Of a stretch of 64,000 bases of DNA, positions 1-64,000 are shown one piece after another; within the stretch, counting starts at the first letter, position 1; the number at the start of each line of letters is the position of its first letter. Below the pieces are notes generated by a model that saw only the letters and a list, made by a program, of their open reading frames with translations, was not told the origin of the DNA and did not search any database. The stretch covers positions 62,001 to 126,000 of the forward strand of contig NW_026866822.1 in assembly GCF_026571515.1 (NCBI RefSeq), given 5' to 3'. The DNA is from Ruditapes philippinarum. Lineage: Eukaryota. The position numbers were made by a program, and so were the translations under genes.

Positions 1-698
1 TTTCAATTTCAAAGTAATAGTGACCTTGACCTTTGACCTTGTGACCCCAAAATCAAGAGGGGTCTTCTGCCCAATATAGACAATCATCCTATGAAGTTTG
101 AACACTGTGGGCCAAATGGAACTTAAGTTATGCTCCAGAAACTGTTTTCAGTTTTAAGGTCATAGTGACCTTGACCTTTGACCTTGTGACCCCAAAATCA
201 ATAGGGGTCTTCTACCCAATATGGACAATCATCCTATGAAGTTTGAACACTGTGGGGCAAATGGGACTTAAGTTATGCTCCGGAAACTGTTTTCAGTTTT
301 AAGGTCATAGTGACCTTGACCTTTGACCTTGTGACCCCAAAATCAATAGGGGTCTTCTACTCAATATGGACAACCATCCTATGAAGTTTGAATATTGTGG
401 GCCAAATGGAATTGAAGTTATGCTCCGGAAACCAAATTGCTAACGGACGGACGGACAGACGGACGGACGTTCTCACAGGACAGAAATTATGTGGCTACTC
501 TATTGTTCTCTCTATTGTTCTTTTTAGCCACACAAAAGAAAATAGCCACATAAAAGCATTACAGAATGAATGACATCAAAGAGAAAGAACAGTTACCTAT
601 TGTCCCTCTAGCCACATACTGTCCTGTGAGTGCGGACAGACAGACAGACGGACGGAAGGACGCCAGGGGGTATAACAGAATATGCCCGAAATGGGGGA
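1..698 (-). mobile_element. Helentron/HINE-like non-autonomous element with ~145-bp tandem units and (GACG/GACA)n microsatellite; runs off window start
   Basis: Units starting TAGTGACCTTGACCTTTGACCTTGTGACCCC at 18, 163, 308; microsatellite at 444-469 and 633-660; same architecture as 13651-14812 in opposite orientation. Confidence 0.75.
470..632. mobile_element. Short TIR element (MITE, CACT-like terminus) inserted in the HINE microsatellite
   Basis: CTCACAGGACAG..ATGTGGCTA (472-498) is inverted to TAGCCACATACTGTCCTGTGAG (609-630); CG on both flanks; interrupts (GACG)n. Confidence 0.6.
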
Positions 699-1174
699 CA
701 GTGGTGGATTATCTTCCCTTGATAAAAACTGATGTTAACCAAAATGTAAGTAGGTCTAAATATTTGGAATCCTTTGCTTTTATTGTTGAGTTTTATGTAA
801 GACAGGTTGATATGTCTTACTCAATTATTTCCACATGCATCAACAAATATGTAAACCTTAAGAAAAAAATGTTTCATTTATGTCAACAGATTCTATATCT
901 TATCGCAATATTTAATCTGATTTTTATAAATGATCATAATTAGCCCTAAGTTATTTATTTTGCTACAAAGAAATAGGCGATAAAGTCCAAGTAATCCAAT
1001 AGCTTAGGACCTATCTATTTATAGGGAGTACTCAGGGGAGGTTATTCACTATTTTCACTCATTCTTTCGGGCATATAACAAAAGAGTCATTGTAGATCCT
1101 TATGCTTCATCTTAGGAAATCAAGTAATCACAAAGTGACAGGGTGGCTGAGTGGTTAACGTTTTGAGACTAGTA

Positions 1175-1296
1175 AAGCTTTATTGGTGGAGGAAGACCTC
1201 AGGTGCCTTTCTGTGCATTATTAAATGCACAAACTGGCACCAGAGTAGAACCACCGATGTTCCCTTAGTTAGCTGTATAGCTTCCTGACATGAAAT
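1175..1296 (-). mobile_element. Partial tRNA-derived SINE, same family as 12531-12795
   Basis: Reverse complement of the body of the 12531 SINE (TGGTGGAGGAAGACCTCAGGTGCC...GAGTAGAACCACC...TAGCTTCCTGACATGAAA). Confidence 0.7.
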
Positions 1297-1473
1297 AATC
1301 AAAAGTCCAATTAAGCTCTGCTGTAACAACATTGGTCATGATAATAAACTTACAAGTATACGCTATACAATATAAATTATATGACAAAAAAGTATCTGAA
1401 ACATCTAGGAGGTGAAACATATAGGGCCGAAACGTCCAGGGGACTGAAACGTCCTGGTTAAGAGTCCTGAAAT

Positions 1474-2087
1474 CATGCCACCGGTGCACGAAATACCCAA
1501 ATATACCCAAATACACCCAAATTTAACAATATTTATTTTTGTGTGTATAAAATATAGATTATAATGAGAAATAAATAAATATTTATAAAATAATATGACT
1601 TAGCCTGCTTTAACTTTCATTCATTCCGTTGAAATGGGCAATTAAGATATGTAAGAAAATAAAGTTGTGACATTTGCTTATCTACTATATAGGTTCTTTT
1701 TGAATGTACTTGCAATTTTAAATCAACATATGATATTTGTTGTCTACAATTACATTTTTAAGGTGTAATTTTGTTAAAATTTCAAATCATATACAAATGT
1801 CCATGTTATTTAAAAAAAATAATAGCTTTAATTTTGGTTCAAAACACAATGATAGGAAATGTATGTTCAAAACACAATGATAGGAAATGTATATTTGGGT
1901 ATGTTTGATTATATCTTAATAGTGAAAGTGTATATTGTATTCATGATTAAAACAGCACTTTTTTAGTATAAACATTTAATTTCTGTATAATTGGGCAATA
2001 TTTGGGTATATTAAGGCAACGTTTGGGTATATTTGGGCAATATTTGGGTGTATTTCCGTATATTTGGGTATTTCGTGCTGCCCCATG
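1474..2087. mobile_element. MITE-like element with inverted ends and ATACCCAAAT subterminal repeats
   Basis: GCACGAAATACCCAAATATAC (1486-) is inverted to GTATATTTGGGTATTTCGTGC (-2078); AT-rich interior with a 28-bp direct duplication near 1837-1893; no clear TSD. Confidence 0.6.
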
Positions 2088-2203
2088 CTACTGCTAATTT
2101 GATCTTGATATTGCTTTTTTAAACAGTGTTAAAATTTAAATCTTCCAGATTGCCAAACGTCATATGGAGTGGTATGACAATCTGAGTTAAATACTCTACT
2201 TAC

Positions 2204-2360
2204 ATACTGTTGTCAAAATAGCAGCACAACTGTATTTCATATCATTTTTAGAGTCTACAAATGTTGGTCTTGAAGCAGTTTCTTTAGGGGGTGGCGGTGC
2301 CAAATATCTTAATTTTTCTTTCTTGTCTTCTTTCTTATCGGGTAATTTCGAAGGATCCAT
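2204..2360 (-). CDS. Putative first coding exon of an unidentified gene (MDPSKLPDKKEDKKEKLRYLAPPPPKETASRPTFVDSKNDMKYSCAAILTTV...); remaining exons not found, probably outside the window
   Basis: Open frame from ATG at 2360 to a GTAAGT donor at 2203; coding-like composition within AT-rich flanks; candidate non-coding leader exon ending at a GAG|GTACGT donor near 5980, divergent from NOP16. Confidence 0.5.
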
Positions 2361-2870
2361 GTCGTACTGTTATTACATAGAAATCTATCTTAAAGCTTGA
2401 AAATAGTTTATTTGTTATACAGGCTAACATTGGAAAAATCTTCTTGCTTGATTGAAATTTAGTAGTAAGGAAACTGCACAGTAATACACGGAAGGAGCCT
2501 TATTTTGACAAAAGAATCGAAAGAAAATTTAAGAAAAATACATCTCATTAAGTGTTTTTTACATGGATGCAGAACTTAATTCAGCATAAATCTTGACTAT
2601 TACAGCATTTTAAAGGTGGAAGCATTTTGTGAAAGCATCATCAGATCAGATCTACGAAATATTTGATCGATTAAAAACAGTCATTACACACGTATTAATC
2701 AAGTATAACAACAATGACCGCATTTTCATATTTCATTTCTGATTTTAAGAATAAATTTAAAACATGTGAATCATCTTACTTTTCAATTTATGTATTTTCT
2801 CTTTAAAGATTCTGCAGAATTTGATGATTTTGTTAGAAATTCGATATGACGGTTTGAACAAAAATTGGTT

Positions 2871-3420
2871 TACTAATCGACGGTCTCAACAACATCGACG
2901 GTCTCTGACGGTCTCCAAATACCGTGGAAGACCGGTTAGTACACAAATCGACGGTCTCTCGATGAATTGAAAACAATTTTTTAAAAATAATTTATAATCG
3001 GTCAATTAACAATTTTCTTTAACGACGATACTTTATTTATGTCAATATTTAAGGATATTAATAGAAAATATTGTTATGCAGAAATTTACATAAACAAATT
3101 AGCAATGAAATATATTGAAATATACAAATGCTATTAAATTTATCAATTAATATCAAGGTTCTAATATTATTTCTTTTACATCTACTTCATCGATATTATT
3201 ATTAGTAGTAGTACATGTACTTAGTTGTAGTAGTATAATATTGATGATTTAATTAAAAAAAGATATACAGTATATACATTTGTGAGTTAACGCAAATTTG
3301 TTTTTTCTAAAGACCGTTGAAGACCGCCAATGGGATGAGATCGTCGATTTATAGTTACGGTCTCGTGGGATAAGGTTATGTCTCCAAAGACCGTCGATTG
3401 TAGGAGACCACCGATTAGCA
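2871..3420. mobile_element. MITE-like element rich in GACGGTCTC/GAGACCGTC motifs
   Basis: Termini TACTAATCGACGGTCTC ... GAGACCACCGATTAGCA, flanked by GGTT on both sides (possible 4-bp TSD); related fragment at 6374-6459. Confidence 0.55.
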
Positions 3421-3628
3421 GGTTACTATACAAATCGACAGTCTCGTGATTATACATGAATTTAATGGATCATATCATACTGGTTGGGGAGATAACTTCG
3501 GCTGGTTGATAAACTCGGCTTTTTATAATTAAATCGAATTATTAGAATTTTTAATCTAATCAAGCTCACCATCTCATACTATCGCTGGAATTCGACAATA
3601 TCTGGAAATGTTGTCAAGTTTGGTATTG

Positions 3629-4350
3629 TTTGGTTTTATTAACCTGTCAATTACATACTGATTACACGGTCGATGCACACAGTATATTAATCTTCGGTAG
3701 ATGTTCGGTAAGTTCCGTGAGATGTACGCTGTACGATGGAATTTAATTTAATTTGTATCTCTAAACTAAGTGTACTCAGCGTTATAGCGCAATAGGGTAA
3801 ATCACGAGTTTATAATCTGAAGGTGCCACACGTGTTTTAAGTTCGAGGCCGCGTTGGTCCATGTTTTTTTCTTATTAATATTTTCAACATTATTGAATCT
3901 ATATTTGATTATTTTATGTTGTTCGTTTTTTTTATTATGTTTTACTTTACTTTGTTATGTATATACTCTTTTTAAATAACATGTTTTTTAAGAATTCATG
4001 TTTAAAATTAAAACGGAATAAAATCAATAAATGTCTTTTCAATGCCGTAAAACACACTACAAATCTGTTTCATTAAAATATACTGCAAAAATAAAGAAAG
4101 AGTACTAAAACAATGGCAACAGTAAGGATCGAACCACAGACCTCTCAATTATCAGGCATTCTCTTTACCGACTGTCCTATTGTGAATATTAACGAAAACC
4201 TTCACATTCAGCTGGCGTGACTTTCAATCCATGACTAATATACTCCACATGAATTCTCGTAAACTACACGGACCAAACCGAAGTGGGATCGAATATTTAA
4301 ACGAACCCTATAATGTATTCATAATTGACAGGTCAATAAAATCAGACTAT
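3629..4350. mobile_element. TIR element containing two convergent degenerate tRNA-like segments
   Basis: TTTGGTTTTATTAACCTGTCAATTA is inverted to TAATTGACAGGTCAATAAAATCAGA; A/B-box-like motifs at ~3790-3850 (+) and ~4125-4180 (-). Confidence 0.55.
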
Positions 4351-4657
4351 AAGGTATTTAAAAAATAACACACACTTTTATACCTGTTTGTTTACAAAAC
4401 ATGCCTATAAAAAGTACGGGAATCCCATTGTTGTGCGCATGTGCAGCAGATGCTCATTTTGAGGCTCGCACAGGGGTACTTTTATATATTGACCGACTAC
4501 CGGTAACTAAAGCAGACGACGTTTACGTATACATTTTGTAGATGAAATTCTTACTAACTCAAAAAAAAGGCTGATTACACAATTGCAATCTTTAAGTGAA
4601 ATGGATTTAAAGACTGATGTTAAATGCTCCTTTTATATGTTAATGTGTAAGTTGAAT

Positions 4658-5602
4658 GACCTACCTGACCTAATCCTGTTATCCCCTAGTGGGGCAAAGG
4701 GCATCCACAACAGCTCTCCATCTGGGTCGGTTCATTGCTGCTCTTTTTGCTTCTGCCCAGGTGATATTGCAGCTTTTCAACTCAGCTTCTACTGTTCGTC
4801 TCCAGGTGGTTGTTGGTCTGCCTTTTCTTCTTTTACCTTGAGGATTCCAATCCAAAGCTTGCCTTGTGATGTTGTGTTGGGGTCGCCTCAGAATGTGTCC
4901 TATCCAATGCCATTTACGTTTCTTGATGGTGCTTGAAATAGATGACTGGCCTGTTCTATTCCACAGATCTGAATTGCTGATCTTGTTTGGCCATCTGATT
5001 TGTAGGATCTGTCGGAGGCATTTGTTGATGAATACCTGCAAGTCGTGTTCGTTTTTCTTGGTTTGCTTCCAGGTTTCTGATCCATACAAAAGAACTGATT
5101 TGACATTGGTCTCAAAGATTCTCAGTTTGGTCTTTTGTCTGATGTTCTTGTTTTTCCATAACGGTCTGAGGGTCACACAGGCATGCCTGGCTTTCCCAAG
5201 TCTTGATTTGATATCACTGTCAGCTCCTCCATTCTTAGAAACGATACTTCCCAGATATGTAAACTGATTGACGTCTTCGATGGATTGATTGTCTAGTGTG
5301 ATGTCCGAATTGTTCTGGGTATTTATTCTTAAGGACTTGGTTTTAGAGGTGTTGATCTCCAGGCCTGTTGATTTTGCTGTTGTGTAAAGAGCCGATGTTT
5401 TCTGTTGGATCTGCTGGAATTTGTGGGATAGTAGGCTCACATCATCTGCAAAGTCTAGATCTTCAAGCTAGGCAGTGAGTGACAATTGGATGCCTCTTGG
5501 TGGTGTCATGGAGGTTCTCATAATCCAGTCGATGACAACCGAGAAGATAAGAGGTGACAGTAGACAACCCTGGCGTACTCCTGTATGTACACTGAAGGAT
5601 GG
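4658..5602 (-). mobile_element. 5'-truncated RTE-clade non-LTR retrotransposon (RT C-terminal part) with one nonsense codon
   Basis: Translation GVRQGCLLSPLIF...A*LEDLDFADDVSLLSH...FTYLGS...LLYGSETW...WIGHILR...WNPQGKRRKGRP is RTE-type; 11-bp TSD GTAAGTTGAAT at 4647-4657 and 5603-5613; short AGGT(C) tail; in-frame TAG at 5469-5471. Confidence 0.93.
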
Positions 5603-6466
5603 GTAAGTTGAATACCACTAAATTAATTTCTTCTTCACTCTGTTAAGCTAAGCAAAAATAAATCTGAATCATTAATTCTTTTACTACATATTTTGTTATA
5701 CGTAAATAAATGATAATGCATGTGTTTTTACGTAAAAATGATTAATATGTTACAAGTTCGTTGCATATAAATATCGTGTTATCATAGATATTCATGATTA
5801 GTACGAACGTAATGCTCAACAATTTTGGTAACAAATATTTTTATTTGACATAAATGAACAGCAAAGAAATAATAAAACGTCTAAACATGTTATTTTACGT
5901 TTTAACTTACTCATTAAAGAAGAAAAACAAAGAGCCGGAATTATCTACTCGCGCGCGTTAAAAATATCCTTTTTACGTACCTCTTCCAGGGCCTCTCAAA
6001 ATTACCCGTTATGTTTCTAAATATAACTTTTATGGTGATACCGGAAAATCGAAGAGCTGAAGTTTATTATGGTGCAAGATTCATCAGAATACGTTAACAA
6101 ATAAATGAAATATGCCCCCAAAACATTTTTTTGGGGATTGGTTATATAAAAAATACAATTTACAAATAAAAAGATAAAAAGAAAATAAACATATATCATA
6201 AAATAAGCCCGTTAACTTGTTTCAATGAATACTGTATGTACAGCGTGCACAGTACACCAACTTAAAGATATTGAGACGTGTTTGGGAAGCAGACCCCGAC
6301 TGCGTTTCAATTTTGACGCTATTTAACAATTTTCATTTAATCTTTTGAATTCATATCAATTTTGTTTAACCAAGAGACCGACGATTTGTAATCGACTGTC
6401 TCCTCCATTCGATGGTGAAGACCGGAGACCGTCAAAGTCCGGAGACCGTCGATTAGTATCCCAGTT

Positions 6467-6490
6467 TACTTCCGCTTTTATCACACGTGC
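6467..6490 (+). promoter_or_regulatory. NOP16 proximal motifs: ETS-like ACTTCCG and Myc-type E-box CACGTG
   Basis: ACTTCCG at ~6468-6474; CACGTG at 6484-6489 (context CACACGTGCG), 15 nt before the NOP16 ATG. Confidence 0.55.
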
Positions 6491-6504
6491 GAAATTCATA
6501 AATA

Positions 6505-9500
6505 ATGGGTAAACCGACTAAAAAACAATCTAAACGACCATATAACTACAGTAGAAATAGGAAAAATGAATGGAAGAAAACGAAGAAATTACCAGACATT
6601 AAATGGTATTAGCTCTTTCATTCAAAATCTCACTGTCGTACGGCAAATTGATTTTATTTTATAATATTCTGATATTTCATGCTAAATCACGAGAACCAAA
6701 ACAAATAAAGTTTCCTTTTAAAAGGAAAGGCTGGCACAGTTGTGCCTAGCTTAAGGTCTTCAGCATACCCGTTTATATACTATGACATGACGTGAACATG
6801 CCGCATCAGATGAAAAACAAAAATGTTAAATAGCGGCTTATAAAGTTTTGGAAGCCAGAACTAAGTTGTGCCTTCATCCCAACCCTTTAAAATTGTTTTT
6901 TTTTTTTTTTTGGTTTCAATTTATTATCACATTTTTTTTTAATTACAGTTTTTGTATATCATAAAGGGTTTATTTAGTTGTTTTTTTTTTTGGAAAAACG
7001 AATATTTTTTGTCAAAACGATTTGAAATCTATTCTCTATTGTATAAAACTAATCATAGGAACTCGAGAACGGGACCGCACATTTCATTTCCCCTTTTTCG
7101 CAGAGAAATCATTCGTTTGCTTTAAAGACAAGTAAATGCACTAAAATACTTCGTTACGTGGTACCAATAATAAGCATGTATCAACTATGTTACACGATCA
7201 CAAACACGATGCGCTATCTGTAGATCAGCATGTGGCAAAGTTAATGATATGCATAGATTACCTCACCATTGACTTGCGTTCAGTAGATCTAAATATAACT
7301 CGATCATGCGTGATTTGGTAAGCAGGACCACCCTTTGAAGACGGAATACTACTACAGTCACCATTCTCTTTTGTATAAAACTAATACAGACAAAAAGCAA
7401 TTATAAAAGAAACTAACTTTTGCGTCTTGAAAAACAATTGAAACGGAACAATTTCGTTTATAATTTATTACGGTTTAAACCGATAAATCAAGTAAAAATA
7501 GAAATCCTATTTATATCAACAAACTGGGATTACCGAATTAACTAAAATAGCTTAGATTTCCGTAATATTACTTCCTCTGATTCCGCAGTATGACGGAATC
7601 GCCCGAATTGTCACGATTGCAATCGGAACTACATTGGCTATTATCATTAATCCGAAGAGTGACGGAAAAGGCCGAAAAGTTGCGATTGGCTCGATTGCAG
7701 CTGGTTTCCCGTTCAATCATGCACTAACAATTGGAAACAGGAAACCACCTTACCGGAACAAGTTATTCAAAACAAATGGCTTGCAGCCGTGGCTGCAAGC
7801 CAAAATAAACGATAAAAAAAAACGATTAAAGAAATCACATATATAAAAAACATAAGGAAGGCAACAACATTCCCCGACCAACCACTACATTTACAAGGAA
7901 TAATTGTAAAAATGCCTGGAATTTACTTCCGAGCACATTTAATCAACGCAGAAAGAGATACAAGGCGTTTAAGGCGACTATTTTGCCCAAGTCGCCTAGA
8001 AACTTGATCCCTGCATCATTGCAATTATTTTCCATTTAAATAGATGCGTAATTAGCAAGTCTATATTTATTGTGCCCCCAAAAGTGGGGGCATTTAGATT
8101 TATCCTTGTCCATCCGTCCAGGCTATTTAAGAGAAGTAGGCGGCCAGTAGGAGTTCATTCCGTAACAATAGAATAAGGGGCCATGGCTCTCTATTAAACA
8201 AAAGAAAATAACAAAAGAAATGGCCCCTTGGTCCATTTAAGTGGCATGCCCTCCGTCCTTCCGTTTGTCTGTTCTCTTTTGTGTCGCACATAGCTCAAAA
8301 AGTATTTGACCTAGAGTCATGAAACTTTATAGAAATGTTGATCAGCATGTGTTGTTGTGCACCTGGCTATTTTCATGTGGATATATTTAGTATTTTAGAG
8401 TTATTGCCCTTGATTTAGTAAAAATTTACAATTAACAATTTTTTAACTTGTGTCACATGTAACTCAAAAAGTATTTGACCTAGTGTCATGAAACTTTATA
8501 GAAATGTTGATAAGCATGTGTAGTTGTGCACTTGGCTATTTTTGTATATTTAGAGTTATTGCCCCTGACTTAGTAAATATTTGCAACTTTCAACTTGTGT
8601 CACATGTAGCTCAAACAGTATTTGACCTAGAGTCATGAAAATTTACAGGAATGTTGATCAGCATGTGTAGTTGTGCACCTGGGTATTTTCATGTGGATAT
8701 ATGCTTACAGTGATTTTTCTACTTATATAACAGACTCTGAAAAAAGACTTCTTCCCAATTGAAATTTTCTTTAAAATCATGCAGTTTTCCTAAAAATCTG
8801 ATCTTAAACCAGCTTTTTTACTTCCCAAATCAGCAATTTTAGCGATAATTTTTCCCAAAATCAAAAGGCTAAGGCCTCTTCCCAGTAAAGAGAGAAAAAA
8901 CACTGGCTTAGTATTTTTAGAGTTATTACCCTTGACTTCGTAAAAATTTACAATTTTCAACTTGTGTCGCAGGTAACACAAAAAGTATTTGATCTAGTGT
9001 CATGAAACTTTACAGGAATGTTCTGTTTTGTCAGATTTATTGCCCTTGACTTAGTGAAAACTGTTCCATTATGTTGTGTTATTTGTTCCTCGAGTGCTTG
9101 AGTAAGAATCAACCAACTTTACAGGAATAATGATCGTAATCACTGTGAAGCTATGCACCTGGGGTTTTGCATTTGGACTTTTTTTTCAGTTTTGTTAGAG
9201 TAATTGCCCTTGACTTAGTATAAATTTGCAATTTTCAACTCGTTCATGCATAACTGAAAAAATATTTGACCTGTAGGTCTGAACGTTTACAAGAATGTTG
9301 GTCAGCCATGTACTTATGCACCTTAGGTTTTGCTTGTGGATTTATTCAGTATTGTAAAGTTCTTGCCCTTGACTCGATTTTTAGTTTTCAACTGGTGGCA
9401 CATGTAGCCTTCTTGCCCTTGACTCGATTTTTAGTTTTCAACTGGTGGCACATGTAGCCTAAAAATATTTGACCTAAAGTCATAAGATTGACAAAACAGT

Positions 9501-12500
9501 GGAGTGTGATGGCATTTGTGTCCTATGGACACATTTCTATGGTTAGGCCATCCTTAAAAAAATGTTCGTTTGCAGTAACACGACCGACTCACAAAATTTG
9601 CCCCTACTCAAATTTTTTTTTCATGGTCTGGATAAAAAAAAAATTTTTGAATCAGAAAATTATGCCTTGAAGTTGTGCTTTGTTTTGGTTCTTTTAAAGG
9701 TTATTAGAAGAAATAAAGTGTAGGTCTTATTAAATTAGAATTCAGTTATCAATTTATTAATTGTTACCAGATTATCAAAGCATATATTGTCCAGCATTTT
9801 TTGAAATTCCATGTTTATTTGGGAGTACAGTTCAATAAAAAAAAAAAAAAATCGACCTACCTACCCACCTTGAAAATTCTGGGTCGGGTTACTGCAAACA
9901 AACATTTTTTAAAGGATGGCCTTAGGATCTGAATCTCTCAGTTGTCATTTAACTTTGTCCAGATGTACTAATTAGTCCCCTACCGGTTTACCGGAGGGGA
10001 CTTTAGGTTTACCCTCCGTCCGTCCGTCTGTCCGTCCGTCCGTCTGTCTGTCAGTCCGTCCGTCCACAAAACTGGATCCCGCGATAACTTAAAAAGTACT
10101 GAAAATATTTTTATGAAACTTGGTATATGGATAGATTGCAGTATGGAGATTATGCACGTCTTTTTCTTTTCTTCCTATTTTGAAAATTCTGGTTGCTATG
10201 GCAACAAATAGGCTAAAAATATGGCAAATTTTACACATAAACTGGATCCAGTGATAACGCAAAAAGTACTAGAAATATTTTTATGAAACTTGACATATGG
10301 GTAGATGGCAGTCTTGGAATTATGCACGTCTTTTTCTTTCTATGTTGAAAATTCTGGTTGCTATGGCAACAAATAGGCTAAAAATATGGCAAATTTTACA
10401 CATAAACTGGATCCAGTGATAACGCAAAAAGTACTGGAAATATTTTTATGAAACTTGACATATGGGTAGATGGCAGTCTTGAGATTATGCATGTCTTTTT
10501 ATGTTCTTCCTATGTTGAAAATTCTGGTTGCTATGGCAACACATATACTGAAAATATGGCAAATTTTACACATAAACTGAATCCAGTGATAACTCAAAAA
10601 GTACTGGAAAATTTTTTTTATGAAACTTGATTATGGGTAGATAGCAGTCTTGATATTATGCATGTCTTATCTGTTCTTCCTTTTTTGAAAAAATATCAGT
10701 TGCCTTGGCAACAAATAGGCTTAAAACATGGCAAATATAAGAATATTTGTGATAAGTCAAAAAGAGCTGAAAATTTTTATGAAATTGCATCTTTAAGTCA
10801 AGAGTTATCTCCTATTTAAGAATTTTGCTTTTAAAATGTTATATTTTGGTAACAGGGATGTTTCAAATATTAACTTTAGAGTGTCCTTCAGTCCGTCTGT
10901 CTGTCTGTTCATAAAAACTGTTTCCTGTGATCACTTTTAAAGAACTTTTCCAACAAGTTTACTTAAAATAGAGAAAAATTGAAACATAAGTGAATGGCCA
11001 ATGCCCTTCAGAATGTTGATGGGGTTCTAACCGGTAGGGGACTTATGGATTGCTTGCAATACTATGATAATTGCTTGTTGTTAAGAATTTTTCATGGCAG
11101 TAAAATTGCATCAATACACTGGCAGAAGTAAAGTGTTAAGGTGCCAAACTCATTGAACAATTAATCTGTCAACATCTTTAAATAACCCATATAATTATGT
11201 TGTATAATACTGTTTACATATTTTCCCTGAAATTAACCCTCTCATTTTGCTAGTATTGCTGTATATAATCTGCATGGAATAAAAGTTAGTTGCAAAATCC
11301 ATTGAATACATGTATTACATTATTTATTTTAATTTATACATTTTGATTATGGTGAAAAAAAACTGAGTTCTTTGTTGATAATAACTTTTCTTTATATATA
11401 TGGGCCATGTCACGACAATACCAACAAAATGGGTTTGCGACCAGCATGGATCCAGATCAGCCTGCGCATCCGCGCAGTCTGCTGTTCGCTTTCCAACTCT
11501 TTTACAAGTAGCAAAACTGATAGTGAACAGCATGGATCCTGATCAGACTGCGCGGATGCGCAGGCTGGTCTGGATCCATGCTGGTTGTAAACCCATTATG
11601 TTGGTTTTGTTGTGACACAGCTTACAAACTTTTGACTCCTGGCTCTAAACAATTGACTCACAATGCTACCATAAAGTTTTATTTTCAGTCTAATAAATCA
11701 TGTTTGGTCCATTAAAAAATTTCACTTTTCAGGACCTCCTGTCCAGTAAAACTTAGAGGTCTTTCTCATAGACTGCCATTCAACTCGTAGCGCTGGTATG
11801 AAAAATTCTATATCTAACTCTGTTTCAAAGTATGTGATTTTACTGATTTATCACACTGTTATAATTATGTAAATTAAGTATCTAATTCAAAAGATGCTTC
11901 ACTTTTATCATAGTTTTTAATCACAATGAATATTACTTTTCAGTAAAGAGATCAAAGAGTCTTGGGATAGAAGGAAAAGTGTTGCTAAAAATCTAGCTGA
12001 GATGGGATTGAGTGCAAATCCTAATAAAACTATCCACATTAAATCTTCAAAGGTTGGTAATTGATCTATATTTAGAATTTGTGCTGTTGTTTTTTCATTG
12101 TAGTTCATAGTTTAATTTAAATATTACAAAATTACAATAAGGTTGCTTTTGTTTGAAGAAAAATCTGGTTACATATATTAAGGTGGCAAGGTGGTCATTC
12201 TTGTTGTCCATGTAATGTAGCCATAACATTTCTCAAACTGTTAACACTGTCATAATTTATCAACAGGAGATAAAACATGTCACTACACAGGCAATCATGA
12301 ATCTGAAATCTAGATTTGTAGATTTATCTCCCTTTGTTCAACTTAAAATTCTGGTATCAAAATTTTTTATTTAGTAGAAAGTTTTAAAAACTTAGCTTTT
12401 ACTTTATTATCATGACAAAGCACAGTCGTAGCATTACATGACACTATTCTTAAATTAGTATTATGCCTAAGTAGGACCAAAGGTTAAGGGTGAACTGTTG

Positions 12501-15500
12501 GGATTGATGGTTTACTATTTCAACATTCTTGGGGCGTCCGTGGCCGAGTGGTTAAGGTCGTTCACTTCAAACAACTTGCCCCTCACCACTGTGGTTTTGA
12601 ATCTCGACAGGGATTTGGATTCTTTCATGTGAGTAAGCTATCCAGCTAGCTTACGGAACGTTGGTGGTTCTACTCGGGTGCCCGTTCGTGCCTGAAATAA
12701 GGGCACCTGAGGTCTTCCTCCACCAGTAAAGCTGGAAAATCGCCAAATGACCTATAATGTGTCGGTGTGACGTTAAACCCAATCAAACAAACAAAATTTC
12801 AACATTCTTCATCACCAATATACCTTCATATCATATGCATATTGTACCTAACTTCTGTGTTTAAGTACAGCTTACTTAAAGTCAATTGTGTAAATTCTTC
12901 ATATTACAGGATGAATCATCAGGAAACTCAGTATATCTTACACCATGTTCTGAATTTCATTTATATAAACTGATCAGTGAGTGAAAGGTATAGCCCATTT
13001 TGGGGGCTAATCAGTATAAAGGCCTTACTTAGTAGCTTCAGTAGATAGATTATCACTGAAATTTGTATTCTGTTATAGAAAGTTGAAATGAACCAAATAT
13101 TTAAAAAAACTTCTTTAATAGAAAAGGTACTGTATGATACCGGTATACAACATGCAGTCCCCTAATGTAACTGTATTTGTTCATGTTGCATCAGATGGGG
13201 GAAAACCATTATCAAATCATCGTCAAGAATCTTTTGTTATTTTTATCACACATCTTTACCCAATATACTGGTGTGTTTGGTTGATTGGTAATGTAATAAA
13301 TATTCATTTATGATGGCAGCGTTCAAGTGCTAACAATTGTTTGGATCTAGTCGATGCACTGTTAGTGATTGCCAAAACTTTGGAACCAGAGACCACACAT
13401 ACTTCAACCTGAGTAAATTCTTGACATGACTGTAGTCTAACCTTTTTAAGTATTTTTAATGTTGTCAAGTCTTAACTATTGTGACTGTAGTTAGAAACTG
13501 AAGACTACCTTCATATACAGCACTGACTTGTATAATTTCAGGAGTTAATTACTCCAATGGACTTAGATGATACCGGAGGAGTCACACAACAGAAAGAAAG
13601 GCCAGTAAAAGAGCATGTGGTAAAATGTAAGTTAAATCCCTGGCTTGCTTTATTTATTATACCCCCGCACAACAAAGTTGTAAGGGGGTATACTGGAATC
13701 AGCTTGTCCGGCCGTCCGTCCGTCCGTCGGTTTTTTCTTGTCCGCCCAATAACTTAAGATTCCTTTGACCCTTAGTCTTCATATTTGGCATGGAGGTTAG
13801 TCATGATTAGTAGATGACCCCTATTGATTTTGAGGTCACTAGGTCAAAGGTCAAGGTCACAGGGGCCTTGACTTCAAAAAGCTTGTCTGCCCAATAACTT
13901 AAGATTCCTTTGACCCTTAGTCTTCATATTTGGCATGAAGGTTAGTCATGATTAGTAGATGACCCCTATTGATTTTGAGGTCACTAGGTCAAAGGTCAAG
14001 GTCACAGGGGCCTTGACTTCAAAAGGCTTGTCCGCCCAATAACTTAAGATTCCCTTGACCCTTAGTCTTCATATTTGGCATGGAGGTTAGTCATGATTAG
14101 TAGATGACCCCTATTGATTTTGAGGTCACCAGGTCAAAGGTCAAGGTCACAGGGGCCTTGACTTCAAAAAGCTTGTCCGCCCAATAACTTAAGATTCCTT
14201 TGACCTACAGTCTTCATATTTGGCATGGAGGTTAGTCATGATTAGTAGATGACCCCTATTGATTTTGAGGTCAAAGGTCAAGGTCACAGGGACTTTGACT
14301 TCAAAAACTTTGTCTGCCCAATAACTTTAGATTCCTTTGACCCACAGTCTTCATATTTGACATGGATGTTGATCATGATTAGTAGATGACCCCTTTTGAT
14401 TTTGAGGTCACTGGATCAAAGGTCAAGGTCATAGGGACTTTGACTTCAAAAAGTTTGTCCACCCATTAACTTAAGATTCCTTTGACCCACAGTCTTCATA
14501 TTTGGTATGGATGTTGATCATGACTATAAGGTGACCCCTATTGATTTTGAGGTCACTGGGTCAAAGGTCAAGGTCACAGGGACCTTGACAAAAAAAAGCT
14601 TTTCTTCTCAATTGCTAAAGAATGTCCTGTCCGCAATGTATTGATTTTGACATTTTCACATTTGAAGCATGTAGAATACATAACTTAGCAATGCACTGGC
14701 TTAGTAACCTCAGATTTGGCAGGGAGGTTGTCCTTGAGCTCTAAATGGCCACTGTTGATTCTGACAAAGTGGTATGCGGGGGTATTCACGCCATGATAGT
14801 GGCAGTTCTAGTTAAGTTTATTTTATATATTCACTGAGGAATAGCATCAGATTATTGCGGTACCCAATTACTGTATATTTGATTTGCAGCTAACTTTACA
14901 GGATAGTTACTGTTGATTAAACAGTGACCCCTTTTGATGATGGTGTTATATGGTCAAGGTTGAGGAGTCTTGGTAATGAGGTCAAGATAATATTGATGTT
15001 GACTTTAAAGCAGAACTTGAAACAAGGAATTGCCATATATTTGCCAGGGACATTTCTAGATTAAATTCAAGAACTACCATAACAGATTAATAGCTATTCT
15101 TTACTTTGTGTTTCTTTGTCTCTTAAGTATATAAATTATATATATGTACATGTAAAACCTTTACTTTTATGGAAGAAAAATTAATCTTAAAATAGATATT
15201 GAATAATTGTAATTATTGTTAATTTGATAATGTTTTAAATTTGAATATTTCAGCTTTAGAGAAGGATGCCTCAAAACCATTAGCCAAAACCAATAAGTTG
15301 TCAGATCCAGATGTTTTCTTCTGTACATATATGCTGGATAAATATGGAGATGACTTTAAGGTATGTTGGGTTTTATGTTTCATCATTGATGCAAGATTAG
15401 GAAACCGACTGTGTCATTAAATAAAGTTGTTACTTACTGACTGTAAAGGTCATATTGGAACATTCAATTGTTACTGGTGGAGAAAGGCCTTAGATGCACC

Positions 15501-16127
15501 GCTGTGCATTATTTCAGGCACAAACGGGCACCCAAGAGGACCCATGGACACTCTGTTTTATTTTCTGTTTATGGGAAAAGTTAGGGTGCTGATTAACCAC
15601 TTGGCATTTAAAATTTTCAATTTGTTAGTTAGGTGTAATGAATTTTTCTTAAAATGTGAAAATGTAAATTTACCGCCCTATGAAGTCTTGGTAATGCTTA
15701 GCTAGAAAAAATAATATTTCTCGTGGCTGAAAATATGTTTAACAGACTTGTTAATAAGACATAGTGTTATATTCACTATATAAAAATTATATGATTGTTC
15801 ACAATGTTAACATTTTAGAAATCATTTTTTTTTTCAAGAATACTGGGTACTTAAACAAACTTGCATACCTAGCATTATTTAAGTGAAAATGAAAATCTTA
15901 CAATTATCACATTTTTTAGCAAAAAATTTCCACATTTCTTCCTTGTGTCAGAACTACAATGTATTTAGTATTTTACGAATATTTTCTATAAATTATAGGC
16001 AATGGCGAGAGACCCTAAAAACCACTATCAGGAAACACCAAAACAGATTAAAAAGAAGATTAATATGTTTAAAAATACACCTGCCCAGTATGAGGCATAT
16101 TTAAAGTCAAAAGGTGAGATCAGATGA
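6505..16127 (+). CDS. NOP16: Nucleolar protein 16 (ribosome biogenesis factor), 176 aa; exons 6505-6605, 11944-12052, 13542-13626, 15254-15360, 15999-16127
   Basis: All introns GT-AG with matching phases (2,0,1,0). Protein MGKPTKKQSKRPYNYSRNRK...IKCKEIKESWDRRKSVAKNLAEMGLSANPNK...YMLDKYGDDFKAMARDPKNHYQETPKQIKKKINMF matches NOP16 motifs (WD.KSV..NL.EMGL..PN; AMARD.KN.YQ.TPKQI). Confidence 0.95.
8066..9535 (+). mobile_element. Degenerate HINE-like element with ~150-170-bp tandem units, NOP16 intron 1
   Basis: 5' hairpin GCCCCC..GGGGC, GTCC microsatellite, repeated CTCAAAAAGTATTTGACCTAG..TCATGAAACTT units; two nested MITEs (8119-8248, 8708-8905). Confidence 0.7.
8708..8905. mobile_element. MITE with CAGTG...CACTG ends and 5-bp TSD (hAT5-like)
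   Basis: TIR CAGTGATTTTTCT / AGAAAAAACACTG; GCTTA at 8703-8707 and 8906-8910; interrupts a tandem unit of the host element. Confidence 0.65.
9546..9921. mobile_element. PIF/Harbinger-type MITE
   Basis: ~40-bp TIR GGCCATCCTTAAAAAAATGTTCGTTTGCAGTAAC / GTTACTGCAAACAAACATTTTTTAAAGGATGGCC; TTA TSD at 9543-9545 and 9922-9924. Confidence 0.8.
9970..11080 (+). mobile_element. Complete HINE-like element with ~170-bp tandem units
   Basis: Subterminal IR GTCCCCTACCGGT / ACCGGTAGGGGAC, (GTCC/GTCT)n at 10017-10065, units at 10071, 10241, 10406, 10576, 3' end ...GCTTGTT. Confidence 0.8.
11402..11624. mobile_element. Palindromic MITE, copy 1
   Basis: ~80-bp arms (GTCACGACAATACCAAC...GCATGGATCCAGATCAGCCTGCGCATCCGCGCAGTCTG) inverted at the 3' end; second copy at 19015-19187. 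Confidence 0.8.
12531..12795 (+). mobile_element. Full-length tRNA-derived SINE, NOP16 intron 2
   Basis: A box GTGGCCGAGTGGTTAAG, B-box-like GGTTTTGAATC, conserved body, 3' GACGTTAAACCC plus (CAAA)n tail; partial copies at 1175-1296, 15445-15535 and 21577-21800. Confidence 0.85.
13651..14812 (+). mobile_element. Complete HINE-like element with six 145-bp tandem units, NOP16 intron 3
   Basis: Subterminal IR ATACCCCCGCA / TGCGGGGGTAT, (GTCC)n, units at 13738, 13883, 14028, 14173, 14310, 14455, 3' hairpin GCCA..TGGC and CTAGTT end. Confidence 0.88.
15445..15535 (-). mobile_element. Partial SINE (12531 family)
   Basis: TACTGGTGGAGAAAGGCCTTAGATGCACC...ATTTCAGGCACAAACGGGCACCC is the reverse complement of the SINE body. 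Confidence 0.6.
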
Positions 16128-16379
16128 TGCATTTGTTGTACATTTATAAAGACAGTTAGACGGGCGAATGTGGAATCTAGCAACAAATCAGAGTTGGATA
16201 AAACATGGAGAAATTCAGTTGAAAATGTTAACAGCAGAATTTGTTTAAATGATTTAATAATTTAAGGCACATTTTTTTAAAAAAAAAACAGTGAAGTGCT
16301 TTTAATTTTCAGCTGTAATAATAAGCAATGGTTGACAAATCATAAGGTTATACACATGTTGTTACATTTTTACTTTGCT

Positions 16380-18337
16380 TTTTATAAGCCCATTTGAAAA
16401 ACAGGTCATATTTTAGTTTCCCCCCTGGCTGGGCGGGTGGCATTCAATATTTGTCTGGAGCATATCTCCTTCACCCATGGAGGAATTTTTATGAAACTTC
16501 ATAGAAATGTTCACCACTATGAGAAGCTGTGTCCCGTGCATGAACCAGGTTTCTAGGTCAAAGGTCACGGTCACACTTAGAGGTCATTGGAAAATGCTTG
16601 TCCGGAGCAAAACTTCTACATGTATAGAGGGATTTCAATATAACTTGGCACAAATGTTTACTATTGTGAGGCGGAGTGGCGCGTGCAAAATTTAGGCCCT
16701 GCACCTTAGGTCAAGGTCACACATAGGGGACAAAGTTCAGATAAAAAATCACTAGAGATGATAATATATCCAGATATTGCCCAGAGCATATCTCCTATAT
16801 GCATATCTGTATATGTCCACATCTCTCACAAAAGCTTCTGTGACAGGCGTATATTGCGACAATGTTGCCCTTGTTTTGTTAAGAATTTATCAAATGGACT
16901 TAGAAAAAGTATAAATCAAAAAACATTAATTTTGTGAATTGGTTTTGATAATTAATTTGATATAATCTTGGGACCTTTTTGTGTTTCAATAGTACATGTG
17001 TTTGTTTAATCATGAAGTATGAAATGTTCATCGTTGTTATTTAATCGTTTATTTTTTACATATTTACCATTCTAGTCAGTATTTTCACCCTTTTTACAAA
17101 TATTGGTAAATTGACTTCACATGTCAATTTTCTGAGCATGTGTAAGGAAGGGGGAAAATGCTGCATATGTTAAAGACAAGCATGTAAAGGATAATAAATT
17201 GTTGAAATCGTGTACTGTTGTTGTTGTTTGTGAAGACCTGACAGAAGGTATCTATTCCAGCTCTGATTTGTCTCTAGATTAAACATTTGTAGATATTTTG
17301 AACAAATTTCCAGATTTACTAATACTAAATCCAAATTATTAAATATAGATCATTCTATAGTTGTCCCATGCCTTTATGAAAAAAAAAGGGGGAGATAGAA
17401 TAAGAAATAGGCTCCGTCTGTCCGTCTGCACTACTGAATAGGGATAGGGGGCCATCTAACTGTTTACAGAACAAAAGAGAACAATAGAATTCATTTCGTA
17501 ACAGTAGAGTAATTAGCCATTGGCCCTCTATCAAACAAAAGAAATGGCCCTTTATTTCATTTTGATGGTCCGTCCGTCTGTCACATTTTCGTGTCCGGTC
17601 CATAACTATGTCATTTATCAAAGGAATTTGAAATAACTTTGCACAAATGTTTACAATAACCAGTTGCCTACCTCCAAGGTCACAGTTTGAGGTCAAAGCT
17701 TAACATGGTCTGTTACAGGGCATATTTTGTGTCCAGTCCATATTTTAGTTGTTCAAGGGATTTTGAAAATACTTGGCAAAATGTTCACAATAATATTACA
17801 ATGTGTCATGCCTAACACCCGGCCCCTACTTTTAAGGCCAAATCTTACCATGGTCTGTTCTAGCGTAAATTTTGTGTCAGGTATATAACTTTCATCAGTT
17901 TAGATATTTTAAGATTATGCTAGGCACAAATGTTTACAATAAAAAGATGACATGTCTTGGGCAACACCCTAGGTCACACTTGGAGGTCAAAGCCTGAAAT
18001 GGCCTGTTGCAGGTTTTGATGCCAAGTCCGGCCCATGCAAATAAAATGTTGGTGAATGCCCACATACCTAAAAGTTAAAGACTGGACACAAAATATACCC
18101 TGTAACAGACCATATCCTATGTTGATTTTGTATTTGTCACATTTTGTGGCTTTGATATAGTGACAAGTATACACCTGCACATACACAGGAGTTATTTCAT
18201 TATATTTCTTTACTGAAGTTATTGTTACTTGCATGTGCAGATCTAGCATTGATAAAAATTTGCACTGAAAATCCTGAGATCAATGAAATGGCACAATTTT
18301 GTGGGGGACATTGGTGACTCTGTTACAAATTCTTGTT
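16380..18337 (+). repeat. Cluster of degenerate HINE-like elements downstream of NOP16 (16380-16875, 17360-18337)
   Basis: GGTCAAGGTCAC motifs, GTCC microsatellites, CTTGTT ends. Confidence 0.55.
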
Positions 18338-18874
18338 TATGTAGAAGTTAAAACTTTCAGGTTTATTTGAACACTATTTTTCAGTTTAACTGCTTGATAA
18401 TTTTGACTTTTAGTGAACTTATTAGTGAAAACAAATGTTTGCTCAAAAATAAAAATCCTTTGTATTAATATCAATCTGATGATTAAACATGAAATTAAAC
18501 ACAAGTAGGTCGTCTATATAGTAAATGACCTTGTCCTGTATTTTATTTTTTTTTAAAATGAATAGGGATGGACTAAAGTTTTGTATTAAATGGTATACTC
18601 ATATAACCTATCAAAGTTTTTGCATCACACATTCTATGAATGTCACAAATGTTCCTGATGATAATTTGTTGTGTTTTTACACTAAAATGCAACAACAACA
18701 AAACAATAACAAATGCCATGCATTCAGTGAATATTTTTTTTATTTTAAAAATATTATACAAATCTAATTTTACAAACAATCATTGAAACAGAAAAAAATA
18801 GATAATTATTCAAACAGTTTTATTCGTTCACTGTCCAGTTAAAATAAAACACTACCTGTTAACTGTTACAGGTA

Positions 18875-18995
18875 CGTGGGTGAAAGTTTTCAGGATTATT
18901 CCTGAAGTTCAGGATTTTCAGTCTCTTGAAAGCCTTCTATTTCCTATGTAAAACTATAGAAAAACTGCTAAATTAATGATTAACTTTCACTCATG
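18875..18995. mobile_element. 121-bp MITE with 6-bp TSD
   Basis: TIR CGTGGGTGAAAGTT / AACTTTCACTCATG; CAGGTA at 18869-18874 and 18996-19001. Confidence 0.6.
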
Positions 18996-19014
18996 CAGGT
19001 ACCTAAAGTACATT

Positions 19015-19187
19015 TGAGCTGTGTCACGACAAAACCAACATAATGGGTTTGCGACCAGCATGGATCCAGATCAGCCTGTGTATCCGCACAGTCTGGAACA
19101 GCATGGATCCTGATCAGACTGCGCAGGCTGGTCTGGATCCATGCTGGTCACAAACCCATTATGGTGGTTTTGTCGTGACGCGGCTCA
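19015..19187. mobile_element. Palindromic MITE, copy 2 (internally deleted)
   Basis: Same arms as 11402-11624: TGAGCTGTGTCACGACAAAACCAAC ... GGTTTTGTCGTGACGCGGCTCA. Confidence 0.8.
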
Positions 19188-21102
19188 TTTGATTCATGTA
19201 TGAGTTTAGATACAGTGCATGATAGTTGCTAAACTTCTGAAAGGTCAACAATTTATGTTGCTGGTGCTCAGACCAGAACATATAAGGAAACTTTCTCTGT
19301 TGTTATTGTAGCATAACATAGAGTTATGTCCTATTGGTAGCATAGTACCTTTGTTTTTAAACAAGACTATTACTAGATTAACCTGGGACAAAAGATAATG
19401 CAAGTCTCAGGATTAACACAGTATAATATTCCTTTTGAAAGTTAACTTTATGAAGTAATTGATTAATTTATGAGAAATGGACAGTCAAACTTAAAAATAA
19501 CAAACCATGGAGAGGAGGGAAAATGATAAAATAATAATCTACAAAACGTTCATTACAACTGAGAGATAAAATAATCAGGTGACAGTTGTTCAATATTGTT
19601 TTCTATAAACACTCAAAACATCCAGAAATAGAATGGCAGTTGTATCTGAAAGCAGAGAAAATGAAAAAAAGTCATCTTTTTACAATTAAAAGCCATGCAT
19701 TCAGCCAAAATCACTTGTGTTCTCAGAGACTTAGTACAGATACAGCTCTGTGGTTCTCTGTAATCATGATTAAGGGAGGTAACTGTGAATTACGCTCCCT
19801 TAGCAGTTAATTAAATACGCTATCGATATTTGCTGGGATTCATTAAATTGATAAAGATGTGTTATTCTAAAAATCATCTTACGAAAGTAGTTTTACAGTT
19901 TTAATGTTGGGAACATTTAGAATATATAACTGTTTAAGAACAATACTGAGCTGATAGCAGTGTATACACTTGCAAGAATGCCTTCCTACACTGACCTGGC
20001 TCGATATTGATTACATTTAGTAAATACCAAATTTTTATGTCCGAAATTAATATATAGAAAACACGGTAACGAAAAGGTGTTTTGAAAAAACAATCAAAAG
20101 ATAGACAAACATTTACAATTATAGTGAATAAATAATAATACTGATGCAGTATGAGCTAGTTAGGTTTATTAACCCTATTTAATACTGTAAGAAGTGTTGC
20201 ATTTGGGACATGATATATACATATCCCCAGTAATATATATTGTTTTGTATCAATATAAAAAAAAGTAAATGGCAAACAAGAATTTTATACAATGTATGTT
20301 TAAAGCTCTTGTACAGTGATTTTTTCATCACACAGTTTACAAGAGCCTGAAACTGTCATTATAAAAAATAAGGCATACAATATTTCATGAAAAGAGGTCA
20401 ACAACAATTTTACAGCGTTTAGATATAATTTTAAAAATAAATTTATGTTATAATAGAGTTGTGCTTTTACCTCTGTGTATAATATATTTACTGTTTGTAA
20501 CAAACGATTAGGTACTTAATTTGTATTAATTAATGGTATTTTTTTGTAAATAAGCAAAAAATATTACAAATGCATCTTGTATAAAAAAAAAATTATTGAT
20601 ATAATTATAATTAAACTCTCCAAGGGTAATAAATAAGTAAGAACTATAATGGTTGATTTTTTTTGCTTATAAAACTGACACTTGTATTGTACTGATCAAT
20701 ATTTAAATATTGTCACACACTGAAAAACTATTATTCACTTTAGATGTTATCTTTTTATGCTTTTTTCCCTATATAAAACATCTGTCTTACAATTCGGAAC
20801 ACAATTGTAAAATTGGTGCATTTTCTCTATTTCTTTCCATTTATTTTAGGCAGCGACTTTGTGTTTGATAGTCTACTCGGATTTGTTTTATTTTTTTATT
20901 TATCAACATGTAAGGGAGTTAATTTATCTCTAACATGGCTTAGCCACTCTAATATTGCACCGTTTAAGGTTAATAAAGTCACTTGCTGGCTGCAAACACT
21001 TTAACAAATCCAAACTTTTAATAGTGAAATTTATTTGTTGCAAAGAAAATAAAACATTTTGTAATGGATCGGTCCTTTACATGTATATATATTTAAATTC
21101 GT

Positions 21103-24100
21103 TTAACGTTCGATGGGTCGCGAGAGCTGTTGAATCCTATCCGGGAATGATCCTTTAAGGGCTAATGGTTTCACTAAGAAGGCGTCTGGGTTAAACTGTA
21201 CATGGTCCATCGTTGCTCGGACAATCGGTTTAGATAGTTCTTCTATTCTACTGGATGAAGCTGCTCGTTTCGCTGCACGTGTAACTTGCCATTGTTCGTC
21301 ACGTGGTAGTTTATATTCGTCGACTGCACCTTTAGGGCGAGCCAGTTCTAAACATCGGGAAGTAGCTGTGGCGTTTTTAGCACTAGTTGAAACCTGGAAT
21401 ATTAAGAAATTTTTTAACTAAAGTATATATATAATTATATTTAAAAAAAAAACAAAAAACTAAAAAAAACAAAAAACAAAAAAAACAGACAAACAAACAA
21501 ACTAATCGAACAGATATAGCATTTTTATAGAGAAATAGGAGCATTACAAGAATGTTTTTGTGCATTTCTCTACGCTGTAGGTTCGATCCGCGCCAGCGAC
21601 TTCAATTCTTTGTTTCATGTTAGAAAGCTATCCACCTTGCTTACGGAACGTCGATGGTTCTACTCAGGTGCCATTTTTTGCCTGAACAATTGCACAAATA
21701 GGACACGTGAAGGAGGTCTTCCTCCATTAGTAAAGCTGAAAAAAACGCCATATGACCTATACCGTCTCCAGTGTTGGTGCGACGTAAAACCAAAGGAAAA
21801 AAATGTAGATTTAATACTTTTATATTAGAACCTTTTTTGAATCCTTTTTATTTGTTCATAATGTCATAATGGCCAGTCATAATTATATACAATTGTACTA
21901 GGCCACTTCTGCCAAACATTATTTGTATTATATGAATCGTAGGAATATCATAAATGAAGGTATAAGTAAATCTTTTGATAAACAGAAATCAACATATGTA
22001 AGTAAATGAATGGATAACAAACCCCCCATTTTGGTTCTCTAAATGGACCATCATCTCTTGGTTTCGGAGTAGATAAAGACATGATACGTTCCGAAGCCTC
22101 TGCTTTCATCGCTGCATGAGAGATCGGTGTTTGTATTGGTCTCTCAGGTTTGAAATCTTTATGGGGGGTTTTGTGTTTTGCCAACTGGTTAACATAAGGC
22201 CTTTCCCCAGCAGAGGCCGCCTTTGGGTCGACTCCGAGAATCGGACTCGGTCTGCCGCAGCTATACTTGAATAATGGTCTACAACGAATGAAATTTGAAT
22301 TTTAAGTTGGAAAAGTCTACATTGTGTAGCATTAAATTTAAGTATGATATAATGTTCAATATGAAGTATGTAATGTACTGCAATGTATGATAATGGGCTA
22401 ACGTGTAGATTAATTGTCTAATTGTAATGTGAAATAATGGGGTGTAATGTAGAATTATTGTCAATATGTACTGTAGAAATAGAGCAGAATGATTTTGTAT
22501 CATGTCGAATTATGGTCTATAATATAATGTAATCGTAAATAATGAAATGTACATCGGTGTTCTTAAAAGTTACATTACAATGTAGACGTATGTACAATCT
22601 AGTGTAGAATAATGTCCGAAAATGTTGTTTAAAATGACATAAATAATTCAAGTTCAAAACAGCAGAAATAAGCAAAATTGGAATAGATTCCTGCACTTGA
22701 TTAAAGATTTTTAATATGTATAATATCTTGTAAGTTTATAATCGAAATTCAGATTTGTATTTTCTCGAAATGCGTTAATTTCAGAGATATATATGCATAT
22801 TTATATTTTGAAAAAATATATGAATAAAATGCTGAAAATAAAAGAATGCACTATCAGAATCACAAAAACATGGACACAAACTTATACGTATAGATAAATA
22901 AAAACTGAGAACAAACAGAACATATAAGATTATATTAGTACACAGCTGAAATCGAAGCGTTATGTATTACATACTGCCAAAAAAAAAGATTAAGATAAAA
23001 GTTGCATGTAATAAGCGATAGTTAACAAAGTGCACACATAATTATTTTATTATTTAATATATGGAAAACATTTGTTTTTCACTCTGGCACATACATGTTA
23101 GGAAAGGTAACCTTCTCCGCATAAGTTTTCCCTCTGAAAATTTAATGAGCACTTTAATTTTAGAATATTAAATCAATGCATGTAAACTACAGAATTAGCA
23201 TCCCCCCCCCCCCCCAAAAAAAAAAAAAAAAAAAAAAAATGTAAGGAATCGCCGTTCGCCGGGTTTTTGAAAAAATATTTTATTCGTTAAATAGACTCTT
23301 TCCTGATAAAATACATCTTAAGCTAATGTTTTCTTTGTTTAGGAAATATTCCATGAATTGCTTACCCCATAGGAGTCTACACACTGGTTTAGAGCTTCGA
23401 AAATGAAGAAAGTATTTCAATTCTGTGTATAGATAACCCGACGAAATCATGGCGGATTGTATGCCGCTTAAGCGCCCCTTTTTGAGAGTCCATTTTGTTA
23501 TCATGTGGTATTAAAATCACCATATTGATTGGCTCAGGGCAGGCGGTATACTTGTAAAAATGGTCAAATCTTGTAATTGTAAATGTCGAGCCTTCCGGTT
23601 AGTTCAATAGGTAGAGCTTTGGACGGTGAATCTGGCGAACCGGGTTCGATTTCCGGACGGCGCAGGTCACTTTCGTTGTGATTGATCATGAAATCCTTTC
23701 TACGGTCATTCACACTGTACCTCTGCTCTGGTATGTACAGGATTTTCAGTTCCTTGCGAAAGTGAAGGCAACTCATACTGGTAAACTGCTTGACGGCCTG
23801 CCCAGGAACGATGCGGTGGTTGAATTGTTCACTGGTGAATTCAATGTGGCTTCGTTACTGTCGTGATCTAGAGTGAAAACTACCAACACCACCACCACAT
23901 TGTAAATGTCGCCGTCCGCGACAATTAAATTTTTTCGTTTCAGTACTGCTCATTACTTCTTCATATTGCCACGTGTTTCAGCTTGTGACCTTCTCGTTAA
24001 AGGTTGAATCTGGACATTTTAATGAACTACCATCTACTTACAAATCATGTGATAATTTCTAGCTTTACCCTTAACCTGCTGAATCCGGTAACTGGATTTT

Positions 24101-27100
24101 CCCTGCTTTGAATTTTGAATGGTTTATTCGAATGTTATTTAAATGATTTCGATAAGAAAGATACAAAAATAAGCTACCAACAGTAAAGATTCTCGTCAGA
24201 CTGTACAGATTGGTAGGATAGCAAGGGCAAAGACGGTTTACTTTACTTCCATCAGGTTTAGGGTTAAGTTTAATTTTGTGTTATATAACTTTGTGCAAAT
24301 CTGACTAAGTTCGTAGTCTTCCGTGTCTTACACAGAACAGGTAACGGTTCGATATCATATGATTTTGTTTATTATCCTTAAAGACAGTTAGGTTGAAATT
24401 AAATATACTCTCAAAATTAAATCCGAAAATGAGTTACACTTTGTCCATGTTACATTACAACCGTTACTGGTTACAAGTAACCACCTATTACCGTGTCATG
24501 TACTATCACCTTTATAAACGCTAGCTAATAGTTTGTTAGATTTCACAAGAAATCCAAAGTACTTACATATCCTTCTTCCTTCAAAAATATAGAAACATGA
24601 AGATTTTAAAATGATATATATGTTCACGTATACAATAAGGTATGTTTTACCACGTGCTTCTTTACAGAAAGTATTAACTTTCATTCATATTATAACATCT
24701 ATAATATTTGACCATGCCACTTGGAAATTAAACATTCACTCAATATATTAACATGAATTATTTTAGACTTGACCAAATTATTTCGCATTGTTACTTGACC
24801 CTTGGACCTTTACCTAAAATTCGGACAGGCACATACTAGGGCACGTGTTTGGATAAGATTGAGGTTACTGATCAACTCACCGGTCGTCCTTGAACTCTTT
24901 GTGTGTTCGTTTTGGTTCAGCCAGGACTTCCAACCTTCCTGAGGCGCCACTTTCCTTTCCTTCATTCTGTACTCTCCAAATAACTGAAGATCTTCCACAA
25001 CTGTAGAAGAACTGTGATCTGAAATATTAAATGGTTAATATAAGATATGCCTGTTGTTGTTTCTTATTTTTTCTGTACATTTGGAAGACCTTATTTTGAA
25101 AATGTTTGATAAAGTAATATACATTACTTTCGTTGAGTCTTACCCTTGTCTATTTCTAATAAAAGATTCAAATACAAGAAAATAATTATTATGACAAACA
25201 ACAATATAAGACGATCGTGCTTGTCTTCGTACAAATAAAAATCGGGTGTTTACACAATATAGTCTTATAATTCATGTACTTTTGAGATTGAAAAAAAAAG
25301 AATTTGAAACGGAACAAAAGTCCATTAGGATTGTATTGTTAGAATAACAAACCTGTTAACTTTATCTCCTTTCATAAAATTGACTTTGGGTAGTGCTAAA
25401 AGATCTAGACGCTCCGTTGAACCTCTTTCTAAAGTTTCTTTCTTTATAGGCCATATCATTTCTTGGGTTCCCCATCGTAGATGTGGCCTGAAAATTTGTA
25501 AACATTCAACTTTTATCTGCAATAATTTGATTATGGCATATAATTCCATAATAATTGTTAGTTAGGTGTCCCAATTAAAGTGTAACTATAGTACTAGTAT
25601 AATGTATAATGGATTGAACGTGAATATAAAAACAACTTTACGTGCACTGATTTATATCAATACATGTAGAGCGGATGTTGTATTCTTCAGTAAATATAAA
25701 GAGTCCATTGTGTCAGTTTATAATATGTTGAGAAAATGTAATTCGCAGTATGAACATATGAGTAACAAGTATAAAACATAGTTGTCTCTATTTAGAAGTA
25801 GATTTTTTATAGAGAAACTCGCCGTGACATTAAACGAAGAGGTGGGTGTAGTTTGTTGTCATATATTCGTCTTGGCTAGCGACAGCACGCCACACGAAGA
25901 GAGTTGGGTTTATTGACATATTTGGAAACGTTACGTTAGGATTACTTACCCAACACTTGTGTACCATTCTGTTTTAGGTTCTTTTGGTTGTGATAATTGA
26001 AGTAATCGTTCTCTGTAAGGAAAACATAATTGCAATGTTATCAATCATAATTCAAAATTAGATTTGTAAAACCAAACAATGAATTTGTTTTTATTAAACA
26101 TCGGAAAACCTAAAACATGTTTAACCAGACATAATCATTCATGCTACAGGTTCATTCTAGTAAAACTTATTTTAAACGAGTTTGCTTGCATAAATTATAT
26201 GACAAAGTTATGCTGAAAAAGAAAATAGTCTCTTGTGTACAAGGAAATGCCGTTTAACATAATCATACTAATCTGATTACTTTCCTATAATTATGATTGA
26301 ATCTACCACAATTAAATGAGTCCAAGACGTTGTTACGCAATCTGTTATAACAAATGCAGTTTCATCACAAGCCATCTCTATAAAGTCAAATTTCCGGACA
26401 CAAGACAATGTATTTGAAACATTAACTACCTCCTTCTAAATTGGAAATATGTTATCTTAACCGGTAAATTAAAATATAAGAAAAAGATTAAAAAAAAAGA
26501 TAATCTAGAAATAACACTAAATAGAAATGTCAGACACAATATTTGCTTCATAAATAAACTAATTCTTAAACATTTTTTTTCTGACATCTGAAACTGAATC
26601 ATTTCTGAGGTAGAAGAACAACTTTCAAACCACTGATAACCACTGACTGATATGTTTGGTCGTGTCGTTTGTCTTGGTAAGGCAAAATACATAGCCTAAT
26701 AAAGTACGAAACCTGACTTACAATTTCCCCTGTGCTTCTTTCGTTTTAAATCTCCAATGATTAAGATTGATTGGAAAGTCATCGACTTTCTTAGTAGTTT
26801 CAACGTCCGTAAGAACACACTTTTTATGATATCTAGAATTGATTTGCGAGTGTCTAGTAAATGTTGTATGTTTAGAGGCCGCTATTGCAGCCATTTTTGC
26901 GCCAAATCAATATAACCTTAATCCAAAATGTGAACTCCAGAAAAACTAATGATCCCTTTTCACCAGAAATGTGCAGAAAGGTAAAAGAAATTAAAATCAA
27001 CACAAAACTTGACCTTATACACCAGTATCATTCAGTACAGAGGATTGCTAAAGTTGCAAATACGTGATTTGTATTTAAAGAAAACAATTTTTTCGCATGT

Positions 27101-30100
27101 AATCCGGTCTTGTAGTTATGCAGACTTTTGTTTGACGGATTAACACCTGGATTAATAGTTTATCCTGATATATGTTCTCGTCTCGTATATAGACCTTTGT
27201 GAAGTTGTGTAGATAAATATAAGAAGAAAAAAGTTCATTTCCGAATGCATGCTTGGTCCAAAAGTAGACACAATCATATCAAGAAAGAATAAATAATGCA
27301 GACATATTCTTTTTTAATTTATTTTCACTATATAAACATATTCTCCTATAATTTATTTCTGGCCTTTGTTAAGATAAGAATATTTGTTCACTACTTTATC
27401 ATTTCTTCTTATTTATTTATTATACTCGTGCATATATAGCGCCACGTGATTATGTCTTATTACTTCATTGCTTATATGGAACAAAGGCCTGTCAAAATTC
27501 ATTTCATATACTATTATCATTGATATTAGAGAAACTAGAATGATTATACGTCCATTACAATAACATTTAATTAGTGTATAACTTTTAAAACAAATAATTG
27601 TCTACACGTATATAGATGGTCAGGGATAGATTGAAATTCATACTGGGGCTTACTTAAGTCGGAAATAATCATGCTTTGGGAATAATATTTCTGTTTCATT
27701 ATTAAATATCGTATACACGATGTGTTTCCTGACTTTCAATCACAATGCATATTTTAACATAAATGACTTGGAACTAATGAAAAAGACCATTTTAATATCT
27801 TTTTTCTTGGTTTGTCAGATGTTGATTATAGAAACTGACAGAATATTCCTCGGTTAACTACCTGCTACATGCATTTCTATTGTAATCATTATGTCGGCTT
27901 CTTCATAATCTAGCCCATTATCTGAACCACGCAGAGCTGCAGTGGCGATTTTGTAATAAAGTTGACATTTTGTAAAGAAAATAAACTAAAAGAAAAACAA
28001 CAAAACAAACCAACAAAAACACAAAAAGCCTGGCTATTCTACAATGTACATTCTGACTATCATTAAAGAACGTTATTTCTGGCGAATATTTAGATTTTAT
28101 TGGACAAAGTCAGGAAATATAGCCAATCATTGACTCACTATAAGTTATATTCTTTATCACTTTGTTTATAAGGTAATGAGGGGTGTTTTTTCTTCAGTTA
28201 AGTATCTTTAAGAAGAGACTTTATCCCATGTTTTCTCAAATTAAACCGTTATTCATAATTTATATAAGTTGTTCTTTTGAAGGGGTCGTGCTGACTTGCC
28301 AACCAAAAATTCTGCTGCACAAAATCTCAACCGTATGGTTGTTTGAATCTTAGTAGGGGATCTTGTCTATGATTACAGTTGTATTACAGTTGTTCTAATG
28401 AATGACGTATTGACATGCTAAGTATTAACACTGATTTGATTTAATAAAACATACACACGATCTTGATTAAATCAATCATTATTGAAAGATCTATCGATAT
28501 TTAAATACCGTATTGCTGATTATATTTAATAAATATTAGTTTATGAAATATAAGCGCTTGCAAGGTTTTGTCTCGAGGATTATTTCGCACGGATTAAGAT
28601 GTTTGGCTTGGTTAGAAATACAAGATATACTATTTAGTCTAAATATAAAACTTATAAAATAGTCGATTTATACTAATGCAGATTTAGTCATAGCAAACTC
28701 GGAAGATGCAAATTTACAAATTACTTCATGCAGCTAACTGAGAATATAGAAATAAATAGGGGCCTTTAACAACCCCATGTGATCATATAGTTTCTATTGA
28801 CATGGAATGGATGACGTGGTGTTAAAGTCGAACGAACTGATCGAGGTTGTGCAACCTCTTGTAATTCCTATTTAAGATTAGTAGTTAAGGTTCATTTCAT
28901 TCAAATGTGTTCGGTTTCGTGACTGGAAGTTGTAACATAAAATTAATATTCCCGCATTGTATTTGTATTCGAAAAGAAAATATTTAATCTGTAATTCGAA
29001 TCATCGTTTATTTGTTCTGCACTTGACAAAAAATAGAAAAAAACCTTAAGGGAATGCATGTTTCCGACAGACAAACTTGATTGTATGAAATTGATTTTAG
29101 ATAATCTGTGCCGCGGCGCGTTATGTCTCAAAGAGAGTATCTGGTCTATATTTTGTCTAGAAAGTGCATTTCCAAACCAATGTGTAACAAATGGTGCAAA
29201 TTTGTACCTTGTTGGTGACGACGCATACATCGACTTTGACCTTTCTAGTGACCTGGATCTCCTTATAGTTATTTAAAGAACAATATTTAATACATGCAAT
29301 CTGTATAACCTTTATGAAATTGGAACAAATGCAATTCAATGAAATATTGCATAAGTATGAAAGGCTGTTTATAGTACACATTTGTTGTAGCATGTGAAGC
29401 TTGTGTCAGTTTTGAACACCATATCTTGAGAAAAGTACGTAATTTTCACTTATGAACCTGTCAGTATTTAATTACAAGTTTGGGCACTAAGTTTTCAAAA
29501 GATTGTTCCCGATACAGGAGGGAAGTTAAAAGACAGAATGTTCTAGAGTCTTGTAAAAATGACGGCATTTTTTTCTCATTGAAGATTACTAATATTTTCT
29601 AATGTAAAAAATTGCCCATTGCTTTTAAGTGATTTTTTTACTGAAAATAAAAGAAAATAGAAAAAAGAAATCAAGAGGCAGGGAAAACAAAGAAAAAATG
29701 TGTTGACTGATGTGAAATGCAGTGTGTCTTTAGTAAAATGCATTTCCATCAAATGAGTAAAGCTGAAAAAGATAAATTACTTTCTAAGTTCAAGAGTATC
29801 GCAAGAAGTAGGTATAATTGGATATCAAGGTAAAAAAGTCTATTATAACAGAAATATGCTTAAAAGAAACATAAAACGTTGGTCTTACCTGCCGGATTCT
29901 CGGATACGCTCAAATTCGGCTGAAAAGGAAAACACAGTTAATAAGCTTGCTGTATTTTAATGTGAGGTAAACAACGTTGGCATCGACAGACACATTGAAA
30001 TTTACAAATTATCTTTCTCTATCAAATTTAACCAGCAAATCTCTACAATACTAACAAAAATGTTGACAAATTAGTGCAGAAACGGGTTAAGTCTTTCTGA

Positions 30101-33100
30101 ATTCAATAGGAGTTAAAAGTTTATTGCACTAAGGTGACAAACAAAAAAAAGTTATATTCGTAAATTGTTTATATTTACATATCAATTAAATAGAATTGCA
30201 CTAAATGGAATGAATGACGGAAACAGTGTATATGTAAAAGAAAACGACTGGAAATCCACACGAATGTTTCAAATTGTATGAAAGAAAAACAATAGGGTGA
30301 TTTAGTGAATGTAGGAAGAAGATCAGAACTCGACCGTGAAAAAAATCGTGCACAGATTAATTTGATAAGCTAACAATGATATAAGAAGCATTTCTATATA
30401 TTTTGTGCTGATGATACTGATGATAACAAATATCTTTGTTTAAAGCATTTTAGCTCGACTTTTTTTTTTTGAAAAATAAAATAAATAAAAAATAGAGGTA
30501 TTGTTACAATTATGGCGGCGTCCCCGTTGCTGTTGCCGTTTGGAAACTTGAACCTTGGTCATAACTGTTTACGTTCTTGATAAATTGTCTTCATACACAG
30601 CCCTTACGACAAGACCTTCAAGTAGACCAGACTAAACTTGACCTTCATTGATAAATGACCTTGACCTTCAAAGCTTAATGTCTAAATTTTACTTGCCTTT
30701 TGCTGATTTTTGCTATAAGAGACTATAGCTTTGTTGTTTTTGAATGGATTGTCTTCAACCTTAACACAACAATCTTCTAGTATAGTCCGTCAAGTTAATC
30801 AGACAGACATTGACCATCAATCATAAATGACCTTGACCTTGAATGTCAACTTAATGATTTTTTTCTGTAACTGGCTATAACTTTGTTATTAATGAATAGA
30901 TTGACTTCATATTAAGACACAACAATCTTTATGATAAAGCCACCATGAATACCAAGCTCAAAATTGACCTTGAATGTTAAATTATTGAACATTCAGTGAT
31001 TTTGGCTATAATTGACGAAATCATATTTTGGACAAGACCTTTTGAAATGTTGAACTGACCTTGACCATGAGCTTAAAATGACATTGACCGTCAAGGTCAG
31101 ATTGAATTTTGATTAAAATGTCACACTTTTTTTCATGCACGGATTTGATTTATACTTTGGCAAAACAAGATTTGTGGACCATGTGCCCACTTTTAGATGT
31201 AAAATTGAACTTTGCTGACTTAGATAATTTGATAGTGGCCTTTGTAGTGAAGTTTGGACAATGCGCAGTTTTAGTGGAAAATTGATCTTTGATTTCAAAC
31301 GACCTAGATGAAGTAACCCACTTTCTTGTACCCTGAACTTAATTTCAGATGTAAAATTACTGATAATTGAACATTTATGGTAATGATTTACACTTGGACA
31401 AAACAACAACTGTAACTAGATATCTACCTACTGAAATATTAAAAAAGGAACTAGTTTATTTTTCTTTCATTTTCCTTTTAACTATTTGTTACAAACTTTT
31501 GTTTGCTTTTAGAAAAAGTAAAAAAGTCGAGCGTTGCCCTGCCCGGTGGTGGCTCTTGTTTTATGAAACAGCAGTAATGAGTCCAAAACTTACAAGAATA
31601 ACAGAAACGTATAATTAAAGGATGATGATTAAAGTACACATTGCAGATATATATACATTACAATCACCAGACAAAAGTTTGTGCGCAGCAACTTACCACT
31701 CTTACGTGGTGACAAAAGGTCATCCTCGCGAGTTGGTTCACGAGACCGAAATGGTACCTCTACATATAATAAGATACTTTCTTTAACAAATCTCTATAAT
31801 TATGCTCAATTATGCACACATGAACAGACTTATAAACTTCTGTTCGCAATGACATGATATTAAAAAAACATGAATTTTTAAATCTGCTTAGTTAATATGT
31901 ATATATGATTATTATCATGGGCTACATGTGTTACCTTAAAAGTGTGGAATTGCTTTTGCTGTTTGTTTGATACCTGATAGTAAATCTCTTCTTGTGTTTC
32001 CCCCACAGACAAATTTTCACAAACAACGGCAATGCTTTTAAAGTACATGTACGTGTATTTATAATAGCTTTTACTGAATTTAGTATATTGAATGAAATGC
32101 GTTAGTGGAGAAACCGTGTAGCTGAAAAAAATGTAAAACTACACAAATTATGTAAAGTTCCATGCTATAAGGTAACAAAATAATATAATTATGGATACAA
32201 TGTTTCTTGTTATATCATACAAAGTAAGTAACCACGTGATCAGGTATTATATAACACTTCAATAGGAAGCACTGTAAAATACTTTAATTGGTAGGTAATT
32301 TAGTTTCAGTGAATATTGTTGGTAACAAACATCTGGAAAATAAATATCACAAAACAAGTGAAGATTGTGTTTTTAGTATAAAATAGTACCTCTGTATTCT
32401 GAAAATATAGAATTTAAATGGTTTATAAAGTAAGTACTTTAACCTGTATTTCATAAATCACCAGTAAAAAGCCAGGTCAGCTTGCTCACCCACGCATTCT
32501 GACCAGACTCTTTACTGGCAGGTTGATTTATATATTTTTTTAATAGAATCGTTGTGTTTGACATGAACTGCGTCGTTTTAAAACTTAACCTGTACACGCC
32601 AGAAATATTTGTGGTCAAAAATAACGTTTTCAAAGCATCACAACAAAATTATTTACATCTTGTACATCCGAGTATTACTTAGAACAAGTACTTTTAGAGT
32701 TGACTAGTAACTGTTTTGTGGTTGGTCGATATCGATATTGACTCATTTATTCGCCTAAATAATAAAACATCCCTTGATACATTATTGATCACGTGAGTGT
32801 AATAAAACAGTTAATGATCAGTAATCCTTGTTTTATAAAGCACTGAATTGTTAGATTAACGTCATGTATGTTTATTAGGGTACGTGCACAATAACACATT
32901 CATCGGTTTAAATATGCATGTATATTGCAACGCTATGGACCTGGTATACGTATAAAATGTGTCAGTGAAAAAACATTATATAAACCACGTATAGAAACCA
33001 CATATATAAATCACGTGTATAAACCACGTATGGTAAACCACGTATATAAATCATGTGTATAAACAACGTATATGAACCACGTGTATAAATCACGTATTTA

Positions 33101-36100
33101 AACCACATATAATTCAATGAAAAAAAAATCCTAGTAACCGCAGTTAACTATCAGGACTGGTCACTGAAAGACTCACGAGTAAAAACATACCAGGATGCGT
33201 ATACTGTCTGTCGTATGTACATAATGTTGGACTTAAGACTTAATGTGGAAATTAAAATATTTATGCAGACAAGGAAAATTTTGATACACATTTCTATGAA
33301 TGAATGTTGGTGCAACATAACGGTTATAATGAAAACAGCACTGTTGAAGCTGATATCTTGATTGATAATACATACTGTTAGAAATCATTTCGTCGGATAT
33401 AAATTTGCTGTGTTTTAATATTGGCATTGATGGATAGGTGTGTTTCATGCAAATGCAAATGAAACTAAACCGAGATTTTAGTCTTTTAATGACACATAGA
33501 TTTTGCATGATTACTTTGTATGAATTTGCTAAGTCTAATAATTGGCTCTAAATTATTAAAAGGTCAAAGAATGGGCATACTTATACCGAAAAGACGTTTT
33601 AAACCAATCATTAGAATTTCTTATTCCAATTTTCTGCTCTGCTTTGTGAAAAAGTATTTTTTCACGGTGGACTAAATTGGTTTTCATTTAAAGAACCGAT
33701 AAGTTATTCAAAATATATATGTTTATATCTTTCATTCCTTTTGAACTTTTAAATAGATGTTGACTTTAATAAGTATAAAAATCGGAAAGCAATCGTACTT
33801 ATTTTCACTTTTAAGTAGTTTTCTTTCACGACGCTAAAATAAAATCCTTTATTATTGTAATTTTAAATTCAAGTTCACGTACATTAATACAGGGTTGATA
33901 AAGTTTGGATAGGGCGTTAGAGAAATGAACTACAGGTTCTTGCAGGTTAATTGTTACGTGCGCCCCTGATTGTTTGTTAACTTTCAATATTTTATAAATA
34001 AAGTACAATAACGGCTAGACGCTATTGAATTTATTCATTGATTTATATAAACGTCTGGCTGACAATGAATTAGAAGGTCTTCTTTTTTCATTGAAAGGCA
34101 TATAATTCGCCATTTAATACCATTTTATTTTTTTATTATTTCGGGACAAATAGATACAAGGCCTGTATTATTCATTATTCATAAATTCGTTTTTGAATAT
34201 AATATATAATAGTATATGCTCCTGTTGCTAGTAAATTGTGTGCTAGAATGTTGTATATGCTTACTGGCAGATTCATTAAAAAACTCTTACGAACTTAGTA
34301 AAACTATACAATTGATACGGATGTATATTAGAATTTTCATAGCTACAATATTCCACTGTAATGTGTTAAAAAAGACGAGCTTGAAAAAAGATAGAAAATA
34401 ATGAAAAAGAAAAGACTAACGTAGCTTTTTATAGTGCCCATTTGATTTGATTATCTAAAAATTTAACAAATGCTAGACTGACACTTAGTTATTATAGAAA
34501 TGCAAGATATTTTCGTAAACCTGGTGGAAAGTATTCGTTGTATTTTAACCTTTTCCTTGTAGAATCATTTTTCAAAATATAAACATTCGAAAATATGTGA
34601 AATATAATTCACATACATTATTCATATCATATTCAAATGTTTTAAAATTGCGGTACGGTTTTTGTATTTATTTGAAACAATTTTGCCATAGGAAAGGAGC
34701 TTATGCTCTGTGATTGCCTACAATGTACACAATCAACCGCTATATATGGATTCAAACGGACATAAATTCTAAATACTATCCATTTCTCTTCATTAAAGCA
34801 AATCATGCTAAATGAAACGAAGTAAGATACCAGCTCACGTAAATGAAAGATAGGATTTTTTTGTCAATTTTAATCTGTTACATTTTCTACGCGATCACTT
34901 ACGACTCTATGTTTCGATCGCGTTTTAAATGATTACTGTCAATTTATGGGCTGAATATATTCAAGTTTATTGCATTGTACATATATATCGCATTCTTATA
35001 CATACGGTCACACTATACCTAGTGATATCATAAATGTTAACACAACCTGTAAGTGTAAGAATATCTTTATCTTAGGTAGCAGAGTATGTCTGCCAAAATA
35101 TGTTAGGCTGTCTTTATATAGCAATTACTTTAATCCGTACCATGCTAAATATCTACAATATTCTTACTCATCGATCTGGACAAAATCATCTATCAATTTC
35201 TAGCGAAGTTTTCAAAATATTTACTGACTGAATAGAGAACAGTGCAGACCATGTTCGCACGGATATGCTGGATGATTTAGGTCTGCGCGAGTTGTTATCG
35301 CCATTTGGCTAAATGTCAATGAATACTTTATGAAAAGCAGGCAGTTTTTTTAATTTAGGGGGAAAAGTGAAAAAAGCAGTATTTGAGACACGAAAATTTT
35401 TAAAGGGTTTCGATTTGCTTATATTTTGAATTTTTGATTATTATTACAGTTTTGAAAAAAAAATTTCAGCGTAGACATTAATCAGCTGCGTACAACCCCA
35501 AAGGGGTCTTTTTAAATAGCTTTTGACTGTTTTTAAACACTTTACCAAAATGGCCCATTATTGCACATTTTTTTAAAATGGTTTCTTAATGTTTTTACAC
35601 AAGTTTAATAAATCTCACATGAAAACAAAAACCCTTTAATTTTTTGATATGATATTTTTAAAAAAACGGAAAAAAACGTTTTAAATGAAATTTCCTTTTA
35701 AAAGGGCTTACATCCCTCCAAATGCCCCAAAATTTTCAAAAAAAATAAAACTTGAGAAAAATGTACTTAGATGTAAGGAAAAGTAAAAAAGTATCAAGAT
35801 TCAAGTAATATTTAAATATTATGTGCGGTCAATGACACTTTTTTTTAGTATGTACAACTATATTTCTACTGCATTACTAACGCAGTAAAGGCTATTTATG
35901 CATCTTTTGACCACTTTTTGGTAATTTACGTGGTTTGTAAGTGCCATTAATAAAGAGTAAATTGCTTCCTTTTGGTTACTTCACAATATCACATTCAAAT
36001 ACAATTTCAAAATTTTCATGAAAATTATCATGAATCTGGAGGCATGCTGCTTTAAAGTAAGCCATCTTTGGACAATGTCATTGGATGTTAGCAGGGTTGC

Positions 36101-37875
36101 TTAACCTGATATAAATTATAAATGTATGTAAAGGTAATAACTTGGTAAAGTACATTTTGTAATTTTGATGTATGTTTTACATTAATTATATAAGTGACTT
36201 AATATTTAACTATTATGCTGTAATGGTGTTAGATCTTTGTATTTATAAACGCGACAAACTTACTGCGTTGCACTATGATTGAACCTGATTTCTGGGTTTA
36301 AACGTGTGCTATATACATTGTATGTATTGTACATGATGAATAATGTAATATGCAAGAACTATAATTTATTAATGTTTCTATATAAGGTTATATATTCATG
36401 TGATATTGATACACGTTTTATTACAATTATATAGAGACCCGATTTATTAGGTTTAAAGACCAAACTAAGGTCAGAGATTTCACAGTTACTACTAGGATCT
36501 CAGACTAAACGGACTATGTATACCAACTTCGCAGTTTTTAACAGTTTCAAGTGTTGATAGAAATCGAGGGTTCTATGATTACATAATTTTGCAATACCAT
36601 ATTTAGTTAATTAAGCAATGCTTACTAACAGTTATAAGTTGTTTTCATTAAAGGCCCATTGTGCCTCAGAAATGCTGCTTTCATTTTTATTTCATAAAGG
36701 TTTTTTTATTTTTGGTGTACTTCTATAGTTTCAAAAAGGTTGCTCATCGGCCCAACAATCCGTTTCTTCTGTTGCTTTTTGGCAATGGGTACAGTTACAG
36801 TATTAAGTGAGTACGTATTTGTATGGAAGTCAAAATACTTCTACGCTTACATTTTGCTGCTTTTATGACAAATAATTTCTGCTTTGTTCCTCAGGGAACA
36901 AGCATCTAAAATGTTCTAAAACCATTATTTAAACGGTCTACCCTTTCTAAAGAAGTAAACAAAATCGTTACTGAGACATAATGTGAAGATTTTGGTTAAT
37001 AAGGAGCCAATTTTGAAGAAAATCTCCACAACCTTTTTTCATACCCTTTTTGTCTTACAGAACCTTGTGTCGTTTATCAGTTTATAAGCAGGTTATCTCT
37101 GTGTGATTACGTATGTGCTTGGATTATCATTTATGTATATATTATCAATTTTAATGACTTAATTTACTTATTTGTACAACAACAAACTTTACGTATTTGC
37201 CTCCTAGTCATAATCAGATTTGATTGCTTTGCAGTATCATGTAGATGTATATAAAATATGTAAAATTAAGGGAACATTTTTTACTTTAATAGCCGAAACA
37301 TAAAATTATGCGCAAGAAAGATAAAAGCAAAACTCTATAGATATTAGTTCAGGTTAGTTGCATTTTGCTGCTAAATATTATCGCATTTGTTAATAAAAAT
37401 GTAAGAAATTAAATGTATTTTTTCATTGATATTTTAAATTAAATCAATGTAGAACAGATTCGTTCAAAAGTTGATACAAAAATCAAATCTCGTAAATTTG
37501 TTTAGTTCTACATTGAATCACTTGATAAACGATTATTTGTCGCTTTGAAGATATAATTTATCACCAACATGGCGTTATTGTTTAAATTCTAAACCTTTAA
37601 ATGGATTTTCTTTCAGCCAAAGAAGGTTTATTGTTAATCGTTGAAACGTTGTCAAAAGATAAGCCTAGATTACAATGGCTCGGTCTAATAACCTATGTAT
37701 ATTGTGTGTAATAATTCAATAAGTTTATATAATATTATATTACTTTTCGTTGTTAATGATAATTTAAACTGAAATAAATATATTTTTTAAAAATTAAAAT
37801 TTAAAGTGAGAATGAGTAAAAATGCATTATGATCTACACATTAAAAAATGTATATATACCTTGAACAGTAGCCAT
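21103..37875 (-). CDS. Testicular haploid expressed gene (THEG/SPMAP2)-like repeat protein, ~348 aa; exons 37875-37860, 31759-31697, 29919-29889, 29261-29208, 26012-25950, 25487-25353, 25018-24881, 22278-22023, 21393-21103
   Basis: All junctions GT-AG and phase-compatible. About 7 repeats of W.V...A....S.R...LA.PK (ERLLQLSQPK, STERLDLLALPK, ASGRLEVLAEPK, ASERIMSLSTPK, ATSRCLELARPK, SSSRIEELSKP), typical THEG repeats; SCGRSSVIW / SCGRPSPIL motif. The four small 5' exons are less certain than the five 3' exons. Confidence 0.85.
21577..21800 (+). mobile_element. 5'-truncated SINE (12531 family)
   Basis: B box GGTTCGATCC, body AAGCTATCCAC..GCTTACGGAACGTCGATGGTTCTACTCAGGTGCC, 3' GACGTAAAACC. Confidence 0.75.
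23589..23898 (+). mobile_element. Intact tRNA-derived SINE of a second family (Meta-domain-like body) with 13-bp TSD
   Basis: tRNA head TAGTTCAATAGGTAGAGC...GGGTTCGATTTCC; body TTGATCATGAAATCCTTTCTACGGTCATTC; (CAC)n tail; TSD ATTGTAAATGTCG at 23576-23588 and 23899-23911. Confidence 0.88.
24066..24267. mobile_element. Degenerate piggyBac-like MITE
   Basis: CCCTTAACCTGCTGA ... ATCAGGTTTAGGG followed by TTAA; related remnant near 35128-35300. Confidence 0.4.
30448..31560 (+). mobile_element. Degenerate HINE-like element in a THEG-like intron
   Basis: TTTTAGCTCGACT ... AGTCGAGCG subterminal IR, TGACCTTGACCTT units, 3' GC-rich hairpin and CTTGTT. Confidence 0.65.
32976..33110. repeat. ~14-bp minisatellite (TAAACCACGTATA variants), ~9 copies
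   Basis: Direct inspection. Confidence 0.75.
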
Positions 37876-37994
37876 TTTCCGTTGTCGTTTTTGATAAAAT
37901 ATCCAATTGTACTGTTTGTAAGTGTTATCCGATTAGAAGTTTAGACGAGGTGTTGTATACGGGTATTGATATTTTTTTTCATTCAGAAAATCAC

Positions 37995-38085
37995 ATGATT
38001 CCGTGCCGAACAGTTGGTCGTTTTAAAACGCCGCGTTGTATCTATGCAACGCGCCTCGTAACCGCGCCGGTCACGTGACGCGCTA
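37995..38085. promoter_or_regulatory. CpG-rich probable bidirectional promoter with X-box-like and GTCACGTGAC motifs
   Basis: Local CpG cluster 120-210 bp upstream of the THEG-like ATG; GTATCTATGCAAC at 38038-38050; palindrome GTCACGTGAC at 38070-38079. Confidence 0.5.
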
Positions 38086-38512
38086 TTGTTTTCAGTGAAA
38101 GTGTTAAGCGTTGTTAATTTTCATTTCATTTATTCATTTATTTGTTATAAAATACACATGTAAAGTCTATGTTACATGTTCGGTTATAACAAAATAATTC
38201 GACAATTTAAATGTATTTCCTTATATCTACGGGTAATTTAATCGATCAGGGTTTCAATGCATTTTTTGCGCTTACAAATGTTTTATTGCGACTCGACAAC
38301 GGTTAAACAATAAAGTATTCGTGAAATAACAAATGTAAAGTAATGACTGGTTTTATTGCATTGCATACTCTTTTCTCTCATTTGTTTGAAGTGTGTATTA
38401 TTTATTCTTAGATAACGGTAAATGTAAAATTGACGTTCTTGAGTTTAATCAATGAAGAAATTCAAACCGCCTTATCCGACTCATTAAACATTTCGTTTAT
38501 GCTTTCCTTTTT

Positions 38513-41500
38513 ATGAAATGTTCAATTTTAAATCAGCGTAAGGTAAAAAAGGGTATGTATGCGAGGGACGAATTTGATTCGTTCACAGCTGAAACACATG
38601 AAACCAAAGTAAACGCGCCGAGTGTGTCCTAATTTCACCAGAGACAGCCAGAACACAATTGTGCACATATGAGACTATTATATTTAATTATAATAAATAT
38701 AATTATCATGGTTGATCAGTCGATTTGTAAATATTTTACTTATGTAGCACAGAAGAATTTGTCATATCTTAGTAAATTATAATATATATCTGTATATATA
38801 TACGAGTACATGTATATAATCGTACCTCTGCGCGTTATCATATCTCGGGTCGCATTAATATAGCTCTTTGGGCGTTATCAAATCTCGGTTCGCATTAACA
38901 TAGCTCTTTGAGCGTTATCATATCTCGGGTCGCATTAATATAGCTATTTGGGCGTTATCAAATCACGGTTCGCATTAACATAGCACTTTGTGCGTTATCA
39001 TATCTCGGTTCGCATTAATATAGCTCTTTGCGCGTTATCATATCTCGGTTCGCATTAATATAGCTCTTTGTGCGTTATCATATTTCGGTTCGCATTAATA
39101 TAGCACTTTGCGCGTTATCATATCTCGGTTCGCATTAATATAGCTCCTTGCGCGTTATCATATCTTGGTACACATTAATAAAGATTTTGCGCGTTATCAT
39201 ATCTCGGTTCGCATGAATATAGCTCTTTGTGCGTTACCATATCTTGGTACACATTTATAAAGCTCTTTGCATTAGTATACCTCTGCACGTTATCATATCT
39301 CGGTTCGCATTTACATGTATATAGCTCTTTGCACGTTATCATATCTCGGTTCGCATTAATATACCTCTTTGTGCGTTATAATATCTCGGTTCGCATTAAT
39401 ATACCTCTTTGTGCGTTATAATATCTCGGTTCGCATTAATATAGCACTTTGCACGTTATCATATCTCGGTTCGCATTAATATACCTCTTTGTGCGTTATA
39501 ATATCTCGGTTCGCATTAATATACCTCTTTGTGCGTTATAATATCTCGGTTCGCATTAATATACCTCTTTGCACGTTATCATATCTCGGTTCGCATTAAT
39601 ATACCTCTTTGTGCGTTATAATATCTCGGTTCGCATTAATATAGCTCTTCCATGTTATCATATCTCGGTACACATAATATAACTGCATGTTATCATATCT
39701 CGATACGTTACCATTTCTCGGTATAGTAATTAGTATATAGCTCTATTTATCTCAATATATAATATAGTACATGCATGGCCGTGGCCACAAATGAGTTTAC
39801 TATGTATAAAGCCAAATATCTGATGATTTTTTTTAAAATTTACTACATGAAAACTGTACGTTAATAATAAAATGATCTGAACCAAATATTATGCTTCTAT
39901 TTTGAGTAGGCTTTATTCATTGTGTAGCAATGGTTCCATGCAAGCGACATTCAGTCTCTGGAAAAGAAACAACAACAAAGTTCTTTCATACAGGCATATT
40001 AGAATTATTCTGATTCCAAACTAAAGAAATTATATAAACTGCAGGCGACAGAGATATCTCATACCAGGTCGATATCAGCAAATCACAAATCAATGCTTTA
40101 ATAGTAAAATCAATTAATTAAAGAAAAAAATCTTACATATGTAATCTATGTTAAAAACTCTTTGATTCCGCTTTGTAACCATTCTTGCAGGCACATCACA
40201 AGTATATTGATGTTAAATAATCTAAGTACCCTGGGATCTTTATTGTGGTCCGTCGATTGTTGTTCAGTTTTCGGTAGAACTCAGAATGTCCAACTTCTAT
40301 TATCCAATGTTTATGTGTATGTGCTATCACATGAATTATATTTTTGATTATTCCATTTTCTTCACAGCACAACTTTTTGTAATTAAATACTAAATTTAGT
40401 CATATTTTTCAATGAAAATAAGGTTGTAGGTGGTCCTTTAAGTCCGAAAGACCATCTAAAAGGGTATGGGAACAGGCGTTCCTTTTAAAATAGAAATCAA
40501 CGTAATTTACGCAAGATCAGCTCTATATCCAAATCCAGATTATTTTAATATTTAACTGGGATATTATTTTGATTACTGAATAAATAAACAAAGATTTAAA
40601 TCGATGCGGGTCAGCTGTTTAGTATTGTTTTATTATGATTTATTAGAGATTTTAGTCATATCATAATTTAATCACGACAAGATACTAGATAAGTTATTGT
40701 GATTAAACTACATATAAAAAAGGATTATCCGTAGATTAGTGTATCATATTTACTAGTTATGTTTATTAGCATGTTTGCTATTGTTTATATAAATAAAAAC
40801 ATTTACTAACGTCCCAAGTTTGATATTCTATCATCGTGTTGTATTTAAGATATTAGATGTAACACCTGATAATATGTATTGATAGAGCCCTGCACGACAA
40901 ATTATATTCTAGAAAAAAACTGGGTTATTTCATCAATTATTCTTACTCTTTATATTGGTCATGGTGAGATGTAATTGGTAACTAATATAAATAAGCGGCA
41001 CTTGAAGATATTTTGCGTGATTAAAGGTGTAAACTTTTAAGCATTACGACTTAAGTTTAATGTTTGATAAAAAAAGAAAATGCGTAAAAAATCCGATCTA
41101 GGAGTGATCTTAATTTAATGTGATTGAAATTAGACAGTAAGTTAGCAAAATTATTATTTTTACTTTGACTTTTGTATTACAGTGGACCATGTTTTGGGAA
41201 CATTTAGACAAGTGTGTACTAGTCCAGTGACTGCTGATCTTAGGGATGGACTTCCGGTCTCGCGCTCCCCACGAAAGCGGCGGAGAATAACGAGGAAGTA
41301 CGAAGCAGCACGAAGAAATGGGCATTACAAACAGTCACCGGAATTGCTGAATAATGACAGTATAGTAGAAGCTCTACCAGGTATGTATCATTACTTTATA
41401 TACACTTTAACAAGGACATTTACATTTAACACTTTACAAATGGAGTAGTTAGTCTCTGATATATGTTTCGCTATTACAAGAAACATTAACTTTTGATGTT

Positions 41501-42266
41501 CACGAGGTGAAAAATATTTCGATCTTACACTAAACTAATAAAATTTCTTTTTATTATATGCAAAGAAACGAAACACGTTTTAACCTAAAGCTTAATGAAA
41601 AGCGCGCCAAATAATAATACAACGTTGTGTCATTTACCAGGTCACGTCAGTAAGTTGGTTTCCAGCACTTTGCACGCTGGTATTTCACTGAAATAACGTA
41701 CCGGGTTTTAATTAAAAACAGTGGAAATTATCAAATTGATAATTTCACTGTTTCAAACAGTGAAATACCAGTTTTTATTTCACCGATATATTTCTATAAA
41801 CTACCGAAAAGCATGTAATAAATGATAAATATTATTATGTAGTGTATGATAGTTCAAATGAGAAAATGAAATGCAGACATTTGCGAATTTGTTCTGTAAG
41901 TTGTAAGTCCACACCTCACCTCACCACGGCTACCGCCACCGTCTGGAACTGCACATGTAGAGTAAAATGTCAGTTCGGATTTAGTTTTATATATGAAAAT
42001 ACTTCTTAAGTTATCTAGGTATTCGTCAAAGTATGGCATCAATTTTTCAATTGCATTGGTAATATACTAACAAAACGCAATGTAATTACTCTTAATGCAT
42101 CGGTAATATAGATGTTTTTATGTAATAAATTATATAACTATTGTTCGTTTGTTTTCGGCATTTTTGTTGTTGTTTCGTTTAAGTTTTAGAAGACTACCTT
42201 TTTGTAATTTCAGTAAACGTTGAGTCGAGTAAGGAGAAAAAACTTCAGTTGGGAGAAAACGCCTAA
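38513..42266 (+). CDS. Putative small uncharacterised protein (~92 aa) with basic SPRKRRR motif; candidate exons 38513-38537, 41183-41380, 42214-42266
   Basis: 41183-41380 is GC-richer, open and bounded by TTACAG / GTATGT; phase-1 junctions fit MKCSILNQ-L upstream and VNVESSKEKKLQLGENA* downstream. No recognisable domain; first exon speculative. Confidence 0.4.
38823..39720. repeat. 40-bp CpG-containing minisatellite, ~21 copies
   Basis: Unit GCGTTATCATATCTCGGTTCGCATTAATATAGCTCTTTGN recurs at 38832, 38872, 38912 and onward. Confidence 0.95.
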
Positions 42267-42523
42267 AAGCAGAGAACATGTATCTTAGAAATGAAAAAAA
42301 ACTTACTATACAACACCATTGGTGCTGATATGACCTGATCTCATTAGAGAGATTAAGATAATCTTCATGGAAACTGCGATTGATACATGAACATCAATAC
42401 AAGTAGTGGTCAACGTGTCTTGTTATATTTTCATGTTCAGATAATGAAAGACAGTTTATGCTGATACAGTAGTTAAGTTTTTTGAGAGAAGATAAAAAGA
42501 CAAAGTTATCGTTTATGTGATAG

Positions 42524-42790
42524 ACCATTTATAGAAACAAAATAGGTCATTTATAGAAACAAAATAGGTCATTTATAGAAACAAAATAGGTCATTTATAG
42601 AAACAAAATAGGCATTTAAAAAAAACAAGCTAGGCCATTCATAGAAACAAGCTAGGCCATTCATAGAAACAAGCTAGGCCATTTAGAGAAACAAGCTAGG
42701 CCATTCATAGAAACAAGCTAGGCCATTTAGAGAAACAAGCTAGGCCATTTAGAGAAACAAGCTAGGCCATTTACAGAAACATGATAGGAC
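42524..42790. repeat. 22-bp minisatellite, ~12 copies
   Basis: ATTTATAGAAACAAAATAGGTC shifting to ATTYAKAGAAACAAGCTAGGCC. Confidence 0.92.
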
Positions 42791-43005
42791 AATATATAAA
42801 CAATGTAATGAAAGTCTACATTTGTAATTAAAACAAGTGCTTGTTTCTACCAGTTCTTTTAATGTTATGGAATTATGTTTATATTTTCTGAAATGCTTCA
42901 TAATACAGCATTTTTTTTCTTCGAAGCACATTGTTATGAAGATATTTGTTAAATGTTATGAGAATCATTTTCACTTGTTATGTAATTTTTATTACTTTGT
43001 ATTTG

Positions 43006-45558
43006 TTTTATCTCACCTGAGCATAAAGTGCGCCGAGCTAGGCTTTGTGATGGGAGTGTGTCTTCGTCCGTGGTTGTCCACAGTGTCCACAATTTCTTTA
43101 GACAACTTTCTTAAACTACTGGATGTATTTTTAGCTCACCTGTCACAAAGTGACAGGGTGAGCTTTTGTGATCGCTTTCCGTCCGGCGTCCGTCCGTCCG
43201 TCCGTCCGTCGTCCGTCCGTAAACTTTTGCTTTAAATGACATCTCCTCATAAACCACTGAGCCAATTTCATCCAAACTTCACAGGAATGTTCCTTTGGTG
43301 GTCACCTTTAAAAAATTTTCAAAGAATTTAATTCCATGCAGAACTCTGGTTGCCATGGCAACCGAAAGAAAAATCTTTAAATATCTTCTTTTAAACAACC
43401 CTAAGAGCTAGAGTTTAGATATTTGGCATGAAAACATCTTTCTAATGAGTGTCTACCAATTTTGTTTCAAATAAAAGCCCTGGGGTCAAAATTGGCCCCG
43501 CCCTAGGGGGTCATTGGATTTTCCCTAATATGCATATAGTAAAAAAACAATATCTTCTTTTAAAGAACCCAAAGAGCTAGAGCTAAGATATTTAGCATGA
43601 AACATTTCTAGTGAGTGTCTACCAAGTTTGTTCAAATAAAAGCCCTGGGGTCAAAACTGGCCCCGCCCCGGGGGGTCATTGATTTTTCCTTATATGCAAT
43701 ATAGTAAAAAACTTAAAAAATCTTCTTTTTAAAGAACTGTAAGAGCTAGAGCTTAGATTATTTAGCATGAAACATCTTCTAGTGAATGTCTACCAAGTGT
43801 TTGTTCAAATAAATGCCTTGGGGTCAAAATTGGCCCTGCCCCAGGGGGTCATTGATTTTCCCTATATGCATATAGTAAAAACTTAAAAAAACTTCTTTTA
43901 AAGAACCCAAAGAGCTAGAGCTAAAAGATATTTAGCATGAAACATCTTCTAATGAGTGTCTACCAAGTTTGTTCAAATAAAAGCCCTGGGTCAAAACTGG
44001 CCCCGCCCCGGGGGGTCATTGATTTTCCCTATATGCATATAGTAAAAACTTAAAAAATCTTCTTTTAAAAAACCGTAAGAGCTAGAGCTTAGATTTTGGC
44101 ATGAAACATCTTCTAATGAATGTCTACCAAGTTTGTTCAAATAAAAGCCCTGGGGTCAACAAAATTGGCCCCGCCCCAGGGTCATTTATTTTCCCTATAT
44201 TGCATATAGTAAAAACTTAAAAAATTCTTTTTAAAGAACCCAAAGAGCTAGAGCTAAAGGTATTTAGCATGAACATGTTTCTAATGGGTGTCTACCAAGT
44301 ATGTTCATTTAATAAAAGCCCTGGGGTCAAAACTGGCCCCGCCCCGGGGGTCATTGATTTTCCTTATATGTGTATATAGCAAAACTTAAAAATCTTCTTT
44401 GAAAAAAACCCAAATAGCTAGAGTTTAGATATTAAGCATGAAACATCTTTAAGTAAATATCTACAAAAAGTTTGTTCAAATAAAAGCCCGGGGGTCAAAA
44501 CTGGCCCTGCCCCAGGGGTGTCATTGTTTTTAAACTATATGCATATAGTAAAAAAAAAACATAAAAAAACTTCTTTTTAAAAACCCAATGAGCTAGAACT
44601 TAGATGTTTAGCATGAAACATCTCTTCTTATGGGTGTCTACCAAGTCTGTTCAAATAAACAAATAAAAGCCCTTGGGTAAAAATTGGCCCGGGGGTGGGG
44701 GGGGAACTATATACAGGTGAGCGACCTCAGGGCCATCATGGCCCTCTTGTTACCAAACTTAACAGGAATGATCCTTAGATGGTCCTCTGCAAACGTTATA
44801 TAAATAGTTTTAGTCTTGTGTATATATAGGTCACAGGAGCATAAACAAACCTTTAAAGATGAAATCTTCTTAGAAGCAACAGTGCATAGAGCTTAGATAT
44901 TTGGCATGTAGCATCACCATGTGGTTCTCTACAAAAGTTATAAAACTCATTTCCATGAGGTCAGAAATGACCCTGCTATATTGGCAACTTTACATAGACT
45001 TATATAGGAAAATACATTAAAGTCTCCTTTTATGAAACTGCGATGCCCATAGCTCAGATATTTGGCTTGTAGCATCACCCTGTAGTGCTCGACACAGGTA
45101 ATATAGACAATGTCCCTGTTGTCAAAAATGACCAGTTGACCCCACCCAGGCGGTTCATATTTTTATAGACTTGTATAGGAAAATCCAGTAAGACTTTTTT
45201 GTGAAACAACCATACACACAGCAAAGATATTGGACATGTATTCATTAGATCTCAATTACAATGTCAAAGGGTTAGATATTTTGCATGTAAAAAAGTTATA
45301 TAGATAATAACCCTGTGTCCAAAATGAACATGTGGAGGTCACTTAATTCATATTAACTTGTATAGGGAAGTACATTTATATCTTTTGTAAAACTGCAATG
45401 CCTAGAGCTTAGATATGTGTCATGAAGCAGACATTTACAAATACTTTGAAAAATATAAAGCTTTGGTAAAAGAAATGACAAACCCAATGTGCCTGAAATA
45501 CTTTTCTAGCAATGTATTTCAGGTTAGCGATTAAGGGGGCCATGTTGACCTTCTTGTT
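43006..45558 (+). mobile_element. Older HINE-like element (outer) interrupted by a younger related element
   Basis: 5' TTTTATCTCACCTGAGC; 3' CAGGTTAGCGA..GGCCATGTTGACCTTCTTGTT; body resumes at 44752 (ACCAAACTTAACAGGAATG). Confidence 0.7.
43128..44751 (+). mobile_element. Complete HINE-like element (inner) with ~8 x ~169-bp tandem units
   Basis: TTTTTAGCTCACCTGTCAC..GTGACAGGGTGAGCT hairpin, (GTCC)n, units AGAGCTAGAG at ~43404, 43573, 43742, 43911 and onward, 3' ACAGGTGAGCG + AGGGCCATCATGGCCCT hairpin + CTTGTT. Confidence 0.88.
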
Positions 45559-46797
45559 GTTTTTTTTTGTTTAACTTAATAATGTACCTGTTCTCCTTTT
45601 TATAGCCCCCTCCCACCCCACAAGAAAAGAAAAAAAGAAAATGACGGAATTTGAATTGTGTGAAACTACACTGCTTAGAGCTAAGATATAAGTTAGAAAA
45701 CATATTGCCTGCTAGACCTCTACTTGAAAAGTTTTATGAATCATGTACCTAGGGGTAAAAATGCCATCAGCCAGGGGTCATTAAGTATCATAGGGATAAT
45801 TAAAATGAAACTTTTTTGGGCAAGTTTCACGAATGGGGGTCTCTTTCGTAGCTGTAAGATTTTGTTCAAAAAAAATTTTGGGGGACTGTATATTGTCCCA
45901 GTTTTGCGGTTCTCTTGTTTACATGTATATACATGTCAAGTATAGTTTAAGCTTTAGTTTTTGTCAATATTTTTATTTCTATTTTGTTCTAGTTTATTAA
46001 ATATGTTAAATTGTACTGATAATTGCAAGTATAAGTGCTAAACTGATTTGGTTAAACATTATAGAACCTGCCCGTTACAGGGTAGATAAATCATGTTAAG
46101 AAGACAATAACAAACTTGACTGTGTGCAAATCAGTTACCTCCCTTTGCTAAATTTTCTAAATTTTTCTATGTAATTTTATTATAATAGCATTAAAATGTA
46201 CATGTATGTGCACTTTTATTACTCCTTTAAACAGTTTAATGTTAATATGTTTTGATAAACATATTTACGCGCTGGCATACAGGAATATATGCCAGTTTTT
46301 TAGATGGACATTATTTTTTGAATTATAGATTTTGTTAATTTTTGAGTAATTTTTTAGAAGCGATTTAGTGTAGATTTTAGTGTGTGTTGTTTCTTAAGTA
46401 TAATTTGATATAAAAAATGATCCAAAAAACTTGTTGGCTTAAGTGAAGAAGTGTTTTGAACAGATATTTTGCTTTTATATTTTAAGTTTATATTTTATGT
46501 ATTGTTAAGACTGTTGGATGTTTTTATGTTACTTAAAGATCTGAATAAATTTGTAAAATACATCAATGTCAAAATTGTTTATATGTCTGTTTCAAGACGA
46601 ATTAAATGAAATCAATTGGTGATGAAGAGTTCGCAATACACGTATATATGTTGGTGATCCTGTAATTGTGTGGTCAAAGTTAGATGGTTTTGGTTATTTG
46701 CTAAAATACAAAAAATAACGACAATCAACAGGGACAAAACGTCTCTTATATTACATGTTTTATGTTTGATTACAGACATTTCAAGCTTTTTGGCTCG

Positions 46798-48455
46798 TTA
46801 AGCACATTTGTAAGCACCTGGACCGTCATGGTATGGAAGCATCTTTCTTATAATAGGTGATTTAGTAGTGGTAGGTTCTGGAACCCACCTGCAGTGCGTG
46901 CCATACCCGCAACCACAATGTCCGTTCATTATCTCAAACACACCACAGTGATCGCCCATCTGTCTGTACTTCTCGCACACACCTATAAATATATAAATGT
47001 GCGTGTTATAACAAGATACCTACTCTAAATCCCTCCCAATGTGTGCACGTCACGGAGAAGCCACACGGCAGGTGAAGGTCAAGTCATCTTGAGTACCAGA
47101 GAATTAGTTGACCTGTCGTGACTACCCTACTTCGGGAGGAATGTAATGCATTGTTATTATAAGTTTGGCTAAGATATATCATTCATTGCGAGTGATTTGC
47201 CGCAAGTTTTATATAGATTTTATTTTACCGATGAAATACAATATTTCATTGGTTAGCATATTAAGATATGTTCAATCCCTGAAATGTTGAGATAAATTTC
47301 AGAATTAAAAATATGTTGTTTTTTTCTATTTTAATGTTACATATATATTAAAACAAGAGTTATATACAACATAAGATAACCGACAGCTTTATGTACCTGT
47401 ATCATGATGTTGGTGAAGGTGTGGGAGCAGGGCCTGTCGTTTACTAACCACCATAAATTCCGGCTGAATGTAGCAGCATTCCCCAGTTCCGCAATCCGTG
47501 TTATTTTTGCACACTACAGCCTGAAAAGCAGGAAGAACTTATTATTTTAAATAAGCAACACTTAGCTTGTTTTCCCGTGAACGTGAAACCTATAAATATA
47601 AGTCAGATTCCTAAAAAATGATACATGTATCTTTATTTTGGCAGATGTATTTTATCATGTATGGACAACATTTCCCAATATTCTGGCCCAGAAAAAAATA
47701 TTTCAGTTTCTAGCTTTGAACATCAAAATATTTTGACTAAGGGGTAAAACATGGTATCATAGAGACAAAACACGGCATTATTAGAGGGACAATAAAGAAG
47801 ACAAGAAGGCAACACAGGGTATCAAAAGGGCAGACGGACAGTACAGGAGTAGGACATCAGAGAAAATGCAAAATAGATAACCAGCAAGCATGAATGATTT
47901 CATCTGTTTGAGTTTTTGAATGGTTATTAAATGTTTAATTTTAGTAAGTTTAAACATTAAAGTCAATTGGTCTATAATGTAAGGTCTGTAAGACAATGAA
48001 TAATTAGTGGATAGTATTTAGTATAACACATAACAACAAACCACGAACGAATTATACATGGAAGTTGTTGGCAAGTGCGAGATATATGATCCGATATAAC
48101 ATATACACAAATGTATTTACATAGCAGGTAATGTTCTAGAACAAAATATTATCATTCATCAGATAAATGGTCATTCTAAATCACTTACAACTTTTTAAAA
48201 GTTTTGTAAAGCAATACTTCGTAAGAAAATCCAAATGATACATTTCTATCATTTTCTTTCAATATTTGATATATATGTACTAATGGAAAATGTGCCCATG
48301 TAGAATTATCAATTTTACCACCAAATCAAAAAATTGAACTATTTAGAACTTACTGCAAATATTCCTGCATGCTTTTACCTCAGACATTCTGTTGTTTTAG
48401 AACTTACCTCAGAAATTCCAGAAATAACGCCTAAAATTAGTATTGCGAAAAACAT
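46798..48455 (-). CDS. Secreted prokineticin/astakine (colipase-fold)-like 10-Cys protein A, 118 aa; exons 48455-48408, 47520-47397, 46982-46798
   Basis: MFFAILILGVISGISE|AVVCKNNTDCGTGECCYIQPEFMVVSKRQALLPHLHQHHDTG|VCEKYRQMGDHCGVFEIMNGHCGCGYGTHCRWVPEPTTTKSPIIRKMLPYHDGPGAYKCA*; signal-peptide exon, GT-AG introns in phases 0 and 1, Cx5Cx4CC..Cx9C..CxCx5C..YxC spacing. Confidence 0.88.
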
Positions 48456-49658
48456 CCTCTTCTGTTATATAGATCTAGTACAACTACAATTGTTTGACGC
48501 GGATGTACTTCAACATTTATTTATAACGACTTTATCTTATCTATCAAAGACTATCCTTAAAATATTGAATAATAATACTAAATGTACTTGAAATAAGTCA
48601 GGAATCAAGGTCAAAATGTTTTAAACAATTTGTACTGCTTTACAGTCATATTCAGATATGAGCGTGCTTGAAAGTCAGCAAGAGACATTAAGTTGTGGAG
48701 TGCATGAAAGTGTATATTGTAAAAGTCAGGGGTATACATATTTCTTGAAGTATGCCTTCGATTAATTTAGTAATTCCTCACTTTTATATGGTGTCCGATT
48801 TGTGCTATTTCCTATTACTTAGTAGATTGTTTTAGGGACGAAAAGGTGAAACTACGAAGTTACTTCTTTCGCCTGGAGGGCTAAACTTCGAAAATACCTC
48901 TCGCGAAATCATAAAAACACGAAACATATGATGTTTCGCTTTGTTGCCTACTGATTGTCGTATACTTGCATGGCGGGGCGAAAATATTTTCGTGTGGTGG
49001 CCTTTCGACCTGCCTTACAATAATACGACATAAAGGTGTTTTCGCCTCCTATTTGCCGCACCTTTGTTTTGCCGCTCTAACAGGAATTTCAGAAATAAGT
49101 TTTATATACGACAATAACGACGGTGGAACGCAATTTTAGTATCTTGATATCCTACATTTGCAGGAAACTAATATAAAAGACAATGGTTCTCATATGTCGA
49201 GATTTTCGTTTTATTGAAAGTATTGTTTGTGTTGATGTATATCAAATATCGTGCATGATATTGTTTATATGTGTATCGAATCTTGTTAGGGAGAGGATTT
49301 AAAGTTTAATAAATGTGTTATTTACATACCAGATCTGCAAAAATTTGATCCAGGGACATAAGTATGCCCCAGTCTGAACAAATAAACTGTAAAGGCATGA
49401 TTGTTGAGCAGTACTATACTATCTCCTGCAATCGCAACTTTTCGGCCTTTTCATAAAGCTTCGGATAATTTCGGAAACATTTCTGCGTGTCTTTTATTGC
49501 AATGTCATGTATAAAGAGGAAGCCAATATGTACATACAACGAAGGAATTAGATAATTTGTTTATTAATCTATAAAAACATTTTCTTAATTATTTGTCATT
49601 GAGTCATTTCGTTATAATTCACAAGATGAACTTCTCAAGATTTCGTTGCTACCATCCC

Positions 49659-51478
49659 CTACTGTCTTGTTGCGCACCTATAGTTGCCAGGTCCTGGATG
49701 GTAAATCATGCCTCTTTTAGCAGAAATTGTCGTTGGCTCTGGAACCCACTGACAACTTAGTCCAGATCCGCACCCACAATGCCCATTGGCCGTCTCTAGT
49801 GGGTAGCAGAGATCGCCTTGTAAGCGATAGTTTTCGCAAATACCTGGGAAAAGTCCACATACGGTTTATCTACATAAGTTATCATTGTAAATCTTAAAAG
49901 TGTATTTCAGAAACAGAAATACTTTTAAAATCAAATCAAACACAAAAGCATTTTCGGCATAATATCGTCTTTAAAAATATCTATAAATAAATACCAGCAT
50001 GTACATGTACCTTGTTTTTGAATTTGAAGACTTACAGATAAAATAAAACAGTGGATCTTAAGTGAATGTAGATATCTACTAAAATACAAAAAAACTACAA
50101 CACCAAATATAATAAACCGATATACATTTATATAGTATGATTAGCTAAAGGTAAAGGTTTAACATTTATATATGAAATTAAACATGATCATTTTAGGTGA
50201 TCTAAGAAAATCGTAAAATTCAATAATAAATACGTAACCTCATAAGGGCATAATACGAAAGAAAAGGGCATATACATATACGAGTAAATATACAACAGTA
50301 TATATATCCTTTTGATTAAGTCAACCATGAAAAATTGAACAACTCCGTTTGTATGTCCGTTTGTTCACGTTATTTTTATATAAAACTTAAAACTAATTTT
50401 TGTAAACCATTTCCTACTTCTGACCTCTAACAACAGCTCAAAGCATGGACAATCACAAATGTTAAGCAGAAGTTAAAGATAAATACATTTAAATAAGTGA
50501 GTAATATTGTGGTAAACATTAATACATCGTTTTATAACAATCATGTTTATCAACAAACTAAATCATATATACCTGCATCATGATGTTGATGGAGTACGGG
50601 AAGTACTGCTTGCCTCTTGCTGGCCACGAGAAATTCTGGCTCTATATAACAACATTGACCTGTACCACACTCACCGCTTGTTTTACATTTAGCGACTGCC
50701 TGAACAAAATATTAATTAAAAAATATATATATCATGTTCTTGATTAAAACAACAGTATTGTAAGATTTAAAATTACTTGACCTGTCCTTAGTCCAGACCA
50801 CGTTTGCTTATTCCAGACTACGTGTGCTTATTCTAAACCAAGTTTGCTCATTCCTACTCACGTTCGCTTATTCCAAACCACGTGAACGCTAAAGCAAAAA
50901 TCAGGTTTAAACGACCCTAATTTTGTTTAAAATGCTGTATTAAACATACACCGTAATCACAATATGTTATCGTACTTTATAATTCGTGTAAGTTAAAAAA
51001 AACTTCAACAAAAACAAAAAGCGTCAAATTTGCAATGAAACCAACACGTTTTAGGATTTAGGAATAGCATAATATGGAGTACGATATCTTTAAGCACATA
51101 CTAAATTTACTGAGCTTATGCAAATTCAATTCCATTAGTTTGACCATGAACCGTAAATAAAAATTGAAACATGCATTTCAACAATCACTGTTTGAGTATA
51201 ATTACATCGTAAATGTTTATTTTCTTAAAAAATGCCACACTTGCTGTTTAATACAATCATTGCAACAGCACAATATCATTGTACGTATTAAATCTTGTAT
51301 TAAATCTTATATACGATGCAATGCCAGTCACATGTAAGAAAAAATATATATACTGACTTTTTATTGTTTTTAAAATGATTTTAAAATGATTATATATAGT
51401 AATATAAAAAACGTATCTTCATACCCCAGACGACACCCCACAGAAGAGTGCTAACACAAACGCACCGTAAATAACCAT
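49659..51478 (-). CDS. Secreted prokineticin/astakine-like 10-Cys protein B, 121 aa, tandem paralog of A; exons 51478-51425, 50699-50573, 49843-49659
   Basis: MVIYGAFVLALFCGVSSG|AVAKCKTSGECGTGQCCYIEPEFLVASKRQAVLPVLHQHHDAG|ICENYRLQGDLCYPLETANGHCGCGSGLSCQWVPEPTTISAKRGMIYHPGPGNYRCATRQ*; same exon structure and Cys frame as A; upstream TATAAA near 51535-51540. Confidence 0.88.
50795..50885. repeat. Short 21-bp tandem repeat (TTATTCCARACYACGTKYGC), ~4 copies
   Basis: Direct inspection; intron 1 of gene B. Confidence 0.6.
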
Positions 51479-51779
51479 TCTGAAGTTTTATGTTAAATGT
51501 ACCGAAGGAATTTTGTCCCTGCCTTATCTAGTCGTTTATAACGTGACAAGAGGCCGTGGCAGATAAGGTTTAGGTCGTGTTAGAAAAAGGAACGCTTTGA
51601 AAACATCAGAATGGTGAATTAATAATGTACTACACACACTTTGTTTTTGGCATTTTGTGTTGAGATAATGTTAAATGTACCATATGATATAATCAAATTT
51701 ATTGTCATATTCAATAATTGTTGTAGGCAGTTCACTAGATAATATCAAATATCCAGCCCTTAAACTCTCTGAGATAATA

Positions 51780-54371
51780 CAGTGTGGCAATACCACGTAA
51801 CCTGGACGTCATTTTCGGCATCATTTCCAAGACAAATATTGCTCGATTCGAAAAGGAAAATAGCCGTAAGTATTTTATTTCTGTACCGATTTCTTTGGGA
51901 TATGCACCATTCTTCGGCGAAAAATATAAGCTTGCCATAGAATAGTGTTTTTCGTTCAGTTTATGAGCCGTTTTATCAAACACTTTGCATAACCTTGAAA
52001 GTTGCTTGTATACGAGCGGACTTCAGTTGCAAGATATTTCGTTTTCTTATGTTGTCTGATCTACGCCATGATTTAAAAGTCGTTATTACATCAACCGGAG
52101 TACGGAAGGAAAAATCTTACTTAAATATGTTTATATTGCAATTATGTATGGCGTAAATCTGAACTTTCTCTTCAATTGACAATTATGGCACCAGTTCCAA
52201 GCCAAAAATTTGGACTACAGTTTAAAGCAGTTTTCAGAATTGGTTACAAGTGCGAAGAAACATGAATTAATTCCGTTCTCTTTTCTTTTAACGATGGCGT
52301 CAAATGGTAAAACAATTATGAAAACAATAAATAGGGGATGGACTCTCTCACTAATGTTCTTAAACATACTGTTGCAAAAAATATATAGTTTGTTCCATCT
52401 CTTTGTTTTAATTTTGCGTCATTTGTTTGTTTTCCTAGGGATGCCCTAACAGAGTTATGTATGCCCGGTATCCCAACCTTTGGCTTTTTAAGGACGTTTT
52501 CGGGAGTTTTCATATCAAAACTGTTCTAAAAAGTTTCTTTAAACTTGTCACGTGGTTAGAATATGATAACAGAAACATTTTAGCGGAAAAAATGGGGTCT
52601 TCACTAATAAAATCGTGCGCATAAAATGCCAAAGATTTAAAAAGATATCATTTAGTGAAATAATTTATATACGCCTATATGTATAACTTTAATATGTATG
52701 CCACCAGTTCCAAGTCGAACAATGTAGACTACTGTAACAGTTTAATTAAAGCGGTTTTCAGAATTGGTTGCAAATGTGAAGCAACATGCCTTTCGTTCTG
52801 TGTCTATAATTATGCCAACCAAGAAAAACATTTTATTATACGACGTAATGTATATTAAATAAATTATGTACACAAATTATTCTTACTCGCTGCGCAATAA
52901 GTGATTTCAAAAGTCTGTTTTGTAAAGCAATTTATTTGCTCCTTAATCATTGCTCTTTCACAGTTATGATTGTGAAATATCTATGAGTGTCGTGAAGCGA
53001 TACAAATTGCTGACGTCAAAAAGAGAAAAAATAGAATCCCAAAAAAACACCCACGATTGAAAATATGGCAGCCTCGGTTTGACCCAGTCAGTTCATGGAC
53101 TGTACTGGAAAATGCAAACTACCGTCCACTCCTCCCCGAGAACATAGTCTTCATACCATTCGAAGTGAAATGGATTTTTTGTGTACATACTTTATTTAAT
53201 ATACATTACGTCGTATAATAAAATGCTTTTATTGGTTAACATAATGATAGACAGAGAACGAAAGGCATGTTGCTTCACTTTTGCAACCAATTCTGAAAAC
53301 CGCCTAAACCTGTATTCTGAATTGTTCGAGTAGGAACTGGTGGCATACATATTAAAGTTATATACATATTGGTGTATTTAAATTATTTCACTAAATAATA
53401 TCTTTTTAAATCCTTGGCATTTTATGCGCACGATTGTATTGATGAGGACCCCATTTTCCTCTTAAAATGTTTCTGCTATCATATTCTAACCGCGTGACAA
53501 GTTTAAAGATACTCAGTTTTGATTTTGCCTATATGTCTATATGAAAACTCCCGAAAACGTCCTTATAAAATCCAAATGGTAAATTGGGATACCGGGCGTA
53601 CATAACTCTGTTAGGGTATTCCTAGGAAAACAAAGAAAAAATAACGCAAAATTAAAACAAGCAAATGGAACAAACTATATATTTGTGCAGCAATATGTTT
53701 AAGAACATTAGTGAGAGAGTCGATCCCCCATTTATTGTTTTCATTCTTTTACCATTTGACACAATCGTTAAAAGAACATGACGTAACGAAGCTGCCTGCG
53801 TTATTACCATGACAATGCATAATTTGTTTCTGAAATAACAGACTATTCTATAAGAATAGTTGTTATTATAGATAGAGAACGGAATAAATGTTTCTTCACA
53901 TTTGTAACCAATTCTGAAAACTGCTTTAAACTGTAGTCCAAATTTTTGGCTTGGAACTGGTGCCATAATTGTCAATTGAAGAAAAAGTTGAGATTTATGC
54001 CATAAATCATTGCAATATAAACATATTTAAGTAGGATTTTGCCCTCTGTACTCCCGGTTGATGTAATCACGACTTTTAAATCATGCCGTAGGTCAAGTAA
54101 TACAAGAAAACGAAATAGCTTGCAACTGAAGTCCGCTCGTATACAAGCAACTTTCAAGGTTATGCAAAGTGTTTGATAAAACGGCTCATAAACTGAACGA
54201 AAAACACTATTCTATGGCAAGCTTATATTTTTCGCCGAAGAATGGTGCATATCCCAAAGAAATCGGTACAGAAATAAAATACTTACGGCTATTTTCCTTT
54301 TCGAATCGAGCAATATTTTTTTGGAAATGATGCCGAAAATGACGTCCAGGTCACGTGGTATTGCTACACTG
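51780..54371. mobile_element. 2.6-kb foldback (palindromic) non-autonomous Tc1/mariner-type element
   Basis: TA|CAGTGTGGCAATACCACGT ... ACGTGGTATTGCTACACTG|TA; left arm 51780-52876 is the reverse complement of right arm 53178-54371; ~300-bp spacer; no transposase ORF. Confidence 0.9.
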
Positions 54372-56311
54372 TAATATATGTAAAGGTTTTACTAAAATTA
54401 TGCTATAAGGAAAGTCCCCCACCCTCCGCCCCTGAGTTTCATGGGCAGGCTAAATTTGGGAGAGATCTTAAAATATGGGTGCTACCATCATATAACGTGG
54501 GTGGTGACAAAGATCTACATAGTTAAAGCAAATCCATCAAGAAATAAAGGAGTTCTAGGAAAAAATGTATTTTATAGGAAAATGAGAAGATATATCTCTT
54601 TCAATATGGCTGTCAGGACCTTATAACATAAGATATTGGTGATGATAAGGAACATATATTAGAATTAATTGGTAAATCCTAGATAAGGAAGCTTTAGTAC
54701 AATATAAAGTTTATTTTCAGAACAATTTCAAGTGTAAAGGGGGTTTTCGTCTTGAAATACAAGTGCCAGACCTTGTCACATACAATATGGTTGATGATGA
54801 TGATAAGAAACATATGTTTGAAGTATATCACCCATTAAATAAAGAAATAAATGTAAAATGTAACATCATTTTAGGCAAACAGTAAGTTTAGAATGTGAGA
54901 TAGTTCTGGAACTATTGATACTAATGTAGTCTCAAAATCACTCTGTCACACCATGCATATTTTCTCAATTTCAATTTGTGTTCTTACAAATTAATTCTTG
55001 TTCTGTAACTGGTATATGGTAAATATATAAAAGAAAACTGTCACAATTTCAGATATATTTACTGTTTTACACTCAAAATATACATATAACATCTTAAAAT
55101 ATTACAAAAACAATATGGCTGTATTATTGTATAATACAAAACACATTTAGATATTCCATTACAAAAACAAAGTATGGCTGTATTATATTGTATAATACAA
55201 AACACATTTAGATATTCCAAAGTGCAATAAGAAAAATTAAGGACTTGATTTCCCATTTGAAGTATTTTATGGACCTCAACAGCTGTTCAATGTATAAATG
55301 TTTGTTCAATATAAGTGGCTACAATAACAAAGTATCAAAAATTGTATTATTGCATAAGACAAAATACAATTAGATATTCCAAAGTGAAATAAGAAATATT
55401 AAGGATTAGATTTCCAAAATGCAGTATTTTATGGACATCACTAGCGATTTATTGTATTGATTTTATCAAATTTCAGTATATTTTACATTACTGTAGTTTT
55501 TTATGCTTCTGACAAAATATTAAAACGAAAAAAAAATGAAAACGTTCCCACTAACATAATATAAAATAAACAGTTTATCAGATTGTACATTGCAGGTTGC
55601 AACACAAACATTTTTGTATATGTTGTAACCTAAGTGTAGAAACAATTAAATAATTACATAAGGAGTTAACCGTTTACTGCACTAAGGTAACTATGTATAT
55701 TTTACCAATTCATCAAACTTTTTAGCATTCATTAAGTTCAGTAAAAATTAAGTATCACAGTCTACAAGTTCAGCTATTGGTGTATTTCAATAGATTTGTG
55801 TGTGATGTCATTTGAGCTCAGATTATGGTACATGTGTATTGACATAAAAACTACTGGCATCAGTAACAACTATTTTAGTATCTAGTCAACAACTTTGTGT
55901 CATGACTTTATTCCGTCATTGAAAATTTTTGAAAAATATTTAATTCACATCTGGCATGGGTACATAACGAACTTTTGCGCAGCAGTTACATGTGGGTCAG
56001 TATTTCTATATGCAAAGCATACAAAAATTGTTAATAAATAAGTAATCAAGATTTTACATCATACTTATTCACATTCACATAATTACAAACAATATTTCAA
56101 TATATTCAACTTCTTTTTTCTTCTTCTTCACATCACAAACTTAAATTGAAATTTCTTTTTATATTAATACGCTCCAGTCTGTTGTTTTGGTGACTATACT
56201 TTTTTTTCAATCAGATCTTTCACTTTTTTGAGAAGATTAAGATACTTCCACATGTACGATACTAGTCAGCAGTTGAGATTTATCCTAGTATAATGTCACG
56301 GTGAATCAGTC

Positions 56312-59300
56312 CTAGGAGGCAAGGTCACTTGAATCAAGCATTGCCTGCAATGCTCGTCCATATTCTGAAAATATAAACAATAACTGAAATCCAAACTGTT
56401 TTTGCATTTTATGACTGTGTTTAAGTAAACATAAGTTTGATATCAGTAATTCGAGTGAAATTTCTATGAATATGGAAGAAGACTAAGAATTGTTTTAGAA
56501 AGAATATGAGTAAAGAAACACACCATAATTGTCTCAGTTCCAAAACATTAAACTCTCTGATCAATAACCTTAAACAAGGTTGGCAACTTAGTTATAATGA
56601 TTAAGTATTTCATACTTCTTTGTTTACTATTTGCTAACTTTATGACAAATAAGTTCACATTCAGTGCTACTTTCTTCAGATTATGAGCACCTTTCATGCA
56701 CTGAAACCAGTAATTTAAACATTCCAAAACTCTTGTTTGCCCACTTTACAGAAGAAAAAAATTGTTTCTGAGGCATAATGCCCCTTAAACATAAATACAA
56801 GCAAAGAAAAGTCACTTAGTTTATAAAAATTCGTTTGGAAGCTATAAGCTTATAGAAACACTCAAATCAGTTCCTGGAACTAACCAGTACTTAGCAATGA
56901 GTGTACAGTTTCTTGCTAAAGGAAACAACGGCAAACCTTTGACAGGGTTTGAACCCATTCAGCCAGTAATTCATAGAGAGTCACTTGAATAAACATAGTA
57001 ATTTACCTTTAGGGTTTTTATAAAACACACAATTGTTGGCACAAGTTTCTGGATTGGTGTCCCAAATAGTCTCACCACAACAACACAAGGGAGGTAAATC
57101 TATCTTCTTCCTTCTTGTTTTCTCTTTGAGTTGTTGCCTCAGAGCCTCTATGTACCTGATTATTTACACAATATTGGCATTTTATGTTTTTCATGTAAGA
57201 TTAAATGCAACATAGCTTCAATCATAGTATGTTACAAAGATTTAATTTAAAACAATAATTGAATTAAACACATTTTTGTACCTGAACATGCCTGCTTTAA
57301 ATTTAAATCTGTACATTGTTAACTTAAGGAAATTTTATTTCTTAGCAATCACCATAAGAGCTTGATAAGTTTCAATACAATACGTTATCAATCACTTAAA
57401 GATATGGGTTGACAACTTCAATTCTCTATAAACCATTAATCTCTACAATGTGCATGTAATACAAACAAAAAGAAAATGTAATATAAACAGTAAATGGTCA
57501 AGACTAAAATAAACCATAATATAATTCTTACTCATTTTTTCTATTTCAATAAAACAATATTAGTAATGTAAAGAAAATAAATACCTCTCCATTTCTTTTG
57601 TTTTCCGTACTTTCCTCTCGTGTTCACGTATAGTCTGTCGTATAAATTGTCTCTCTTGTTCCTCTCTATCCAGGGCCTCTCGGCTAGTTTCCCCGGTAAC
57701 AGGGTCACGTGGTTCTATCAGCTGTTTGGAGATTTGTTCCTCCTTCACTCTCTCTTCTTCCTTTTCTTTCTTCAGTCTATCATATATTAAAATATCAACA
57801 TACTGTTCTGCACTATAACCTGTATATCATCTATTACAAACTTCTTGATATTTATATTTAACAGCTAATCAGGTATCTTAAAATGAAATCTTGACCTATT
57901 TATAAATAAGAAATAGTATCATTTACTAGGTCCTTTACATTTAACTAAAAGTATGGCCATATGATGTTCAAATACTAGAAGCTGGATCACAAAGTAAACT
58001 TTCAAAACTAGTATCAAAAAGCATGATAAAAATTCATAGAACTTAAATTTTCAAAAACTGAATCATAATGAAATGTTTCTAATTCATATTTTTTTTTAAA
58101 GTACGACAGATAATAATTTAATTGACTTAACATAATGCAAGGCATCAATTTTTTATTATGCAAATATCCAACATACATCAAATGTAGAAATTTTTTCAAA
58201 AAGCAAAATGACAATTACACAAACCACACCAAGTGTAAAGTTTACATTTTACTGCATGTAAATAAATATCATCATTGCAATTATACTATGATAGTATAAT
58301 AGTATCAATGTATTGTTACACCATAATTTTAATAGGATAAAAGCCTTAAGGTGTCCCAAATCTGAAATATTTAAGTCTTTTCAGCTCTTTACTCCTCGTT
58401 AATTTAAAACTCTTACATATTGGACACTTGTCTGTTTTTATCTGTTATCTATGCAACGGGTTTATTTCTTATTGTCATTCCTATATCCACTTGTTTTTTT
58501 TTTCTGTATGATCATATTGTGCATGTGATACATGCTGTAAATACAGCAAAACAGGGCATATAATAATTATCTAAAATAATGTCAGTTACTTTTGAATTCT
58601 TTTACGGTGTTCTTGACGTCTCAGATTTTCTTTGACTTGTTCCCTCTCTAGGTCCATAAACAATCGTCTATACATAGCTTGCTGACCTTTGGCTCGACGT
58701 TTTTCCTCTTCACAATGAACACCCTCGTAAATGTCGGGAACTTTTGCAATATTCTTAGTTAGATCTGTTCCATTATACACTACAAAACAATGTTATATGT
58801 TTACATATAATTTATACGTGTAAGCTCTATAAAAATGTAACAGTTAAATGTTGTTCAACATAACTATACCAAACCTTAAGATGCTTTTATTGCTTTTTAT
58901 ATGTTATACAAAAGCCAAACAAAATCATAACTGATTTACAAAAACCTTACTGACATTTATTTTTTTGAAATCTTCAATAAAAGACCACTTTTAAAAGGTA
59001 AAACTATCTTAAAACTCAATACTTTAAATACATGATTATAGATAAAAGATTAATCTTTAATACTTTTTGTTATGTTTTAAGATGAATAAAAAACAACTAT
59101 CAGTAAGATATCATAATTACAATTTTTATTATTATTTTTACAAAAGGATACAGTTAATCAAACTGTTAACTTAACCACATGCCTTGTTTCAATACATGTA
59201 CCATTAACTGATATTTACATCAGTATAGAACATGAGGATTGTACCTGAACGTTGTGATGATCTTCGTATTTCACTATTTCTGTGACCAGTAGTGTGTGTA

Positions 59301-59840
59301 TCTATATCAAACTTGACACATTTTTCAGGTAATTCCTCACTGTGTACACTCATTACTTCTACATTCTCTTTATCAACATCATCTTCTACATCATCATCTA
59401 TACATTGAAATGCTGAAATAAAATCACAACTATTTTATAGTTTCACTATTAGAGCTTAAAGGAATAATAATTCAAACATTATATGCTTATTATATTATAT
59501 TTAGAAAACAAATGTATATTGTTAGGTTAACAAGAAAAAGAACCATTGGTAGTAATATAATAAGCACTAAATTCAAATCATATATCAAATATAGTACTGG
59601 CTACATAACTATTAAATTTTCATCTATAAGAATGCATGTTATACCCCAAAACTTCAACTTAACACCCACTTTGTATGACTTAAGTGAGGTAGATGGTAGT
59701 CTTTTAAAGCAATCTAAAATAATTTAAATTACAAAACATTACTTCATACCTTTATTATTAACAACTTTAACTTTGTCAATAAGATTCTCATCCAGGATGT
59801 CAAATTCCTGACCATCAACAGTATATCTTGAAGATGGGTG
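56312..59840 (-). CDS. CCDC15: Coiled-coil domain-containing protein 15, 3' part; exons 59840-59750, 59412-59245, 58779-58590, 57776-57585, 57155-57007, 56364-56312; 5' exons not found, probably beyond window end
   Basis: Phase-consistent GT-AG exons give YRRLFMDLEREQVKE...ERYIEALRQQLKEK...LPPLCCCGETIWDTNPETCANNCVFYKNPKEYGRALQAML, matching the CCDC15 C-terminus (YRRLFMDIEREQVKE; LPPLCCCG..WD..P.TCANNC.FYKN). Confidence 0.92.
56860..56965 (-). mobile_element. SINE fragment (CORE-like) in last CCDC15 intron
   Basis: TTCTTGCTAAAGGAAACAACG followed by a reverse-strand B box (GGGTTTGAACCC). Confidence 0.5.
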
Positions 59841-60439
59841 CTGTAAATGAGATAAAATCTCTGAATATTAGCAGTTAAAACAATGAATGTTATCATAGTT
59901 TCATAAGATAAGGGAAAATTCTGAAATATTTACATTTAGCCTTTCCACTGTACCCTCTTTTCTTTTGTTCACTAATATCTTTATTATAAGTTACTGTTTT
60001 TAAAAGTTGTCTTTATTTTTATAATAAACACTAATGCATACTATTGTAATATATCAAGGTTATTTTTGTTCCGAGTCAGAATCTTGCTTCTAGAGGGGAG
60101 ATATTGCCCTACACAAAATAGCACAATATCTCATACTGACTGCTGCTTAGTACAATTAGTTGGACAAATATCATGTTTAGATGTTTGGAGATCCTGTACA
60201 TAGTAATCATTACAATGACATAACTATCAAACCATTATAAAAAGCACAATATGCACAGGTTACATTCTTAAAATTTGTGAATAGCAGGATTCAATTTAAA
60301 TCATCTATATAAGTATTTTTAGTAAACATTTATTGGTTAATAAAGTGCATGTTATTTTTACCATGCTACTTTAATCACAGTATATTTTACTTACGTTCTA
60401 TGTTGTATTTAACATATTCTAAATAAATCAGAATAAAAC

Positions 60440-60912
60440 CAAACAGCATGTCAAAATGGAGAATAATCTATATACATATCAAATGAGGTCATCCTTGGGC
60501 CACAGGCTATGTCCCTACCAAGTTATATCAAAGTTATATACCTTGGCTTATTCCTTCTCTAGTTCTTGATTGGTCATGGGTTATACATTAAGTTTTGCTG
60601 TGACCTTGACCTTTAATTTAAGGATCTAAAAATTAATAGGCTTTATCTACCGGTCATGGATAATGTCTCTATCAAATAACATAAACCCTAGCTTTCCTTC
60701 TCAAGTAATTGATTGGCCAAAGATTTTACATTGTCTCTGAGCTTGACCTTGACTTTATGACCTCAAAATTAGACGGGGGTCTTCTTCAGGTCAATGTCAC
60801 TTGCAATTAATATAAATCACAGTGTATTCTTTCTCAAGTTGTTAATCGTACAAGGATAAATACAGATATACAGAGAGACCAACATATTACAGTATTTATT
60901 AGGGGCATAAAA
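60440..60912 (-). mobile_element. Degenerate HINE-like element
   Basis: TGACCTTGACCTTT units, decayed GACA tract, GGGGCATAAAAAAA end. Confidence 0.5.
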
Positions 60913-61946
60913 AAAGTGAGTAACTTTAAAACATGCATGGTAAAATTACATATTACTATAATAAACATCACAAATCGTGTAATATAAGGGAAAGTAATCA
61001 AGCATGCAGGGCACCAATAAACCAAAGGTTTCAAACAAGTCATTTAAAACAATTAACAGAAAATGTTATGAAAAACAGAATTTCATTTTTTCAGTCTGTT
61101 GCCTCAGCAATGGGCTATAATTCTTCCAGAAAAGTATGAAAGCTAATAACTTTGTAAATATGTGCCTGATATTTGAAGATAGTTCTGTAAAAGTTACATT
61201 GAAATGTAGGATGATGTGGGCAAAGAAGAGTATTACTCTATACATAGAGTTATCATTTCTCCAAAAATAATCAAATAGAAAGATAAAAGTTACGTGAAAG
61301 TAAGGTTAAACTCCTTAAAGAAAATGATAGAGTTGTGAACAAAATGAAATAATAATAGTCAGGTATCGACTAATAAGAGGATCTCATTTTAACAATATAT
61401 TTTTATGATGGCTATAGGAGGAAACTCTTACTAGTACTGTACATTTTGATTACCTTATAATACTTCTCAAATAAAATCTATGATTAAAACAAGTCTGTTA
61501 AATTTACCAGAAAACCAGTCATCCTTTATAAAGTAACATAAGAAAGCTTGCATGCAATTATTCAAGAGCATCTTTTTAGAAGTTTGGTGACTGATAGATC
61601 ATTTACTACAAAAAACACTATTTTTCTTACTATAAACACATATGAATAATAATTTCATAAATTATGTTGTACAGAACTTATTTATGAACATAAAAGAGCT
61701 GGTAAATAGTTATTCCACCTTTAATTCTCCAAATGAAATTCTGCAGCGTTATACTCCCTTTAAAAACTCTATTGACACAAACTAATACTAAATATCTTAT
61801 TAAATATTGACAGATTTATATTTATTGAACCTGCACTATTCAACACTAAGTTTTCTATGGAATGACAACAGCTATGTTATTTATAAAACTTTTTACTGCA
61901 TGCAATACCACTCTTGAAACACAACAGTATGAAAAAACTTATAATA

Positions 61947-63247
61947 CAGTGAAAGTTGAGAAAACCGGACGCTGAGAAAATTGGAACTCTCTAAATATCG
62001 GACGTTTAATTCAGTCCCAAAGTTTCTCTTCGTTAAACTATTGCATTAAACATTGACAATACCAGAATCTGTAAAAACCGAATATCGGACAGTTGATAGG
62101 GGACCATAAGTCAATTATATAGATAATTACCCTGACAATACCGGACAGCGAAAGTGTGAATAACTTTGTGTACTTGTCAATTGGTTGTGTTTGAAATGTA
62201 ATGGGACACTGATTGTCTGATTTATTTATTATGTCTCAGGGCCAAAAAACCCTTCTTTGTAGAGGCCGACTATAGGCTGCTTCCCCAACCAAATAGCCTC
62301 TTTTCTTCCCCAGTTTGGTCCTCAAAATTCCCCAGTCTTTTAAAATTTCCCATAGAATTTAGAACAAAATTAAATAATCCTGTTGAATTAAGTTCTTTTA
62401 CTGCCTTATTAGTATTTCCCAGTGCTTTTTGCTTTTCTTTTTTGAAGAACTTGTTAAAAGTTTAAGTTAAATTTGAGACCCCTTTTCCCAAAGTATGCCA
62501 AAATCATGCATATTTTCCCCAAGAAAAAGGCTGAGGCCCCTTCCCCAAAAATGGTGTTCTAGCCCTGTGTCTGTTTCAACAGTTTGAGTTATTGTAAGGC
62601 ATAGATGATACCGTTTTATATTAATGCCAAAATGCACAAGGAATTGGTCAATTGGTTGGTTAAAATCAGTATAAATAAAAAATAGAGTATTCTTATACTG
62701 CGTTGCTTTTGTATATTCATTTCCCAAAATATCAACGCAACCGATAAGATATTTATCAGTGCCAAGTTCTATTCCATCGCAAAAAAAAAAAAAATTGACG
62801 ATATATTTCCATAAGTCACCAAGCTGAATTGATTAAAGACAGTGAAACTTTTGCAAAGACCTTTAAATTAGGCATCAGCAATATTTACTGTGGAAGGGGG
62901 GCATTATTAAACAAAGTAAAATATATTCGTTAAATCATTATCCAGTACCCAAATGTAAACATATGCGGATATAATAGGACTTTATCGTTATGAGGTAACT
63001 GCTTTTCGTTTTTAATCAAAATTTTATTGAATTTAGATGCAATAAAGTGACAAAATTAAATAAAACATGTTACTTTGTAATTCATAATTTCATATTTTAG
63101 GAATTTATGTACATATGATCATGAAAATGCAAATATACAGCATCCGTTGTAAGTCAATGCCCGGTACATATGATTCTAAAGGGGACATTGAGAAAACCGG
63201 ATAAAACCCTCGGTCCAAAAGCCGTCCGGTTTTCTCAAATCTCACTG
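61947..63247. mobile_element. Non-autonomous Tc1/mariner (pogo/Tigger-like) element
   Basis: TA|CAGTGAAAGTTGAGAAAACCGGACG ... CGTCCGGTTTTCTCAAATCTCACTG|TA, with subterminal CCGGA repeats. Confidence 0.85.
62237..62567. mobile_element. Nested MITE with CAGGG...CCCTG ends and 5-bp TSD (hAT5-like)
   Basis: TGTCT at 62232-62236 and 62568-62572; shares AGGCTRAGGCCYCTTCCC with 8708-8905. Confidence 0.7.
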
Positions 63248-64000
63248 TACTTTGAACTACCACTGTATAAAAACTGCTCTGGTCAATAAAAACTGACAAT
63301 AAGATATAGTTCTTTGACTGAGTACCTTATCCAAGCTTACACAAAACAACTGTCCATGGAACAATTTTTTGATTTAAGATGTTTGAAAGCAGGAAAGCTG
63401 GTCTTTCCAAGTTTACTAAATCAAGAAAGAAAAAACTGTGCTCTTGCCTAGAAATGGAGTTTATGGTCATAAACAACTATTGTAGGTATCAAAACAGTTT
63501 CTCAAAATGTGGTCTGAAAACATCAGGTGGTATGAAAACTTTTATTGAAGTTGAAAGGTTAGTATTATTTTGACAAATCCCATGAAATTCAATAAGTTTA
63601 TGTTCTCTTGTTTAAAAATTCAGGTGATGGTCATTACCAAGAATTTCAAGTTTGAAAGCAATATCTCAGAGATCCTAGGGGGTTAATGAAAAATTCAGCT
63701 AATTAATTAGTTTAAGTCACAATTCATGGCAGATGTGTATACATTTGCTTGTAAAGGGTTATGACTAAAGTTATGACTGCCTTAACAAGTATTTCAAGTT
63801 TCATAGCAATACCTCAAAACATTTAGAGGAAAAATTCAATGGTAAAATTGCTCCACTATTCTAAAAAATCAAACTGAAAAGTCAAATATTTGAAAGCTTA
63901 CATGCAATATTAAAGTTTCATATAAAGATTATAAACATTATAAATTTAATAAATAAAACATTCATAGTGCAACCAAATCAACATTCATGCTATAACATTG

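What the first reader, a model, noticed from the sequence alone, without database searches (positions are those of the whole stretch)
46798..51478. Tandem prokineticin/astakine-fold genes whose loops carry conserved prohormone-like dibasic sites and a His-rich segment
Seen: two 3-exon paralogs, almost entirely missed by the ORF track, each with a signal peptide and 10 Cys. Both have SKR|Q in an expanded Cys4-Cys5 loop followed by L(H/Q)QHHD, and a second basic pair (IIRK|M in A, SAKR|G in B) in the Cys9-Cys10 loop. These are conserved although introns and signal peptides are not alignable. Established: this Cys frame is shared by vertebrate AVIT prokineticins, crustacean astakine haematopoietic cytokines and some venom peptides; KR is the canonical convertase site; an exposed N-terminal Gln can cyclise. 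Inference: the mature products may be disulfide-linked 2- or 3-chain hormones/cytokines with a pyroGlu, His-rich (possibly metal-binding) chain start, i.e. a little-studied molluscan signalling family. The predicted N-termini (AVVC, AVAKC) resemble but lack the AVITGA motif needed by vertebrate prokineticin receptors.
Basis: partly seen in the sequence, partly recalled or inferred. Interest (0 to 1): 0.7.

Follow-up and report, generated by a model that had tools for sequence, protein, structure and literature searches.

The report
Convertase-nicked prokineticin-like clam proteins
Two neighbouring, spliced clam genes encode small, likely secreted proteins with a predicted prokineticin/colipase fold, whose two long loops carry hormone-processing motifs kept across molluscs and related phyla, so they are likely cut into two or three disulfide-linked chains that would act as a signal, which nobody has yet tested.

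Summary
Both genes are real. All four introns appear as joints in RNA contigs, and the products equal NCBI LOC132733800/801 (118 and 121 aa, 10 mature Cys). AlphaFold models match Dickkopf CRD2, Bv8 and colipase (best Z 6.8). Pfam Prokineticin is not reached and AVITG is absent.

The genes belong to a spiralian subfamily (bivalves, gastropods, Lingula, Seison). Site 1, [IV]x S-KR in the Cys4-5 loop, is KR/RR in 86 of 94 full frames, and in 39 of 41 in a set chosen without that loop. It has convertase grammar: the pair ends KR 46, RR 24, KK 5, RK 0, and is never followed by Pro. Site 2 is weaker (45 of 66 pairs, 14 single Arg); gene A has the atypical RK there.

The His-rich and pyroGlu ideas are not family traits: HHD in 1 of 78 representatives, Gln after the site in 29 of 74.

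Best reading: convertase-nicked, disulfide-linked 2-3-chain secreted ligands. Cleavage, receptor and tissue are untested. Relatives are catalogued beside prokineticins; my 10 paper searches found no account of this processing. This scan noted the same pattern earlier in oyster DNA (e1-8655743).

The parts
51425..51478 (-). Gene B exon 1 (coding part): hydrophobic leader, likely signal peptide, 18 aa
   Evidence: joint of 725 nt in X2 and X3
50573..50699 (-). Gene B exon 2: Cys1-4 and the long Cys4-5 loop
   Evidence: joints of 725 and 729 nt; P0004
50610..50621 (-). Gene B site 1, S-K-R|Q (residues 45-48), predicted convertase site
   Evidence: family conservation
50577..50591 (-). Gene B HQHHD segment, seen only in venerid proteins
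49659..49843 (-). Gene B exon 3: Cys5-10, second long loop, stop; poly(A) tail seen at about 49548 behind an AATAAA
49713..49718 (-). Gene B site 2, K-R|G (residues 103-104)
   Evidence: family
48408..48455 (-). Gene A exon 1 (coding part): hydrophobic leader, likely signal peptide, 16 aa
   Evidence: joint of 887 nt in X2, X6, X3, X14
47397..47520 (-). Gene A exon 2: Cys1-4 and the long Cys4-5 loop; one N-glycosylation sequon at residue 22
   Evidence: joints; P0001
47434..47445 (-). Gene A site 1, S-K-R|Q (residues 42-45), predicted convertase site
   Evidence: all four codons differ synonymously from gene B
47401..47415 (-). Gene A HQHHD segment, seen only in venerid proteins
46798..46982 (-). 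Gene A exon 3: Cys5-10, second long loop, stop
   Evidence: joint of 414 nt in X6, X1, X3, X14, X7
46843..46848 (-). Gene A site 2, R-K|M (residues 103-104); atypical order, the Mercenaria orthologue has KR
51535..51540 (-). TATAAA 62 nt before the gene B ATG, with three GATA-type motifs within 200 nt (lead only)
48520..48525 (-). TATAAA 70 nt before the gene A ATG, with three GATA-type motifs within 200 nt (lead only)

Best explanation
Genes A and B are spliced, transcribed tandem paralogues encoding likely secreted proteins with a predicted ten-cysteine colipase/prokineticin fold, and a basic-residue proprotein convertase likely nicks them in one or both enlarged loops, which would leave two or three disulfide-linked chains that likely act as a local signalling ligand. 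Shown: gene structure, splicing, the motifs and their conservation. Predicted: the fold. Inferred steps: (1) the leader is removed and five disulfides form in the family pattern C1-C4, C2-C5, C3-C7, C6-C9, C8-C10; (2) a convertase cuts after S-K-R in the Cys4-5 loop (about 0.75) and after the basic site in the Cys9-10 loop (about 0.6 for B, about 0.4 for A); (3) a carboxypeptidase trims the basic residues. No spacer peptide is released: the chains (A 26/58/14 aa, B 27/55/17 aa, with 4, 5 and 1 Cys) stay tied by two bridges and one bridge. The cuts would free new chain ends on a stable core, and these could do the receptor-contacting job that AVITG does in vertebrates (signalling role about 0.5; receptor unknown and not a prokineticin receptor).
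For: Site 1 is KR/RR in 86 of 94 full frames (shuffle maxima 25 and 32; neighbouring loops 7 and 1 of 94), with the Ser 9 residues after Cys4 in 62 of 91 while the rest of the loop varies in length. Bias control: 39 of the 41 representatives that pass the search threshold on Cys5-to-end alone have KR/RR. Order asymmetry: last two basic residues KR 46, RR 24, KK 5, RK 0, against RK 7, KR 6, KK 6, RR 5 elsewhere in the domain; no Pro at the next residue in 74 cases, against 11% Pro further on; L/A/V two residues after the site in 52 of 74. Synonymous sites between A and B are saturated (pS 1.01, pN 0.25; pN 0.12 from Cys4 to KR) while SKRQ is kept. All 7 own-genome copies whose exon 2 was found keep S-basic run-Q. 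Both sites lie in loops without regular secondary structure, with pLDDT 61-76 against more than 90 in the core. By eye, 0 of 16 arthropod, 0 of 7 amphioxus and 0 of 4 vertebrate sequences on one supplement page have KR/RR in this loop. Precedents: the disulfide pattern and two-chain spider toxins cut from one precursor (PMC6832493); insulin and complement chains (PMC9296861); PK2L cut to PK2beta (PMC8877203).
Against: No protein-level evidence of cleavage exists here. Site 2 is less constant: 45 of 66 pairs, 14 single Arg, 7 neither, and gene A has RK. Homologues are related, so counts are not independent events, and the tree is poorly resolved (10 of 91 branches starred). My independent database search without site 1 failed because of its length window. 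On the same supplement page only 2 of 5 named spiralian prokineticin-like sequences have the pair, so it is a subfamily trait. The residues that a cut would expose vary widely (Q, A, D, G, F, E), which fits a single receptor-binding motif poorly. No family motif was found in the scallop ganglion neuropeptide list. Tissue of expression is unknown. The preferences against Pro after the cut and for aliphatic flanks are recalled, not found in print here (searches gave nothing).
Confidence: 0.6

Rival explanations
1. The proteins stay single-chain, and the basic pairs are a conserved surface patch for heparan sulfate, anionic membranes or a receptor.
For: Vertebrate prokineticins use basic motifs to bind heparin (PMC8877203). 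Disulfide-rich folds can shield sites. 14 of 16 arthropod sequences on one page keep a single Arg at a similar place in a short loop (by eye), so an ancestral non-cleavage role for an Arg here is possible. No MS data.
Against: A charge patch would not predict 70 runs ending in Arg, 0 RK, and no following Pro when Lys outnumbers Arg 144 to 79 elsewhere, nor free exchange among KR, RR, KKR, RKR and RRKR. The loops are long and are the least confident part of the models.
Confidence: 0.2
2. The proteins are processed as proposed but are secreted effectors (mucosal defence peptide, toxin-like modulator or colipase-like digestive cofactor) rather than hormones.
For: At least 8 copies in this genome and tandem pairs in several bivalves (locus numbers). 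Oyster prokineticin-like transcripts are mainly in the digestive gland (PMC8398477). Three or more GATA-type motifs lie upstream of 4 of 6 candidate start codons, against 17 of 319 background tiles (post hoc). The nearest Atlas cluster bears an automatic spider-toxin label and others carry colipase Pfams at 18-20%.
Against: A and B have orthologues in Mercenaria (support 96 and 87) and pN/pS is low, which is unlike fast-evolving defence peptides. It was not established that the oyster genes in that paper belong to this subfamily (accessions differ from those of P0023's cluster where comparable). Colipase matches are weak (Z 3.5).
Confidence: 0.2
3. They are single-domain Dickkopf-like ligands of LRP5/6 that modulate Wnt signalling.
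For: The best sequence-profile hits (E 2e-4 to 1e-3) and best structural hits (3s2k_C, Z 6.8 and 6.4, rmsd 2.3 over 61-63 residues) are Dickkopf CRD2.
Against: There is one domain only, whereas protostome Dkk1/2/4 are described with two cysteine-rich domains (PMC6425005). Z under 8 shows a shared fold only. AVIT-family members showed no Dickkopf-like activity (PMC6832493). The Cys4-5 loop is 27 aa against 8 aa in Dkk1.
Confidence: 0.07
4. The point of the cut is to expose a pyroGlu-capped, His-rich metal-binding chain start.
For: LHQHHD is kept between A and B despite saturated synonymous sites, and in both Mercenaria orthologues as HQHHD. Several bivalve members have 2-3 His here.
Against: HHD occurs in 5 of 94 frames and 1 of 78 representatives; 59 of 91 have no His after the site; Gln follows in 29 of 74. 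Paralogues in the same genome lack the His cluster.
Confidence: 0.08

Closest known systems
Lophotrochozoan prokineticin-like proteins (De Oliveira 2019, PMC6425005; Cragi-prokineticin 1-5, PMC8398477; CgAstakine, cited there, not read)
   Same: Signal-type leader, ten-Cys frame, no AVITGA. Members of this very subfamily (Bathymodiolus, Perotrochus, Lingula, Barentsia) stand in De Oliveira's supplementary file 3, in the stretch holding prokineticins and Dickkopfs (no per-sequence label seen). UniRef auto-names several homologues 'Prokineticin domain-containing'.
   Different: The passages I read do not mention loop cleavage or multi-chain products. This subfamily has a fixed 9-residue Cys6-7 spacing with an NG-aromatic/His motif and two enlarged loops. 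Figure 2 of PMC8398477 marks likely convertase sites on all precursors and could already mark KR in oyster prokineticins; I could not view it.
Vertebrate AVIT family (PK1, PK2, Bv8, MIT1)
   Same: Ten Cys, predicted colipase fold (Bv8 Z 5.2 and 4.7), three coding exons with the leader on exon 1 (PMC8877203). PK2L is also cut proteolytically.
   Different: No AVITG. The Cys4-5 loop is 27 aa against 11 and lacks the Trp. PK2L cutting gives a truncated ligand from a splice insert, not a conserved nick. Protostomes are reported to lack prokineticin receptors.
Arthropod astakines
   Same: Invertebrate secreted ten-Cys prokineticin domain without AVITG.
   Different: Short Cys4-5 loop with a single Arg motif and no KR/RR in 16 of 16 seen; longer Cys6-7 loop; short Cys9-10 loop.
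Dickkopf CRD2 and colipase
   Same: Best profile and structure matches.
   Different: No first cysteine-rich domain; different loop lengths; no functional link tested.
Two-chain spider toxins (CsTx-13, omega-agatoxin-IA) and insulin (works-like analogy)
   Same: One disulfide-rich precursor cut in a loop into disulfide-linked chains (PMC6832493; PMC9296861).
   Different: Other folds; there a spacer between two sites is excised, whereas here each loop has one site, so it would be a nick.

Membership tests
Colipase-fold superfamily (prokineticin/Dickkopf CRD2/colipase) | Ten Cys with adjacent CC (3-4) and CxC (7-8) | tested here: met
   Spacing 5,4,0,27,9,9,1,5,28 or 25
Colipase-fold superfamily (prokineticin/Dickkopf CRD2/colipase) | Two-subdomain colipase fold | tested here: met
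   Models with pLDDT 85.7 and 81.6; top hits Dkk1 CRD2 (Z 6.8, 6.4), Bv8, a spider prokineticin-like fold and colipase; profile E 2e-4 to Dkk2. Z is under 8 and Foldseek E is above 0.001, so the match is moderate.
Colipase-fold superfamily (prokineticin/Dickkopf CRD2/colipase) | Disulfides C1-C4, C2-C5, C3-C7, C6-C9, C8-C10 | not testable with these tools
Pfam Prokineticin (PF06607) | Score at or above the gathering cut-off | tested here: not met
   No hit for P0001; 3 of 21 aligned homologues hit weakly, best E 0.014
Vertebrate AVIT prokineticins | N-terminal AVITG | tested here: not met
   Predicted starts AVVC and AVAKC; the residues before Cys1 are not conserved in the family
Vertebrate AVIT prokineticins | Trp24 in the Cys4-5 loop | tested here: not met
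   No Trp in this loop of A or B; feature from PMC8877203
Vertebrate AVIT prokineticins | Activation of PKR1/PKR2 | not testable with these tools
   Needs an assay; receptors reported absent from protostomes
Arthropod astakines | Short Cys4-5 loop with R-[YF]-S and long Cys6-7 loop (as seen in the sequences) | tested here: not met
   27-aa and 9-aa loops in A and B
Arthropod astakines | Haematopoietic activity | not testable with these tools
   Needs a haemocyte assay
Dickkopf proteins | Two cysteine-rich domains (CRD1 plus CRD2) | tested here: not met
   Single domain of about 102 aa after the leader, confirmed by RNA joints; definition from PMC6425005
Convertase-processed multi-chain precursors | Signal peptide | tested here: inconclusive
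   Hydrophobic leader on its own exon; no SignalP run
Convertase-processed multi-chain precursors | Conserved K/R-Xn-K/R site in an exposed segment between disulfide-linked parts | tested here: met
   conservation and order; loops; rule from PMC9296861
Convertase-processed multi-chain precursors | Cleaved chains detected in vivo | not testable with these tools
   Needs peptidomics
Bivalve FYFY ten-Cys neuropeptide precursor and IWMPxxGY precursor | Their cysteine frame and motifs | tested here: not met
   Scallop precursor sequences in the PMC5996578 supplement have no CC-type frame like this (by eye)

The most novel reading that the evidence does not exclude
An old spiralian family of two- and three-chain hormones built on the colipase fold: convertase nicks in two loops switch on the ligand by creating new chain ends that replace the vertebrate AVITG address, which would explain how protostome prokineticin-like proteins signal without prokineticin receptors.
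Probability: 0.25. Interest if true: 0.75.

Novelty: new variant of a known kind. Interest (0 to 1): 0.5.

Why it matters
Prokineticin/astakine-like proteins of protostomes are orphan ligands: they lack AVITG and the receptors are reported lost (PMC8557429, PMC8398477). If this subfamily is nicked, recombinant single-chain protein would be the inactive pro-form, so receptor screens and bioassays with it could miss the activity, and standard peptidomics without reduction would miss the chains. The prediction is cheap to test, with defined masses (2.8, 5.9-6.5 and 1.5-1.9 kDa against 11.1-11.4 kDa intact), in farmed clams and oysters. It would also be a further case of insulin-like multi-chain maturation on a different fold. 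If it is not cut, this is an ordinary unannotated member of a known superfamily.

Tried and rejected
Pfam on single exons gave nothing useful. Single-sequence PDB search gave only E 0.5, and Foldseek had no match at E <= 0.001.

An independent database search with an exon-3-only profile searched only proteins of 201-2000 aa and returned one. The bias control therefore rests on the in-script threshold test and on 3 of 3 own-genome paralogues found by exon 3 whose exon 2 was present.

The careful tree did not finish. The quick tree has 48 of 91 branches open and no outgroup, so I do not claim where the site arose.

Raw RNA reads of X21 and X23 (4-6% of each run read) had next to no exon cover. 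The tissue is unknown, so this is at most a hint of restricted expression. Contig depths were not used to rank expression.

Two loose contig ends were not found in the window, so no extra 5' exon is claimed.

FYFY and IWMPxxGY neuropeptides were considered and are unrelated. The His-rich and pyroGlu signature was rejected as a family trait.

Locus-id paper searches found nothing. Searches for printed convertase subsite rules found nothing. No complex prediction was run, because no binding partner is claimed.
Full report
Observation. The minus strand holds two three-exon genes, B (51478-49659) upstream of A (48455-46798). Introns are GT..AG in phases 0 and 1, and the frames are open for 121 and 118 aa, with 65 of 115 aligned residues identical. 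RNA contigs give exact joints for all four introns: 887 nt (X2, X6, X3, X14), 414 nt (X6, X1, X3, X14, X7), 729 nt (X2, X6, X1, X14, X7) and 725 nt (X2, X3), from six study codes; four of these runs are only guessed to be RNA. The spliced products are identical to database proteins labelled uncharacterized LOC132733800 and LOC132733801 of Ruditapes philippinarum. The leaders are hydrophobic; SignalP could not be run. Of 11 coding variants from RNA contigs that I checked, 8 are synonymous and none changes a basic site.

Fold. Neither protein reaches Pfam Prokineticin; 3 of 21 close homologues hit it weakly (best E 0.014). A 90-sequence profile finds Dickkopf CRD2 at E 2e-4 to 1e-3, and MIT1, Bv8 and colipase above E 0.4. 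AlphaFold models (mean pLDDT 85.7 and 81.6) match Dkk1 CRD2 (Z 6.8 and 6.4, rmsd 2.3, 61-63 residues), then Bv8, a spider prokineticin-like fold, colipase and draxin. Z under 8 is moderate, but profile, Cys frame and ranking agree. Both basic sites fall in loops without regular structure, with pLDDT 61-76.

Family. A profile search of 1.84 billion representatives gave 145 hits. Of 163 proteins held, 94 have the complete ten-Cys frame; the other 69 are mostly exon fragments and were left out of the counts. I looked up names for 20 hits: bivalves, gastropods, the brachiopod Lingula and Seison, plus two unnamed; several are auto-labelled 'Prokineticin domain-containing'. The own genome has at least 8 loci; two may be alleles of one another and one is broken. 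A and B each pair with one of two adjacent Mercenaria genes (support 96 and 87, quick tree), and their synonymous sites are saturated (pS 1.01, pN 0.25), so the tandem pair is old.

Site 1. KR or RR lies in the Cys4-5 loop in 86 of 94 frames. The maxima of two sets of 500 shuffles are 25 and 32, and the next two loops have 7 and 1 of 94. The pair follows [IV]-[VAM]-S, with the Ser 9 residues after Cys4 in 62 of 91, while the part after it varies from 0 to 29 aa. Because the search profile contained this motif, I took the 41 of 78 full-frame representatives that pass the library threshold on Cys5-to-end alone: 39 have KR/RR. Among the 75 of 78 with a run of two or more basic residues, the last two are KR 46, RR 24, KK 5 and RK 0, whereas elsewhere in the domain the four orders are even and Lys is commoner than Arg. 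The next residue is never Pro (0 of 74; 11% Pro further on), and the one after is L, A or V in 52 of 74. This fits the general convertase rule K/R-Xn-K/R with carboxypeptidase trimming (PMC9296861, passages); the finer preferences are recalled. The sequences are related, so these are not independent trials. By eye on one supplement page, 0 of 16 arthropod, 0 of 7 amphioxus, 0 of 4 vertebrate and 2 of 5 named spiralian prokineticin-like sequences have KR/RR in this loop.

Site 2. A basic pair lies in the Cys9-10 loop in 62 of 94 (KR/RR 59; shuffle maxima 24 and 29). In the set chosen without that loop, 45 of 66 have a pair, 14 a single Arg and 7 neither. Gene B has KR. Gene A has RK where its Mercenaria orthologue has KR, so A may be cut only once.

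What fails. HQHHD occurs only in the four venerid proteins; HHD is in 5 of 94 frames and 1 of 78 representatives, and 59 of 91 have no His after the site. Gln follows the site in 29 of 74. The His-rich, pyroGlu chain start is therefore a local feature, not the family signal.

Mechanism. With the family disulfide pattern C1-C4, C2-C5, C3-C7, C6-C9, C8-C10 (PMC6832493, passages; not measured here), cuts at both sites give chains holding 4, 5 and 1 Cys (A 26/58/14 aa, B 27/55/17 aa), joined by two bridges and one bridge. Nothing but the basic residues would be lost, so this is a nick and not the excision of a spacer as in insulin or two-chain spider toxins. I put cleavage at site 1 at about 0.75, at site 2 at about 0.6 (B) and 0.4 (A), and a signalling role at about 0.5. 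Vertebrate prokineticins need a free AVITG end for their receptors (PMC8877203, passages); these proteins lack it, and protostomes are reported to lack the receptors. New chain ends could fill that role, but they vary widely, and this step is inference only. Tissue is unknown. Oyster prokineticin-like transcripts are mostly in the digestive gland, the family motifs are absent from a scallop ganglion list, and GATA-type motifs are frequent upstream (post hoc). Together these lean towards a non-neural secretory cell, which also keeps the effector rival open.

Known context. Members of this subfamily stand in supplementary file 3 of De Oliveira 2019, in the stretch holding prokineticins and Dickkopfs (PMC6425005: passages, a supplement search and parts 57, 64, 65 of 400; no per-sequence label seen). 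PMC8398477 (passages, section 24, supplement table rows) describes five oyster prokineticins without mention of loop cleavage, but its Figure 2 marks likely convertase sites and I could not see it or Figure S1; this bears on novelty. Also seen: PMC8557429 (passages, supplement search, part 25), PMC5996578 (passages, supplement search), PMC3890597 (passages; the Platynereis precursor has peptides cut off before the domain) and bioRxiv 10.1101/485722 (passages). Ten searches found no description of multi-chain processing in this fold; subscription journals, including the CgAstakine paper, were not covered. An earlier unreviewed note of this scan reached the same reading on oyster DNA (e1-8655743). 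I saw it after my own tests, and it is not independent support.

Verdict. A real pair of genes, and a new variant of a known kind: colipase-fold, prokineticin-like proteins with a conserved convertase-type site that predicts multi-chain maturation. They are not AVIT prokineticins, astakines or Dickkopfs by defining features. Confidence 0.6 for nicked, disulfide-linked secreted ligands; interest 0.5.

Noticed in passing
window 49329 to 47519 (minus strand): One contig of run X14 splices from gene B's 3' region (GT at 49329) into gene A exon 2: a read-through transcript that skips A's leader exon.
   Followed up: partly
L018:2359-2860 (G000 contig C2635): A paralogue whose exon 3 holds ten tandem copies of a 50-bp unit in the Cys9-10 loop, with stops and a frame break: a pseudogene or an assembly artefact.
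   Followed up: partly
L019:3830-4561 and 7160-8059 (G000 contig C882): A second tandem pair of more distant paralogues, both with SKKR|Q at site 1; one lacks a basic pair in loop 2.
   Followed up: partly
window 48456-48655 and 51479-51678: TATAAA at -70 and -62 from the ATG and three GATA-type motifs in each 200 nt; 17 of 319 window tiles have three or more.
   Followed up: partly
window 51774-54377: Long inverted repeat with arms 82-95% complementary, foldback or MITE-like, just upstream of gene B; RNA contigs pile on parts of it.
   Followed up: no
window 44000-45700: Degenerate tandem repeat of about 170 bp period.
   Followed up: no
window 55783 to about 59750 (minus strand): Spliced neighbouring gene with a charged coiled-coil-like part and a Cys-rich end; no Pfam hit at the cut-off for three exons scanned.
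   Followed up: partly
window 4682-5467 (minus strand): Reverse-transcriptase fragment with DUF6451, a likely retrotransposon remnant.
   Followed up: no
P0034, P0118, P0121, P0141 and a Barentsia sequence in PMC6425005 file 3: Relatives with two to six tandem domains; the entoproct two-domain protein has both basic sites in each domain.
   Followed up: no
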